A stretch of DNA of 64,000 nt from Chlorokybus atmophyticus (GCA_009103225.1 RHPI01000773.1:334003-398002); one strand, 5' to 3'. Counted from the stretch's first letter, positions 1 to 64,000 are shown. A program made the numbers and translations. The notes: a model not told the origin generated them from the letters alone.

Positions 1-275
1 CATCACCGGCATGCCTTTCTTACCCCAGCAGGTGAATTCGACTAATGGCCATACACGCACAAATCTTGCCTAAACCATGTGTTGTGGTGTCAAAGGCATG
101 TACATGCAATGTGGTGTATGAAGATGTTTTCCCACTCCTGCATGCACTCCTACATCGCCAATGGTCACCTTCGTGGCAACTTACCATACTCACAGAATTG
201 AGAAAGCCGGCCAGCTGTGTGTGAGAAACACAACAAATACTCAATGCTGCCTTTCTTGCTGTTACCGCAGGCAAC

Positions 276-2512
276 ATGATTGTGCAATACGCTTGTGCAA
301 TTCTGCTTGCAAGTGTTCTGCCGCAACGAGTCTCCTGCAGCAATGCAAGGGATTCCGTGTGGACCAACAACTATGACAACACCGTGGAGAGGATACAGGC
401 GCAGATGAACGCCGGAAACCTGCAAGAGGTCACTCACAGCAGCATAGCGTCTGGAGGCACACTTTTGCAGGCGCAGGACATAGTGCAGGCCAACCAGATC
501 TGGCGACGCAAGATTGTTTCACCTTCTGGCGACAAGGAGGAGGAGGACCAATTTTCCAGCAGAGACTGCCTTCCCCTTGTTGTCCAGTCGAGACAGCGCA
601 AGAGCGCCCTGCTACAACGCCAACACCTGCGAGTCTCTTACTGCTTCAAAATCTGCGTGGTGAGCGCGAACACAAGACAGCTTAGCAGCTGAGGTACTGC
701 TTGTTTTGCTTGAAAGATCTGCATGCTTATGTAATGACTGATCTGCAAACTGTGCATGTCAGGATTTCCCTCAGTGTTTGCACACTACACCCTTGTACAG
801 GGACCAGACAAGCGGTCAGTACGTCACGGCTGTGCATTGCAACACGCAAGTGTACGACGGACAGAATGGCCCTGCCATTAGGCTGCAGGTTCGCACGGGG
901 GACCTGAACGCGCCGGCACCCGTGTGTCGCAACCTGGTGGACAACAACCTCATCGCCAGTGTTGCCACGCCAATACTGGCCACCACCACCACCCAGGACG
1001 GTACCACGCAGGAGCAATACTCTCTTTCTGTACCAACGGAGCTGTTGAGCAGCAGCGCTTTGCCGATGTTCTATACCCCCGACATCTTCACGCACAGAAG
1101 AAACTTACCTATGGCAGTGCAGCAGCAGACCGATGCCAACGCACGGGTCACCGCACACTTGACTGCTACCAATTTGCTGAACGCAACAGCAGCAACGCAG
1201 AATGACAGATCGCTTTCATGGGGAGTCAATGCCGCTTCTGCACTGGTGGATAACTTGTGGCTTACCGCTGCTCCGTCTGATGGCAGCAGGACTTGGTCGG
1301 CCTCAGCCGTGTTTGTGCATGGTACAAGTAGTGCCAACCCGACTCAAGTCGACAGCCAGAATTTCTACCCTACCGCACCAAACGAATTAAATGAACTCAA
1401 CGGAGGTTGCTCTTTCATCCTGCCCACCCTTGCTTCATACGCATCCTGCCTTCAACAGCTCCATTCCTTCAATCTGCCTTCTAACATCGACACGTCTCGA
1501 TGCGTGCAAGACCCAATTGCACACTATGTCAACTTCTCCAATATCTGCTATAGAGGTATTCAGGGCATGGACCCTTCAGGCACAATTTGTGACAAGTACA
1601 TCTTTTGGATCAACCAGCCGGATACGGCATGCTACGAATCCTCCTATATGTACCTGATGAGAGCGGGCTCCAATCCTCGCGCGCTGGGAACTACTAGCGC
1701 CACGTACGCATCGGCGGCCGAGCTGGTGCAGTCCGCGCAAGGTGAGCCGGACTCCATTAGTCTGGATGAAATGAAGCAGGACATCCAGTTCGTGCGGCTC
1801 TATGACATGAGCTATGCCATCTGGCCCTACAGCAACGGATGGACAGACCAGGAGGTGGATGCCATCATCAATAGCAGCATACAGGTGCAGCAGAGCACAC
1901 TCGAGGGATACTTCCAGACGGAAGCCACCAATAGTAATGTGTTCCAGTCCATTGCTCTAATCATACTGGCCGTACTAGGCGTTGTGATGTCAGACCCGGA
2001 TGTGATCGTCCGGTACAGCAAATGGTTCACAGCAAAGGTGCTGAAGCAGACTGACCTTAAGGGTCGACGAGCTCAATGGGTGGCAGGATTGATGCAGTTC
2101 TGCGTGGCTGGGGCCGTCCTGGCAGGTAAGTAGTAGATAGTAATAACCGTATCTTCAATGGACAGTGCTTTTATGAAGCAAACAGAGATACCGACACTGT
2201 TTCCTCCCTGATGCTGTTCTCTCTCTGTGTCTGGCAGGTCCAATTGCGGCTCTGGTTTTGGCAGCAGCACAGGGCGACGGCAACGTAAAAGAGTTGATTC
2301 TCAGCGCTGATTCAGCAACGCCGCTATACTTGCAAAACAGAGCACCTGGGGGATACGGATTGATCACCACAGTGCGGGTGGCGCAGTTTACCGAGGCTGT
2401 TGATTGGCAGATTGGCTTAGTCATCACCTTCACCGTGCTGGCCGCTTTCCCAAGCTGCATCCGTGCCTTCCGCGCAGCAGGACCCAATGCTCATGATTGG
2501 TTCTCCGTATGA
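276..2512 (+). CDS. Orphan membrane-anchored/secreted protein, about 670 aa, 3 exons (276-659, 763-2125, 2238-2512)
   Basis: ORFs 276..692, 778..2133 and 2258..2512 join in frame through GT-AG introns 660-762 (phase 0) and 2126-2237 (phase 1). Hydrophobic N-terminus, large Cys/Thr/Asn-rich domain, about 3 C-terminal hydrophobic helices. No family recognised; the start could lie further upstream. Confidence 0.65.
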
Positions 2513-4784
2513 AGATATGGAGAGGGGGAATTGTCACTGGTTGGTGCTGTAACTTTTCATCACAGGGATGCTTCCCACAAAACGCTGTGAGCACCTGAGC
2601 AGGACGTCTCGTATGATGATTGTGTAGGCTTTCAGGTTCCGGCAGGACACGTGCTGTGTGGGTAACTGATTACCATTGTGAACCGATGTATAATCAAGCA
2701 CACGTGTACCTGTTTATGTACACATAACCATGTACCTAACCACTATGCGTGACAAGATGTTGGCATGCATGCGGGCGCTCCAGGGCAACACCGCTACTGC
2801 TGGTAGGTGAGTGCTAGTGCATGGCAGCTATAGCTGGGTGCACTACGATTGAGCAAGTGCAAACACAGCTGACTGTGGTACTCCTTGGACTCGGCTTGTG
2901 GGCGTGTGCACACATGTACACATGTATGCACCTACGCTGGTAGAAGGCAGTCAGTGCTGTTGGGAAGTGAAGGTCTGCGTGCATTCTTTGTGTGCATGCA
3001 TGTGTGCGTGTGTCTTAGGGCCTTGGGTGATGGTTACATGCAAGTTGTGCTTATCACATGCAATGCTGTTCGGCAGTTGGACAGTGTTACACCAGATTGC
3101 CGTTACTGACGATTCCAATAGTCGTCAAACTCAATCCACTGAACAGATATCATAGACTTCGTCATTATGCACCCATTCGGCATGCACCCTCAGCAGCTAT
3201 GTCTTGTACGGTTTGTAACATACCAATAGCCGGGACACACGAGCAAGCAGATCATTTGCTCATTTTACGTGAGTCCGTCGCTTCATTGCATCTCCCTGTA
3301 CCAGCACCTTTGTTGAGCTGTGTTGGACATGGTTATGCATACCAACCGCAGCTGTTTGCTGAGCCTCTTGGATCAGGAGTATGCAACAAACTTATGTTCA
3401 ATCTCTGGTGCAATGTGCGAGCAAGTCCTTGGCTGTGCGCTCCTGCTCAATGTGCTGCTGGTAATAAGGCATTACAAGCTCCTTACCATAGCAAAGGATG
3501 CCCAAAAGGTGAGTACGCATAGCCGATCTCAACTGCAGTATGGTATGCTTGACCGTGCGTACTGCCAAATTTACTTTGTACAAGGAATCCGGTATTGCGG
3601 AGTAGTTCGGTCATCTTCTCTGCATTTCCGCCCACGTCGCTGCCACAAGTGGCGTCGCTGCCACAAGTGGCATCGCTTGCATGAGACGCATGGTCGCACG
3701 CACTCTAGAGGCACATGTGTGCGGCTTGCTGACATGGTGCAAAGCCTTAGTGGTACCAGCGAAGGCTTTGCCCATGTGACGGGGTGCACCATCATTACAT
3801 GATTGTTCCAGGCTGGGCGCCAGTAACACCGCGACCCCCGCAACCGGCGGACGCTGCACTGACTACCGTGTGCCAGGCGCTGTGGACGTGTTGGCATACG
3901 AGGGCAGGTCTGTTGGGTGATTCGGGGATGAGAGTGTACAGAAGTCCCCACCCCAAGCAACAGCAGTGTTCTGGATGTACAGGTAATCACAGGTGCATGC
4001 ATGTATGTTGCACGGGGTATGGGCAGCAGTGCAGATAGATAGTAGTAGCAATTAGGTGGAACATCACTGTGGTGACTATAAGGGTGCAGGTACGCATGTG
4101 TGTCTCTCACACACACACGCACACACATACACTTGTGCATACTGGTGCAATCTCAACTACTCTGCGTACACATACACAGGCAGGCCACGGTCATTGACTT
4201 CCCCTCCCACGCCCTCACTCTCCCCATGCCCTCCGCCGCCATCCTGTCTCGACACCGCGCTTCCTTGCCCTCCTCACAAACCCAACCCTCTCCTTCACAC
4301 AAACGCACTGCTAACAATAGCAGTGCGTTTGTGTGTTGCGTAGTGCCCTTCCAACAGTGAGGAGCACTGGCAGTGCCTGTGCTTTGCGCCCTCATGGTTG
4401 GCTGTGCGTGGATGGGAGTGAGTGTGTCGGTAAGCGTGACGGGATGTGTCATAAGGATGTGTGGACTAGCGCGCGAGTGTTGCATCAGCAGCGCAGACCA
4501 TGTACATGACATTCCCCTCTATTATCATTGGCGTGTATATATATATGGTAATGAACCTACCGATTTTTGCCATTGGTACATGCATGTGCCAGAGGCCACT
4601 CCTGCAACTTGCATGCGCGTGTGTTGCTTGACCAGCGGTGCCCACTCATACTTACCAGCTTGTGCTGCAAGCTTCCAGCCACCAAACCATCGACTTCCAT
4701 GCACCACATGACAGCCACAACGCATAAAACTGAAGACAACAATGGCCATGTTGGCTGGTGCAGCGACACGCAGCCGTCATTGCA

Positions 4785-7700
4785 CTATTCCTCATCAGGT
4801 AGAGCTTTGCCCAAGTCCCAGTAATGTCCAACATTCTTATCCGATAAGAACTTGTGGGCTGCAGCTTCAGTGCGCGGCGTCTGGATCTCAAATCGCTTGA
4901 AAGCGGGCTTTGTAACACTGCCTCGCCATACTAGTCGACACCTATTGCTACGCCTTTTCCTCGCGGCTTCCTCGTCCTCCTCTTCCTCAGCTCCCTCAGC
5001 GGTAGCAGTCCAGTCTATGCGCCGCAGCATCAGATTGGAGTACCGTTTCAGGCTTTTCGCTACACCCTCCACTACCACCAGGGTGAAAGACTCCGTGCAC
5101 ATGACCGCTGCGCCTGTCAACCTATTTTCTTGCGCATTCACGTCTACTTTGAACCGGTTCTGCGGCCGCGACAAGTCCTCTACTCGAAACACCGCCACCT
5201 TCGCACAGTGACAGCCTGCTGAGTTCACACCACACAACATGCACGGACGTTACAAGGCAGAAGCAACTTACCTGTGTATCATAAGTTTGCTCTCGTTCTC
5301 CAAACAGCTTCTTGTTTTTCTTCTCCTTTCGCTCAGCTGGAGTCAGCTTGCGCGCAAGATTCCGGTCGTGGTGCGCAGCTTCTCGCTCAGCCATCTGCTC
5401 GCGAACCTCCTTCTCCATCTTAGTGGGATCCTGATACACCAGCAGAAGGCCATAAGGACTGTATCTACACATGACTTGCAACAGTTGTTACTACTCACGA
5501 GCCCCAGCAATGCTTACCTGCACAGCATCTGTCCCCAACACTCGCATCAAGTTGGAGATCTTGACTTTTGCTTTGGGTGGCGGTAGCAGCCCTTGCCGGA
5601 TCATCTCCTGTTTTTCCTGCTCTCGAGCCAACCGCCTCTGCTTCCTCATCTTTTTGCGCTCTTTCTTAGTCAACATTAGCGGTTGCGGAGGGGGCGGTGC
5701 AGCTTCTGCAGGCGGCTCTATGGGTACAGGGTGCTCAACATAGATGGTGATCTGCAGCACAGTCAATGTGAGACAATGCAACCTGCGGCTAGATGATGCA
5801 GTGACATGTCACCTACCTTGTCCTTATTCAGCTCAAGCGGAGGCCCAGCGCCATCCTGTGTCCTGTCAGATTCTGACGGAATGTTCTCATACGTGCCAGA
5901 TGGCAGGAGTGCCACATCCCACCACTCCACATCTGGCACAGGTTCCCGCTCGCGCTTCTTTGGAGGTGCAACCTGGAAATGCGAGGAAGATAGACATGAA
6001 GCTTGCGCTACAACCACAAGCCAACCATAACAGCATTGCTTGCAACACGCCGCATACCTTGGACCCTAATTGAATCAGATTCGGATTGACGTCTTCTTCA
6101 TCGGCACCGTACCTCTTATCTGCAGCTTTGGCCAACTTCTCTTGGCGTGCTCGCTCATCACCAAATCGCGCTCGTAACCTCTGCAAACACAGTGTATCAA
6201 CGTGTGCAAGCTGCCGGCATCACTGCTCACCAGCACACAACACAACAGGAGCTTTTACAATGCACGCACCCGACCCGCACTTGCAACCAAGGCATACCAG
6301 TATACCTGTGCCTCAGCCTGCTTCTGAAAGGTGCCTTCCTCCACAAAGGTGAATGTTGAGCGCTTGGGTCGCAACAAGGCTTTCTTGTCGATGCCCATGC
6401 GCGGATCAAAGAAAGTGCTTGTGGTCAGCTCCTCCTCGCTGGGACGCTCAATCTTGAAGGCCTCCTTTTTGGCCTTGTTGATATTGACCTTCAGCGTGCT
6501 TACAGCTGCCACCTGTGATTACACGAGCTACTGTAAGCTTCTGCTCACAAGGGCGATGCATCAGCCTGGCATAAAAAGCCACAAGTAATGTACCTTGTGC
6601 TCAATAACGTTGCCCTGCTCATCTATCTCTCGCCCTTGTGCATCAACTCTCAGCACTGGAGGGCGGAACGGCTTCGCAGCCTTGGCAAGGTTGGGCTGCA
6701 TCGCTGCTATCGCCGCCATCATCTCCGGTGTCGGTTTGTACCCCCGCGCCATAGCAGCCATGATGGCCTAAGTCCAGATTTGATATGTCACCGAGCAATT
6801 GATGTACCAACCATGAGACGTAAGCACGCATTGGCCACCCAACGGCAGGATGTGTAATGAACATACCTGCAATTGAGCTGGTGGGATTGTTGGCGCAGCT
6901 GTTGCCGCTGCAGGTGTGCTTGCCACTGGAGGTGCAGCTGCTGCTGCGGGTGCGGGTGCAGCAGCAGGCTTCAATGCTACCCCACCTGCTTGCACTCTGG
7001 CCTTGAGAGCATTGGCTTTCTGTTGTTGCAACACACTAGTGAGCTGACCAGCTCTCAACCGACACCTATCATTCACTAGAGCAAGTCATGAGCACGAAGA
7101 CGACCATGCACGGCATGTGAACAACAGTGGAACAACTTTCATCGTCAGCTTCTTCTTGGATTTGTCGATGTATGCAACGCTCTGATAAAATCGTCATCCG
7201 GCTAGTCCCTTCACAACACAACTTGCCCCAGGACACGAAAACAACACAGACAGCTGTATGTGGAATAAAACAGTGTCTGCAACGCGCACATTTCCAACCA
7301 CACCATCCGCTCAATGTATGCTTCAAGAGACCACTGTTGTTGATATGCAACTGTCTCATAACACTAGCTGCGTATGGTGGTGCCGCTGCTGTGCATCCCA
7401 CAAACAAACCGCAGCTCTTGGCAACATGATGCAGTGTTACTCTACGGGCGCAAGCAATTGCGCATGGCATAAACACGGATAGGGGGCAGCACATACGATA
7501 CGATACGATAACCAGCCCTCAACCATCATGACGGTACATGCGAGGTGCATGCGCACAAACGGTAAAATTGGCCAAACTGCATGCATATGTCACCATTAAT
7601 CACCTGCAAGGCCGCTTTGGCCTTGGCGAGCAGCGCTGTCTTGTCCACCAAAGGGGCGGCGGGGGCGGCCACCGGAGCGGCGGTGGCCGCCCCATTGGTC

Positions 7701-7819
7701 GCAGCAGGCGCGGCGGAATCAGCAGCAGGCTCGTCCCATTTTCGCCGTTTTCTCAACCCTCCGTCGCCTGTCCCTGAGTCCTCAGCTTTCCGCTTGTCAA
7801 CATCCGCCGCCCCGGCCAT
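4785..7819 (-). CDS. PRPF3: U4/U6 snRNP protein Prp3, multi-exon
   Basis: Exons carry Prp3 motifs VEHPVPIEPPAE, LTKKERKKMRKQRR, PPPKAKVKISNLMRVLG, QDPTKMEKEVREQMAER and the C-terminal VAVFRVEDLSRPQNRFKVDVNAQENRLTG...HYWDLG. ATG at 7819, TAG at 4785-4787, GT-AG introns. Confidence 0.93.
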
Positions 7820-8202
7820 GACGTCGGCTACGTCCACGGCGATGCCGCCAACTACGCTCGCCCAGTCTCTACGAGACCCTAACCCTAGTTCCAGTCCGGC
7901 TCAGCAGAGCCTATTTGTTATTAAACCAGATCGTAAGACGGTTAGCTTTGCCTTAACAATTAACGGCAATTCACGTCTGTGGTTAAGCACGGGTTGTTGA
8001 GGCGGCGGCGGCGGTGGCGGCGGCGCCAAGCGAAAAGGCGGCGGAGGAGAAGGCGGTGTGCATTGACACGGCTAGGGTAGGTCTAGCGGGACTCTTAGTT
8101 GTGTGATTGTGGGCTATTAGAACTAGCACCTTAGAGCTCGCACTCAACCCTAGGAGACGAGAGCTTTCCCGCCCAAACAAGCCGCCGCAGCAGCAGGCAA
8201 AG
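7820..8202. promoter_or_regulatory. Putative bidirectional promoter/5'UTRs between Prp3 and CCT2
   Basis: 383 bp between divergent ATGs. Telo-box-like ACCCTAACCCTAG at 7876-7888, related CTAGGGT at about 8072 and AACCCTAG at about 8146, and a GGC-repeat tract at 8000-8045. Confidence 0.45.
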
Positions 8203-11200
8203 ATGAACTTTGGTGGACGCCCAGGCGCCTCCATCTTTAAGAAGGAGGCGCAGGAGGAGAAGGGTGACAATGCGCGGCTGTCGAACTTCGTCGGCGCCAT
8301 GGCCATTGCGGATCTCGTGAAGTCCACGCTTGGACCTAAGGTACAGGCATCGTGTTCATTCTGCGTGCGTGTGTGTGTGTGCGTACGCATTTTGAACGAT
8401 GCGTCAATCACGTAATGACTGTTGGAGAGATTATCATTGTGTTAATGCGTCAAGCTACTTTAAGCGATCGCTTGAAGCAGCGTGCATGGTAACCATGCGG
8501 TGGTCATGCCAGTTCTCAAGCGCATGCTGTCGTTTACTCGTTGCGCACAATGTCATCTTCGTCAGCCTCACATGAAGCGATACAATGCGTTGCCACTAGA
8601 GCAAATTATGACCAGCACAATTTAGATCAGTCGATGACAGCATGCATTGACAACATCTCAGTGTCACCCGCTTGCTTTGTGCATGCGGCTATACCGGCCA
8701 AGCATTGTTGTTGGACTCTTGATATCTGCGCCAATGCCGTTAGGAGAGGTGCATGTACATGAGTACGCAGTGTACAGTATGGGGCATGCTGGCATCGCAA
8801 CTGAGTGGACCTCATACTTGTACTGCATGTACATGAGTATGCAGTGTACAGTATGGGGCATGCTGGCATCGCAACTGAGTGGACCTCATACTTGTACTGC
8901 AGGGCATGGACAAGATCTTGCAGTCTACCGGCCGTGGGCAGGATGTAACCGTCACCAATGATGGAGCAACCATTTTAAAATCAGTGTTCATTGACAACCC
9001 TGCAGCCAAGGCAAGCGTGCATGTTTGTGCATGCATGCATGTTTGTGTTGTGATGTGGGTGTTGGAGCCTTGGTGTCTTGCCAAGAATGTCATAGGGGGG
9101 TTGTTGCAACTGCACTCGCATTTGTCGGCTGCCTGTAGGTATTGGTGGACATCAGTAAAGCTCAGGATGACGAGGTTGGAGACGGTACAACCAGTGTTGT
9201 TGTGCTTGCTGGCGAGCTTTTGCGTGAGGCCGAGCGTCTGTTGTCCCTGAAGCTGCACCCTATGACGGTTATTGCCGGGTTTAGATTAGCTGCGGATACG
9301 GCCAGGGCAACGCTGGAGAAGCATGCTATGGATAACTCTGCAGACGAGGAAAGGTCAGTTGAGTGACACTGTGGGAGGTGGGGTCCACCGTCCAATGTAT
9401 TAACACTCATCATCAATGCAGATTTCGTGCAGACCTTATCAACATAGCTAAGACTACCCTTAGCTCCAAAATCCTTTCGCAAGCGAAGGAGCATTTTGCC
9501 AAACTGGCTGTTGATGCAGGTATGCTCTTGGTTTATAACTTCTACAACAAGACGTTTTACACTCTGCATGCTGTCGAGTTGGGAGATGTTGCAGTAAGAA
9601 GTGCACTGTGTGTGTGACAAGCCGGTTGCATGTTGTTACTTACACAACACATCGGCTCATCTGCTGGCAGTTTTGAGGTTGAAGGGTAGCGGCAACCTTG
9701 AGGCCATTCAGATCATCAAAAAGCCTGGTGGCGCCTTGGAAGAGAGTTTTCTTGACGAGGGCTTCATCCTGGACAAGAGGATAGGAGTTGGCCAGCCCAA
9801 GAGGTGAGAGCTGCAAGCAGTGTAAGCAATGTTTTGAGTGCAGGATGCATGATTGGTCACGTTTGTGGTTTGTGTTTTACAGGATAGAGAACGCCAAGAT
9901 ACTTGTTTCAAACACTCCTATGGATACAGATAAAGTCAAGATCTATGGTGCACGTGTTCGTGTGGACTCCATGGCCAAGGTTCAATTGTCACCACAAACA
10001 AGCAGTGTAATACAGGAATGGTTGATCGGCTGACTTTGATGCGGGTGTAGGTTGCAGAGATTGAGGCAGCTGAAAAGGGCAAGATGAAGGAGAAGGTGGA
10101 CAAGATTATTGCTCATGGAATCAACTGCTTCGTCAACAGACAGCTCATCTACAACTACCCAGAAGAGGTTTGACATGGTGTACCAGCAACAGCACAACCT
10201 ACACGACGTATTGCCTTGCACACAACATGCTTAGTTTCACGTTAGCTTTCAGGTTGTCACCAGTTAGAAAGCTGCACTTGTTGATGTCATCCTGCTACGC
10301 TGCTAGTCATGCCACAGTTAAGGCACGTGCTGAGTTGTATGCACGTGCTTGCAGTTGTTTTCAGATGCTGGGGTCATGGCCATTGAGCATGCGGATTTTG
10401 ATGGAATTGAGCGTCTCGCACTCGTGACAGGTACAAGCCGCGAGCAGCAGGGTTTTGTGTTGTCCCGTGTTTGTCTTCGTTTTGTATCGATTTTGTTTGT
10501 AGTTGTGAGTTCGAGACCAACACACCCGTTAAAATGTGTTGCAACTTGCTGCAGGCGGTGACATTACGTCAACGTTTGACGATCCAGCCAATGTCAACCT
10601 TGGAGAGTGCAAGCTGATAGAGGAGGTATATTTAGTTTGCATCATGTGAGAGCAGTGCTGTTCAATTCGCTCATGTTGCATTGACCTGCGTTGGCAGATT
10701 ATGATCGGCGAGGACAGGATGTTACATTTTAGCGGTGTAAAGCTCGGAGAAGCCTGCACCATTGTCTTGCGGGGGGCTTCCAGCCATGTGCTGGGCGAAG
10801 CAGAGAGGTCATTGCACGATGCACTGTGCGTTTTGACAGCTGCCGTCAAGGATGCGCGCATCCTGTGGGGTGGAGGATGGCCAGGTTTGGACTTCTTCTT
10901 GTGTTTTGTATGTATGCCGTGCTCACTGCTGCAGAAAACCATTTTTTACTTTTGTCACTGCCTGTATTACACACTTGCACCGCTGAGCATGCATCTCTAC
11001 TGGCTACATGGCAGAAATGCTTATGGCTCGCGAAGTTGAAGCTCTGGCCGGCAAGACCCCGGGAAAGCGTGCTCTTGCAGTGGAGGGCTTTGCTCGTGCA
11101 CTGCGTGGCATTCCAACAGCCATTGCAGATAATGCCGGTTTGGATTCAGCCGATCTCATCACACAGGTATGTGCTTTCATATGCAACCACCGGTGTTGGA

Positions 11201-11447
11201 CATATTTGGACAAGCCAAGGGGCTTACGGTGCATGGTACGCAGTTGCGCGCTGCTCACTCGCAAGATGGCTCTACGGCTGGAATTGATGTGCTGACCGGA
11301 ATGGTTGGCGATATGCGAGAGCGAGGCATCACCGAGGCGTTCCGCGTTAAGCAAGCCGTGCTGCTGTCAGCTACAGAAGCGGCTGAGATGATCGTGCGCG
11401 TTGATGAGATTATTAAGTGTGCGCCACGCAGGAGAGACATGGAGTAG
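8203..11447 (+). CDS. CCT2: T-complex protein 1 subunit beta (CCT2), multi-exon
   Basis: Motifs [16 protein letters not shown]|[94 protein letters not shown] 8203, TAG 11445-11447. One GC-AG intron at 9011-9138. Confidence 0.97.
8750..8900 (+). repeat. 74-nt tandem duplication at the 3' end of CCT2 intron 1
   Basis: TGCATGTACATGAGTA(C/T)GCAG...CTTGTAC occurs at 8750 and again at 8824 with one mismatch. Only the distal copy ends in the acceptor TGCAG (AG at 8901-8902). Confidence 0.9.
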
Positions 11448-12779
11448 CTTGTGCAAGTTGTATTACAAGTTGTATTACAAGGGGCTTGAGATTGTCGCAA
11501 CTTCTGCCTACGTGCGTGCGTGCCTCCTGCTTTGCCAGGATATCATGAATTCTGCATGCATGAGTACGAGGGTTTGTGCGTGTCTTCATCTTTGTGCAAT
11601 ACATGGCACAAATGCAGCTGGCCGACGAAGTTGGTGAGTGCAAGGTATGCCCAATGTCTCAGTTGGTTCATCAGAGTATTTTGCCATGTCCTAGTTAGTG
11701 CTGATTTGGGTGTACCTCACAGCATGTAAGGACAGACAGTTGTTGCATGCAGCTTGTCAACAGGTTGTTTACTGTGATGGTAGGTTGCATCGCCACCGCC
11801 TTTATGACTAGCTGCCAATTCATGCGCTTCTTGCAAAGGCCAAGCACAGTAGTTCCAGCACTGCAAATTATGAATGTCTAGTGCAACGTGTTCGTAAGCA
11901 ACATGCGGCATTTATTATGCAGAGAGCGAGAGATTGGTGGAGTAGATGGCGTTAGAAGCAAAGAGGTGTGTACGTAAGTCTTAGGAAATGCAGCATGCAC
12001 TGTGTAGTTGCTTCAATTTGGGTACATGCAAACTGCTATTGTTTATGCGTAAAGTTTGCTAATCACCTGGCCAGCCTCATTGAATAGGTAGCATGTTCTT
12101 GTGATCATGTTAATCGTAAGCATGGCGCTATCACCACCCCCCGCGATTATGATGCATCCGGGGTCTTCCGACCTTGTTGAGGATGTGGCCTTGTTGTTCC
12201 GCAACACAGCCCTATGGGCAGGTAACACCATGTCAACATGCATAGGCTTTCCAATCACACAGGTGCAAGTATACAAGCACACAACCAAGCACACCAGCAC
12301 AACAAACAAAGGCACTTCAATTACTTGCGCCATGGCCTACATAAGCTGTGTGCTGTTAGTAAGTGCGGGTGATGTGGGCGGGGGCGGGGTCAGCAGCAGC
12401 AGGGCAGGGGATAGCAAGAAGTGCAAGCAAGCAGACCTGTGCGCACGGATGGCAGGGTCAGGCCTTGTGTGCCTCTACATTCGACATTTATTGCAACAGG
12501 AGCAGCAAGGGGGCGGAGGTGTGGCGGAGGAGAGTGCTGTATTAAGACCCGCCAGGGCTGTTGTGAGTCTTGCGTGGCATGGCTGTAGGCCATTATGGTT
12601 GCCGTTGCCCTACAAGTAGTTATTGATAGCAAGGCATTTGTTAGCTCAGTTAGCAGCAGCAGCAGCAAACCTAGTCAATAACAGCAGCTTGGTTGTAGGT
12701 TAGTCATGTCTACGCACTGTAGATGACAAAGATCCTGTGCGGGTAGACACCCTGCTCCCCACACGTTGCATAACCACGT

Positions 12780-14560
12780 ACTTACCGCACTCACCTGTGT
12801 AGGTTAATGCCACATGTTGGCTACGAACACGTAGAGCCTTTGGTAGGACACGTTGTAGGCCATCCCTTCCATACGATACATCTTTGCTCGCAACTTCCCC
12901 AAAAGTTGATGCATGTGATAGCCATTGAGCTGCATGTCTCTGAGTAGCTGCACTATTTCACATAGAAAGTGCTCTCGCAAAGGGCATATGCGAACGAACC
13001 TCACACATTGTGACACTACCACTCCCAACTTTGCGGACTAAGATATGTGGATGTCCGGGTGTGGTGCCCTTCGGCGTGGTAAGTACCTGAAGGGTGCAGT
13101 GTTTAGTTTAGCATACACGCAAGTGCACACTTTAAGAGCAGGTGTCTGAAAAATCATCAGGTCTCGCATGGGATGGTTTCCCCCTGTGCTGTCCGAGCCA
13201 GGGTGAGCATATGCCGTGGATATATGCCTCCTTTAGGAGCGGCTGGGTCTAGGTACATGCATGCTGCAAACTCTGACAAGTCGACCATCAAGAGGTCATC
13301 CACGTAGCGCAGCACATGCTTGGCGAACCTGAGCGCCAGTGGTTTCTACCCGGCGGCTGCGAGCCTGGTCACGAAGTCTAGCTCATGGTCAGCAAATCAT
13401 AGCTGGCAATGTAGACACCTGCCACGCAGTGCGCGGTTCACCATCCGGGTCCCAAGAACACGCTGATGCAATTAATCTTGTGCAGTTTGCACAAACAGGT
13501 TGGTGAGTTTGAATTGCAGCATGTTATGCAAGTATAATGCTGGAAATACTTTGGTTTGCCCTTCCCTCGTAACTGCAGACCCCCTCACCCATGTGTGTGT
13601 CATCACTCCTGTTTGCACGTTTACATGCAGTGTGTCTTGCGGTGCTTGCGCAGCACACAGGCAAAAACCTTATCCACTAGGGCTTGCATGCGTTGCAGCA
13701 AGTTCTGGTGGACAAGGTTGGTGTAAAGAGTAGTGAACCAGAAGATTGCAACCACAATTTCTCACACTTATCGACGATGGTACGGGAAGTGTTGAAGTGT
13801 TGCTGTAGTTGGTAGCCTCTTGAAGCCCGGCTTTTAAAGCCTGGGCCGGCTGAATCCTGCATGATCCACTAGAGAACTGGCAGTTCTGCAGCGGCTCATG
13901 CAAAGCCTCCCTCCACAAGCAGTCCACGATGTCTGTCATGGCTTTATATGAACAAATAATCCATAAGGAAGCATTAGTTAAGGTGGTGTCCAATGCGGCA
14001 TCGATAATTCTTGGCTTATGTGGTCCCTTGTGCAGTTTTACAGACATACAAAAGTATGGTAAGCGTGGTGGCACTCTCTGTGTGTTATGGAGGAATCTTG
14101 CTGGTTGTTGAACGTGCGGTGGGCGAGCATGATGTCCTCCACCGGTGCGTGTACCTGCTGATATGTTGCTGTTGGCAGCTCAGCACGCAACAACTGTGAG
14201 TAATAGGCCTTACACATCAAAGCTAAGGTGCCACCACACTTACCCACATGCGTAATGACCATGCAAGCTTGCAAGTCTTTCAAGACATTGCAATCAGAAT
14301 TAGTCATGGCGCAAGGCACAGCATTGGCAGTCATGTTCAAATTGGCAGTGGCTGTAATTGCATAAACCTCACCCATTACCGCTTCCACCCATGGCTGCAT
14401 CATTCCTGGTTGATGCTGATGGGTCTCAATGCATGCATGTTCAACAAGGATGGGCGGTAGTGGTAGCGCCGTTGTGTGATTGTGGGTGGCCCGGTATTGT
14501 TTGTATACAAACTTGTATACCAAAGACGTAGTGTGCATGTTGATGTTGGTGTGCATGTTG
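12780..14560 (-). pseudogene. Decayed Penelope-like (Naiad/Chlamys-like) reverse transcriptase remnant
   Basis: Minus-strand motifs in PLE order across several frames: VITHVGKCGGTLALMCKAYYSQLLRAEL, LPYFCMSVKLHKGPHKPRII, FTTLYTNLVHQNLLQRMQALVDKVF, LRYVDDLL (YVDD at 13306-13295), GGIYP, GVVVSQCVRFVRIC...LLRDMQLNGY. Stops and frameshifts are present. Confidence 0.8.
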
Positions 14561-14687
14561 CATATTTATGCGTGTGCCATACAGCACTTCACATATCGTG
14601 TACACTTGTCTTGTTGCATGTGAGCGACGTGATTGTGGTAGGAGGGTGTGCATGATATTGTAAGCGTGGATTCTGTTGTGCCAATGG

Positions 14688-14795
14688 TAGCTTACTTATC
14701 ACCCATCTGCTGATGATGTGTCGGCTCTACAATGTTAAACTATAGTAGCTTACTTATCACCCATCAAATGATGATGTGTCGGCTCTACACTGTTA
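14688..14795 (+). repeat. 58-bp tandem repeat, about 2 copies
   Basis: TAGCTTACTTATCACCCATC...TGATGATGTGTCGGCTCTACA starts at 14688 and 14746, directly upstream of the PLE remnant. Confidence 0.85.
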
Positions 14796-15419
14796 TATTT
14801 TGTGCTTGCACACGACATTGCCTTTAAACAGCATTAAAGCAATTGAAGCATCACAACCAAGAGGCCTGCTCAAAGGCTGAGTATGTAGTAATAAATTATC
14901 GACTTTAACTTAATCAAGACTTTTTTTTGTTAACAATATGTTGTTACGAGTAAACTAGTAGAATACTTGATGTGCGTTTACGTATGCGTGGTGTGTGTGT
15001 TTATGCGGTTGATGTTTTTCGTGCTGCGCGCATGCAGTACTTGCATGTGCGCATGTGTGTGGTTGAACATGATGTGTTAGCGCTGTGCGTGCGCGCATGC
15101 GTGCAGTATAGCATATTCGTTGGTGTATGAGTATGTGTGTGGGTGCGCGCGTGTGCACGCGCATGCGTTGAGTTAGACTGCGTGCGCGCCTTGGTGCGAG
15201 CGCGCCGTATGTTTGCATGCAATATATATGTGTGACACGTGATGTGTTGTGTGATGTAAGCATCTTTATTGTTGCCATTTATGTGTGCGGGAGTGTGCGC
15301 GCGCGCGTTATTTGATGTTTTTGATATATGCGCGCGTGTTAATGCGTTAAGGTATGTGCGTATGTTGCATTGGCGTTACACTAATCATTCCATTTTACGT
15401 ATGTATTACATTTACCGAG

Positions 15420-15619
<200 letters not shown>

Positions 15620-16514
15620 TCGTTACAAAAGATTACGAGTAATGAGTAATTGAAGGCTGATGCAAGGCTTACAAGCCCTCATTGTAATTAGTAAAGCACG
15701 CGTAATCATGCTTGCAATTGAAAAGATGGCATGATATACATTATACATGTAACGTTTATGTTACACAATACAAGTAACTATTGCAAGCATTTGCATTGAC
15801 GATGAAAAGAACACAATTCGCATTAATACAATTGACTTGCACCAGTCAAAGTATATTCAAGTGCTCATTGATGTTGACAATGACAGCCATTATGCTGCAT
15901 GCTACTGTGGTGTACAGTGTGCATTTGTGCCAATCGTACTATCTATCGGCGAAGGGAGGGAATAAGGCATTTCCCACTTCCCATTATGGTAAGGCACATG
16001 CTATCCGGGACACTACATTGCCATATGCGGCAACACGCAGCAACTCGCGTTGCCCGTAACAGTCGCTGTAACCCAGATGACACCTCAAGGGCTCGCGCTG
16101 TCAGTACCAAATCTTGTCGTCTGACACCACCATCTCATGAGCCCATAAACGACCAATTCTCCCACCACAGCCTGTGGTCCACAGGACCTGTTTCACTCAC
16201 TGTGTCGTTCAGGCGTTCATGATCACTTTGCGACTGCTGGTTTACGGCTGACGCTGCCGCTGACGTTGGCGAGATACGTACCCCGTGGCACGCCACTTTC
16301 TTCTCGGATCTTCCCACGCGCATCCGTTACACCTGCCCGCACAAACCAACAAATTGACAAATGGCCGCGTGCTTGTCAGTTAGGGAGTGCTTAAGGCTTT
16401 GCTTGTAATACGATTCGCTCTATCAGAGGCGGCGGCAGTGTTGGCGGCGGCGGCGAGGGTGTCTGTGTGCTCGTTGGAGAGGGTAGCTGATCAGAGTCTG
16501 GTTTGCTGTCTGCT

Positions 16515-17347
16515 ATGGCGGTGTTGTCTCCCGTGGCGACACTTGCGGCGCCGGCGTTGCTCCGGCCATGCATGCGAGCTTCACCGCCTGCGGAGACCAG
16601 CAGACCGCCGGTGAGTGACTGTATTTGTGTGATGTGCAATTGGGTGTGAAATTGGATGCGTGCTGAGTTGAATAGGCGGACTGATTAAGCTGTAAGCTAC
16701 GTGTTGGTTGAGGCAGGGCTTCCTTGCATACATGTGTGCCAGTGCTACTTGTGGGTTTGCTCGCATGCTCGCATATTGTTATCTGCAGCAGAATGCATAG
16801 GAGTATTCATGCCAGAAGCTGTACCACACTCAACTTCATATTATGGTTCTCCTCCATTCATGTTCGTCAGCTGGTTGCACCAGTTGGCCCAGTTCGCACA
16901 GGCTGGCTTTCCAACGCATGCATAATATCCATGGCAGTATGTGGCTACTGTATGTAACAGGACATTGTGTGCCCCCCCAGCCCCCCCCCCCCAGAGAGGT
17001 CATTGCACGATGCACTGTGCGTTTTGACAGCTGCCGTCAAGGATGCGCGCATCCTGTGGGGTGGAGGATGGCCAGGTTTGGACTTCTTCTTGTGTTTTGT
17101 ATGTATGCCGTGCTCACTGCTGCAGAAAACCATTTTTTACTTTTGTCACTGCCTGTATTACACACTTGCACCGCTGAGCATGCATCTCTACTGGCTACAT
17201 GGCAGAAATGCTTATGGCTCNNNNNNNNNNNNNNNNNNNNNNNNNNNNNNNNNNNNNNNNNNNNNNNNNNNNNNNNNNNNNNNNNNNNNNNNNNNNNNNN
17301 NNNNNNNNNNNNNNNNNNNNNNNNNNNNNNNNNNNNNNNNNNNNCCA

Positions 17348-17380
<33 letters not shown>

Positions 17381-17884
17381 ACAAAAAAAATAAGATAAAA
17401 CAAAATGTAACACATGGTTCTCAGGCCTTGCACCCCCCATGCGCAGCTATAGTCAGCACGGACTTATGGCGATTTGCTTCTCCGTATTTTGCAGGTTGGT
17501 AGCGATGAGCCCGGCACAGGCAGGAGGCAATTTCCTGCACCCGCAACCGACCTTACAGCAGAGAGAGCCATGACAGCGCGGCCAGCCAAAGATGTGGACA
17601 GGATGTTTACACTGTCACCAAACTGGGTGGGCAGTGCACAAGACCCGCAGCAGACACACAGACACAACAACAACAGCAACAGCAACAGCAACAACAGAGT
17701 GTTTTGGCCCTCGGACGATGCCGGATGCGCGGGGCCAGGGTGCGGGAAGAGAGTGAGACCGAGCGCGAATGACGAAAGGAAGTCAGGACGGCAGCCGACA
17801 GGATTTCTGCGTGATCAGGAGCGTGCTGAAGTGCTCACGCGGCTTGCAAATGCCCACAACAAGTATACACACGGAGCCTCGTAG
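16515..17884 (+). CDS. Short orphan protein, tentative (exons 16515-16610 and 17495-17884)
   Basis: ATG after a GGC-rich leader. Exon 1 MAVLSPVATLAAPALLRPCMRASPPAETSRPP|GTGAGT joins in phase 0 to TTGCAG|GTT of ORF 17474..17884. The predicted intron contains an assembly gap, so the model is uncertain. Confidence 0.4.
16992..17220 (+). other. Exact 229-bp copy of CCT2 10801-11029, probable mis-assembly
   Basis: Identical to 10801-11029, including intron sequence. Bounded by a C run on the left and a 123-N gap (17221-17343) on the right. Confidence 0.85.
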
Positions 17885-19299
17885 CAGACTGGCTTGTTGG
17901 TTTGAGAGCAACCTCTGCCTCCCTGCTTCCTCTTGTTGATATGCTCCTAGCCCGGTTTTGCACTGGTTCTGTGTATATGTACATTATACTGGCTCGCTTC
18001 AACTTGTCCTACTGCACAACATGCCACTGGAGAGATTAGTCCTACTGCACATGCAACTGGGTGCATGCTAGTGCTCGCACAACATTGTATTGCATATATT
18101 CTACAAACACAGACATGTGCGTTGTTCAGTGTGCATGTCTTGGTCGTTTGCCATTCACATTCACATGGCACTGGTGCAGGTAACCACGACTGTCGCGCGT
18201 GCATACATGACTAACAGAGGGGCTGAGAGATAGGCGTAGGAGCAGAGTAGGTAGCCCGGTGTCCGTGTATGCAGCGATGAGGTGAGTGTGTTGTGCAAAG
18301 TGTTGCATGCGATTTGGTGTGATCTGAATGGGCATGCCGGTCTCACATGTGCTGTACACATTCTCTGCATCTAGAAACATGTATGAGACCGGTGACACCA
18401 TTAGGTAGCTCTCATGCTAGTTGACAGCGTCTGTGTTGGGCATGTGGTGCGTGCGTGCGTGAACCATTGCATTTCATTGCTTCTGCACTATTCTTGCATA
18501 TGCATGCTTGAGTGTTCACGTGTGCTTGTACTTGTATGCTTGAATGTGGATGCATGCTATGCATTGGAATTACAGTAGCTTACGAATACCAACCATGAGT
18601 GTTAACATCTCTCTCCTTTTATTGTTTGTCATAATGAAATTATGCATTGGCAATCAATTTTTGCTGCCATGGAGTTGCCGGTGAGATTAGTATACCTTGA
18701 AGGCTGCCACATTTGATATGCTCAATGCTAGCGGTCACCAACAGTACCCGCCAACAGTGATGGTTTGTAAGCGGTGCACGTGGCTTTGCGCCTGCTGAGG
18801 TCTGCTCTTGCTATTTGTTGGGCTTCATTAAATGATGCCAAAAATGACGCTTGTGCGTTTGTATGTGTAATGACACAAGTGACTTACTTTACCCACGTTG
18901 AAAAAACTTAACATATCACCCACGGATGACACGGTGACACCTTTATGTACACCGTGACGGTGTACATAAATGAACATCATGTGCATATTGGAGGTCATTG
19001 CCCATGTTTGTACATGTTTTTACGAAGTTGCATATGATAATGCGTTGTATAACTTGAAGCGTGACTTCCGTTGACACTACTTCATAATATAATGCATGCA
19101 TTGTTGCCATCATTTATGGCAAGCATGCTAAATGCATGGGTTGGTGATTGTGTGGTGCAGAACACTTAATTGCGTGAAAGGTTACGTTTTCACGCAACAA
19201 TTGTACAATTGTACAATTAATTCGTCGTTTAAGGCTTTACGCTACTCACTTTAGCGCGGCCAACCACTGTTAAGAAAGCCATAAAGCTAGTGCAAGAAG

Positions 19300-20124
19300 C
19301 ATTATAACTATAAACGCCGGGTGATTTCAATTGTGGTCTCCGACAAAAACCTGGCCGCTAGAATGAAGCGTTTGCAAGATCTTGGTGGATTATAAGCCCA
19401 TATATCCAATGGACTTTGTAGGGAGACTGTTTGATCCAAAAAAGCCCAACCAATTTTACATGCACACATATTGCATGTGATGTGACAATTGCATAACACG
19501 ACACCATTTTAAGGCTCTGCCATGCAGTTTGCACAACCTTAGTCCTTTTTAAGTAAGTGAACGTGTTCAACACATCGAAACCTGCGTTGCACTGACCGTG
19601 CTGCCACCACCACTCCCCTAGCTCTCTTTTAGATACAAATAGTTCCCCCTTTATGGAATTGCTTGGCTTCACAAAAGACTTGCTACATTTCTAGTTGCCG
19701 ACTTTGGCGATATGCAAAAGCGGCACATGTTACCAACATCTACAATGTGTAGTACTCTAATCAATTTGAACAATGCAAGTATCAATGCGTCCGCCAACTA
19801 TGAGATGCTGCAATAACGTTTTTCGCCTCACAAGGCATTACAAATAACTTGCATGTTGAGAGTGATTACTTTCAACACTTTTTTCTTAACGTATTCCGTT
19901 GCTTGTTTCATCACTTCAATTTTCTGTAAGTGCACGGTGCGAGAATATAGGAGGCATTGCATTTACATCGCAGTACGCTTACTTTAAGCAAAACCTTGAA
20001 GCACAGCTTATACTGAGTAAGGTAATGCTTCTTATGTAACATTTTCATATGATTATATACATAGGGACCTACAACAATTGCTGACTTACTATGATAAGTG
20101 TGGACACATTTATGGTTTAATCAT
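19300..20124 (-). pseudogene. 3' part (IQ motifs plus RING-like Cys cluster) of a decayed myosin-like gene
   Basis: Manual minus-strand translation gives ICI*KRARGVVVAARSVQRRFR (IQ-like) and KKD*GCANCMAEP*NGVVLCNCHITCNMCACKIG (RING-like). The frame continues across the CACTA TSD from the 34584-side fragment. Confidence 0.45.
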
Positions 20125-20139
20125 CACCGGTAGAAATGG
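20125..20139 (+). repeat. Left TIR of the CACTA-type element
   Basis: CACCGGTAGAAATGG, preceded by TSD CAT. Confidence 0.92.
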
Positions 20140-20651
20140 CCCCCCAACAGTCTGGCTTGGACCACAACTTGGTTTAAGATCCAACTGTAACTTATTTGGG
20201 TATGTAGTAGCAACTGAGGTACTGATTTCTACCTCTTTTCTTGCCTTAGTCACATCCTAATTTGGAATCCAGCTGCCATTAAGATGACACAGAAGGTGTG
20301 CATTAAATTCGGTATCCGTCTTTTCTTGAACTTAATAATGGCCAAATCCTGCATTAATTGCTGGATAGATCATGCACTCAGAACATTGATCTTAATGCTA
20401 TGCAGTGGTTGTTTACCTTTGCATCCTCAATAATGTTTTCACCTTAGTGGGCACTTTGCAGTGGATCAGGTATCATTATTTGTTATTTCGACTCAGTTGT
20501 TTCGTTCACATCCCTGTCTTTGTGTTTGATCTGATTAGGAGTAAGTTTGTGATCAGCATACACCTTCACATTGTGTGCTGTCTTGATCCGTAAAAACTTT
20601 TAGCCGTAGTCTATTCGAAGCGTTTTATTTGCTTAGATCGCAGTCTTTAAC

Positions 20652-20835
20652 TTTCATGCCAGATCCTGAACAAAGTTTCGGTTGCGGTATGCACGAAGTG
20701 TGGCAGTTGCACACAAACTGAGTCCCAAAGTTTCATGCCAGATCCTAAACAAAGTGTGGGTTGCGGTATGCACAAAGTGTTGCAATTGCACACAAACTGA
20801 GTCCCATAGTTTCAAGCCAGATTTTGAACAAGGTG
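20652..20835 (+). repeat. 79-bp tandem repeat (about 2.3 copies) in the left arm of the CACTA element
   Basis: TTTCA(T/A)GCCAGAT starts at 20652, 20731 and 20810. Confidence 0.88.
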
Positions 20836-20989
20836 TTGTATGCATCTGTTGATAATGCATGGTTGCGTGCGTACATAATGCATGTGGTGACAATGGTAGA
20901 TGATGTGCAATGCTGAAATTCAACTGCGGAATCAACCAGTTCTGGGCTAGCATTTAGCTAACTCAGCATTGCAATCAGCAACAATGCTG

Positions 20990-23420
20990 CTACTGAAAAG
21001 ACTCATGTGGCTAACAATGTGCTAGCCCAACAACCTCCGGACCATGCTCCCTTTTGCATTGCCGTGCTCCCTTTTCCCCCTCCGCAACGCCACTTCCTCG
21101 CTCACCTACCTCTTCCAGTTCTGGCTGCTGCTCTTTTGCTTGCCACCTCCCGCCCTCTTTGCAGCAGTCTTCTTGCTCTCATCTCCAAATCAGGTTGGCA
21201 GGCCAGCGCAATTCATCTCCTTCCTCAACTTCTGCACGTCCACAAAATCACTTCATCACTCCATGCATGGCCCACATTTGCACCAGCAATTAGCTTCAGC
21301 AAGCTCTTACCTTGCATCATTGTCACCAGCTCATCACCACTGCCCTTAAATGGGATTGGCAGACTCGCTGCTGGAGGTGTGTTAACCTTTCCATCTACCA
21401 CGCGCGGCGCTTAAGTGATGATGTGGTGCACCTGCACCACAACATTGCCCTTCACGATGTTGGTGCCCTGAAACTCTGCGTCGGGCTCTACCAGGTTCAC
21501 AGTTGCGTGGGCTACCGGATAGATGCTGTCCTCCACAAACAACCTCACTGACTTCCCGCTATCAAGTAGCTTCCCGTGCCTGTCGACTACCTACAAATGA
21601 AGACTAGCTCGAGTCAGTTTACACCTTTGCACATACCAGCTTGCCAGCGCCCTTTCCTCTTCGCAGTCTTTATTCTCGGCGTCATTGTTGTCTTCTTTGC
21701 TGCTGGCCTCCATGTCGCTCTCGCTGCTTTCTTCGTCTTCACTGCGGTCTTCTTCTTCTTCATCGCAGGAGCTGCCGCTGGCTGCTGAAAACTCTGACTG
21801 CGGATCACACAAGTTGTGTATGTAAGTGCGTGCGCGCGCGCGTGTGGGAGTCAGCAGCTATGCGACATCAGTGCGAGCTCACATCACTGCGCTGACTACT
21901 TCTTGCTTTTCTTTGGAGCCTTGCCCTTCTTCATACGGCCTCTCCTCACTCCTCCTCTTCTTCGTCTTCTTCCTCCTCTCCTCCTCCTCCTGCTGTTGTT
22001 TCTTCTTCCCCTTTGCAGCCTGCTATGGGATGTCAATAATTAGCAGACTACCCAATCACAGTTTCTGTTGACTTATGTTACCTGAGCAGCTTGTGTTCTT
22101 GGTGGCGTAGTTGTAGGGCTCGCCTTGACTGCAGCTGCTGCTCCACCCTGCAGCAACATGTCATCTACTCATCTGTTACGAGCTTGCACAGCCTCGAGCT
22201 TCCCCCAGCTCAACCTGTGCGCCAGTAGCCCCCTGCGACTGGTTGCCTGAGCCTTCACCAGAGTTCCTGCTAGAAGAGGAAGGTGCCGACTTGTTGCTGC
22301 CTTTCTTAGAGTCTCTCTTGCGTTTCTTGCGGGCCTCCTCTGCATCTTGTTTTGTGCACGTCAACTACTAGGTGAGGTATTTGTACCACAAGGAGACATA
22401 CACACACACGCGTGCACTGATTGTTTACTAGCTAAGGCCTTCAAGAGTTGTTCCGCCGCAAATGACTGCAGGTTTAACCGTGCAACAACTTGACAAGCAG
22501 AGCTGCAAAAGAGCTACCACCCTTGTTCGCATGTCTCTTCAGCTCATTGAGGGTCGCCAACATGTTCTTCGTTTTTTCCTTGTATTGCCAATTTTGCTCC
22601 TTCTTCTTTTCGCGATACTCAGGTTCACCCCAATCCTTCGTGGTTTGGCAGAAAATCCTGAACCTACCTCGGACCTGCACCACGACCAGTTACAGGATGA
22701 CCAGTTACATTAACCAATTTCATTTTCCAACCATGCAGTAGTCTGTCAACACCATCTTGCTAGCTGAATTTTACAAAGGTCACTGCGTTGCTGCTTGATG
22801 CACTTACTCACTGACTAAAAGCAACAGAGTGTTACCTTTTTAGTAGGCTCGTTCGGGAGATAGAGCATGAGGATAGCCACTGCAAGTTGGTAGTTGAGTG
22901 GCGGCTGCTTCCGTTTATTCTTCAAACGCAGCCCAACATCTCTTACAATCCGCCTCTTCTCCTGCAAAATGTCTGCTGTCCTTTCTGTAATGGTCGTATG
23001 CCGACCTCGCCATGAGTACTCCATCATTATTTGCAATCAAAAACGAAGTCGTGCTGGTGTGCTTCGGTGCTGAGCATGCAGTGCTTAAATGCTTTAAAAC
23101 ATTGCTGTAGTGCTTTGCATGCTTCTACTACAGTTCTTTGCATGCTTTAGTGCTTTGCATGCTTCAACAAGTGCATGCAAGGCTGCCACAAAAGAAACAC
23201 ACGCCGAAACATTGCCTTTATTGGTTGAAAAGCCAAGCTCATGGTCCTGATTGCAGCAGCTACGTGGTTGTCTGCAGCATGCCAGTTGTCATGCAGCTGC
23301 TGCTCAGAGGGTTCGCATTCGCATTCGCATTGGCCAAAGTGGGGTTCCATAATGTGGATCTGGCTCCAGAGGTTCTCCGGTGGTTCATTGTCCATAGACC
23401 TGCTGGCTTCTCTTGACATT
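20990..23420 (-). pseudogene. CACTA auxiliary (TnpA/Tnp1-like) gene, decayed, divergent from the transposase
   Basis: Fragment YPVAHATVNLVEPDAEFQGTNIVKGNVVVQVHHIIT*...SLPIPFKGSGDELVTMMQG...VGHAWSDEVILW (about 21520-21240) resembles the Tnp1/En/Spm-type C-terminal domain. Further exon-like pieces lie at 22474-22683 and 22815-23036, plus Lys/Glu-rich low-complexity exons. Internal stops are present. Confidence 0.55.
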
Positions 23421-24586
23421 CTTGCTACCCTTCACTAGTGCTCTTTTTAAACCCAAAACCCGCTGCCAACAACCACACCGCCAACAACCTAACCGCACCT
23501 GCCACTGACCCCTAACAGCTACCGCAGCTGAAACCTGAAAGCTCAATTTGCAGCTCGAAGCTACTCCCGCAGCTCCCGCAGACAAACCGTGTGTTGCACC
23601 GTTGGATAGGACGCTCAGCAGCGAGGACTCCAAATGGTGACTGTGCAATTGCTCACGCAGAAGCCGCACAACTCCACTCTCAAGTGCGGTTCACACAACT
23701 TGTGCGGCAGCTAGCACTTGCCGCGTGTCACATATGGCTAAAAGGTGACAGTTGAAGTTTCATTTTGAATTTTTAATGTCCCAACCTTAGTGTGTGAACC
23801 CGCACAAAGGTGGCTAGGTGCATCACCACCAAGGTTTTACTTCTTCAGTAAAACTAAGCGTCGTCAATAAATTGCTTCTGATGTACGCAGGAGACTACGA
23901 GCTGTGGTTGGTTGCAGTGTTAGTCCTCACCCTGCCGGTGGACATCATAAACATGTCAGATGCAACGTTTTTTTGGCTGCTGTCATACCTGGACCCAAGC
24001 AGCCGGCAACCCTACCACCGTATCTTGAACCGATTGTTGACCAACTGCTGAAGTTGTGGTATGGTAGGTGTTTGTTTTGGGGAGGTGGGGGGGATTTGAA
24101 TTCATGCCTTCCTTATGTAGGAATAAAAATGTACGATGCACACAAGGAGGAGTACTTCACGTGCAAGGTCATTCTAGAAATTGTGGTTCACAATTATCCA
24201 GGTGTGTACAATCAATTAACACATGCTGCTATAGCNAATTGTGGTTTACGACTATCCAAGTGTGTACAATCAATTAGCACTTGCTACTATAGCAGTTTAA
24301 CATGTCTTGACCTCTCTTGACCTTAGTACTACTCTGCAGCGCTGTCAAAGGCCGCAATGCAGATGCCTCATGGCTTAAAGAGCGGGTGCGCCAAATGCGT
24401 TATTCGTGGAGTGTACGTACCTGAGCTGAATAAAATGATCTGCGATTATTGACGTTGGTTGCCCCTCGATCATCTTTATCGAATTGATGAGCGCTTTGAT
24501 GATTCGGAAACGCAACTACCTCCAGCACAGCAAACTGCAGAGTCTGTGCTCAGGTGGGTAACTCACCGCTGCCTACGCGTGAATCA

Positions 24587-25011
24587 TGTTGAAGGACTAG
24601 CATGCACATGTAGTTGAGGCAAGCATAGACACACAGAGACAGAGCTACCGCCACCAGAGCATACACAAGTCACATCACACTCATCTATTACAAGTTGTCC
24701 GCTGGTTCTTATACCAGCCAGTTACACACACGTCTACGTTTGCAAGCACTGCGTAAGCTATACTCAGCCTTTTGACGCGCTCTAAGCTGTGTTGTCTTCC
24801 TTACAACCAGAGCTTTCCAACAAGCTCTTACACGCCCAATATGAGTAAGTACACGCGGAGATACGAAGCAGTTAGTAAGGCTCCAGTCTGGAGTCCGGAG
24901 TCTGGTCCGACGATGCCATCTTGCTAAGTCCGGACCTAGTGCTCGTCCTTACGACCTTCTACTCCTGTGTGGAGGGTCGATGCTGATCGTATGTAGGAAT
25001 GACTCTCAACA
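24587..25011 (-). repeat. Copia 3' LTR
   Basis: Direct repeat of 29027-29451. On the minus strand it is preceded by the purine-rich PPT-like GCGTGGGAG (25020-25012). Confidence 0.97.
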
Positions 25012-25053
25012 CTCCCACGCGAGCAGCTTGACCTCCGACGCTTGCTCCTGTAG

Positions 25054-28000
25054 TCAAACACGGATGCCAAGTCCTGCGCAACAAGTCTTGAACTTGAGCG
25101 GTGACAATGGCTTTGTCATGAAGTCCGCCAGCATGCCCTCAGTGTTGCAGTACTGGAACTCCACCTCCTTCCTTGTGACTCTGTCACGCACAAAGTGATG
25201 CATGACATCAATGTGCTTCGTCCTTGCTGAGGCGATAGGGTGCTTCAACAACTTGATGGCTCCTTGGTTGTCACAGTTGATGACGATGCACGCCATGGGG
25301 TGCTCCAAGTCTGCCATGAGCTTGCGAAGCCAGAGTGCCTCCTTCACTGCTGCTGCCGCTGCCATGTACTCAGCCTCTGATGTAGATGCTGCTGTTGTTG
25401 GCTGCAGCCTGCTGTTCCAGCTCACCACGCCTCCGTTCAGCTTGAAGACGTAGCCTGTAGTGGACCTCCTGCTGTTGAGGTCACCAGCAAAGTCCGAGTC
25501 GCAGTAGCCCTCCAACTCAGTGCTCCCGCTCCCAAACTTGATGCCAACTGTTGCGCTCCCAGCAACATAGCGTAGTACTCCCTTTGCTGCTCTCCAGTGC
25601 TCCATGCTCGGTGCAGACATGTAGCGAGCAAGTACTCCCACAGCATGTGCAACATCGGGACGTGTGCACACTGCCAGATAGAGCATGCTGCCTACCAGCT
25701 CACCATATGGATACTGAGCCTTGTCGAGTACCTCCTCATCCTTTGCCTTGATGAGGGCAGTGCCAAGTGCCAACGGTGTGGTCTTGGTCTTCGCTTCAGT
25801 GAGCCCAAACTTGGTGACGAGTCTTCTCACCATCTGCTCCTGACTGATCTTGATTGTGCGAGCCGCCCTGTCGCGCTCAATCACCATGCCAAGGAACCAC
25901 TTGGCCTCTCCAAGATCACGAACTGAGAATGCTTGCTGTAGAGCAAGTTTCGTCTCCTGCAGGTGGTGCACCTGCCTGGCGGTGATGATGATGTCATCAA
26001 CATACACGAGCAGCCAGACCTTGTTGTCTGCATGAATGAAGAGCCCAGGGTCTGCAAAGGATGCGGTGAAGCCAAGTGCCTCCAGCTCTTTGGTGAGCTT
26101 GATATGCCACATACGCGGTGCCTGTCGCAGCCCGTACAGTGCCTTGATCAGCTTGCACGCTGTGCCTCTCTCCCCTTCTTCATATCCAGGTGGTTGCTCG
26201 ATGAAGATCTCCTCCTCCAGCTCTCCGTAGAGGAAGGCAGTCTTCACATCCAGGTGATGCAGCTCTAGGTCTTCAGCAGCAACCATAGCTAGCAGTGCAC
26301 GGAAGGTGGTATGCTTACTTGCAGGTGCAAACACTTCGTTGAAGTCCACACCTTCCTGCTGCAAGAAGCCCTTTGCTACCAGTCTTGCCTTGTAGCGCTC
26401 AATGTTGCCCTGACCATCACGCTTCACCTTGAAGACCCATTTCACTGGAATGGTCTTCACTCCTTGCGGTAACTGCTCCAGTGACCAAGTGTTGTTGGCA
26501 TGGAGTGACGCAATCTCCTCGTCCATAGCACGCTGCCATTGCTCCGCATCTGGTGCTAACAATGCCTCTTCGTAGGTGCTTGGCTCCTCATTCTGCACAC
26601 TGGCGACGTGTGCCTTGTGTAAGAAGTTAGGTGCCTTTCTCTCCCTCACTGGGTATCTCCGAGCTGCGTGCTCCTGCTGTGGGTACGGCCCCTCTTGGCC
26701 TGCTACAACTGAGTCCTGCTCACCCTTGTTGTTGATGATGGCCTTGCCTGTAGCCTCCACTGTTTCAGGATGCTCCGGCTGTGCTTCATCCTTAGGAAAG
26801 AAGCCTGCTTCTGGTTGTGATAATCCCTCGTGGTAAACCACCTCTCTGCTCACAATGATCTTCTGAGTGTCCTCGATGCCCTTCTTGCTAACCGGCTCCA
26901 GCTTGTGCCTGAGCTGTTTAGGCACCAGTGCATATGCCGTGCATCCAAACACACGCATGCCACTCACATCTGGTGTGGCTCCATAGAAGTGCTCCCACGG
27001 AGTCTTCTGCTCTGAGCTCACCGGAGACCTGTTGCGGATGTAGTTGGCAGTGAGTACCGCCTCCTTCCACAAACTGTCTTCCATCTTTGTGTCGTTGAGC
27101 ATGGCTCGAACACGCTCCAGGAGTGTTCTGTTGAGGCGTTCAGCAGCTCCATTCTGCTGCGGGGTGTAGGGTGCAGTAGTTTCGTGGCGTATGCCCTTGC
27201 TGGCGAAGAACTCCTTCAACTCCTTGTTGATGTACTCCCCTCCTCGATCACTCCTCATTGCCTTCATCTTGTTGCCAGATTGGGTCTCCAACAAGGCCAC
27301 AACTGTGCGCACAGCTCCAGCAACTTCTGACTTCAGCGTCAACGGAAAGATGATGGACAGCTTGCTGTAGTCGTCGAGGAATGTAGCAAAGTACCTGGCC
27401 CCTCCCTTCGCCACAATGCGCATAGGGCCACAGACATCCATGTGCACAAGCTCGCAAGGATGCTGACTGCTAGAAGAGGATGATGGGAATGGCATAGCAT
27501 GCTGCTTTGCAACCAGGCATGGTTCACAAAGTGCACCTGATGCATTCTTGAGTTCTTCTGTGCTGAGATGGATGCCCTTGACCATCTTCTCAGCGACAAG
27601 GCGAGTGAGGTTGACGTAGCTGAGATGCCCGAACCTTCGATGCCACAATGTTGGCGACTCCTTGTTATTCACCACCATGGCTTGAATGTCTCTGTCTTGA
27701 GGCTGCTCCACGTGGTAGAGCCCTCCCGGATCAGCGATTCCAACCATGTGCACGACCCCATCAAGGATGACTGTGCAGCCACCCTTCCGAAATAGGATCT
27801 CCGCGCCTAAGCGCTCCGCAACCCTCACAGAGAATAGACTCGCAATAGCCTTAGGAACATGCAGGACGTTGCGTAACAACACCTCGCGTAGTGTGTTACC
27901 AACCTTGCACTGGAGTCGTACGTTGCCAACTCCCTCAGCCACCAGTACTTCGCCACCGAAGCCCGCCACCTTGATTGTGGACGTCAGCTTCCTGTAGCCC

Positions 28001-28899
28001 TCCATCACCTCCTTGTTTGGTGTGAGATGACGATCGCAGCCAGAGTCCACCACCCAGAAAACTGTGCTCGCCTTCAAACTGGATGCAGTGAAGGCGACAT
28101 GTTTCTCCTTGTGTTGGTGCTCGTTGCCGCTGTTGCTGGTGCTTGCTCTAGGTTGCCCCTGTTGTTTCTTCCTACAGTCCTTCATTATGTGCCCCTTCCA
28201 ACCACACCAGTGGCATGTGAGGTCTTTGTGACGAGGATTGCCTAACTTGTTGCCCTTGTACTTCTCTTCATGGTTGCTCTTCTTTGCGTGCTTGCCGGTG
28301 TAGAAGGCGACGGCATCAGCTTGCTCGTCCTTCTTCACAACCCTCTGCTCCACGGTGAGCAGCTTCGGTAGCACATCGTCCAACGTCAACTCCGATGATG
28401 ACGTCTCCAGCAGGGTTGCGACGACCTCGTACTCTGCTGGTAGCCCTGCAACAATGGCCAGCACTACCTCCGTCTCCCCCATGTTGTGGCCGACGTTGAT
28501 GAGGTCCGCCCACAGCTCTCTCGCGCGCGCAACATACTTCGTGATGGGTTCTGCTGCCTCCTTCCTGAGTGCGCTGAGCTGCTTGCGTAGATGCAACTTT
28601 CTGGCATTGTTCTTGGCTCTGAAAACGGCTGATAGCTTTTCCCAAGCTTGTCTACCATCTTCACATGCAGTGAGCATGGGAAAGTGATGCGGTTTGCTGT
28701 TCAACACAAGCAAAGAGTGTGCTTCTGCTGAATGCTCTGACCACACACTGTTCGCTCCTGGTGTTGGTGGTGGTGCTTTCGGATCAACGTACTTCCACAC
28801 CTTCTTGTGGATGAGCAAGGCCTTCATCTCCACGCACCATGTGTTGTAGTTGTCGGTGTCCAGCTTTGCAATCTGCCCCTTGTCGTAGGTCGCCTCCAT
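25054..28899 (-). CDS. Copia gag-pol polyprotein (gag, zinc knuckle, protease, integrase, RT, RNase H)
   Basis: Uninterrupted ORF with likely ATG at 28899 (MEATYDKGQI). Motifs CHWCGWKGHIMKDC, WVVDSGCDRHL, WHRRFGH...CEPC, HMDVCGP/RSDRGGEY/QNGAAERLNR, YKARLVAKGF, LLVYVDDII, YCDSDFAG, EAEY, CDNQGA. Confidence 0.97.
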   Translation of the reverse strand: MEATYDKGQIAKLDTDNYNTWCVEMKALLIHKKVWKYVDPKAPPPTPGANSVWSEHSAEAHSLLVLNSKPHHFPMLTACEDGRQAWEKLSAVFRAKNNARKLHLRKQLSALRKEAAEPITKYVARARELWADLINVGHNMGETEVVLAIVAGLPAEYEVVATLLETSSSELTLDDVLPKLLTVEQRVVKKDEQADAVAFYTGKHAKKSNHEEKYKGNKLGNPRHKDLTCHWCGWKGHIMKDCRKKQQGQPRASTSNSGNEHQHKEKHVAFTASSLKASTVFWVVDSGCDRHLTPNKEVMEGYRKLTSTIKVAGFGGEVLVAEGVGNVRLQCKVGNTLREVLLRNVLHVPKAIASLFSVRVAERLGAEILFRKGGCTVILDGVVHMVGIADPGGLYHVEQPQDRDIQAMVVNNKESPTLWHRRFGHLSYVNLTRLVAEKMVKGIHLSTEELKNASGALCEPCLVAKQHAMPFPSSSSSSQHPCELVHMDVCGPMRIVAKGGARYFATFLDDYSKLSIIFPLTLKSEVAGAVRTVVALLETQSGNKMKAMRSDRGGEYINKELKEFFASKGIRHETTAPYTPQQNGAAERLNRTLLERVRAMLNDTKMEDSLWKEAVLTANYIRNRSPVSSEQKTPWEHFYGATPDVSGMRVFGCTAYALVPKQLRHKLEPVSKKGIEDTQKIIVSREVVYHEGLSQPEAGFFPKDEAQPEHPETVEATGKAIINNKGEQDSVVAGQEGPYPQQEHAARRYPVRERKAPNFLHKAHVASVQNEEPSTYEEALLAPDAEQWQRAMDEEIASLHANNTWSLEQLPQGVKTIPVKWVFKVKRDGQGNIERYKARLVAKGFLQQEGVDFNEVFAPASKHTTFRALLAMVAAEDLELHHLDVKTAFLYGELEEEIFIEQPPGYEEGERGTACKLIKALYGLRQAPRMWHIKLTKELEALGFTASFADPGLFIHADNKVWLLVYVDDIIITARQVHHLQETKLALQQAFSVRDLGEAKWFLGMVIERDRAARTIKISQEQMVRRLVTKFGLTEAKTKTTPLALGTALIKAKDEEVLDKAQYPYGELVGSMLYLAVCTRPDVAHAVGVLARYMSAPSMEHWRAAKGVLRYVAGSATVGIKFGSGSTELEGYCDSDFAGDLNSRRSTTGYVFKLNGGVVSWNSRLQPTTAASTSEAEYMAAAAAVKEALWLRKLMADLEHPMACIVINCDNQGAIKLLKHPIASARTKHIDVMHHFVRDRVTRKEVEFQYCNTEGMLADFMTKPLSPLKFKTCCAGLGIRV

Positions 28900-29012
28900 T
28901 TCTGTCGAGCCTGCCTTTCTTGCAGTTGACACCCAAGGCTCTGCTACCAACAAGCTACCGTAGTGTAGAACTACTATGCACACAAGCTAGTCTCACACTC
29001 CTCAAGCGTAGT

Positions 29013-29026
29013 GTGGGCCCATAACC
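29013..29026 (-). other. Primer-binding site complementary to the anticodon arm (5' half) of tRNAi-Met
   Basis: The minus strand reads GGTTATGGGCCCAC immediately after the 5' LTR. This is complementary to GUGGGCCCAUAACC of plant/algal initiator tRNA, not to its 3' CCA end. Confidence 0.9.
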
Positions 29027-29451
29027 TGTTGAAGGACTAGCATGCACATGTAGTTGAGGCAAGCATGGACACACAGAGACAGAGCTACCGCCACCAGAGC
29101 ATACACAAGTCACATCACATTCATCTATTACAAGTTGTCCGCTGGTTCTTATACCAGCCAGTTACACACACGTCTACGTTTGCAAGCACTGCGTAAGCTA
29201 TACTCAGCCTTTTGACGCGCTCTAAGCTGTGTTGTCTTCCTTACAACCAGAGCTTTCCAACAAGCTCTTACACGCCCAATATGAGTAAGTATACGCGGAG
29301 ATACGAAGCAGTTAGTAAGGCTCCAGTCTGGAGTCCGGAGTCTGGTCCGACGATGCCATCTTGCTAAGTCCGGACCTAGTGCTCGTCCTTACGACCTTCT
29401 ACTCCTGTGTGGAGGGTCGATGCTGATCGTATGTAGGAATGACTCTCAACA
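29027..29451 (-). repeat. Copia 5' LTR
   Basis: Direct repeat of 24587-25011 with 3 transitions, followed by TSD AATCA. Confidence 0.97.
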
Positions 29452-31940
29452 AATCATCCTTGTCCTTAAGATGCTGTCGACGTACAGTGTCATGCATTGC
29501 AGGCAGGGTACAGCAGCACAGAAGTCCACACTGCCCCACAAGTCACCCAACCACCCATCAAAGCATCGGGCATATTTGGCGTTAGCTGCTTCCACAAGCT
29601 GCCTTCACGGATGCCGTTGGCAAAATCTGCAATTGGACATGTCATTGGACCCATGCATATTTGTGCAAATCTGGCCACCGATTTTGCAAAGCTCTTATCC
29701 GGTGATGGGAGTCGTGACAACATCAGCGCACGCCGCGATCTTAAAAAGCAGGGCAGGATGCCTGAGCTATGGCCCAAACGTATGATGCATCATCATGATG
29801 ACACATGCTATGCAGCAGAGCGCATGCGGGATGTGTTATGTCCTTGTAATTAATGCTAACAACATCACATGCAAATGAAGGTTGTTCACACAAGGATGAT
29901 GAAAAGGTTAAGTTTACAAACCTGCCCAGAGCACCATGGGTGATTGACACACATGATCTGGATGAGTTGATAGACGCGGTAAAGGTTCCGAGCACTTCGG
30001 GAGCAAAGCTACAGTCATTCTCCAAAAATCTAGGTGAGTTGACAGCATAGGTTGTGCTTGTCTGTTCCCACCAGCATTGCCACATGACACAACAGCTTGC
30101 ATATTTTCTCGCAATGTGCAACCATATGCAAGGTCTATGAAGTCCCACGACAAGCACACCCTATGGTCTGTTGTTTTCCAGTACGTCTTTCGCTGTGCAC
30201 AAGGGATAGGAGCTGAGCACAAGGCCACCATAAACAAGCTTTGTGAAGTTCATCAACGACTCACGGCTTTGGCAGTTCAACAATCCCAACACGAAGAATT
30301 GCGTGTAAGTATGTCAGCAACCATGCCTTTAGGGTCTGCGTGTTGCATCTTGGCGCATGCATAGTTGATATCATTTGTCAAAGCAGTTGATGGTGTGGGA
30401 GGTGCAGTGCGAGGTGGAGCTTTACTTCCCACGCACGTGTCTCACCAGCATGCTGCATTTATTGGGTCACTTGGCGGACCAATGCATGTGGTTGGGTCCT
30501 GTTCGAGACCACTGGGAGTGGGCTTATGAGAGGCTTATCAACTTTGTGAAAAAGAAGGGTTTGGCGCGCCATTGAAGCCAGCACTTGCAGGAGGTGAGTC
30601 ACTGACATACCTACATGAATGACAAAATGCATGCTAATGTCTGCTTGGGATTAAGTATGCCATCCACACAATGGTTAACACGCAGATGGATTACCTGAAG
30701 ACAATGTTCCCAACTATCACCTTGAGGTTAGGAAAGCAGCGGCAGGATGACGATTTTAGACTGCTTGGTCAAAGCGTATCGTGCGGTTTGGAGCCAAGAG
30801 CAAGTTGCGCCAGCAGCTGGAGCACTGGCTGTTGGAGAATGACGAACAGTTCAACAAGCTGAAAAGGTGAGCTTGTGCATCTGCTTGCGAAAAGGAGTGT
30901 CGAGTTAAATATGCTGTGGATATTTAGCTTACATATAAATGTTGCAGAGAATTTGTAGCTTGGGAGGCGAAGCAGCGACAGCAAAACAGCACAGCCAAGA
31001 GGGCAGGCCAAGAAGCCAACAAGGAAAACCTCATTAATGATATTTGTAAATGGAGGCCAAATCGACCTCTGACCGATCATGAAGAGAGCTTTCTGAGATA
31101 TCCTAGCCAGCTGTCGCGTTATAAGCATGCCGTATATAAGGACATTGCCCAGTTCAGAGCAGAGAGTATGGAGTCGCGAATAGAGACCATGGATTGTGGA
31201 GTCTTTACCATTGGCTATGCTGAGTGTGCAAGCGCAGCAGAAGTAGTGACCTGGTACGGGCGCGTGCAGTCGTTTTGTATCGGAAAGGTACATTATATAC
31301 CAACAAATCGATCACAAAAGCACCAAGTCTTTTGTGGTCGAGCGGGCTGTGACACGTTTGATATGGTATGCATCGCCGGTATTGAGAATCAGTTGGTGAG
31401 AGCCAAGTGGTACAACCCTTCGGCTGTCAAGTTTCGTGACGGCTTCCCTTCGGTGGATCGGCGGAAGCCGTTTTACACAAAGTCAACTTACATCTCGTGT
31501 GATCAGGTGGGATGTGTGTGAAGCAAATTGCACAGTGCCTTTTTAATCTCAATCACTTAAATGTGCAACACATGACCAGGTTTGTGGGTAGTGGTTTGAA
31601 GGCGTATATTTAAAAAACAAACACGTCATTGCTGTGTTGACCAAAGACCGCCGAAGTATCATGCGCAGGGGGATCAAGCGCCCTCGTTTGGTAAGCACAT
31701 GCTGTACACGCACTGCAGCTTTTTTGACACAGGATAACACAATCATGTCGGTCTGATAGGGACCTGAAGAGTGCAGCGGGCAAAGGGATCGGTCGTGGTC
31801 CACGCTCCGCGCATGGCATTGGGAGTACAAAAGGTGTCCTCCTTGTTGTGCTGTGCTGTGCAACAACTTCTACCACACACACACTTTACGTATTTTGGTA
31901 GGGCGCAAGCTGACTTTAAAGCTGAAGCTGTCTTCTCAAG

Positions 31941-32300
31941 GATGAAGCTGAAGACTACTGCTTTGTTTGCAAAGATGGTGGTAATGTTGTCTGCTGCGAC
32001 AAGCCGCAGACAACATTACCACCTCAAGAGCTACTACCCCCGCTGCTTGGAACCACTGCAAAAAGACGAGGAGGCCGAATGGGAATGCCCAAAGCACATG
32101 TAGGCCAATTTTGACAAACTCACGTTGTGTGAACCTCATTACGTTGTTGATTGCAGCGTGCATTTTTCAATGCAGCTGCTACAACTGTGAGCTCCCGGCG
32201 GTGCAGCGCTGCGCATCTTGCCTCGGTCAGCTTTTGCAAAAAGCATTCAACTGGTCGCAAGAAACCCGTTACATGTATGCGCTGTGTGCTGCGTTGGAGG
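31941..32300 (+). pseudogene. PHD finger plus C5HCH-like zinc module (NSD/NERD-type) inside the CACTA element, frameshifted
   Basis: DEAEDYCFVCKDGGNVVCCDK [frameshift] ...YHLKSYYPRCL...EWECPKH | intron | CYNCELPAVQRCASC [frameshift] VSFCKKH. Confidence 0.8.
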
Positions 32301-32559
32301 AGGGTGGTGCATCTGTCAAGATGCCAAGGCGTCTGCCGAGGAATGAAGGGAAGGACTCCCTCGGAGGGCAGTCAATTGCAAGCGGATGAGAGTGATGCCC
32401 GCACGCAGGCACCTGCCCGCAGTGGACAAGGTGTGTATGTGTTATGTTTGCTTGCTGTCTGTGTACTTATGCATAGCCACATAGTCACTGTGACTATATG
32501 GCTATGCATAAGTACACAAACAGCAAGCAAACATAACACGGTGCTAACCAACAATGCGT

Positions 32560-33480
32560 GTGCGCAGAGGTTGACGCAGAGGCGATTAATATGGTTGCGA
32601 ATGAAGACATGGATGAGGCTCTGCGTAGCGAAGACAACAACTTGGGTGATGGCGGTGCTGAGGATATGGTGACTTCACGCGCGAGTGCAGGCCCTTTGGT
32701 GCTCGACACCTTTTACTATCCTGCAGCAAGTGATTCTCGGGTGCCAATTACTGAACACGACATTGCAATGCTGCAGCCCAGTGAATGGCTCAACGTTACC
32801 ATCATCGATTTTTACTGCAGGTAACTTAATTACATCTGATTTGGACAATAATTAACTAACACAGAATCACTATTTCATGCAATGGTAGGTACTTGAGACA
32901 AGAAGAATGTTTAGATAGGCGACGAGATCAAGTGGTCATGCTATCGCCCTTCTTTTACAGCTTAGCAGCTGAGAGCATCCAGCGTGTTGCGGGCTGGTTA
33001 TGGTTGCAGGACCCCTTCAGCTTCAACTACCTTGTGGCACCCGTCAACCAAAGGCAATCATTGTGTGCTCGTGAAGTCACAGTTTGCATGCCTTGCAGTG
33101 CGTGTGGAACATCTATTCATGACAGCAATTGTTGGCAGTGTGCATTGGTCGATGGTGATTGTGTGCAACCCTGGTGGTGAGCCTCTGCATCTTAACTCAA
33201 AGCCCGGATTTAATGTGAACGTGGATGGGCCGTTCAGGGCATGGCTGGAGTTCATGTGGCAGCGTGTGCGGCGTACAAGCCCTTGTGATCGCTTCTCACT
33301 GGTCAACATGCCATTAATAACACCCAAAGTGAGTGTCTGCACATTGTGCTGCGTTGCTACAAAAAGGGTTGCACTGACGAATGCAACCATTGGCGCAGGG
33401 GCCGCAACAGCTGAACGAATCAGACTGTGGTGTTTTTGCCTTGCGCAACATACAGTTATTTGCGCAAGCTGTTAGGGATG
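32560..33480 (+). pseudogene. Ulp1/SENP-like C48 cysteine protease domain inside the CACTA element
   Basis: Exons ITEHDIAMLQPSEWLNVTIIDFY, MLSPFFY, YLVAPVN, VHWSMVIV (catalytic His), LHLNS (Asp position reads Asn) and PQQLNESDCGVFAL (oxyanion Gln and catalytic Cys). Confidence 0.85.
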
Positions 33481-33816
33481 GTCATGTCTCACCCACGTCA
33501 CCTATTGTGCAACCGGTGAGGATACACTGACTTGCTTTGTTAGCAGCCATTCTCACTAACACTAGGTTGTTTTTGCAGATGCATCGCAGGTGGTTACTAG
33601 TGAGGGATGCCATTGAGAAGAGAGGAGCGATTGTGCAACTTCTGGAGAGGCTTAGAGCTGGAGGGTAGTTGAGTGCTTTGTCTCTAGTTGGCTAGATTTT
33701 TATGTTGTCATTGCCTGCATTGCTGGCTTTAACTAGAGGAACTTTGTGCAACCTAAATACAGAGTTTGTGTACTTCATTGCATGTAGGTGTAGCAGCAAT
33801 CAACTTGGTAATGCAG

Positions 33817-34045
33817 CCATAACATCTGGGACTTAAACCAATTCACACAACAGCACTGGGTGACAATATAACAAGTTGTGGAAGTAGCCACAACATTTGG
33901 GACTTAGCAAAAAACACACAACGACACTAGGCGTAAGGCTGGACACAGTTGTGGATGCGGTCATAAGATTTGGGACTCAGCAAGAAACACACAAAGACAC
34001 TGGGTGTAAGGCTGAACAAAGTAATGGATGCGGTCATAACATTAA
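33817..34045 (+). repeat. About 72-bp degenerate tandem repeat (3 copies) in the right arm of the CACTA element
   Basis: TGGGACT starts at 33827, 33898 and 33971, each followed by related ACACA...CACT(A/G)GG segments. Confidence 0.8.
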
Positions 34046-34565
34046 GAGCTAGGGCAAGTTATAAAAAAGCCAGTAACAGTTTATGCCTTGAGCGTGAATT
34101 TAATTCCGCATGGGGCGACAACTTGATTGGACCCTTTGCCAGCTTGTCAAATTAGACTGGAGCTGGTCCCAACTTGCTTAGGGATTAGAACAAAGCTGTG
34201 TTGTAGGATCATTGTTGCGGAGTTAACCAAGAGTATATTGTGACTCCAAAATTTTATCAAGTTCAAGTCACCATCTTGTTAGGGATTTTGATTATGGGTC
34301 ACAAAAGCTGCAGGAGGTCACAACTTTATTAGGGATTTATATGGTATAGAGCATTAACAGAGGTTGATGGCAGTTTGATCAAGACATAGCCACAACTTAA
34401 TTGTGGATCTATTCGAGAGGAGGTGCCAACGGAAAAGCGCTTTTGTGACAGGCACGAACCGTATTAGGGATGTAGCCATAAGTTAATTAGGGATCTTGCG
34501 GATCCCTAACAAACTTTGCACAAAATCACGAACAAAGTTGCGGATCTAGCCTGATTTGCCGAAAC

Positions 34566-34580
34566 CCATTTCTACCGGTG
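34566..34580 (-). repeat. Right TIR of the CACTA-type element
   Basis: CCATTTCTACCGGTG, followed by TSD CAT. Confidence 0.92.
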
Positions 34581-34583
34581 CAT

Positions 34584-37420
34584 TGGTAATTGTATCAGTT
34601 ATTCGACGGCATTTTTTTCAAGTGGCAATGAAAGTAGATGACTCTTGCCAATCTTACATAATAACATTCGAAGTTGTCGCGATCACACGATTTTCATGAG
34701 TATTTTCTTTATGTGTCGTCGGGTTTTAATTTGCCCATCGTAGTATAAATGCAGCTTAGGAGTATGGTGTAATGTGCACATATTTCTGTACGAATTCGAA
34801 ATTGTCATTAAGACTCGCATTTTCCTTAAACTTGATGTATATACGCGCATAAGCTTGTAATGATGGCAAGCGCTAAAGCAAGTGCATTGGCCGCGAATGC
34901 AATAAGCTGGTTGCATTATATAAGTTGTTACGAAAATGGTAGACAATGCCGAGCATTAAATAATATTAATAAATTAATCGTTCACAATGCAATAATCTTA
35001 CCGACGATAAATGTTTTTGCATGTGCATGTAGTCTGTATGTGGATAGTACGTTGTAAGATGCAGCTCTTGCATACCTATTGCAGCACGCATACTATGACT
35101 CACATGCATGCGATATCTCAAGCACTTGATTAAGTGTAATATGCCGTTTGATGTATGATAGATCAAACTGATATACCCAATGTTCATCAATTTGATAGCC
35201 TTTACATGACTATAATAGCAACTTTGGCAATGGCAAGGTTGACACTGACATACTAGATGGGTGCGTCTCCTCCTTAACTATGCAATGGTATTTTGCAATG
35301 CCATTTAACCATGCCATATCGCATATGAACCCCGCTGGCTTTGGCTGCCGCAGCCAAGCGGCGCTATACTGCACAGCTTGCCTCTCCGTCTCCGCCTGAT
35401 GCTACCACTTCTCGCCCTTACTTCCCTTCTTATTTCCCCCTCTTTTCTTGCTGTAATATAAATGCCCTTACTTTCATGCAGGCTCGTTCTCGGCTTCGCC
35501 CACACCCGTTTAGCGTCGCCTGGGGTTAATGAACGAGAAGATTCAGTTGCTAGCTCCATACTTATGGTGCATCGTCGTCAAACTATTAACAACGTTTGGC
35601 AGCTTGGAGAATTGGGTGATTGCGCAGTAGGGTAGTAGGGCAGTAGGGATGCTTGTAAGCTTAACAATTGTATATGAGGACGTTTAAAACCACCTTCGGA
35701 ACTACATGTGTCATTGGCGCACCAGCATGATTGCTGATAGCGATGCACATGAAGACACTGCTGTCAGCGGCGACAATATTGAATAATGGCCAATCCGTGT
35801 CTGCATTCACGGACGTAGCAATGTTAGAGACACCTGACCCGCACGACGTCGATTCGTGGTATCTGTTAAACGAGAGCAATGGTTTATGCGTCGCCTAATG
35901 GACACCAATTGGGTCTTCCATGAAGCCGGCAACACGCTTTGATAACCAAAAAAATTTGTAAAGCAACTTCCTTGGCAATGTCGAAAATTACGGAGCATAT
36001 AAAAATTGGTAAAGCAACTTTCTTGATTGGCAATGTCGGAAAATACGGAGCATAATGTTTAAGATTATGTGTAACATTATCATACAAGTCAAATGTTGAT
36101 ACTAGTGCCGTGGATTTTGTGCTTTGGATTCGTTTTTTATCTATTGCAGACTTGCGCCTTGAATAACCTCGATTGTTACAAATCCAAGCTATTGATAAAA
36201 ATAAATAAAGTTCATGTGATTTATGTTTCAAGCTAAAAAGGAGAGCCCATTTGCATCTAATGTGTATCATCAAATGCATATCATTCAACTCAATTATATG
36301 AAACGAGTATTTGTATCTACTCGTGAAAACAAAAAAGTTCATGCAAATTGGTTTATTCAAAATGTACAAATCACTCTATAAAGCGAAATTTAAATCAATG
36401 AATCATTCTCTTCCCGTAATGGGAAGACCAATCGCGATGTTAACGTGATGAATGGATACATCGCGCCTTACCGGATGATACCCATTGGTGTCGCCATGCA
36501 ATGTTGGTTGCATGTAACCGAAGTACGACACTTGCTTGATTTTAATAATATACATAACAAGCTGTAAAGACAGCTGAATTATAACGCCAGTGGGTATCAA
36601 TCAATTATACGTACGCAATACTCAAGCACTTGGCAATAAGAACAACTTCACATGATTACTGCAAATGTACAAATAAAGGCTTGAAGTTGCATATATGGTT
36701 GCGCTAGCTGAGCCCCACGTGGTGCATCGGTATATGGGTGCAGCGTAAGAATGGTGTGCCATGTGTATGTATGTAGTGGCTGGCTATGGAACCAGCGCGC
36801 GTGGTGCGGTAGATGACACCTTCCAAGTAAGCACATGATACATACGTTTTGCACCATAACAATTACATGCAGTTCAGAGCATGTCACACAAAACACTCAT
36901 GGAGCTATTGATCTCCTGGAATATATATTATGGATAAACCTACGATAAGTGTGGCATTAAAGTATGTTCTCTCGACCCCATTCCATGTGTCCAAAAAGGT
37001 TACACACGAAATGATTCAAAGATGAGGGTAATTATTATTACGGGGTTGTGCCACAATGTACGATAGCAATAGTTACTACCCATAAGGAAAGAGTATTGCC
37101 TGCACATCTTCTATATCACTGTGATGTATGATATATTATATCACATATATGCAACATAAATTACGTATTTACTTTGTGCTTTTATCCTAGGACAATGCTC
37201 CTTAATTTTTAAATAAGATATACATACTACACATTGAAGTGTTGTATCGGTACATTGATGTTCAATATACGCACAAAAACATACACGATCAAATTAGAAT
37301 ACGAATTAAGCAAGCCGTGCATAAGAGAAAATGTTGTATCCATAAATAATAACTATCACCATTGCCAGCGTGCAATCCGTTTTTATCCATAAACGCCATT
37401 GCAATTTAGCCTCATTGTGT
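34584..37420 (-). pseudogene. Heavily decayed, apparently intronless myosin-like gene (motor domain plus first IQ motifs)
   Basis: Manual translation shows degenerate myosin landmarks in the right order over about 830 codons: NEA...WR...CT.AMVIVII (N-term), SIVLG*...NT*FM (P-loop region), LLLSYIVAQPRNNNY (switch-1 region, 37042-37028), THIPMHHVGLS*RNHICNFK..VHL (cf. [29 protein letters not shown]), SLIYHTSNGILHLIKCL (cf. LM-TL--T-PHFIRCI), GMQELHLTTYYPH, LPSLQAYAR (IQ). The region is AT-rich. Confidence 0.55.
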
Positions 37421-37847
37421 GCGTGTGTCTTGTTTTCTATCAAAATTGTGACTTAAAGTAGGGAAGGCAATCACCGTTTTCCGTGTCAATAGATGGAAGT
37501 TCATGTACTGTGCATGTCTCATGACTCATGAGACATGCAGCACGCCAGAGCCTGGCTTTGCGTGGTGCATGGTGCTTGACAGTGTGTACCGGTGATATCA
37601 AGACAGTCCGGTGGCAATATCCATTCACTTACTTACAATTAAATGTCGATCCATCCGCTTCATCAGCGCCCAAATCTTGGCAGCTTATCTGCTGCTTTGG
37701 CGGCGGCGTAATTCTCCTTGTCCGGCTTAGGCACCTGTGTTGAGTTGAGCTTTGGTGCCTTGTGCCTTGATTGTTTCATCCTGGCCAACAGCTGAGCTGA
37801 GCTGAGCTGAGTGGGAGTAAGCTGAGCTGAGCTTTGCTTCAAAAGCC

Positions 37848-40800
37848 ATGCCTCCGAAAGGCTCCAAACGTGGGCGGCCACCAAAGGCTGACAAGGAGGT
37901 AATTGATAATTTTGTTTGTCTTTATGGCTGTTTGTGCGTTTGCGTGTTTGTGTACGTTGCTGATGATAGTTGTATAGTCGTAGCTGGTCAAGTCTTACGC
38001 TGACTTGGGCAACAAGACAGGGCTGCTTACAAGAATCAACATGCACATAATTCCAAAGCGTCGTTTTAGTCTTTTGACTACTGCAAGAGTCTTGCAACTT
38101 CATGTTCATATTTATGTGATCCCCTACACACTGTACCAACTTGCCATTCGCAGCTGATTGGCTCATACCGTCAACACCAACTTACAATAGTACCGCTGCT
38201 GATGACTGTCTGTACATGATGTCGTCTGTTTGAATATGTTTCGTATGACACGTTGCAGCATATGCTTTCGAGTGCTTTGGCATACGATTAACCACATGTG
38301 CTTGTTGCATATGTGTGTATATAAACACACATGTGTGGACACGCGCACAGTCACAAGCACATGCATTCACGCATACAATCATACGTATGCGTGCGTATAC
38401 GCGTACATGCGCACCCACGACACGCACTCACAAATACCCACCCACGCACATACACAAACCAGCATGTACCCATCCCCACCCCCACTCCCACTCGCACTCA
38501 CCCCCACCCACCCATCAGGCCTTCCCAGCCAAGCGTCTCAAGCCTTCCTCAGATCAGCCAGAGGGAGGAGGCGGCGACGCGGTCCCGTCGCCGCCGAAGC
38601 GGCCGCGCGGGAGGCCGAGAAAGGACGGAGGACCGCCGCTACCGAGGCAGCCGAAACCAGCGGGGCGGAAACGCGGACGTCCAAAAGTGAGTGGGCAACT
38701 CTGCCGGTGTGGTCTACAAGGCGTTTTGTTTACAGTCGTCGTATGCGGGTGTGCCATTTACACTGTTGAGCTTAACAGTTGTTGTTGGCATGCGATGTGT
38801 GTGTCATGCGTACACTCTATGTGGTGTTTGTGTCGCTTGCGACAACATAATTGACAGGCCAATTCTGTTGTTAAGTGATAATTGTCATGTTCGTGCACGT
38901 GTGAGTCCGCGCATGTGTATATCCGTTTATCGACACAACGCTATCAATGGAGTTGCGTTGTGTACAAGCGTACACGACTGGTATACACAACACACGATCA
39001 ACACACTTCCCAATGAAGGCGGCCTTATTGACATGCGGGCACTATGCAAAGTCACTCGACAGCTCGTTGCTGGGCGTTGTAGTATATGAAGTTGCACACA
39101 TATACTCGCACGTGGACACACACACGCAGACATATGCATGCGCACGCACAGGGACACACGTATACGTGAGCGTGTTTGCATGCATGCGCACACCCACACA
39201 TGCACGTGCGCACGCATACATATGCGTCCTGCGCAAGCACGCACGCACGCACGCAGACACCCCCCCTCTCACAGAAGGCTGACGCCGACGCCGAGACCCC
39301 CCGTCCCGAGTCCAGCAGCCGCGGCGGCAGCAGCGGCGGCGTGACCACTCCCATTCGCGGCCGCGGGCGCAAGGCCGGCCCCGGCAAGACAAGCGGAGCG
39401 TCGAGGCCTAGAGGAAGGCCGAGAAAGGAGGAGGTGGAGAAGAGGAAGAGGGAGGAGGAGGAGGAGGAGGAGGAGGAGAAGGAGGAGCATGAGGAGAAGG
39501 AGGAGGAGCAGGATGAAGAGATGGAGGAGAAGCACGAGGAAGAGAACAAGAACGAGGAGGAGATGAAGCATGAAGAGGAGGAGAAGTTCGCAGAGGGGAA
39601 GCTTGAAGAGGAGAAGCTTGAAGAGGAGGACAAGCATGAAGAGGAGGAGAAGGAGAAGCATGAAGAGATGGAGGAGGAGAAGCATAAGGAGCATGACGGG
39701 GAGCAGGTTGAGGGGAAGAAGGAGGGGGAGGAGCGTAGGGATGAGGACATGAAGGAGGCGAAGGAGGCCAAAGTGGAGGAGCATAAAGAGCAGACGGAGG
39801 GTGAGCAGGAGGGTGAGAAAGGGGGGGGTGGGGGTGACAATGAGAATCAGAGAAAGGCTGTGAAGGGGGAGCATGAGGGTGGGAAGGACGACGATGAGGG
39901 CACCACTGCCCATGATGATGATGCTGCTGCCAAACAGGAGCACGCCGATGATGAACATGAGCAGGAGGAGGAGGAACATGGTGCGTGAGTCAGTACACTG
40001 GTACTCACATATACACACATGTTGCCATCATTTTTGGCTCGTAGGGTTTGGAATGGTGAGAAAGGGGGTTAGGTGGCAAATCACAGCGGGAGCCGTTGTT
40101 GTGCCTAAGAGTGGGAGAGAAACTTTCTGTTTTTGAATTAGATTTGCCCCTGCCAACCCTGAAATGATTTCAAAAAAGTGTTGTGCTGCGCACAACAACA
40201 CTCTTTGTTTTGCTGATGCAATGCGTTATGCCTTTGTGACAGCCGCATTCTTGCGTCTGTGCATGCCCTTGTTGCCCTAATGATGTTCGCGCTAACAGTT
40301 GTATTCCAATTGCCAGTCATGCTCTGCAGGGCAGCGCGTGATTGGTTATAAGAATTTGCCCAAGAGGGCACACTTGATGTCTGGTTGTATGTTCATCACA
40401 TGACAAAGGGTCGGTATGTTGTGTGCTTTGCAGACCGCGCTGATGTGCCGAGTGGAGAAAGGTCGGCCAATGCCTCTCAGCAGGCAGACGATGTCATCAC
40501 TATTAATCGGGCACCAGTTGTAACACTGTGGGCTGCGGTACGTGCATGTGGACGTGTGCGGGTGGGTTGAGTTTGCACGCGTATGTGAGCGTGTGTGTTT
40601 GTCAATGTGTGCATGCGCGATTGTGCCTGCATTCCAATGTGAATTTGCTCCAAAGGATGCATGCGTGTGCGTGTAAGCGCACGTGTCGCCATGCGTGCAT
40701 GCACACGTGTGCACGCAAGGGTGGGCATGTGCGTGTGCTTGTGCAGGCGCACCTGCTCTGCAATGCGAACTTACACATGAGTCCTTCTCTCTACAACGTG

Positions 40801-41589
40801 TGCATCACATCCAGGTTGTGGCCGAGCGCGAGGGTTACAGCTTTGACGAGGGTTTGACCTTCGGCAACGCGATCTCCGGGCTGTACGCGCACGCCAAGGG
40901 CAAGAGCCTCGGCCTGATGGAGGACAAGGAGCACGACGGCAAGGAGCACAAGCAGGACGAAGACGTGGAGAAAGTACCCGTCTTCGGCATGCATCTCAGC
41001 GCCAAACGGACGCCTGAAGGCCTCCGCGCGTTACAACATGGCAAGGTGACAAGATGTGGGTGTGGGTGGGCGTGTGCGTGAGTGTGCGCGCGCGCGTAGG
41101 TCTGTTGGCTGCATATGACTTGTGGCATCATGTTGTTGGTGTTGGGAACAAGATAGTTTATTGACCCATTATTCCATTGTGGCAGCCAATTGACCCAAAA
41201 TATGTGTCGGGCTATCTCAAGCGCGCCTTCAAGGACCACCTTTCTGCAGCAACAGGTGAGATGTGTGTACGAGGGCGTGTGCGCACACACATGCACAAGC
41301 GTGTACCTGTGCATTTGCATTTGTGCAAGTGTGCGTGTGCGCACATATGCTTGCCTATGTGCACATAGTCTAACGCATCCTTCGTAGTACGTGTGTTCGT
41401 CACTCTCACACACAATGTCCTCACTCAGATGCGCTGCGGGAACTGGCTTCATCCTACGCCAAGGACGAGATTGGCCCGGAGGGCTACAACCTCTACACGG
41501 CGTTCCGCCCGTCCGTCGCGGGAGGGAAGGCCGGCTGGGGACAGAAGTCGCAACTCAGCCTCAAACACGTGCGGGACCTCAAGAAGTGA
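37848..41589 (+). CDS. AT-hook and Glu-rich protein with an uncharacterised C-terminal domain (copy 1)
   Basis: Exons 37848-37898 (MPPKGSKRGRPPK), 38519-38686 (RPRGRPRK, RKRGRPK), 39275-39980 (RPRGRPRK plus E-rich tract), 40434-40537 (INRAPVVTLWAA), about 40816-41045, about 41186-41256 and about 41429-41589 (LYTAFRPSVAGGKAGWGQK). All introns are GT-AG and in frame. Confidence 0.8.
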
Positions 41590-41665
41590 GAAGTGTTGGG
41601 CGTTTCCACGCAACAACAGTACCAATGACAACAAGAAGAGGACCGAGCCTCTGAGTGACGACGGC

Positions 41666-41706
<41 letters not shown>

Positions 41707-43229
41707 CGGCAACAAGGACGACGATGATGACAACTCGTTCACACAACCACCACCACGCTGTTGCCGACAATGACAAGAACATGAGGAAGTGTTTATATGG
41801 CTTTTGCATGTAGTGCAATCTGGTTTTTGAGATTCCCCAACTGTATGTTGTACGTTTTTTGAAGTTGTTCATGTATCTATGTTTATGTAATCATGGAAGC
41901 GGTTTTTGGTACTGTTGCGTGCGTGAATAGGCTGCGTAAGGAGAACAACGTCAATGCTTGTCGGGTTTTGCTGTGAACGTTTGTGATGTTCGGCGTTTCA
42001 TTGGTTGGCAGCCGCAACTCTGTCATCATCATCATCATCAAAACGCGCTTAACCACATACTGCAGCTGCTTCAGGGAAGACAAGGCTACAGCAACACAGC
42101 AGAGTGTGTCACACTCTCAAGGCTTGCTGTGCGAAACAGCCACAATAGTATGAAGAACTACAGTTAGAAGGCATTGCATACGGTACCAGATACTGTTCCC
42201 AGCTACCTTGAACAAGAAACATAATCTGTGCTGCGCAGATTGTGTTCTGTGCTCCACACGCACATGCATGCACACGCGCACAAGCCAGAAAGCACACACA
42301 TATGCATGCACGTGCGCGCACACACATGCACCCAGCTGCTTGATCGTGTTGTCTTCTGTCAATGTCAATGGTAAGGTCGTAGTGACATGATTTTGAATTT
42401 GTGGCTTTATTCATACATAGGGTTTCAACCGTAGGCATGTAATGCAGAGGGCCCTGGATTCTGTTTGCTTATATTCCAGGCCCTGGAATATAAGCAGACA
42501 CATCATTCAATGAAACCAGAATAGGCAGTGACACGACCACTGAGACATATACATAAACAACTTCAATTACCTAAGCTCAGCTAGGCTAGGCTAGGGAGCT
42601 GGTTCCTATATGCAATGCAGCCAAAAACAGAGGCAGGTCGGATGACAACAATCAATCACGAACTCTGTGACTGACTGACTTAAAGATCACAGAGAGGCAT
42701 GTGTGAGCTTGCTTTGCATGCAGCTCTTGTAGAAAAGCTGTGTGCTAAAAATATTATGATGCATGCGCTGGATGCCCTATCACAGATGTGACATAAACAT
42801 GACAATTCCGTACATAGCATGCATGGCATACGTATCTATTGTATGGCTAGGGGGTCTACAGAGAAACCACTACTGTATGTGCACATGTGCATGGTCTGAT
42901 TGGGGTATACATAACGTGTACAGTTGCTTACGACACAACGACCATATGGGTTAATGACGAGTGCGTGCAGATGTTACCGCCAAAACATAACCACTCTCAA
43001 CCCACAGTTACATAAGCAGCGCAGCACCCTCTCACTTTCTTTGGGCTTTTATTTGTCACATGGGCTTCCCACTTGACGCCAAATGAACCGCGCAGCACCA
43101 CTCCTGCCCGCTTGCTGCTGTTATCGCACAGTCTACACGTGTATCGGAGGGGCAGAGAAGCCTGCACACAATGTCAACATACCCAACAACATCATCAACA
43201 TCACGACATCACAACACCCTCACAGGGCT

Positions 43230-45056
43230 GCACCAAGTTTGTGACAGAGTGCCTCCCATACGCAAGTGTTCCACATCAACATTGGTTGGTGGATTCTGGC
43301 TGGCACTGAGGGGCGACAAGCTGGAGGACAAGGAGGAGAAGGTCATGGAGAAGGAGGTGGAGGAGGAGGGGGCTGATGACAGGGAGAGAGCCAAGAGGGA
43401 GGCTCGTGAAGGTAAGGAGGAGGAGCGCATGCATGCCGTGTGAAAGAGGCACTGACTGTTTGTGGCGAAAGATTGGTTGCATTATTACATCTGCTCTCTG
43501 ACACAAGTAGAACAGAAACAACGGAGGCTTGCGCACAATCATGTGCATAATCTGTAGAGATTATCCCACAACAGAAAGCTTAGTAGCATACCAAACACGC
43601 TGGTATTGTCATGAAGGTGCCTTGAAATAACCTCTTTTCAGTGCTTACTGACAAAACGACCAAGACCTCAACTATGCATTGGTACATGTAGATGCCCATG
43701 CATGCATGTGTGCATGCACAACCAGCAGGTGTGTTGCCAGTTGAAACCAACAGTACTGCATGCTTTGTTGTGGCGGTCAAGTGCCTGCTGGAGAGGGCGA
43801 AGAAGAAAAGAAAGAAGATGAAGAAGATGACGATATCATTTATGTCAATCGCGCGCCAGTCCTGACACTTTGGGTCGCGGTACGTTCTGCTCAACAAATG
43901 TTTTTTGCACCTCTCTGTAACAACTCTTTTGCCACACGCACAGTCGTACGCACGCACACACGTGCACATATTCTTTCAGGTGGTTGCTGAGAGAGAGGGC
44001 TACTGCTTTGATGAGGGCCTGACCTTTGGCAAGGTGATCGCAGGGCTCTATGCTCACAGGTGCTCTGCGTATTTATGTGTGCGTGTGCATGCTCATGCGC
44101 GTGCACATGTGCGTGTACACGTGCCTGCGCGTTCGCATGCGCATAAGTGTCAACCACATATCATCACAGAAAGGCGAAGCACCTGGGCATAAGGGAGGAG
44201 AGGGGCCTCGCCGCTAGCCAGAGACGGCGCCGCGATGACCCCGACGTTTTCCACATCCCCGTCTTTGGCATTCACCTTGCTGCCAAGCGCACTCCTGAGG
44301 GCCTCCGTGCGCTCCAACACAGCGACGTAGGCCATGCGTTGTACTACAATCATACACTGTCTGTGCACTCTATGCGGCCAAGAAGAGACCAGTACCATCT
44401 TGTGTGCGTTTGTGTTGTCACAAGAACGGTGGCTTACACCCTACCCTTACACGTCGTGTGCTACTATATGCATATGAACCAAGCTCACTGACCCACATGT
44501 GTGCGTGCGCGCGCGTGCCTGTTGATTGTTACAGCCTGTATCTCCAGAGTCAGTGTGCGAGTACCTTAGGCACGCCTTCGGCAACAAGCTTCCCGTCGTG
44601 ATAGGTGAGAGCAAGCCTTTCACCTTAGTCTACTCTCTCCAATGTACATGCACACCTCTGTGTCATGCGTTGGGTACACATATGAGGCACACCATCTTTT
44701 GTACACGCACGCACACGCTCGCACACGCACACTGCTCGCTGTGCGCAGATGCGATGCGTGAGCTTGCGGCGTCTTACAACCCAGACGAGATCAGCCGCGT
44801 GGCATACGACCTCTACACGGAGTTCCGCCCGCCTGTTGCCCCCGGACGTGCCGGGTGGGGACAGAAGGGACCGCTGAGCCTCAGGAAGATACGCGAGCTG
44901 ATGAAGAAGGCGCCGATGGTGAAGGTGAAGGGGAAGGTTGATGCGCGGCAAAATGTGATAGAACAGGATTTAAAGCAGGAGGATGCGAAGCAAGATGTGA
45001 AGCAGCAAGCGGTAAAGCAGCAGGACGTGAAACAGGATGTGAGGCAGAATGGTTAG
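43230..45056 (+). CDS. Tandem paralog (copy 2) of the same uncharacterised domain; 5' end unresolved
   Basis: Exons encode E-rich segments, VNRAPVLTLWVA, VVAEREGYCFDEGLTFG, PVFGIHLAAKRTPEGLRALQH, PVSPESVCEYLRHAFG and LYTEFRPPVAPGRAGWGQKGPLSL, then KQDV repeats. TAG at 45054-45056. Confidence 0.75.
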
Positions 45057-45663
45057 CAGCAGGATGTGAAGCAAGAGCATATGGAGTGAGTTTTGAGAGT
45101 GGGGACTTTACTATCTCTTGTGGCAATAACAGGAGTTGCGTGCTGGATGGATGAATGATATGACAATGCGGAGCATGCAAAGAGAAACGCCGTAGCCAGT
45201 GCAGACACCTAGCCTTCATCGGTGCTGCCAAGTGTGCTTGATTGCATGGAACGTGTTACGCACAAGTCATTGTTGACTAGTGATTGGATACGTTAACCAA
45301 CCCCTATGCATTCTTGGGTTGTTGCGAAGATTGTCGCTACACATGTGCAAACGGAAGCTCGTGGTACTTGAAGACCCATCATATTCACTTATCCTTTTGT
45401 GACAGACGCACTGCCAAGGAGGAGTGTTCGGCAGAAGCTGTGGCACAGCACGGCGTCTTTGCCTGTTGCTGCCGTTGCTGCCACTTCATTGTGGTATAGT
45501 GTCCAATGAGATGGGGCTTATCACCAGGCCAACCTATTGTCACAAGGCAGAGTTGGTGTCAAGATTGATGATGTTATTGAAATCAACCTTCCATATGCTT
45601 GGACAAATAAGGGACGTGGCATCAAAACCAACAAAGAAGATGGCTACCATACCATAGCATGTG

Positions 45664-48204
45664 TTATTGCTGTGAGACCGCCTGAGGCTGCTGCTGCAGC
45701 TCCACAATGGCGGGTCTCAATGTTGGGTTTGCGGCGAGCGACATGAACACTCCAGCAGCAATTTCACGAACATCCCCGTCAGCGGACCTGGTGTTGGTCA
45801 ACACAAAGTGATGAGAAGCATGAACTATGCTTGCAGCCAGAGAGGGATAATGTGCCACATTGAAGGCGCGAAGCGGTTATGGTTATGATAATGGTTGTGA
45901 TAGCGGAGCGGATGACTGCTACTGGCATTGCAATGATAGACTTTGTTACAGCAAGTGCATAGCCTTACCGGACTAGGGTCATCAGCCGCTGTACAGCACC
46001 GTCTTCTGCTGCTAACTGTGCCTGAGCATCTGCACTGCCCAAGGATGAGCAGAGGAAGGTGAGGAGACAAGGCTGATGTGTGTATGTGTGTATGCGCATG
46101 CGCATGTGTGCGCGGGCGTGCATCCCATCAATCCGCACTCATTTCACTCAAGCACTCAACATCAGACCACAGAGCATTCCCACCCATACAACAACTCATT
46201 GCATCCTCACCTGCTGCCAGTAAGCATGGCCAGAGCGAGCAGCACTCTCACCAACACCTCCTGTTCATCCGACCTCAACAACAGTGACGCGAGGGCTCGC
46301 ACCAGACCCTGCAGCCACATGCACAAGAGTGACACAAGACCACTGTTGATGTTGTATCCGTTTGCAACTGGCTGGCAGTCATCACACCAGCCCAGCTCAA
46401 TCCACTCTTGCGCATGCAACATTACAACATTTGCAAGGAGAACAAGCAGAGCTTCTGCTCGCAGTCTTGTAGAAAACACGCATGTTGAGTGTTGTGTTTT
46501 ATTGCACGTGCATGACTGATTGCCTGATGCAGTGCCTTGCTTGTGCAACACACCTGGCGAACCAGTGCTGTCCTTATTGACTCAACTGCACACAGCGCGC
46601 AAGCAGCGTCCGCGAGAGCCTCGTAAAGAACAGCTGCATGGTACAACACACACTCGCAGTCAAACATGACTTGCTTGATAACCCAAAGGCCCACACCATG
46701 GATGCTGCACAAGTCCCAGGCAATGTGTGTACTCACCGCTGACTGCTTGTTGCACGGCGTCTGCGAGTGCGCTGACCACATCAGCCGAGATAGCTGCCTG
46801 TGCACCCGCTTCGCTGTAACATGAGTATGAATATGGTATGGACATTGACCTTACCGAAATTGCATGCAGCTAATGACAACGGAGATGCCTGCATGCAAAG
46901 CTGGAAGCTGCACCTGTCGGAGATGGCACGAACCACGGCTGCGGCATTGACCTTTAATTGCTCTTCGTGAGACTCAGAAAACAGGAAAGATAGTACAACT
47001 GGCAACTGCAAGTCAGTGATGTCAATCTCCTTTTAACGCCATGAACAGACCAACATCATAGTGCAAAATCCTTTTCTCTGATCCACACCACATTGGCTCG
47101 TAGTATCTCCTTGACGTAGCCGGCATTTGCAATGCCTGCCAGTGCAGCGCAAGCATTCCTCTGCGCACACAGATAATAGACTTGTTCATAACACAAGCCT
47201 TCCCATGCATGTGTTGCTACTGGACATATGACTGAGACAGTCTTGACAACACCTGTGCAGCTTCATGATCTGATGATAGCAGGGTTGTGAGGGGTCCAAC
47301 CTGTACAGTGCGTGGCAAGCAGTGGTCATTTTTCACGAACACATGAGTCAGTGCGACAGCTGTCAGTTGTCACCAGCATACCGCATTGGGTAAAGCGGCA
47401 GCAGCCTCTGGCCTTGAAGCCAACAACAGCACTGCTGCAGCTGCGCGTGCCGCCTCCGCACGGTCCTGCGCAGATCGCCAGTGTGTGCGTGTGCGCGCGT
47501 GTGTGCGCGCATGCGTGTATGCAGCTGGAGATAACATGCTGAGAAACGTGACAAACGCCACATATGCAGTTATAGAACCAAGCAAACCAGTAATAACACA
47601 TTCAAGCACGACAAATTATTGCTTATACTGCAGAAGGCATGGCAAACCAGACAACAACGCAAGCGTGAGTATCACACTGCTATGGGTAAGCATGCAAGTT
47701 GTCGTTATGCTAAGTATTGTGCTGATTGGGGCAACTAGCTACTGCTCGAAGTACAGGAAGCAAGCTTTTGAGCAATGTGCAAGCTCTTGAGGAATGTGCT
47801 TGTTGCGTGCGAGACATATTCACCTTTGTATAGCTGCGCACGCTTGTAAATATTGTACAAGTTCAGGAGAGTACCTGTGACTGCAATCTGCTTATCTCAG
47901 CTGAGGCCGATGCTGGAATGTCCAACGCACTTACAGCAGCTGCGGAAACAGAGACAGCAAACAGTAAACAACTGCACCACACTCAAGTTGAGAACGACCT
48001 TGCTATGCAAAGTCACTTGAAATGAAGGCAATGGCTCTGCAGGTTGCGCACTGCAAGCTGAACAAGCAAGCGAGCAATGACTTGTGTAAGTATTACACAA
48101 ACAATCAAGTATTTGAGCCTTGAGCCAGCAAACAAGCGAGCAGAGAAGGGAGCAAGCAAACGCGCGAGTATGTCAGCAAGCTTGCCACCTTCAGCTGCAG
48201 GCAT
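45664..48204 (-). CDS. Probable ARM/HEAT-repeat protein, multi-exon, boundaries approximate
   Basis: A series of Ala/Leu-rich helical exon fragments bounded by GT/AG: RAEAARAAAAVLLLASRPEAA, EEQLKVNAAAVVRAI, ALADAACALCAVESIRTALVRQ, LVRALASLLLRSDEQEVLVRVLLALAML, DVREIAAGVFMSLAANP. Candidate ATG at 48204. Confidence 0.5.
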
Positions 48205-48559
48205 CGCGCTTTTGCGTAAGCGGCGGCAATGCCGCTGCAAACGTCGCCACCACCGCTGCAGGCACACCTCGACCTGGCCTAGCCGGGCCGGTGGCCTGCT
48301 CTAGTCCGGCCTGGCACACCTTTTGAAAAACGTTTGGTGACTGTTCACAGACCGCTGGTTCCAGAGGACGCAATTCAGGGGTATCCTCTGCTGTATTGCA
48401 GGCATACGTTCCAGCAACTTGTAAAATATCGCGTTTCACTTGGTTCTGCGTTTCTCAGGTCCGTGACATCTTTCGCGGAAACGGGACAGATGAATGTAGT
48501 CTTCCACGCTTGCATAGGGTTGAGGCGGCGACGTTGGTGGCCGGCTGGGCGTTAAGCAC

Positions 48560-51149
48560 ATGGCTACGCAGCATGCGAACGCAGGGCATGTTGTCAATGT
48601 TGAAACACAGGGCATAGTGGCTGAAGGACCGTCAGCTGCTGGCGTTGAGAGCAGAGCAGCCCAGTTCGAGGAGCGCTCCCAGCCAGCCGGGCCCAGCAAC
48701 AGGGCCTGGCAGCCTCATTGCTATGAAGACGTGGAGGGTTTTGTGTTCTCTGGAAAGGGCCACGTACCCAGGGTATAGTCCACATTGCTTGGTTGTTATC
48801 AATCACATGGTCTCGTTCATGCACATGCTGACTGGTAGGGCATCACGTCTGCAAGGATACGCAGAGTACGGGAACATGATAGCGAAAGCTTGCCTGCAAT
48901 TCTAAACTGCGTGTTATGCACACAGTCATACGCATTGCCAATCCATCATTCGTGACGCACTGCTCAGCTCATGTTGCTGCGGTTCACAAATGCAACGTCA
49001 TCTGTGCAGTTGCCAGGTATAGACTATGCAGTGACAACAGCATTCCAGTGAATATGCATATTCATGCATTTCTTAAGCCGCTGCAGTAAGTAGTGTACCA
49101 TGTTGGTAAGTGTGCTTGTGAGGTTGTAAGTAGTGCACCATATTAGTAAGTGAGGTTGTGAGGCTAATATATACGGAAAGCGTGCGGGTCCAGTTTACAA
49201 GAACCTTTCCAACCTTCCCACTGCGTGGAGTTTGCTGGTTTGCAAGCATTGACACAAGCAAAGCAGACGATTGGAATTGAGAGCATATATGTGCGTGCTG
49301 GTAGAGCAGAATGTTGCGCGCGGTGGCTGTTGCTGTCAAGTTGTCAAGTTGTGACAACACGCAAAGCTGCCTTTTCCAGCATAACTGATTCGCTGTCTCA
49401 GCAGATTGGTACACTCAACTATATGTTGGCCTTGTGCACTTGCTGTCATGCAGTTCTGCACCTGTGTTGCATGCATTTTGATTGTATCGTGTGCATGTTG
49501 GGATGCAGGAGGATGAAGCTGGAGTAGTTGTGCTTGGCCCGGATGGCTCGCTGTTTGTGGGTTTGCCGCCAGATGCAATTGCAAAGCAGAAGCGCCGTGC
49601 TGAAGAAGAGCAGGCCAATGCTAATTTGGAGTCAACATACGGTGAGCTTAACATCATGGGCAAAGCAGGCTGCCACTCGTGCATGCCGCATCGAGCGTGC
49701 GGTGGGTTTGAAGACAGGACAATAGATACGCAACAGACGCTGAATTGTAAGCGGGTAGTATATACAACCTTTCTTTCTATGATCATGCTAGTACTCTTGT
49801 CTATACATAGTTTGAGCAAGAGGAAAAAGAATGTTACAGTTCTACAGCCTTGTGTGGCTTGCATGCATCGATGGCTCCAACATGTGGACAGGAAACATAT
49901 ATTATGCTTGTGTTGCAGAGACAGCACTTGGGGCTCGAGAGCCGGTGTTGCCATTGACAGCCAATGATGCAAACCAAGTACCCCTCGCCTTCCAGGTTGG
50001 CTGTTGTTCCTTGATTGGAAAGTAAAAGTTGGTTAGTTGAATTGGGTGCACATGTCAAGCATACATCTGTTGCAGCTTGTAATTATTACACGCCATCAGC
50101 TTGCATCCCAGGCAAGCTTTATGTTTACGAAGTGCGTAAAGTGTTGATATGCTTTCTTCAGATGCGACCATTGGTGGCAATTGCCTTTGCAGATGCTTCA
50201 CAGGCGACGAGTACGAGCACTGATGCTACTATTGGTTGTGGACCTTGCATACGCGATAGCGTCCTTTGCTGTTGATCAATCCCACAATGACCCTTCACCT
50301 CCTCCTCCTCCCTCATGGCTCAGCCCGCCTCCGCTATCATCAACGCGCGGTTTCTTCACCAACAATGGGCCCACGTTTCTGGACTATGCGCAGCTCGTGT
50401 CCCATGTGATAGTCAACGTCATTGGCATGGCCGCCTGTGATGCTAGCGCGCGGTCGATGACGGTGTTTTTGGTGCTGGAGGTTGTCATCACGGCACTGTC
50501 GGCAGTGCAGAAGCTGACGCCCATTCTGTTCATACGCATTATCATCATCCTGATCGCCGTGCAGGTCAGCCCAGCGCGCGATGGGGTTGTGATGCGTTGT
50601 TTTTGATGAATCCAATGATTATGGCATCACCTTGTGTTATCATTGTCTGCTGATATGTCGTGTCGTGTCGTGTCGTGTAATGTCAGTCAACACAACTTGC
50701 ATTGCTTTGCAGGTAAGGTCAGGCATGATTGCCATGGCTGCCATGAGGCGGAGTCCCGACTCGCAGACAGCTTCACGCTTGCTCGCTCGTCTCAGGGTAA
50801 GCGTAGCTTAGGTGCTTACATTTTAGACCTAGCAGCACTTAAGCTGCCGTGCACCATCACACCAGACACACCACACCAATGCTCGCTGTCCATTTACTCC
50901 TTGTGGATATCAATTTCCACTTCTGTACAGGAGTGGTTGGGGCGAACTTCACCACGTGACGGCCCCACTTCATCCCAGTCTTTGCCAGAGCAACAGCGAG
51001 TCTCAGTGCAGTCCAACAACGTAGTACAAAACCCTGCTGTGTTGCAATCGCATGCGCGCTTGTACACAAGCCACCTGTTGCTGCACTTATTTCGGCATCC
51101 ACCTGACCAGAGCAGAGTTCATCGGGATGCTATTCATAGTGCGCCTTAA
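48560..51149 (+). CDS. Uncharacterised multi-pass membrane protein, multi-exon
   Basis: Exons from MATQHANAG (48560) and EDEAGVVVLGPDGSLFVGLPP to a hydrophobic exon at about 50190-50565 with about 4 predicted TM stretches. Splice signals are consistent; the 3' end is uncertain. Confidence 0.55.
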
Positions 51150-52248
51150 TACTGAGTACTTCTAGCATTGTAGTCTACAGGATATGCTTATGCAGCGTGT
51201 GTGTGTGCAGGTTGTTACATTACATTGTTGGTCTTTGTTACATAGCACATCATCGCTGTGCCAGGCTGTTGTGGCTGTGTGTTTCGCGAGTAGTTAGCAA
51301 TAGGCATGTGTCTACAATTGCGTAGGTTGCCTTGGACGCCATGACAGGAGTATCTAGACCGCTTTCATAGATGCAGTCAATGTGGCGACCACATCAACAA
51401 AGCACTATTGTTACAACGCATCAACTGCGAGCCGAACATTGGCGACACTTGGGTATATGTTTGATGTACTGACCAATGCACAAGAGTTGACTTGAGTGCA
51501 CGTGTATGATATGCAGTTGGACAAGTGCAATTCAGTACGAGTGGTGCAATGCTGCAAGGTGATCCTACCCAAACCATACCTCACATGTGTTGGTTGTAAG
51601 CAAGTACATGTGCTGCATGAGTGCTTATGACTTGAATCGGTTAATCTTGTGAAAAGTTCATGACATATCGGCTCTTCCATTCCGTCTGCCGCAGTGCATA
51701 CAGCGGCCTCCTATGTTATGAGAGGCGTTGTGTGCGGACTGTGCATGTTGTTGCCACATGACTTATCGACTCCTCTAACATCGGTATTCTAAAAAGAACA
51801 AAGAACAAAAGCAGCTGCACCAGGCTACTGTCATCTTCGGTAAGGTTGTGTGCTATTCATGCCTTGCATGCGACAGAATCAAGCGCAACAGCACAAGACT
51901 GCCAACACCAACATGAGTGATGCAGTGTTGCATGCAGATCCTACCCACAAGTTACCTCGCGTTTACCATAAAAGTAGATGTGCTGCATGCCGTGACTATG
52001 CATTGGCCACCTGTGCCAGCCGTATGAGATATTCATGACATTCATGATATGCCTCTCATCGTTTTCTAGAATTGACTCATTGTTTGAGACAGACTGGTTA
52101 CAACTTGAATTGGACTGACCACCATACATGAACAATTGCACCTGATGTCCTGTAGCTTCAATAGCACTAACACTGACAATGTGCGGTCTCTAGGATATGA
52201 AACCTTACGCGTTCACTGCAAAACCAACATAGCAGCCACTAACCAAAG

Positions 52249-53479
52249 TCACCGCGCGGGACCGCGCGTTGCTCTGTCCTGGGACCCGCCCCTCCTCGGG
52301 TCCCGCGACCGGCCAAAGTAGTTGCCTGTCATAAACCTGCGTGCAGTAAAGTCATAATCAAACACCACAAACAGTTCACACCTATGGTTGTGTGAGAGTG
52401 CTACTGGCATACACACAACGTTGTATTAACGGATGTTGTACTTACCATATGAAAGGTATAGCTAACAAGCCTCGCCAACCGAGGAATACTACCGCTGCAA
52501 TGACTGCGCAATAGTATTTCGCCGGCACCTGAGTTGTATTATAGTGATGTGAACTGAAGTGCGACATCATGTCATACCAAGTTTGTAGACATAGCCATAA
52601 CTACCTGCAACCCAAATATAGCAGCATCTGGTAGGTTTAGCAGCGCTGTGCCGGGCGGCTGGTGAACCAATCTGATGGCAGATAACAGACATTACCTATA
52701 CAAGTAACATGCACATCACAAGCTGACACTGAACAGTCGATTACAACTGTGTATGCGGAGAGAGACGTATGCGCACACACATGCACATGCATGTGCACAT
52801 ACACATGCATGCATACAAGCATGCACTTGGGCAAAGTACATGTATCGTTTTACCACAACCAGTGCCAAAACACGTGCATGCACGCGCACACATGCGTGAG
52901 CATGCACACATGCACATACGCGCACACAAGCGCACGTGCCCGCGCATAGCGTATGTACATCTTTTACACAACCGATGCCAAATATAAATACCCAGATGTT
53001 GAGGTTGTCATGCACGAGGAGTACCAAGATTTCACTCACTTCAAGGGTGGTGCATTCCAGTCAAATGCTCCCGATATGCCTGTTTGAGGCTGAGGCGCCT
53101 GAGGCGCTTGCCCGCCTGAATAAAACAATGCAATAGTATATGTCATGCAAACGCACGCCGTGACAAACAACAACCCTTGACATTCTGTCGGACCAGCAGT
53201 GGTTGTTCTTGTGTTAGTGGATGATGACGCCAAAGGCGTTGCATAAGACGTTGAAGCGGTGGCCTGCGTGCGGCTGCGTGCCGCTATAGCCCTCGGATCA
53301 TCATCTGCATATGTAAGAAAATGAATGACTGGAATAAGATCAACAATGTTTGAATTTCTACGTCACTTTACTACTTCATCAAGCTTGCACAATCCTGCAT
53401 GTCAGCATACACTCCGTTGGCAAGCACACTGCCTGCATCGCTCACCTGGTACAATCTCGCCGTTGATGATACGCACCAT
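52249..53479 (-). CDS. FAM241-like (DUF4605-like) small membrane protein
   Basis: Spliced product begins MVRIINGEIVP|DDDPR, matching the FAM241B-type MVRILANGEIVQDDDPR start as recalled. It ends with the TM segment VPAKYYCAVIAAVVFLGWRGLLAIPFIW and a final exon FMTGNYFGRSRDPRRGGSQDRATRGPAR*. Confidence 0.75.
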
Positions 53480-53877
53480 CGCCTCTCCGCCGCCACCGCC
53501 GCCGGCAACACCGTCGCGCACACCGCCGGCGATGCTGCCAACAACCACCGCCTGCAGATGTGCTATAAGAATAAACATGACCATTAGCTCGTGCGTTTCG
53601 TTCCGAATTGATGACTCATAATGAACGACGAGACACGATTTGTGTCAGTTTGGCACGGCCAAGCTTCATGTTTTTTCGATGCTTCGATGCTTATTTCCAG
53701 TGCGTGACGTCCTTCCATCACTAATTTGCAACGACTGACAGTGACGCTGACTGCGACACTGACGCTGCGGGTACAGCCTTGGTTGCTGCTCGCAGCATTT
53801 GGCATTGCTTCCGTGCACATCCGCGGCGACGTTGCTGGTAGGGTCGTCCTGTGCGCCCGCTTGTATAGCTAGCGGAA

Positions 53878-56315
53878 ATGCCCAAGGTGCGTTTGTTGCC
53901 GTGCTCCGCTCGCCTTTGCAGCGCTGCAGTTGGTCACCTGCATCAAAACTTGTTGCACAACCCTAATTCTGGCTTGCTGTGTTGACATGCTTGCATTCGT
54001 TGCTTGACTTTTGTGTCTTTGCATCATCACACTGGAGATTAACAATGCCTGTGTTCTGAATCTTTCTCATCCGCTGTGGCAGAGCGAGTCCCCCCCTCCT
54101 CGCAGGCGCCGCAGGTATGGTAAACACTGCAGGCATTTGCTGCTGTTTCGGGCTACTTGGCTACTTCCTTAGTTCCCAATTGATTACCAATGTTGTGTGC
54201 CGCATCGGTATGGTTGTCGCTACTAAAGTCATGCCAATGACAGGGCAGTTGATCCTGATTGTGAAGGCTTTGTGCATACATGACTAGGGGCTTGCAAGCC
54301 ATGTGCAGTAGCTTTGCACTTGCATGTACTGTTTTCAGCAGCTTCAGTGCATTCATCTCCAGTGCATTGGACAGCGGTGCCTGCTAAACCCTGCAGTACT
54401 GCCTTGCTGCAGGGTTTGGAAAAAGTACTTGTGTGCTCCTTGTTTGCATTTGCACATGTGGCACTCACAGCTAATATTGCACTGTGTTCGCAGCCCATCA
54501 AAGTCGCCCTCAAGATCCCCTCCTCCCAAAAAGCGCGATGACGACGAGTAAGTGCATAACCAACACACACACAGAGAGCGGTGTCAATTACATCTTGTTG
54601 CGATGTAGTGCAGCTGCAATATTGCCCGACTGTCACACTCATATGCATATTGTCCCCTTTTCTGCGCAGAAACTCAATAAACCCCGGCAACAATTTGTAT
54701 GTGTCTGGACTTTCGGTCCGCGTCACTGAGGAGCAGCTCAGGACGCACTTTGAAAAGGAGGGCAAGGCAAGCAGCTGTTTGCGATGATCAGCGATGGTTC
54801 TTTGGCAAACTGTGCCATTATGTGCACAGGCGTGCCTGCACGCATGCGTGCATGTGTACGTCTGCGAGCGTGCGCGAGATTGTGACTGTGAAAGAGCGTT
54901 GCTTCATGGCTTTATGTTGAGTGCAGGTCTTGGACGCAAGGCTAGTGCTTGACCCGCGCACAAAGGAGTCGCGAGGGTTTGGTTTTGTCACGATGGCAAC
55001 ACTGGAGGACGCCGACCGTGCTGTCAAGTACCTCAACAAAAGCGTCCTGGAAGGCCGCGTGCTGGCGTGCGAGAAGGTGAGCACCAGTACATATGTGGTG
55101 ATGGGTGAATATATAATTAGACAGATGCATGTGGCTTGCATGTGGCGCGCGTGCTATCATTTCTCCAAACTGAGCGTTGGCTGTGGCCAGTTCAAGCTGT
55201 ATATAGCCCTTTGCTACTGCAACAACATCAACATCATCAGCAACAACTTCATCAACTACTTCATCAACATCATCATCAACAGCCACAGCCACAGCAACAG
55301 CAACATGTGTGCGATGATGGTCTGATCTCCCTCGACTGTGCTTCATCGGCCCCAACCCACTGCTAGTTTGGAAGTTGATGGCTCCAACAACACAAGTCCA
55401 TCCTGTCGTCACCGTCGTCCAACAGCGTCCAATACCAACGCTGTGAATACTGCATGCATTGTTATGTGCACCTACGAGCCTGGCTCTTTGGCCGCTGGTA
55501 CCTTGTGCATGCATTGTGACATGTTGCATGCATGGTTGCGTGTGTAGACAATGGCTGTCGTGTCAGGCAAAAAGAAAACGTGAGAGAACACCCACACCAG
55601 GCTCTTACTTGGGCATGCGTGGTCAGCGTGATTCAGGTGATTGCCCTATCCGTTGTTACTGCGCGCAAGTATATTTACATGCTGCTTGCCCGTGTGTGCG
55701 CGTGCGTGCGCTCACAGGCCCGACGCATCAAACCTCGGCCCCAAACCCCCGGAAAGTATCTCGGTTCACGCTCGGGTGTAGGTGGGTGCCTATCACCCCA
55801 GCAGATAAGATAGAGTTGTAGTAGTTGGGTGTGTCTGTGTTATTTCCGCAGCATGGTTGTTGGCTAGAACTGACCAAAACCTGTCGCATATGTGTGAGTC
55901 GGCGCTCTCTTTGCACAAGGAGGAATGTCTTTGGGTGCAATGCTTGTTTGGGGAATTGGTTGAGTAGGTCGAGTAGGACAGGTTGCGCAGTGTTGGGTTA
56001 CCATGCATGGGTAGTGGAGCTGGTTCAGGCACAGGGCCGATTCCTGTGAAGGCGTAGCTGCATCACATTATGTGAACGCGTGCGAGAGAATGTTGCCTAA
56101 CCCTCGCAACGCGTGTGTCTGCAGGACCGGAGCCCTCGAGGGGTGGCCGAGACGACCGTGACCACAGGGATCGTGACCGTGACCGCGATTACCGGGACAG
56201 GGACAGGGACCACCCCCGGGACTCACACAGGCGCCGGACATCCCCACGTTACTCCCCTTATGGCCGCCGCAGATCCCGCTCAAGGTCCCCCCGCTACTCC
56301 CCGTACAGGCGCTGA
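53878..56315 (+). CDS. SR45a/Transformer-2-like RRM splicing factor with alternative duplicated exons
   Basis: Exons 53878-53886, 54083-54114, 54494-54547, 54670-54766 (NPGNNLYVSGLS), 54927-55076 (SRGFGFVTM RNP1), then 55567-55636 or 55718-55775, then 56125-56315 (RD/RS tail). GC-AG intron at 54767-54926. Confidence 0.9.
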
Positions 56316-57223
56316 CTGCCCTTTGACAAGTATGAATACTCGGCGAGCAGGTGTTGAGAGTTCTGGTCAGCAGGTTTTGCATGGCGTGGTGAGTGTTAGT
56401 GTTTCCCTGTCGTATGCTATCCTACCCTCCCCACATGTGTGGGAAGGACACCCTGGTAGCACAATTGTGTGCATTAGTTGGGTTAGGAGAGGTAGTGACG
56501 CTTGCACGCAAGGGGTGAAATGTGGAGGGTTTACTTCTTTGTTGAGTTTACTGTAGTGCAAACGCACCCCACCCAATGGGTCGCAGGTCATGCACGGCAC
56601 ATCTTTGTCTAGGTAAAGGTTGACCCGCACTGACTGCAGTTAATCAATACAGCCACACGAATTAGCTCAGCTACCAGCAACAAGTGTGGTTGGGTTAGGC
56701 ATGTGGCTATGGCTGCTGAGATCTATGTACACTCCAGTTGTGAAGGCTGTGTTATAGCAGACATTGTTGTATGCCTGCAAATCAGTGATTGAGCAGTGTC
56801 TTGAAATTGAATCACCCAGTATAACATGATCCACCCCTACTGCGGGTTGAGCAGGCTTGATTTGCTGGTTAGTTTATCACTTAGTTGCGTGTGTGCGGCA
56901 TTGGCCTGCAAGCAGTCTACTTGGTACACAGCCACTATCTACCACTGGTCTAGTTGTGTGTTTGACCAGAGTGCATGACGGCACCATCACAAGGGACGAT
57001 GACTACTAAACCCGCACATCAGCGCGTCAATGTCAAACACCAATCAATTTGCCCTTCTGCAAGTCGACTCTCATCATCTCCAGGAATGCAACATGCCACA
57101 CCACTTGGTAGACTGCTACAACTCCTCTCACCAACACCTGCCACTATGTACAAGTCAACTCACCTTCTACGCCACGTGCACCACCCAGTAACAAACTGAC
57201 ACGCTGCTGTGTGCCACTGGTGT

Positions 57224-60200
57224 CTAAATGATGTGGTCTTGTTTGGAGGGCAAGCGCAAGAACATGGAGACAGGCGGCGGTGGCGTGGGCGAGCGGAAGC
57301 GTGGGGGTCGCAGCGCGATCATCCCCGCCACTGCCATAAGCGGCTTCGGGAAGAAGTAAAGCAGGAAGGAGAGGATGAAGCAAGAGACCATCGCCACGCA
57401 TGACACCCGCGGATCCGCCCTGCGCGCGTGTGCATGGGTTCAGACATGCTACCACATGCTTGTTCGGCGTGTGCATGTGTGCTGATTTGGATTATGCGCA
57501 AACGCATGGGCTCATATGCAGGTGCATGTGTAAGTACGCATGCCTATGCGTGTATGTGTGCTCGTGTGCAGGCGCGTGCAGCGATCGGTTGTGCCTGTCC
57601 GAGCACAAGTGTGCACATGCCTAAACCATGCGCGGTTAGCTGAATGTGGTGGTGCCAAACAAACATGACAGCCTCACGGCATCTGCCACCAACAGTTGAA
57701 AAGAGACGATGGAGACATACCACTTGAAGAGGTAGGTCACACGCTCGTAGTTATTTGCGTGTGTGCCGAGGTAGTCCTGTACGCTGGCGAGCACGCGCAT
57801 GGTGTTCTTATAGTGGTGCTGTAGGTACGCGTAGGGGTTGAGTCCCCGCGTCGGTGAGGACACGCTATCTTCCTCATCACTGCTACTACTACTATCATCA
57901 TCATCACCATCACCACCATCATTATCATCCTTCTTCTCATCACCATCGTCATCCTTCTCGGATACATCCTTGTAGCCCTCCAACGCAAGGACGGGCCCGT
58001 CGGCGCGGTGGAACCACGTGCGCGCGAGGGTGAGAGAGATGGAAAGACAGAGAAGAGGGAGCAGCAGGCCGGGACGAGCGCAGATGAAGACGTACGTACC
58101 CACCACGCTTGAGCTGAGGTAAGGCCTGCGTGCACGTGTGAGTGTGAGTGTGCGTGCATGTACGCATGAGTGTGTGGGTATGTGTGTGCGTGGGTGCATG
58201 GGTGCAGGTGCGAGCGCGCACCCGTGCATGCATGTGCGTACGCATGCGTGAGTATGTGCATGGATGCATGAATCTGCACATGCACATGCACACACCCGTG
58301 CATGCGTGTGCATGGATGCATGGATCTGCACATGCACATGAATGCACGGGTGCGTGCATGTGCATGCATATTTGGATGTGCGTGCGTGCGTGCACATGTG
58401 GGTGCATGTGGGTGAGTGCGCATGCACGCTCAAAAGCATGCATGTGCGTATACATTGATGTGCGTGTGTGCACATGTGGGTGTATGTATGTTACCTGTCC
58501 CAAGAGCGGACAATTGCCAACCACTTTTTCACTGGCGCCAGCGGCTCCAAAGTCTCTCTGTATGTTACCCAACCGCAGTCAGGTAGTACACAATCAGCGC
58601 ACTGACCGCGGTCACACACCCAGGACTCACCAACTCACTGACCTGGTGCGGTTGTAGTTGATCTTTGCTATGCGCAGATCAAAGTCATAATGGTTGTCTC
58701 TCACGCGCTTCACCACCTCCGGCCGTATCTGCAAAGCGGGCTCGTTCTCCTTCAACGCCTTGACCAACTCCTGGATGGCAACAACATCCCAACATCACCA
58801 ACAGGCACTTCTTGCTCACACCCACCCACCCACAAGTGCACCCGCACGCACCCACACACCTTTGTGAGTATCTTGTGTCTCCTCGCGCGTTCTGCATCGG
58901 TCGCGTCCTCGATGTACGCCTCCGCGGGCATGGCGGGGCGTATATACGCCCTGAGTAGGGCCGCGCGAGACGGGACCGCCAGGCAGAACACCAGACGGAG
59001 CCAGCCCACACGACGGACGGGGATGCTGTTGTTGTTACTGTTACTGCTGCTGTTGTTGTTGTTGTTGTTGTTTCCCCCGCTCGTGTCAGGTACCAACAAT
59101 TGGAACTGTGGCGATGACAGTGTGGACACACAATGTGTCTCAGTGCAAGCGGCCGCATGGTTGATTGGGTGCATACATGTTGGTTGACATTGCTACTTAT
59201 TGAGTACTCTCTCACCTTGCGGTCGTATCGGCGGTTGGCATCGAGTGTACTGAGCCGCATCCGTACCTACCCACATGAAATTACTAACTGATCAATCCTT
59301 GCATTGCACAATGATTGCATTTGTGAACAATGCTAACCACACACCCACATACGCACACAAAGACGCGCGCACGCACGAATGCGCTCACTCCTACGCATGC
59401 AAGCGCCCACACGCCCACACGCCCACACATGCACAACGGCTTCTCCTACCATGCCGAGGAATGCGTCTTCTCGTCCCCGCCCGCGCACGCGTCGTCCCGA
59501 GCAGTCGTCCCACAGCGTGACGGTGAGGAGGGACGAGGGCTCGCGCACCTCGAAGCGGAAGCAGTCGTCGAACACGGCCTCGCGGCTGTTCACAATCACC
59601 GCCGTCTTCTCCCACCTTGACACAATCAACACATATAGTCAAACACGCACGCGCACGCCCACACACATACCATGCACACGGATACCCTTGAACACCCACG
59701 CACAGACAGTGACACATACCCACACACACGCGCGCACGCACAGTGATACCCACCCACACGCATGTACACACGCACGCGCGCGCGCACGTACCCCCCACCC
59801 ACCCCACCTATGTTCGTACTGCACGACGCAGTACGTATCCGGCTCCCCTCCCCCTCCCTCCCCCTCGTCCACCTTCGCCGCCACCACCTGCAGGTCCAGC
59901 GCCGCCACCACCGGTTTGCTCTCGTCCGGCGCCAGCACCCCCGCCGCGTCGGGTCCACGTAAGACTCGTGATATGAAGTTGGCGCGGGCGTCATCTCCTT
60001 CCTTGTGGTCGAGGGCCGAGGAGATGGTGGAGGAGGTGGTGAGGGGGTTGGGGGGGTCGATGGCGTGGAGAGTCAGGCGGGCGCCGACCTGGGAGAGGAC
60101 GTGCGTGGGTAGTCGTGTGACAACGTACAGAGTTCATATATGCGGTGGATGTGTACACGCACGCACGCACGCACGCACGCAACATTGTACGCTCATCCAT

Positions 60201-63200
60201 GCCACGCTCCTGTACCTCACCGCAGTCGGGACTGAACTTGAACCACTGTCGCTCCACGCTCTTGCTCTTGTCGTCCTTGTCATTCTCGTCCTCGGGGTAC
60301 ACCTTGGGTATGCTCGCGATCTCGGCGTAGGCCTCCCCGAGGGTAGTGTCCGTCAACCTACTCTGCACATACCCCAAGTGTCTGTGTGCGCATGCGCGTA
60401 CGTGCTTGCGTTCGCGCCTGCACGTGCGTGTACCTGTGCAAGTGATAGTGCACGCGTGCATGCGTGTGCACGCGCATAACCCGTGCTTGTGCGCTTGTAA
60501 GTGCGCGTGTGCACGTGCGTGCATGCATGTGCGTGCGTGCATATGTGTCTGTACGTGCCCGCATGCGCATGCGGCCGTGTGCATGATGGCACACTCCCAA
60601 ACATGCAAGCTTGCATACATCCCCCCCTCACCTGGAACGGTCCCCTTATCCTCAGCACGAACCCCACCCTTCTCGGCGCCACGCTCCTCCTCAGTCCCCC
60701 CACCTCGAACACGATCGCTCCCGGGTAGCGCACGACCGCCTTGGCGTCGCGTCGCCGTCGCACGCGCACCTCGTGGGTCCGCACGGACTTGTCGCCCACG
60801 TGGACGTCGGTGTAGATGGAAGCGGAGGGCTGGAGCTTGAGGCGGGCGGCGTCGAGGAGGGAGGCGGAACGGTCGAGGAGGAGGTTCTGGGAGGGGGGAG
60901 GGAGAAGGTGTGTGCGTGTATGTGTGCATGCAAAGCGCGTTCGCGTGCGCGTGCGTGTGCGCATGCGTATGCAAGCAAACATCCGCATGCATGAGCGCAC
61001 GCGCGCATGTGCGCCTGTCTGTGCACGTGTGTGTACATGCGTGCGTGCCTGCGTGTGCATGTGCCCGTGGGCTCGCAGGTATGGGCGTGAGGACGTGCAC
61101 GCATACCACACCAACACACCCACAGCAACACAACACACGCGTGCACATGCTTGAAAGCAATTCTGTCGGTGTTTATACCTGCACGCACTCATGCGCATGA
61201 GAGCATGTGCACGTGGATGCGTGCACACGCATGCGCGCAAGAATATGCGCAACTCTCATCTCATTCAGCACATCATTCACTTCATTCACCAACCCCTCAC
61301 TCCACTCACCCTGAGTTCCAGCCCCTCGATCCGCAGCTCCCAGTGATCCTCCTTCGTCCTCATCGTCGCCCCCGACGCCGACACCGACGAGGCCGCCGAC
61401 AGCAGCGACCCCGCGACCGTCCCGCCCGTCAAACCCGACAGCGCCGACAAGATGGGGGTCAAGGGGGTCAAGGCGCCGCTGGGAGCCGGAGAGATAGCCG
61501 CGGCAGCTGATGGACAGGTTGGGTTGTATGTGTTAGATGTGTGTAACATGGGTCAAATGTGTGACACAACAGTTCACACATTTGACACAACAACAATGAC
61601 AACATGAACGACATGTTGAGTTGTGGGCATGTCTCAGATGCAATGGTCCTTACGCTTCACACCACCACCACCACCACCACCACCACCACAACAGCAACAT
61701 CATGCCCACCTGGTTCCGGTGCCGGTGTGACATACGCCGCGCCGATGAGGATTTCCCCCGAGATGTTGGCCGCGAGCGTGGACGAGGGGGAGTAGCTTGT
61801 GTAGTGGGTGATGGCGGCCTGCAGCTGCGTGCGGAAGCGGCGGGGTTGGAGGGGGAGCCAGGTGGCGTGCTGACGGGCGCATTCGGGACCACCTGAGAGT
61901 GATGTTGATGACAACGAGTGTGCGTGCGCGTGCAAGCGTGCGTGCGTATGTGTGTGCACAAGCACATGCGTGCACGTGATTGTGATTGTGCGGATATGAG
62001 TGCGAATGCGTCTGCGTGCACACGTGTGTGCGCATACGTGTGAGCGTGGATGTGTGTACCTGTCGCGGTGATTTCACCCAGGGGTATCTCCACCATGCCC
62101 TGAAAACTCCTTGTCAGCCCCTGCACGGGGACACTTGTTGGCCTACCATCCTCGCACATGTCGCACACTGTCTTGTGATGCAGCGTGGCATTTTGTAGTG
62201 TAGTGTGTTATAAGTGCAACGTATGTATGCAAGATTTTGTTCGCTGTGCAATGTGGTAACCCCTTGATTGTACACTCACTACTACAACGACATGCAACTG
62301 CTGCTCTCACCTTTTCCCACACCTCCACCCTCAAGACCGCCCCCTCCCCCTCCCCTTCGTCTTTATCACCACCATCCTTGTCCTCCTCCCCCTCCTCCTC
62401 CCCCTCCTCCCCCATGGCCCCCGCCTCGTCCACCACCTTGAAGTCGAACACCGCGTCCCACGCGATGACGGTGCTAGAGTTGTTGGTGGAGTTGCTGCTG
62501 CTGGTGGTGGTGGTGGAGGTGGGAATGGTGTTGCCGGGACGTGTGCGGGCGCGCTGCCCGCAGGCTTTGAACTTCACGTAGACCTGAGAGATGGGGAGGA
62601 GTGGAGGTGGGTGGGACTCAGTACAAGTCACAGGTTGGGGGGGGGGGGGGGGGGGGGGGGGNNNNNNNNNNNNNNNNNNNNNNNNNNNNNNNNNNNNNNN
62701 NNNNNNNNNNNNNNNNNNNNNNNNNNNNNNNNNNNNNNNNNNNNNNNNNNNNNNNNNNNNNNNNNNNNNNNNNNNNNNNNNNNNNNNNNNNNNNNNNNNN
62801 NNNNNNNNNNNNNNNNNNNNNNNNNNNNNGGGGGGGGGGGAGGGGGAGATGATTGGGTGTGGAGTGTATGCACCAACCAACAAATCAACAAGCACACAAC
62901 CAGCAATCGACATGAGAGGGGAGTGAGAGTGAAAGTGCGAGTGCGAGTGCGCACACTCGCGCACAAAGCCCGCAAGTGTGACACCTGGCAGAAGACGCTG
63001 CTGCATACAGCTGGGTGTATACGAGTGTATGCAGTCAATTGACGACGTACTCAAAACTCAAAACGAAAACTACAGCGGCCCAAGTACACACACATGCACG
63101 AGTTATTGCGCATGTGTAACGTGATGTGAAGAGAATATTTATTGCCACACGCATGCAAAGTGTTCACATGTAGAATACAATCTACCTGTGGCGGGGTGTC

Positions 63201-63900
63201 ATTGAGCTTCAACAGTATGTTCCGCTTATCCGGCAGTCCCCTCGCCTCACCGATCCAGACCCTCAGCCTCCTCACCGCCACCACCCCACCCTCCATGCCG
63301 ACGACGACGACAGCGACAGCTACGCCTTCATCACCACATCCCCTCCGCCGCCGCTGCTGACGACGGCATGCCACGTGGCAACAATGGATGACACGGATAT
63401 ATGAATCTCTCAGCTGCTATATATCACATATACCAACGGAGCAGGTAGATATCGGAGTTTGGCACTACTATCAGCATACAGCGATATCACTATATATGGT
63501 TGATGTCGGGAGTTTGCCACGTGGCTGTCAGGCAGAGAGTTTTGGCCGCCTGCGGCGGCGGAGGTGGTGGCGGTGGCAGGGGAGGCGGGATGGAGGGTGG
63601 TGTGCGTGTTGAGGAATCAAGGTGGGGGTGGCGAGGTACGGGTGTTGGAGACGCGGTGAGGGAGGCGGCGGGGTCGGCTTACCTCACCACTCTGGTGCGC
63701 CCAACTAACTTTTGGTCTGTATAGATGCTGGGTCAAGCGTGCAAGTGTTCATGTAAGTGGTTGATACTTACATGCAATGAATTTGCGTTTCGTCCTGTTT
63801 GAAGGGTGGGCTGGAGATTCTGGAGAACGTTGCGTACCACGCCACGCGTGCCATCATCCCCCCTCGCAAGGTGCAGTGTGGTACACGACACACAGAAGTG
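57224..63900 (-). CDS. Multiple C2 domain and transmembrane protein (MCTP/FTIP/QUIRKY-like, PRT_C C-terminus); 5' end probably outside the window
   Basis: Several C2 exons (LRVWIGEARGL, YVKFKACGQRART...WDAVFDF, LDLQVVAAK...DTYCVVQY, FDDCFRFEVREPSSLLTVTLWD), EPALQIRPEVV, and a PRT_C-like end (VQDYLGTHANNYERVTYLFKW, DPRVS...LRPPRFRSPTPPPPVSMFLRLPSKQDHII*). Confidence 0.85.
62636..62845. other. Assembly gap (N 62662-62829) flanked by poly-G
   Basis: The N run has G homopolymers on both sides and lies inside an MCTP intron. Confidence 0.9.
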
Positions 63901-64000
63901 TTGATTAGGCATGCATGACTTATGACACACCTAAATACACACATACATGCACAATCGTTGTGTGTTGTGTCAACAACCGCGCTCCCAATGGGACACGCAA

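Follow-up and report, generated by a model that had tools for sequence, protein, structure and literature searches.

A tandem pair of candidate mutually exclusive linker exons downstream of a poison cassette exon in the SR45a/Tra2 gene of Chlorokybus

Introduction

Tandem-duplicated exons that are used in a mutually exclusive manner, with the choice enforced by the reading frame and nonsense-mediated mRNA decay (NMD), are known from animal cases such as FGFR2 IIIb/IIIc. To our knowledge, descriptions of mutually exclusive exon pairs from plants and algae are few. Poison exons are found in animal TRA2B (exon 2) and in the genes for SR proteins, in several kingdoms (PMC11791180, PMC4379411), and plant SR45a, in Arabidopsis and in maize, gives rise to several mRNA isoforms, some of them non-productive (PMC8195531, PMC4598772). 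We found no report in the literature of a duplicated SR45a linker exon. In human Tra2-beta, the eight residues SITKRPHT (194–201), which follow the RNA recognition motif (RRM), take on order when RNA is bound; they run across the beta-sheet and take part in the recognition of AGAA. Besides AGAA, the protein binds CAA where this lies in a stem-loop (PMC3045587).

Here we describe an SR45a/Tra2 gene within a 64,000-nucleotide stretch of Chlorokybus genomic DNA (the window). The Chlorokybus lineage branched off before land plants arose. Two features of the gene are at issue: a pair of small exons, A and B, each encoding a version of the linker that follows the RRM, and a 307-nt cassette exon upstream of them. 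Both are of known kinds, namely tandem-duplicated alternative exons and unproductive Tra2/SR splicing, and no new principle is involved.

Like the FGFR2-type pairs, A and B are adjacent exons that are homologous on the evidence of their peptides, are similar in length, have a common phase, encode the same structural segment and break the frame when both or neither is included. Unlike those pairs, use of B alone was not seen here, the exons are tiny (70 nt vs 58 or 64 nt), and their host is an early-diverging streptophyte alga. With plant SR45a the gene shares orthology, the arrangement of an RRM between two Arg/Ser-rich (RS) regions, the RTPTPGxYLG linker and a phase-0 intron at VEK/AKRKR; in contrast, one exon encodes the linker at those land-plant and zygnematophyte loci that were examined. 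The likeness to TRA2B applies to the cassette exon (55191–55497) and not to the exon pair. In both cases a Tra2-family gene carries a stop-containing cassette that enters a sizeable share of the transcripts, and the cassette is kept in a sister Chlorokybus species. However, the exon lies before the RRM in TRA2B and after the RRM exon in Chlorokybus; there is no sequence similarity between the two, which are GAA-rich in animals and CAA-rich in Chlorokybus, and in the alga NMD and autoregulation are putative.

Results and discussion

The transcript contigs

A run search returned six runs, of which four (X1, X2, X3 and X6; two studies) were examined. All four consist of assembled contigs, whose RNA origin is evident from the GT..AG introns that they skip; since contigs drop rare variants, they show presence and not absence. 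Contigs of X1 and X2 match the window at 99% or better. A second version of the gene, 90–95% alike, was found over 54489–55637 in the runs from 2021: in X3, in X6 and, beside the first version, in part of X1. We take this second version for that of a sister Chlorokybus species, which fits the five cryptic Chlorokybus species sequenced in 2021, the genome strain having later been renamed C. melkonianii (PMC8611356). The co-occurrence of two versions in X1 fits such cryptic species together with some library carry-over within one study. An Illumina adapter is present in X1 as a loose end at 54685.

The gene and its relatives

Exon-by-exon translation places the spliced gene at 53878–56671 on the + strand, on which all its parts described here lie. 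The coding part of exon 1 (53878–53886; ATG CCC AAG) is followed by the donor GTGCGT and is joined to exon 2 in X2 (joint 53886>54083). Exon 2 (54083–54114; joints in X2 and X3) opens an N-terminal RS-rich region with SESPPPRRRR, which continues in exon 3 (54494–54547; PSKSPSRSPPPKKRDDD; joints 54114>54494 and 54547>54670). In P0035, the database entry for this gene, the N-terminal region reads SESPPPRRRRSPSKSPSRSPPPKKR and is rich in Arg, Ser and Pro, its exons being borne out by the contig joints. The RRM is split over exon 4 (54670–54766; NPGNNLYVSGL...EKEGK) and exon 5 (54927–55076), and the intron between them (54767–54926), which lies inside the RRM coding region, is of the GC–AG type (donor AAG|GCAAGC). 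This intron, recognised by a joint that skips 160 nt, was spliced in all four runs, as were the other upstream introns. Exon 5, referred to below as the RRM exon, ends in phase 0 with ...ACEK at 55076, directly before GTGAGC. Its translation is 100% identical to P0035, and Pfam PF00076 (RRM) is on record both for P0035 and for the relatives of this exon. The last exon (56125–56671) begins behind cag, in a frame that requires one carried-over base, and encodes an RD/RS-rich C-terminal region ending in RSRSRSPRYSPYRR, an ending that is identical in Sphagnum and Physcomitrium proteins. It contains the stop codon (56313–56315) and the 3' UTR, and is covered by an X2 contig (56122–56671). The layout is RS–RRM–linker–RS.

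Homologues were sought with the RRM exon alone and, in a whole-protein word search, with P0035. Among the best 120 of 502 matches, the relatives bear the names SR45a (many land plants) and transformer-2 (Marchantia), and P0035 is the sole protein from the Chlorokybus genome annotation; the orthologue appears to be single-copy in Chlorokybus. The linker characteristic of Tra2/SR45a, R-TPTPG-x-Y-[LM]-G, is present in exon A as RTPTPGSYLG. It takes the form RTPTPGxY[LF]G in 39 of the 40 other linker-bearing proteins retrieved and has RNPTPG in the remaining one. The gene shares its phase-0 intron at VEK|AKRKR with the loci of Sphagnum (L009), Marchantia (L011), Closterium (L010) and a metagenomic streptophyte (L001). 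A PDB search with the 50-residue RRM exon, which is half an RRM, gave generic RRM matches and did not single out Tra2. With the features of the family found wherever they were tested, sequence comparison identifies the gene as an SR45a/Tra2 orthologue; the names of its relatives, the linker motif, the RS–RRM–RS layout and the VEK|AKRKR intron together uphold the identity that an earlier note on this DNA had assigned to it.

Contigs of up to 53 kb from freshwater or soil metagenomes (L001–L007; JGI, ENA and Logan) contain a streptophyte SR45a gene, beside which lie a gene for glycogen/starch phosphorylase and a fragment of an LTR retrotransposon.

Exons A and B

The earlier note had described two candidate exons, each with its own acceptor, after the RRM exon, both starting in phase 0, ending in phase 1 and separated by an 81-nt intron. 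Reading and translation of the DNA confirmed the coordinates, the splice sites, the phases and the intron. Exon A (55567–55636, 70 nt; cag|GCA...TCAG|gtgatt) encodes AKRKRERTPTPGSYLGMRGQRDS, with the first base of a Gly codon at its end. Exon B (55718–55781; ARRIKPRPQTPGKYLGSRSGV+G) has two candidate donors, after 55775 (GTGTAG) and after 55781 (GTGGGT). The short form (cag|GCC...TCGG|gtgtag, 55718–55775) measures 58 nt and the long form, which extends to 55781 before |gtgggt, 64 nt; the peptide is ARRIKPRPQTPGKYLGSRS(GV), again followed by the first base of a Gly codon. Both exons have CAG before and GT after them and are 1 mod 3 in length, and the intron between them (55637–55717) has GT..AG ends. 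The pair does not follow directly on the RRM exon, since contig joints place the 307-nt cassette exon (55191–55497) between them.

The A and B peptides are identical at 10 of 19 residues, TPGxYLG included. An ungapped comparison of the first 19 residues of exon A with the window, at 127,882 positions in six frames, gave more than 7 of 19 identities at B alone (10/19; the runners-up had 7), and the motif [TSQ]PGx[YFH][LMIV]G has two sites in the 64 kb, which are exons A and B. As DNA, the two agree at 21 of 57 bases and at 1 of 19 third codon positions. MAFFT, given both exons with 40-nt flanks, did not align them and found no common sequence in the flanks, so that the homology is visible only at the protein level. 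This failure to align as DNA is what could be said for a resemblance due to chance, or for a B that was recently copied from another, already diverged SR45a gene without ever having served as an exon at this locus. Such an origin can hardly be right: the unique best match in the window is found 82 nt downstream of A, shares its phase and has splice sites; no donor gene is in sight, P0035 being the only protein of the Chlorokybus annotation among the best 120 of 502 matches; and the B acceptor is used in vivo. On sequence grounds, the resemblance of A and B is beyond chance and the two are homologous exons in tandem.

The consequences of their inclusion for the reading frame are as had been claimed, in that both exons together, or neither, disrupt it. 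Worked out exon by exon, the mRNA with A alone encodes a protein of 200 residues with both RS regions; with B alone it would encode one of 196 or 198 residues in which the linker is the alternative one. When B follows A it is read as PTHQTSAPNPRKVSRFTL, and a stop is reached at 56159–56161, 12 codons into the last exon. The product is without the C-terminal RS region; no exon junction lies behind the stop, so the mRNA need not be degraded. Without either exon, the last exon is read in a wrong frame, which stays open.

In an alignment anchored on TPG, the post-RRM extension of human Tra2-beta falls at the start of the A and B peptides (KRKRERT vs RRIKPRPQ). The role in RNA recognition that the earlier note had stated for the linker is supported, as the Tra2-beta segment that corresponds by alignment contacts RNA (PMC3045587), and an exchange of A for B would alter an RNA-contacting segment. 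Exon B retains only QTPGKYLG of the linker motif, the first Thr of TPTPG being missing, and PRPQTPGKYLG is confined to P0035 among the linker-bearing proteins retrieved. Thr-Pro sites number two in A and one in B.

Transcripts that contain A or B

Exon A is joined to the RRM exon in X1 (55076>55567) and to the last exon in X1, X2 and X3 (55636>56125), and in X6 the sister species' exon A is joined directly to the homologue of the last exon. A thus serves as the default in at least two species. Joining of A to the B acceptor (55636>55718) was found in one X2 contig with a depth of 6.8, compared with 83.8 for the contig that joins A to the last exon, contig depth being a poor measure. This contig is unspliced past both B donors and continues to 56030 (255 nt read through). 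The B acceptor is functional, and the 81-nt intron between A and B can be spliced. The joints 55076>55718, 55775>56125 and 55781>56125 were absent from the contigs of all four runs. As contigs may have lost rare variants, this amounts to an absence of evidence, which nevertheless places usage of B well below that of A in ordinary cultures. Mapping of the junctions that the earlier note had listed therefore accounts for both joints of A and for the A>B joint, and not for those that lead from the RRM exon to B or from B to the last exon. As to the two linker isoforms that it proposed, A alone was seen, while B is backed by homology, by the phase lock and by selection on its frame-0 peptide (see below), with no B-only joint in the contigs.

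Since the A>B joint is the sole observed use of B, B might be an add-on switch that acts after A, its frame shift giving a protein with the first RS region, the RRM and the linker, without the C-terminal RS region, as a second truncating or unproductive output of the gene. The reading of B as PTHQTSAPNPRKVSRFTL, followed by a stop in the last exon with no junction downstream, is as such a switch would have it, and truncated SR45a isoforms without an RS region have been described in plants. Nevertheless, the joint between B and the last exon that it requires was not seen in the contigs of the four runs, and it leaves unexplained why the frame-0 peptide of B has been conserved, B being translated in another frame when it follows A. 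We consider an add-on role unlikely and favour B as a substitute for A, a reading for which the substitutions between the two exons argue.

Evidence for selection on exon B and the origin of the duplication

At all ten residues shared by A and B the codons differ, and three first-position differences are Arg/Arg or Leu/Leu. A dN/dS comparison had been suggested in the earlier note; made between A and B within the genome by the Nei–Gojobori method, it gave pN 0.47 and pS above 1, with synonymous sites saturated, and it speaks for selection on the frame-0 peptide. When the differences at each codon position were kept in number and scattered randomly, at least 10 identities arose with P = 3e-5. 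In a relic model, in which A changes synonymously only and B decays neutrally to the divergence observed at positions 1 and 2, at least 10 identities had P = 7e-5, and retention of all of TPGxYLG had P = 4e-5. This rejects neutral decay and indicates that, over most of its history after the duplication, B was maintained as frame-0 coding sequence, its basic residues and TPGxYLG having, we infer, been preserved through synonymous changes. Frame-0 selection on B would point to the mRNA RRM exon > B > last exon, the sole one that reads B in that frame. Past selection on B does not prove its present-day use.

Conservation in relatives, which the earlier note had also raised, gives a divided answer: within the genome, B compared with A rejects neutral decay, whereas the four more distant streptophyte loci (Sphagnum, Marchantia, Closterium and the metagenomic streptophyte) have one linker exon each (4/4). 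With a single linker exon in these four relatives, the duplication would have arisen in the Chlorokybus lineage, or else have been lost elsewhere. A metagenome scan for a B-type linker, using back-translated PQTPGKYLG, gave one match (L013), which was rejected as a chance match with no RRM nearby.

The same data bear on the possibility that B is a disused exon, after the duplication long an alternative linker and now a cryptic acceptor that gives rise to rare, functionless A+B or partly spliced RNAs. This would be in keeping with the transcript contigs, where the A>B joint is the only one, its contig depth is low, the downstream intron is unspliced and the B-only joint is absent from the contigs of the four runs; it would also be in keeping with two candidate donors that are both poor matches to the U1 consensus and with the deviation from a near-invariant RTPTPG. 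Yet the frame, the AG and the GT of B are intact and its core motif is perfect, and retention of TPGxYLG under neutral decay has a probability of ∼4e-5 at the observed divergence, so that any disuse would need to be of recent date when set against the age of the duplication. Disuse seems to us rather unlikely. The substitution pattern of B argues for a translated substitute for A, either still so or so until recently, and we would put this at a little short of an even chance.

A possible frame-enforced choice between A and B

The contigs show RRM exon > A > last exon as the default mRNA. Under the mechanism that we propose, B would be a tandem duplicate of the linker mini-exon that originated in the Chlorokybus lineage, and would most likely replace A at a low level or under particular conditions. 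Exclusivity would be enforced by the reading frame alone, as each exon is 1 mod 3 in length, the 81-nt intron is spliceable and no RNA structure stands out. A search of 55077–56124 for competing RNA structures gave inverted repeats that are short or are built of the self-complementary CATGCATG common in the genome, and the fold of 55540–55810 has z = -0.27, with no docking/selector arrangement. A would win by default through its better donor and its purine-rich AGAA motifs, which are of the kind bound by Tra2; B has neither. The A donor, CAG|GTGATT, fits U1 better than the B donors, CGG|GTGTAG and TAG|GTGGGT, and A has two AGAA and 59% purine, as against no AGAA and 45% purine in B. G/C at third codon positions is ∼35% in A vs ∼72% in the RRM exon, which looks like selection for an A-rich enhancer. 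The form with B would have an altered RNA-contacting extension after the RRM and one Thr-Pro site, compared with two in A.

Evidence against exclusive use comes, besides the missing B joints and the read-through of both B donors in the contigs, from the departure of B from the near-invariant RTPTPG, from the sister species in X6, which joins A to the last exon, and from the four relatives with one linker exon. We regard mutually exclusive use of A and B as plausible but unproven, with a probability of roughly 0.45. Alternative exons that swap part of an RNA-binding surface in a splicing regulator could shift the splicing of many targets together, and, if exclusive use were proven, tandem exon duplication with a frame-enforced choice would have been available early in streptophytes.

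A bolder version of this scheme, which we think improbable, is a frame-locked switch in which the AGAA-rich exon A needs SR45a itself, such that low SR45a activity, stress or an unsampled life stage would lead to the skipping of A and the use of B. If it were true, the protein produced by the switch would differ in its RNA preference and lack one proline-directed phosphorylation site. Combined with the CAA-rich poison exon described below, the switch would amount to a self-sensing, three-way choice of splicing in a streptophyte that is among the earliest to have branched off.

The poison cassette exon

Contigs of X1, X2 and X3 join the RRM exon to the 307-nt exon (55191–55497, 1 mod 3; joint 55076>55191) and reach 55497. 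From there they either splice to exon A (55497>55567; X1 and X2) or keep the 69-nt intron (55498–55566), which is retained in contigs that are continuous over 55469–55595 (X1, X2 and X3). Joints for inclusion and for skipping of the exon were both found in X1, and a large fraction of the assembled transcripts carry the exon. Its inclusion leads to an early stop, an in-frame TGA at codon 45 that lies upstream of further junctions, and it is present in part of the mRNAs, as is characteristic of a poison cassette. The isoform that carries the stop is presumably unproductive; NMD and self-driven inclusion are putative. The exon is also found in the relative represented by X6, with about 7% divergence and small indels. 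Comparison by blastn of the introns between the RRM and linker exons of five loci gave no similarity, so that the poison exon cannot be traced by sequence outside Chlorokybus.

The clearly regulated splicing event at the locus is this upstream poison exon and not the A/B pair. An autoregulatory poison splice had been offered in the earlier note as the alternative to two linker isoforms; this reading has the better support, mainly through the stop-containing cassette at 55191–55497, which the note had missed, and less at the exon pair where the note had placed it. The exon has 18 CAA triplets in a CAN-repeat tract, and that this tract is an autoregulatory binding platform of the Tra2 type is only an idea. 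Regardless of how A and B are used, the exon shows that in this early-diverging streptophyte alga, too, a Tra2/SR45a isoform is made that carries a stop and is presumably unproductive.

Over the CAN-repeat tract (55211–55310) the summed contig depth is 900–2260, a value due to similar repeats in other transcripts.

The public gene model and the surroundings of the gene

P0035 (jgi/Chlat1/5736/Chrsp38S05579, 243 aa) is the model of this gene in the public Chlorokybus annotation and spans 53878–56315; its name is the basis on which the window is assigned to the genome strain. The model is wrong in three places. The GC donor is missed, with the loss of 17 RRM residues; the first 116 nt of the poison exon are taken, with an unsupported donor; and exon A is translated out of frame (QKENVREHPHQALTWACVVSVIQ), after which exon B is in frame. 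None of the junctions special to this model is among the contig joints of the four runs.

The self-complementary CATGCATG is scattered through the introns of the gene and explains most of the inverted repeats found there. Upstream of the gene, at 52750–52950, CATGCA, GCATGC and CACA repeats are dense.
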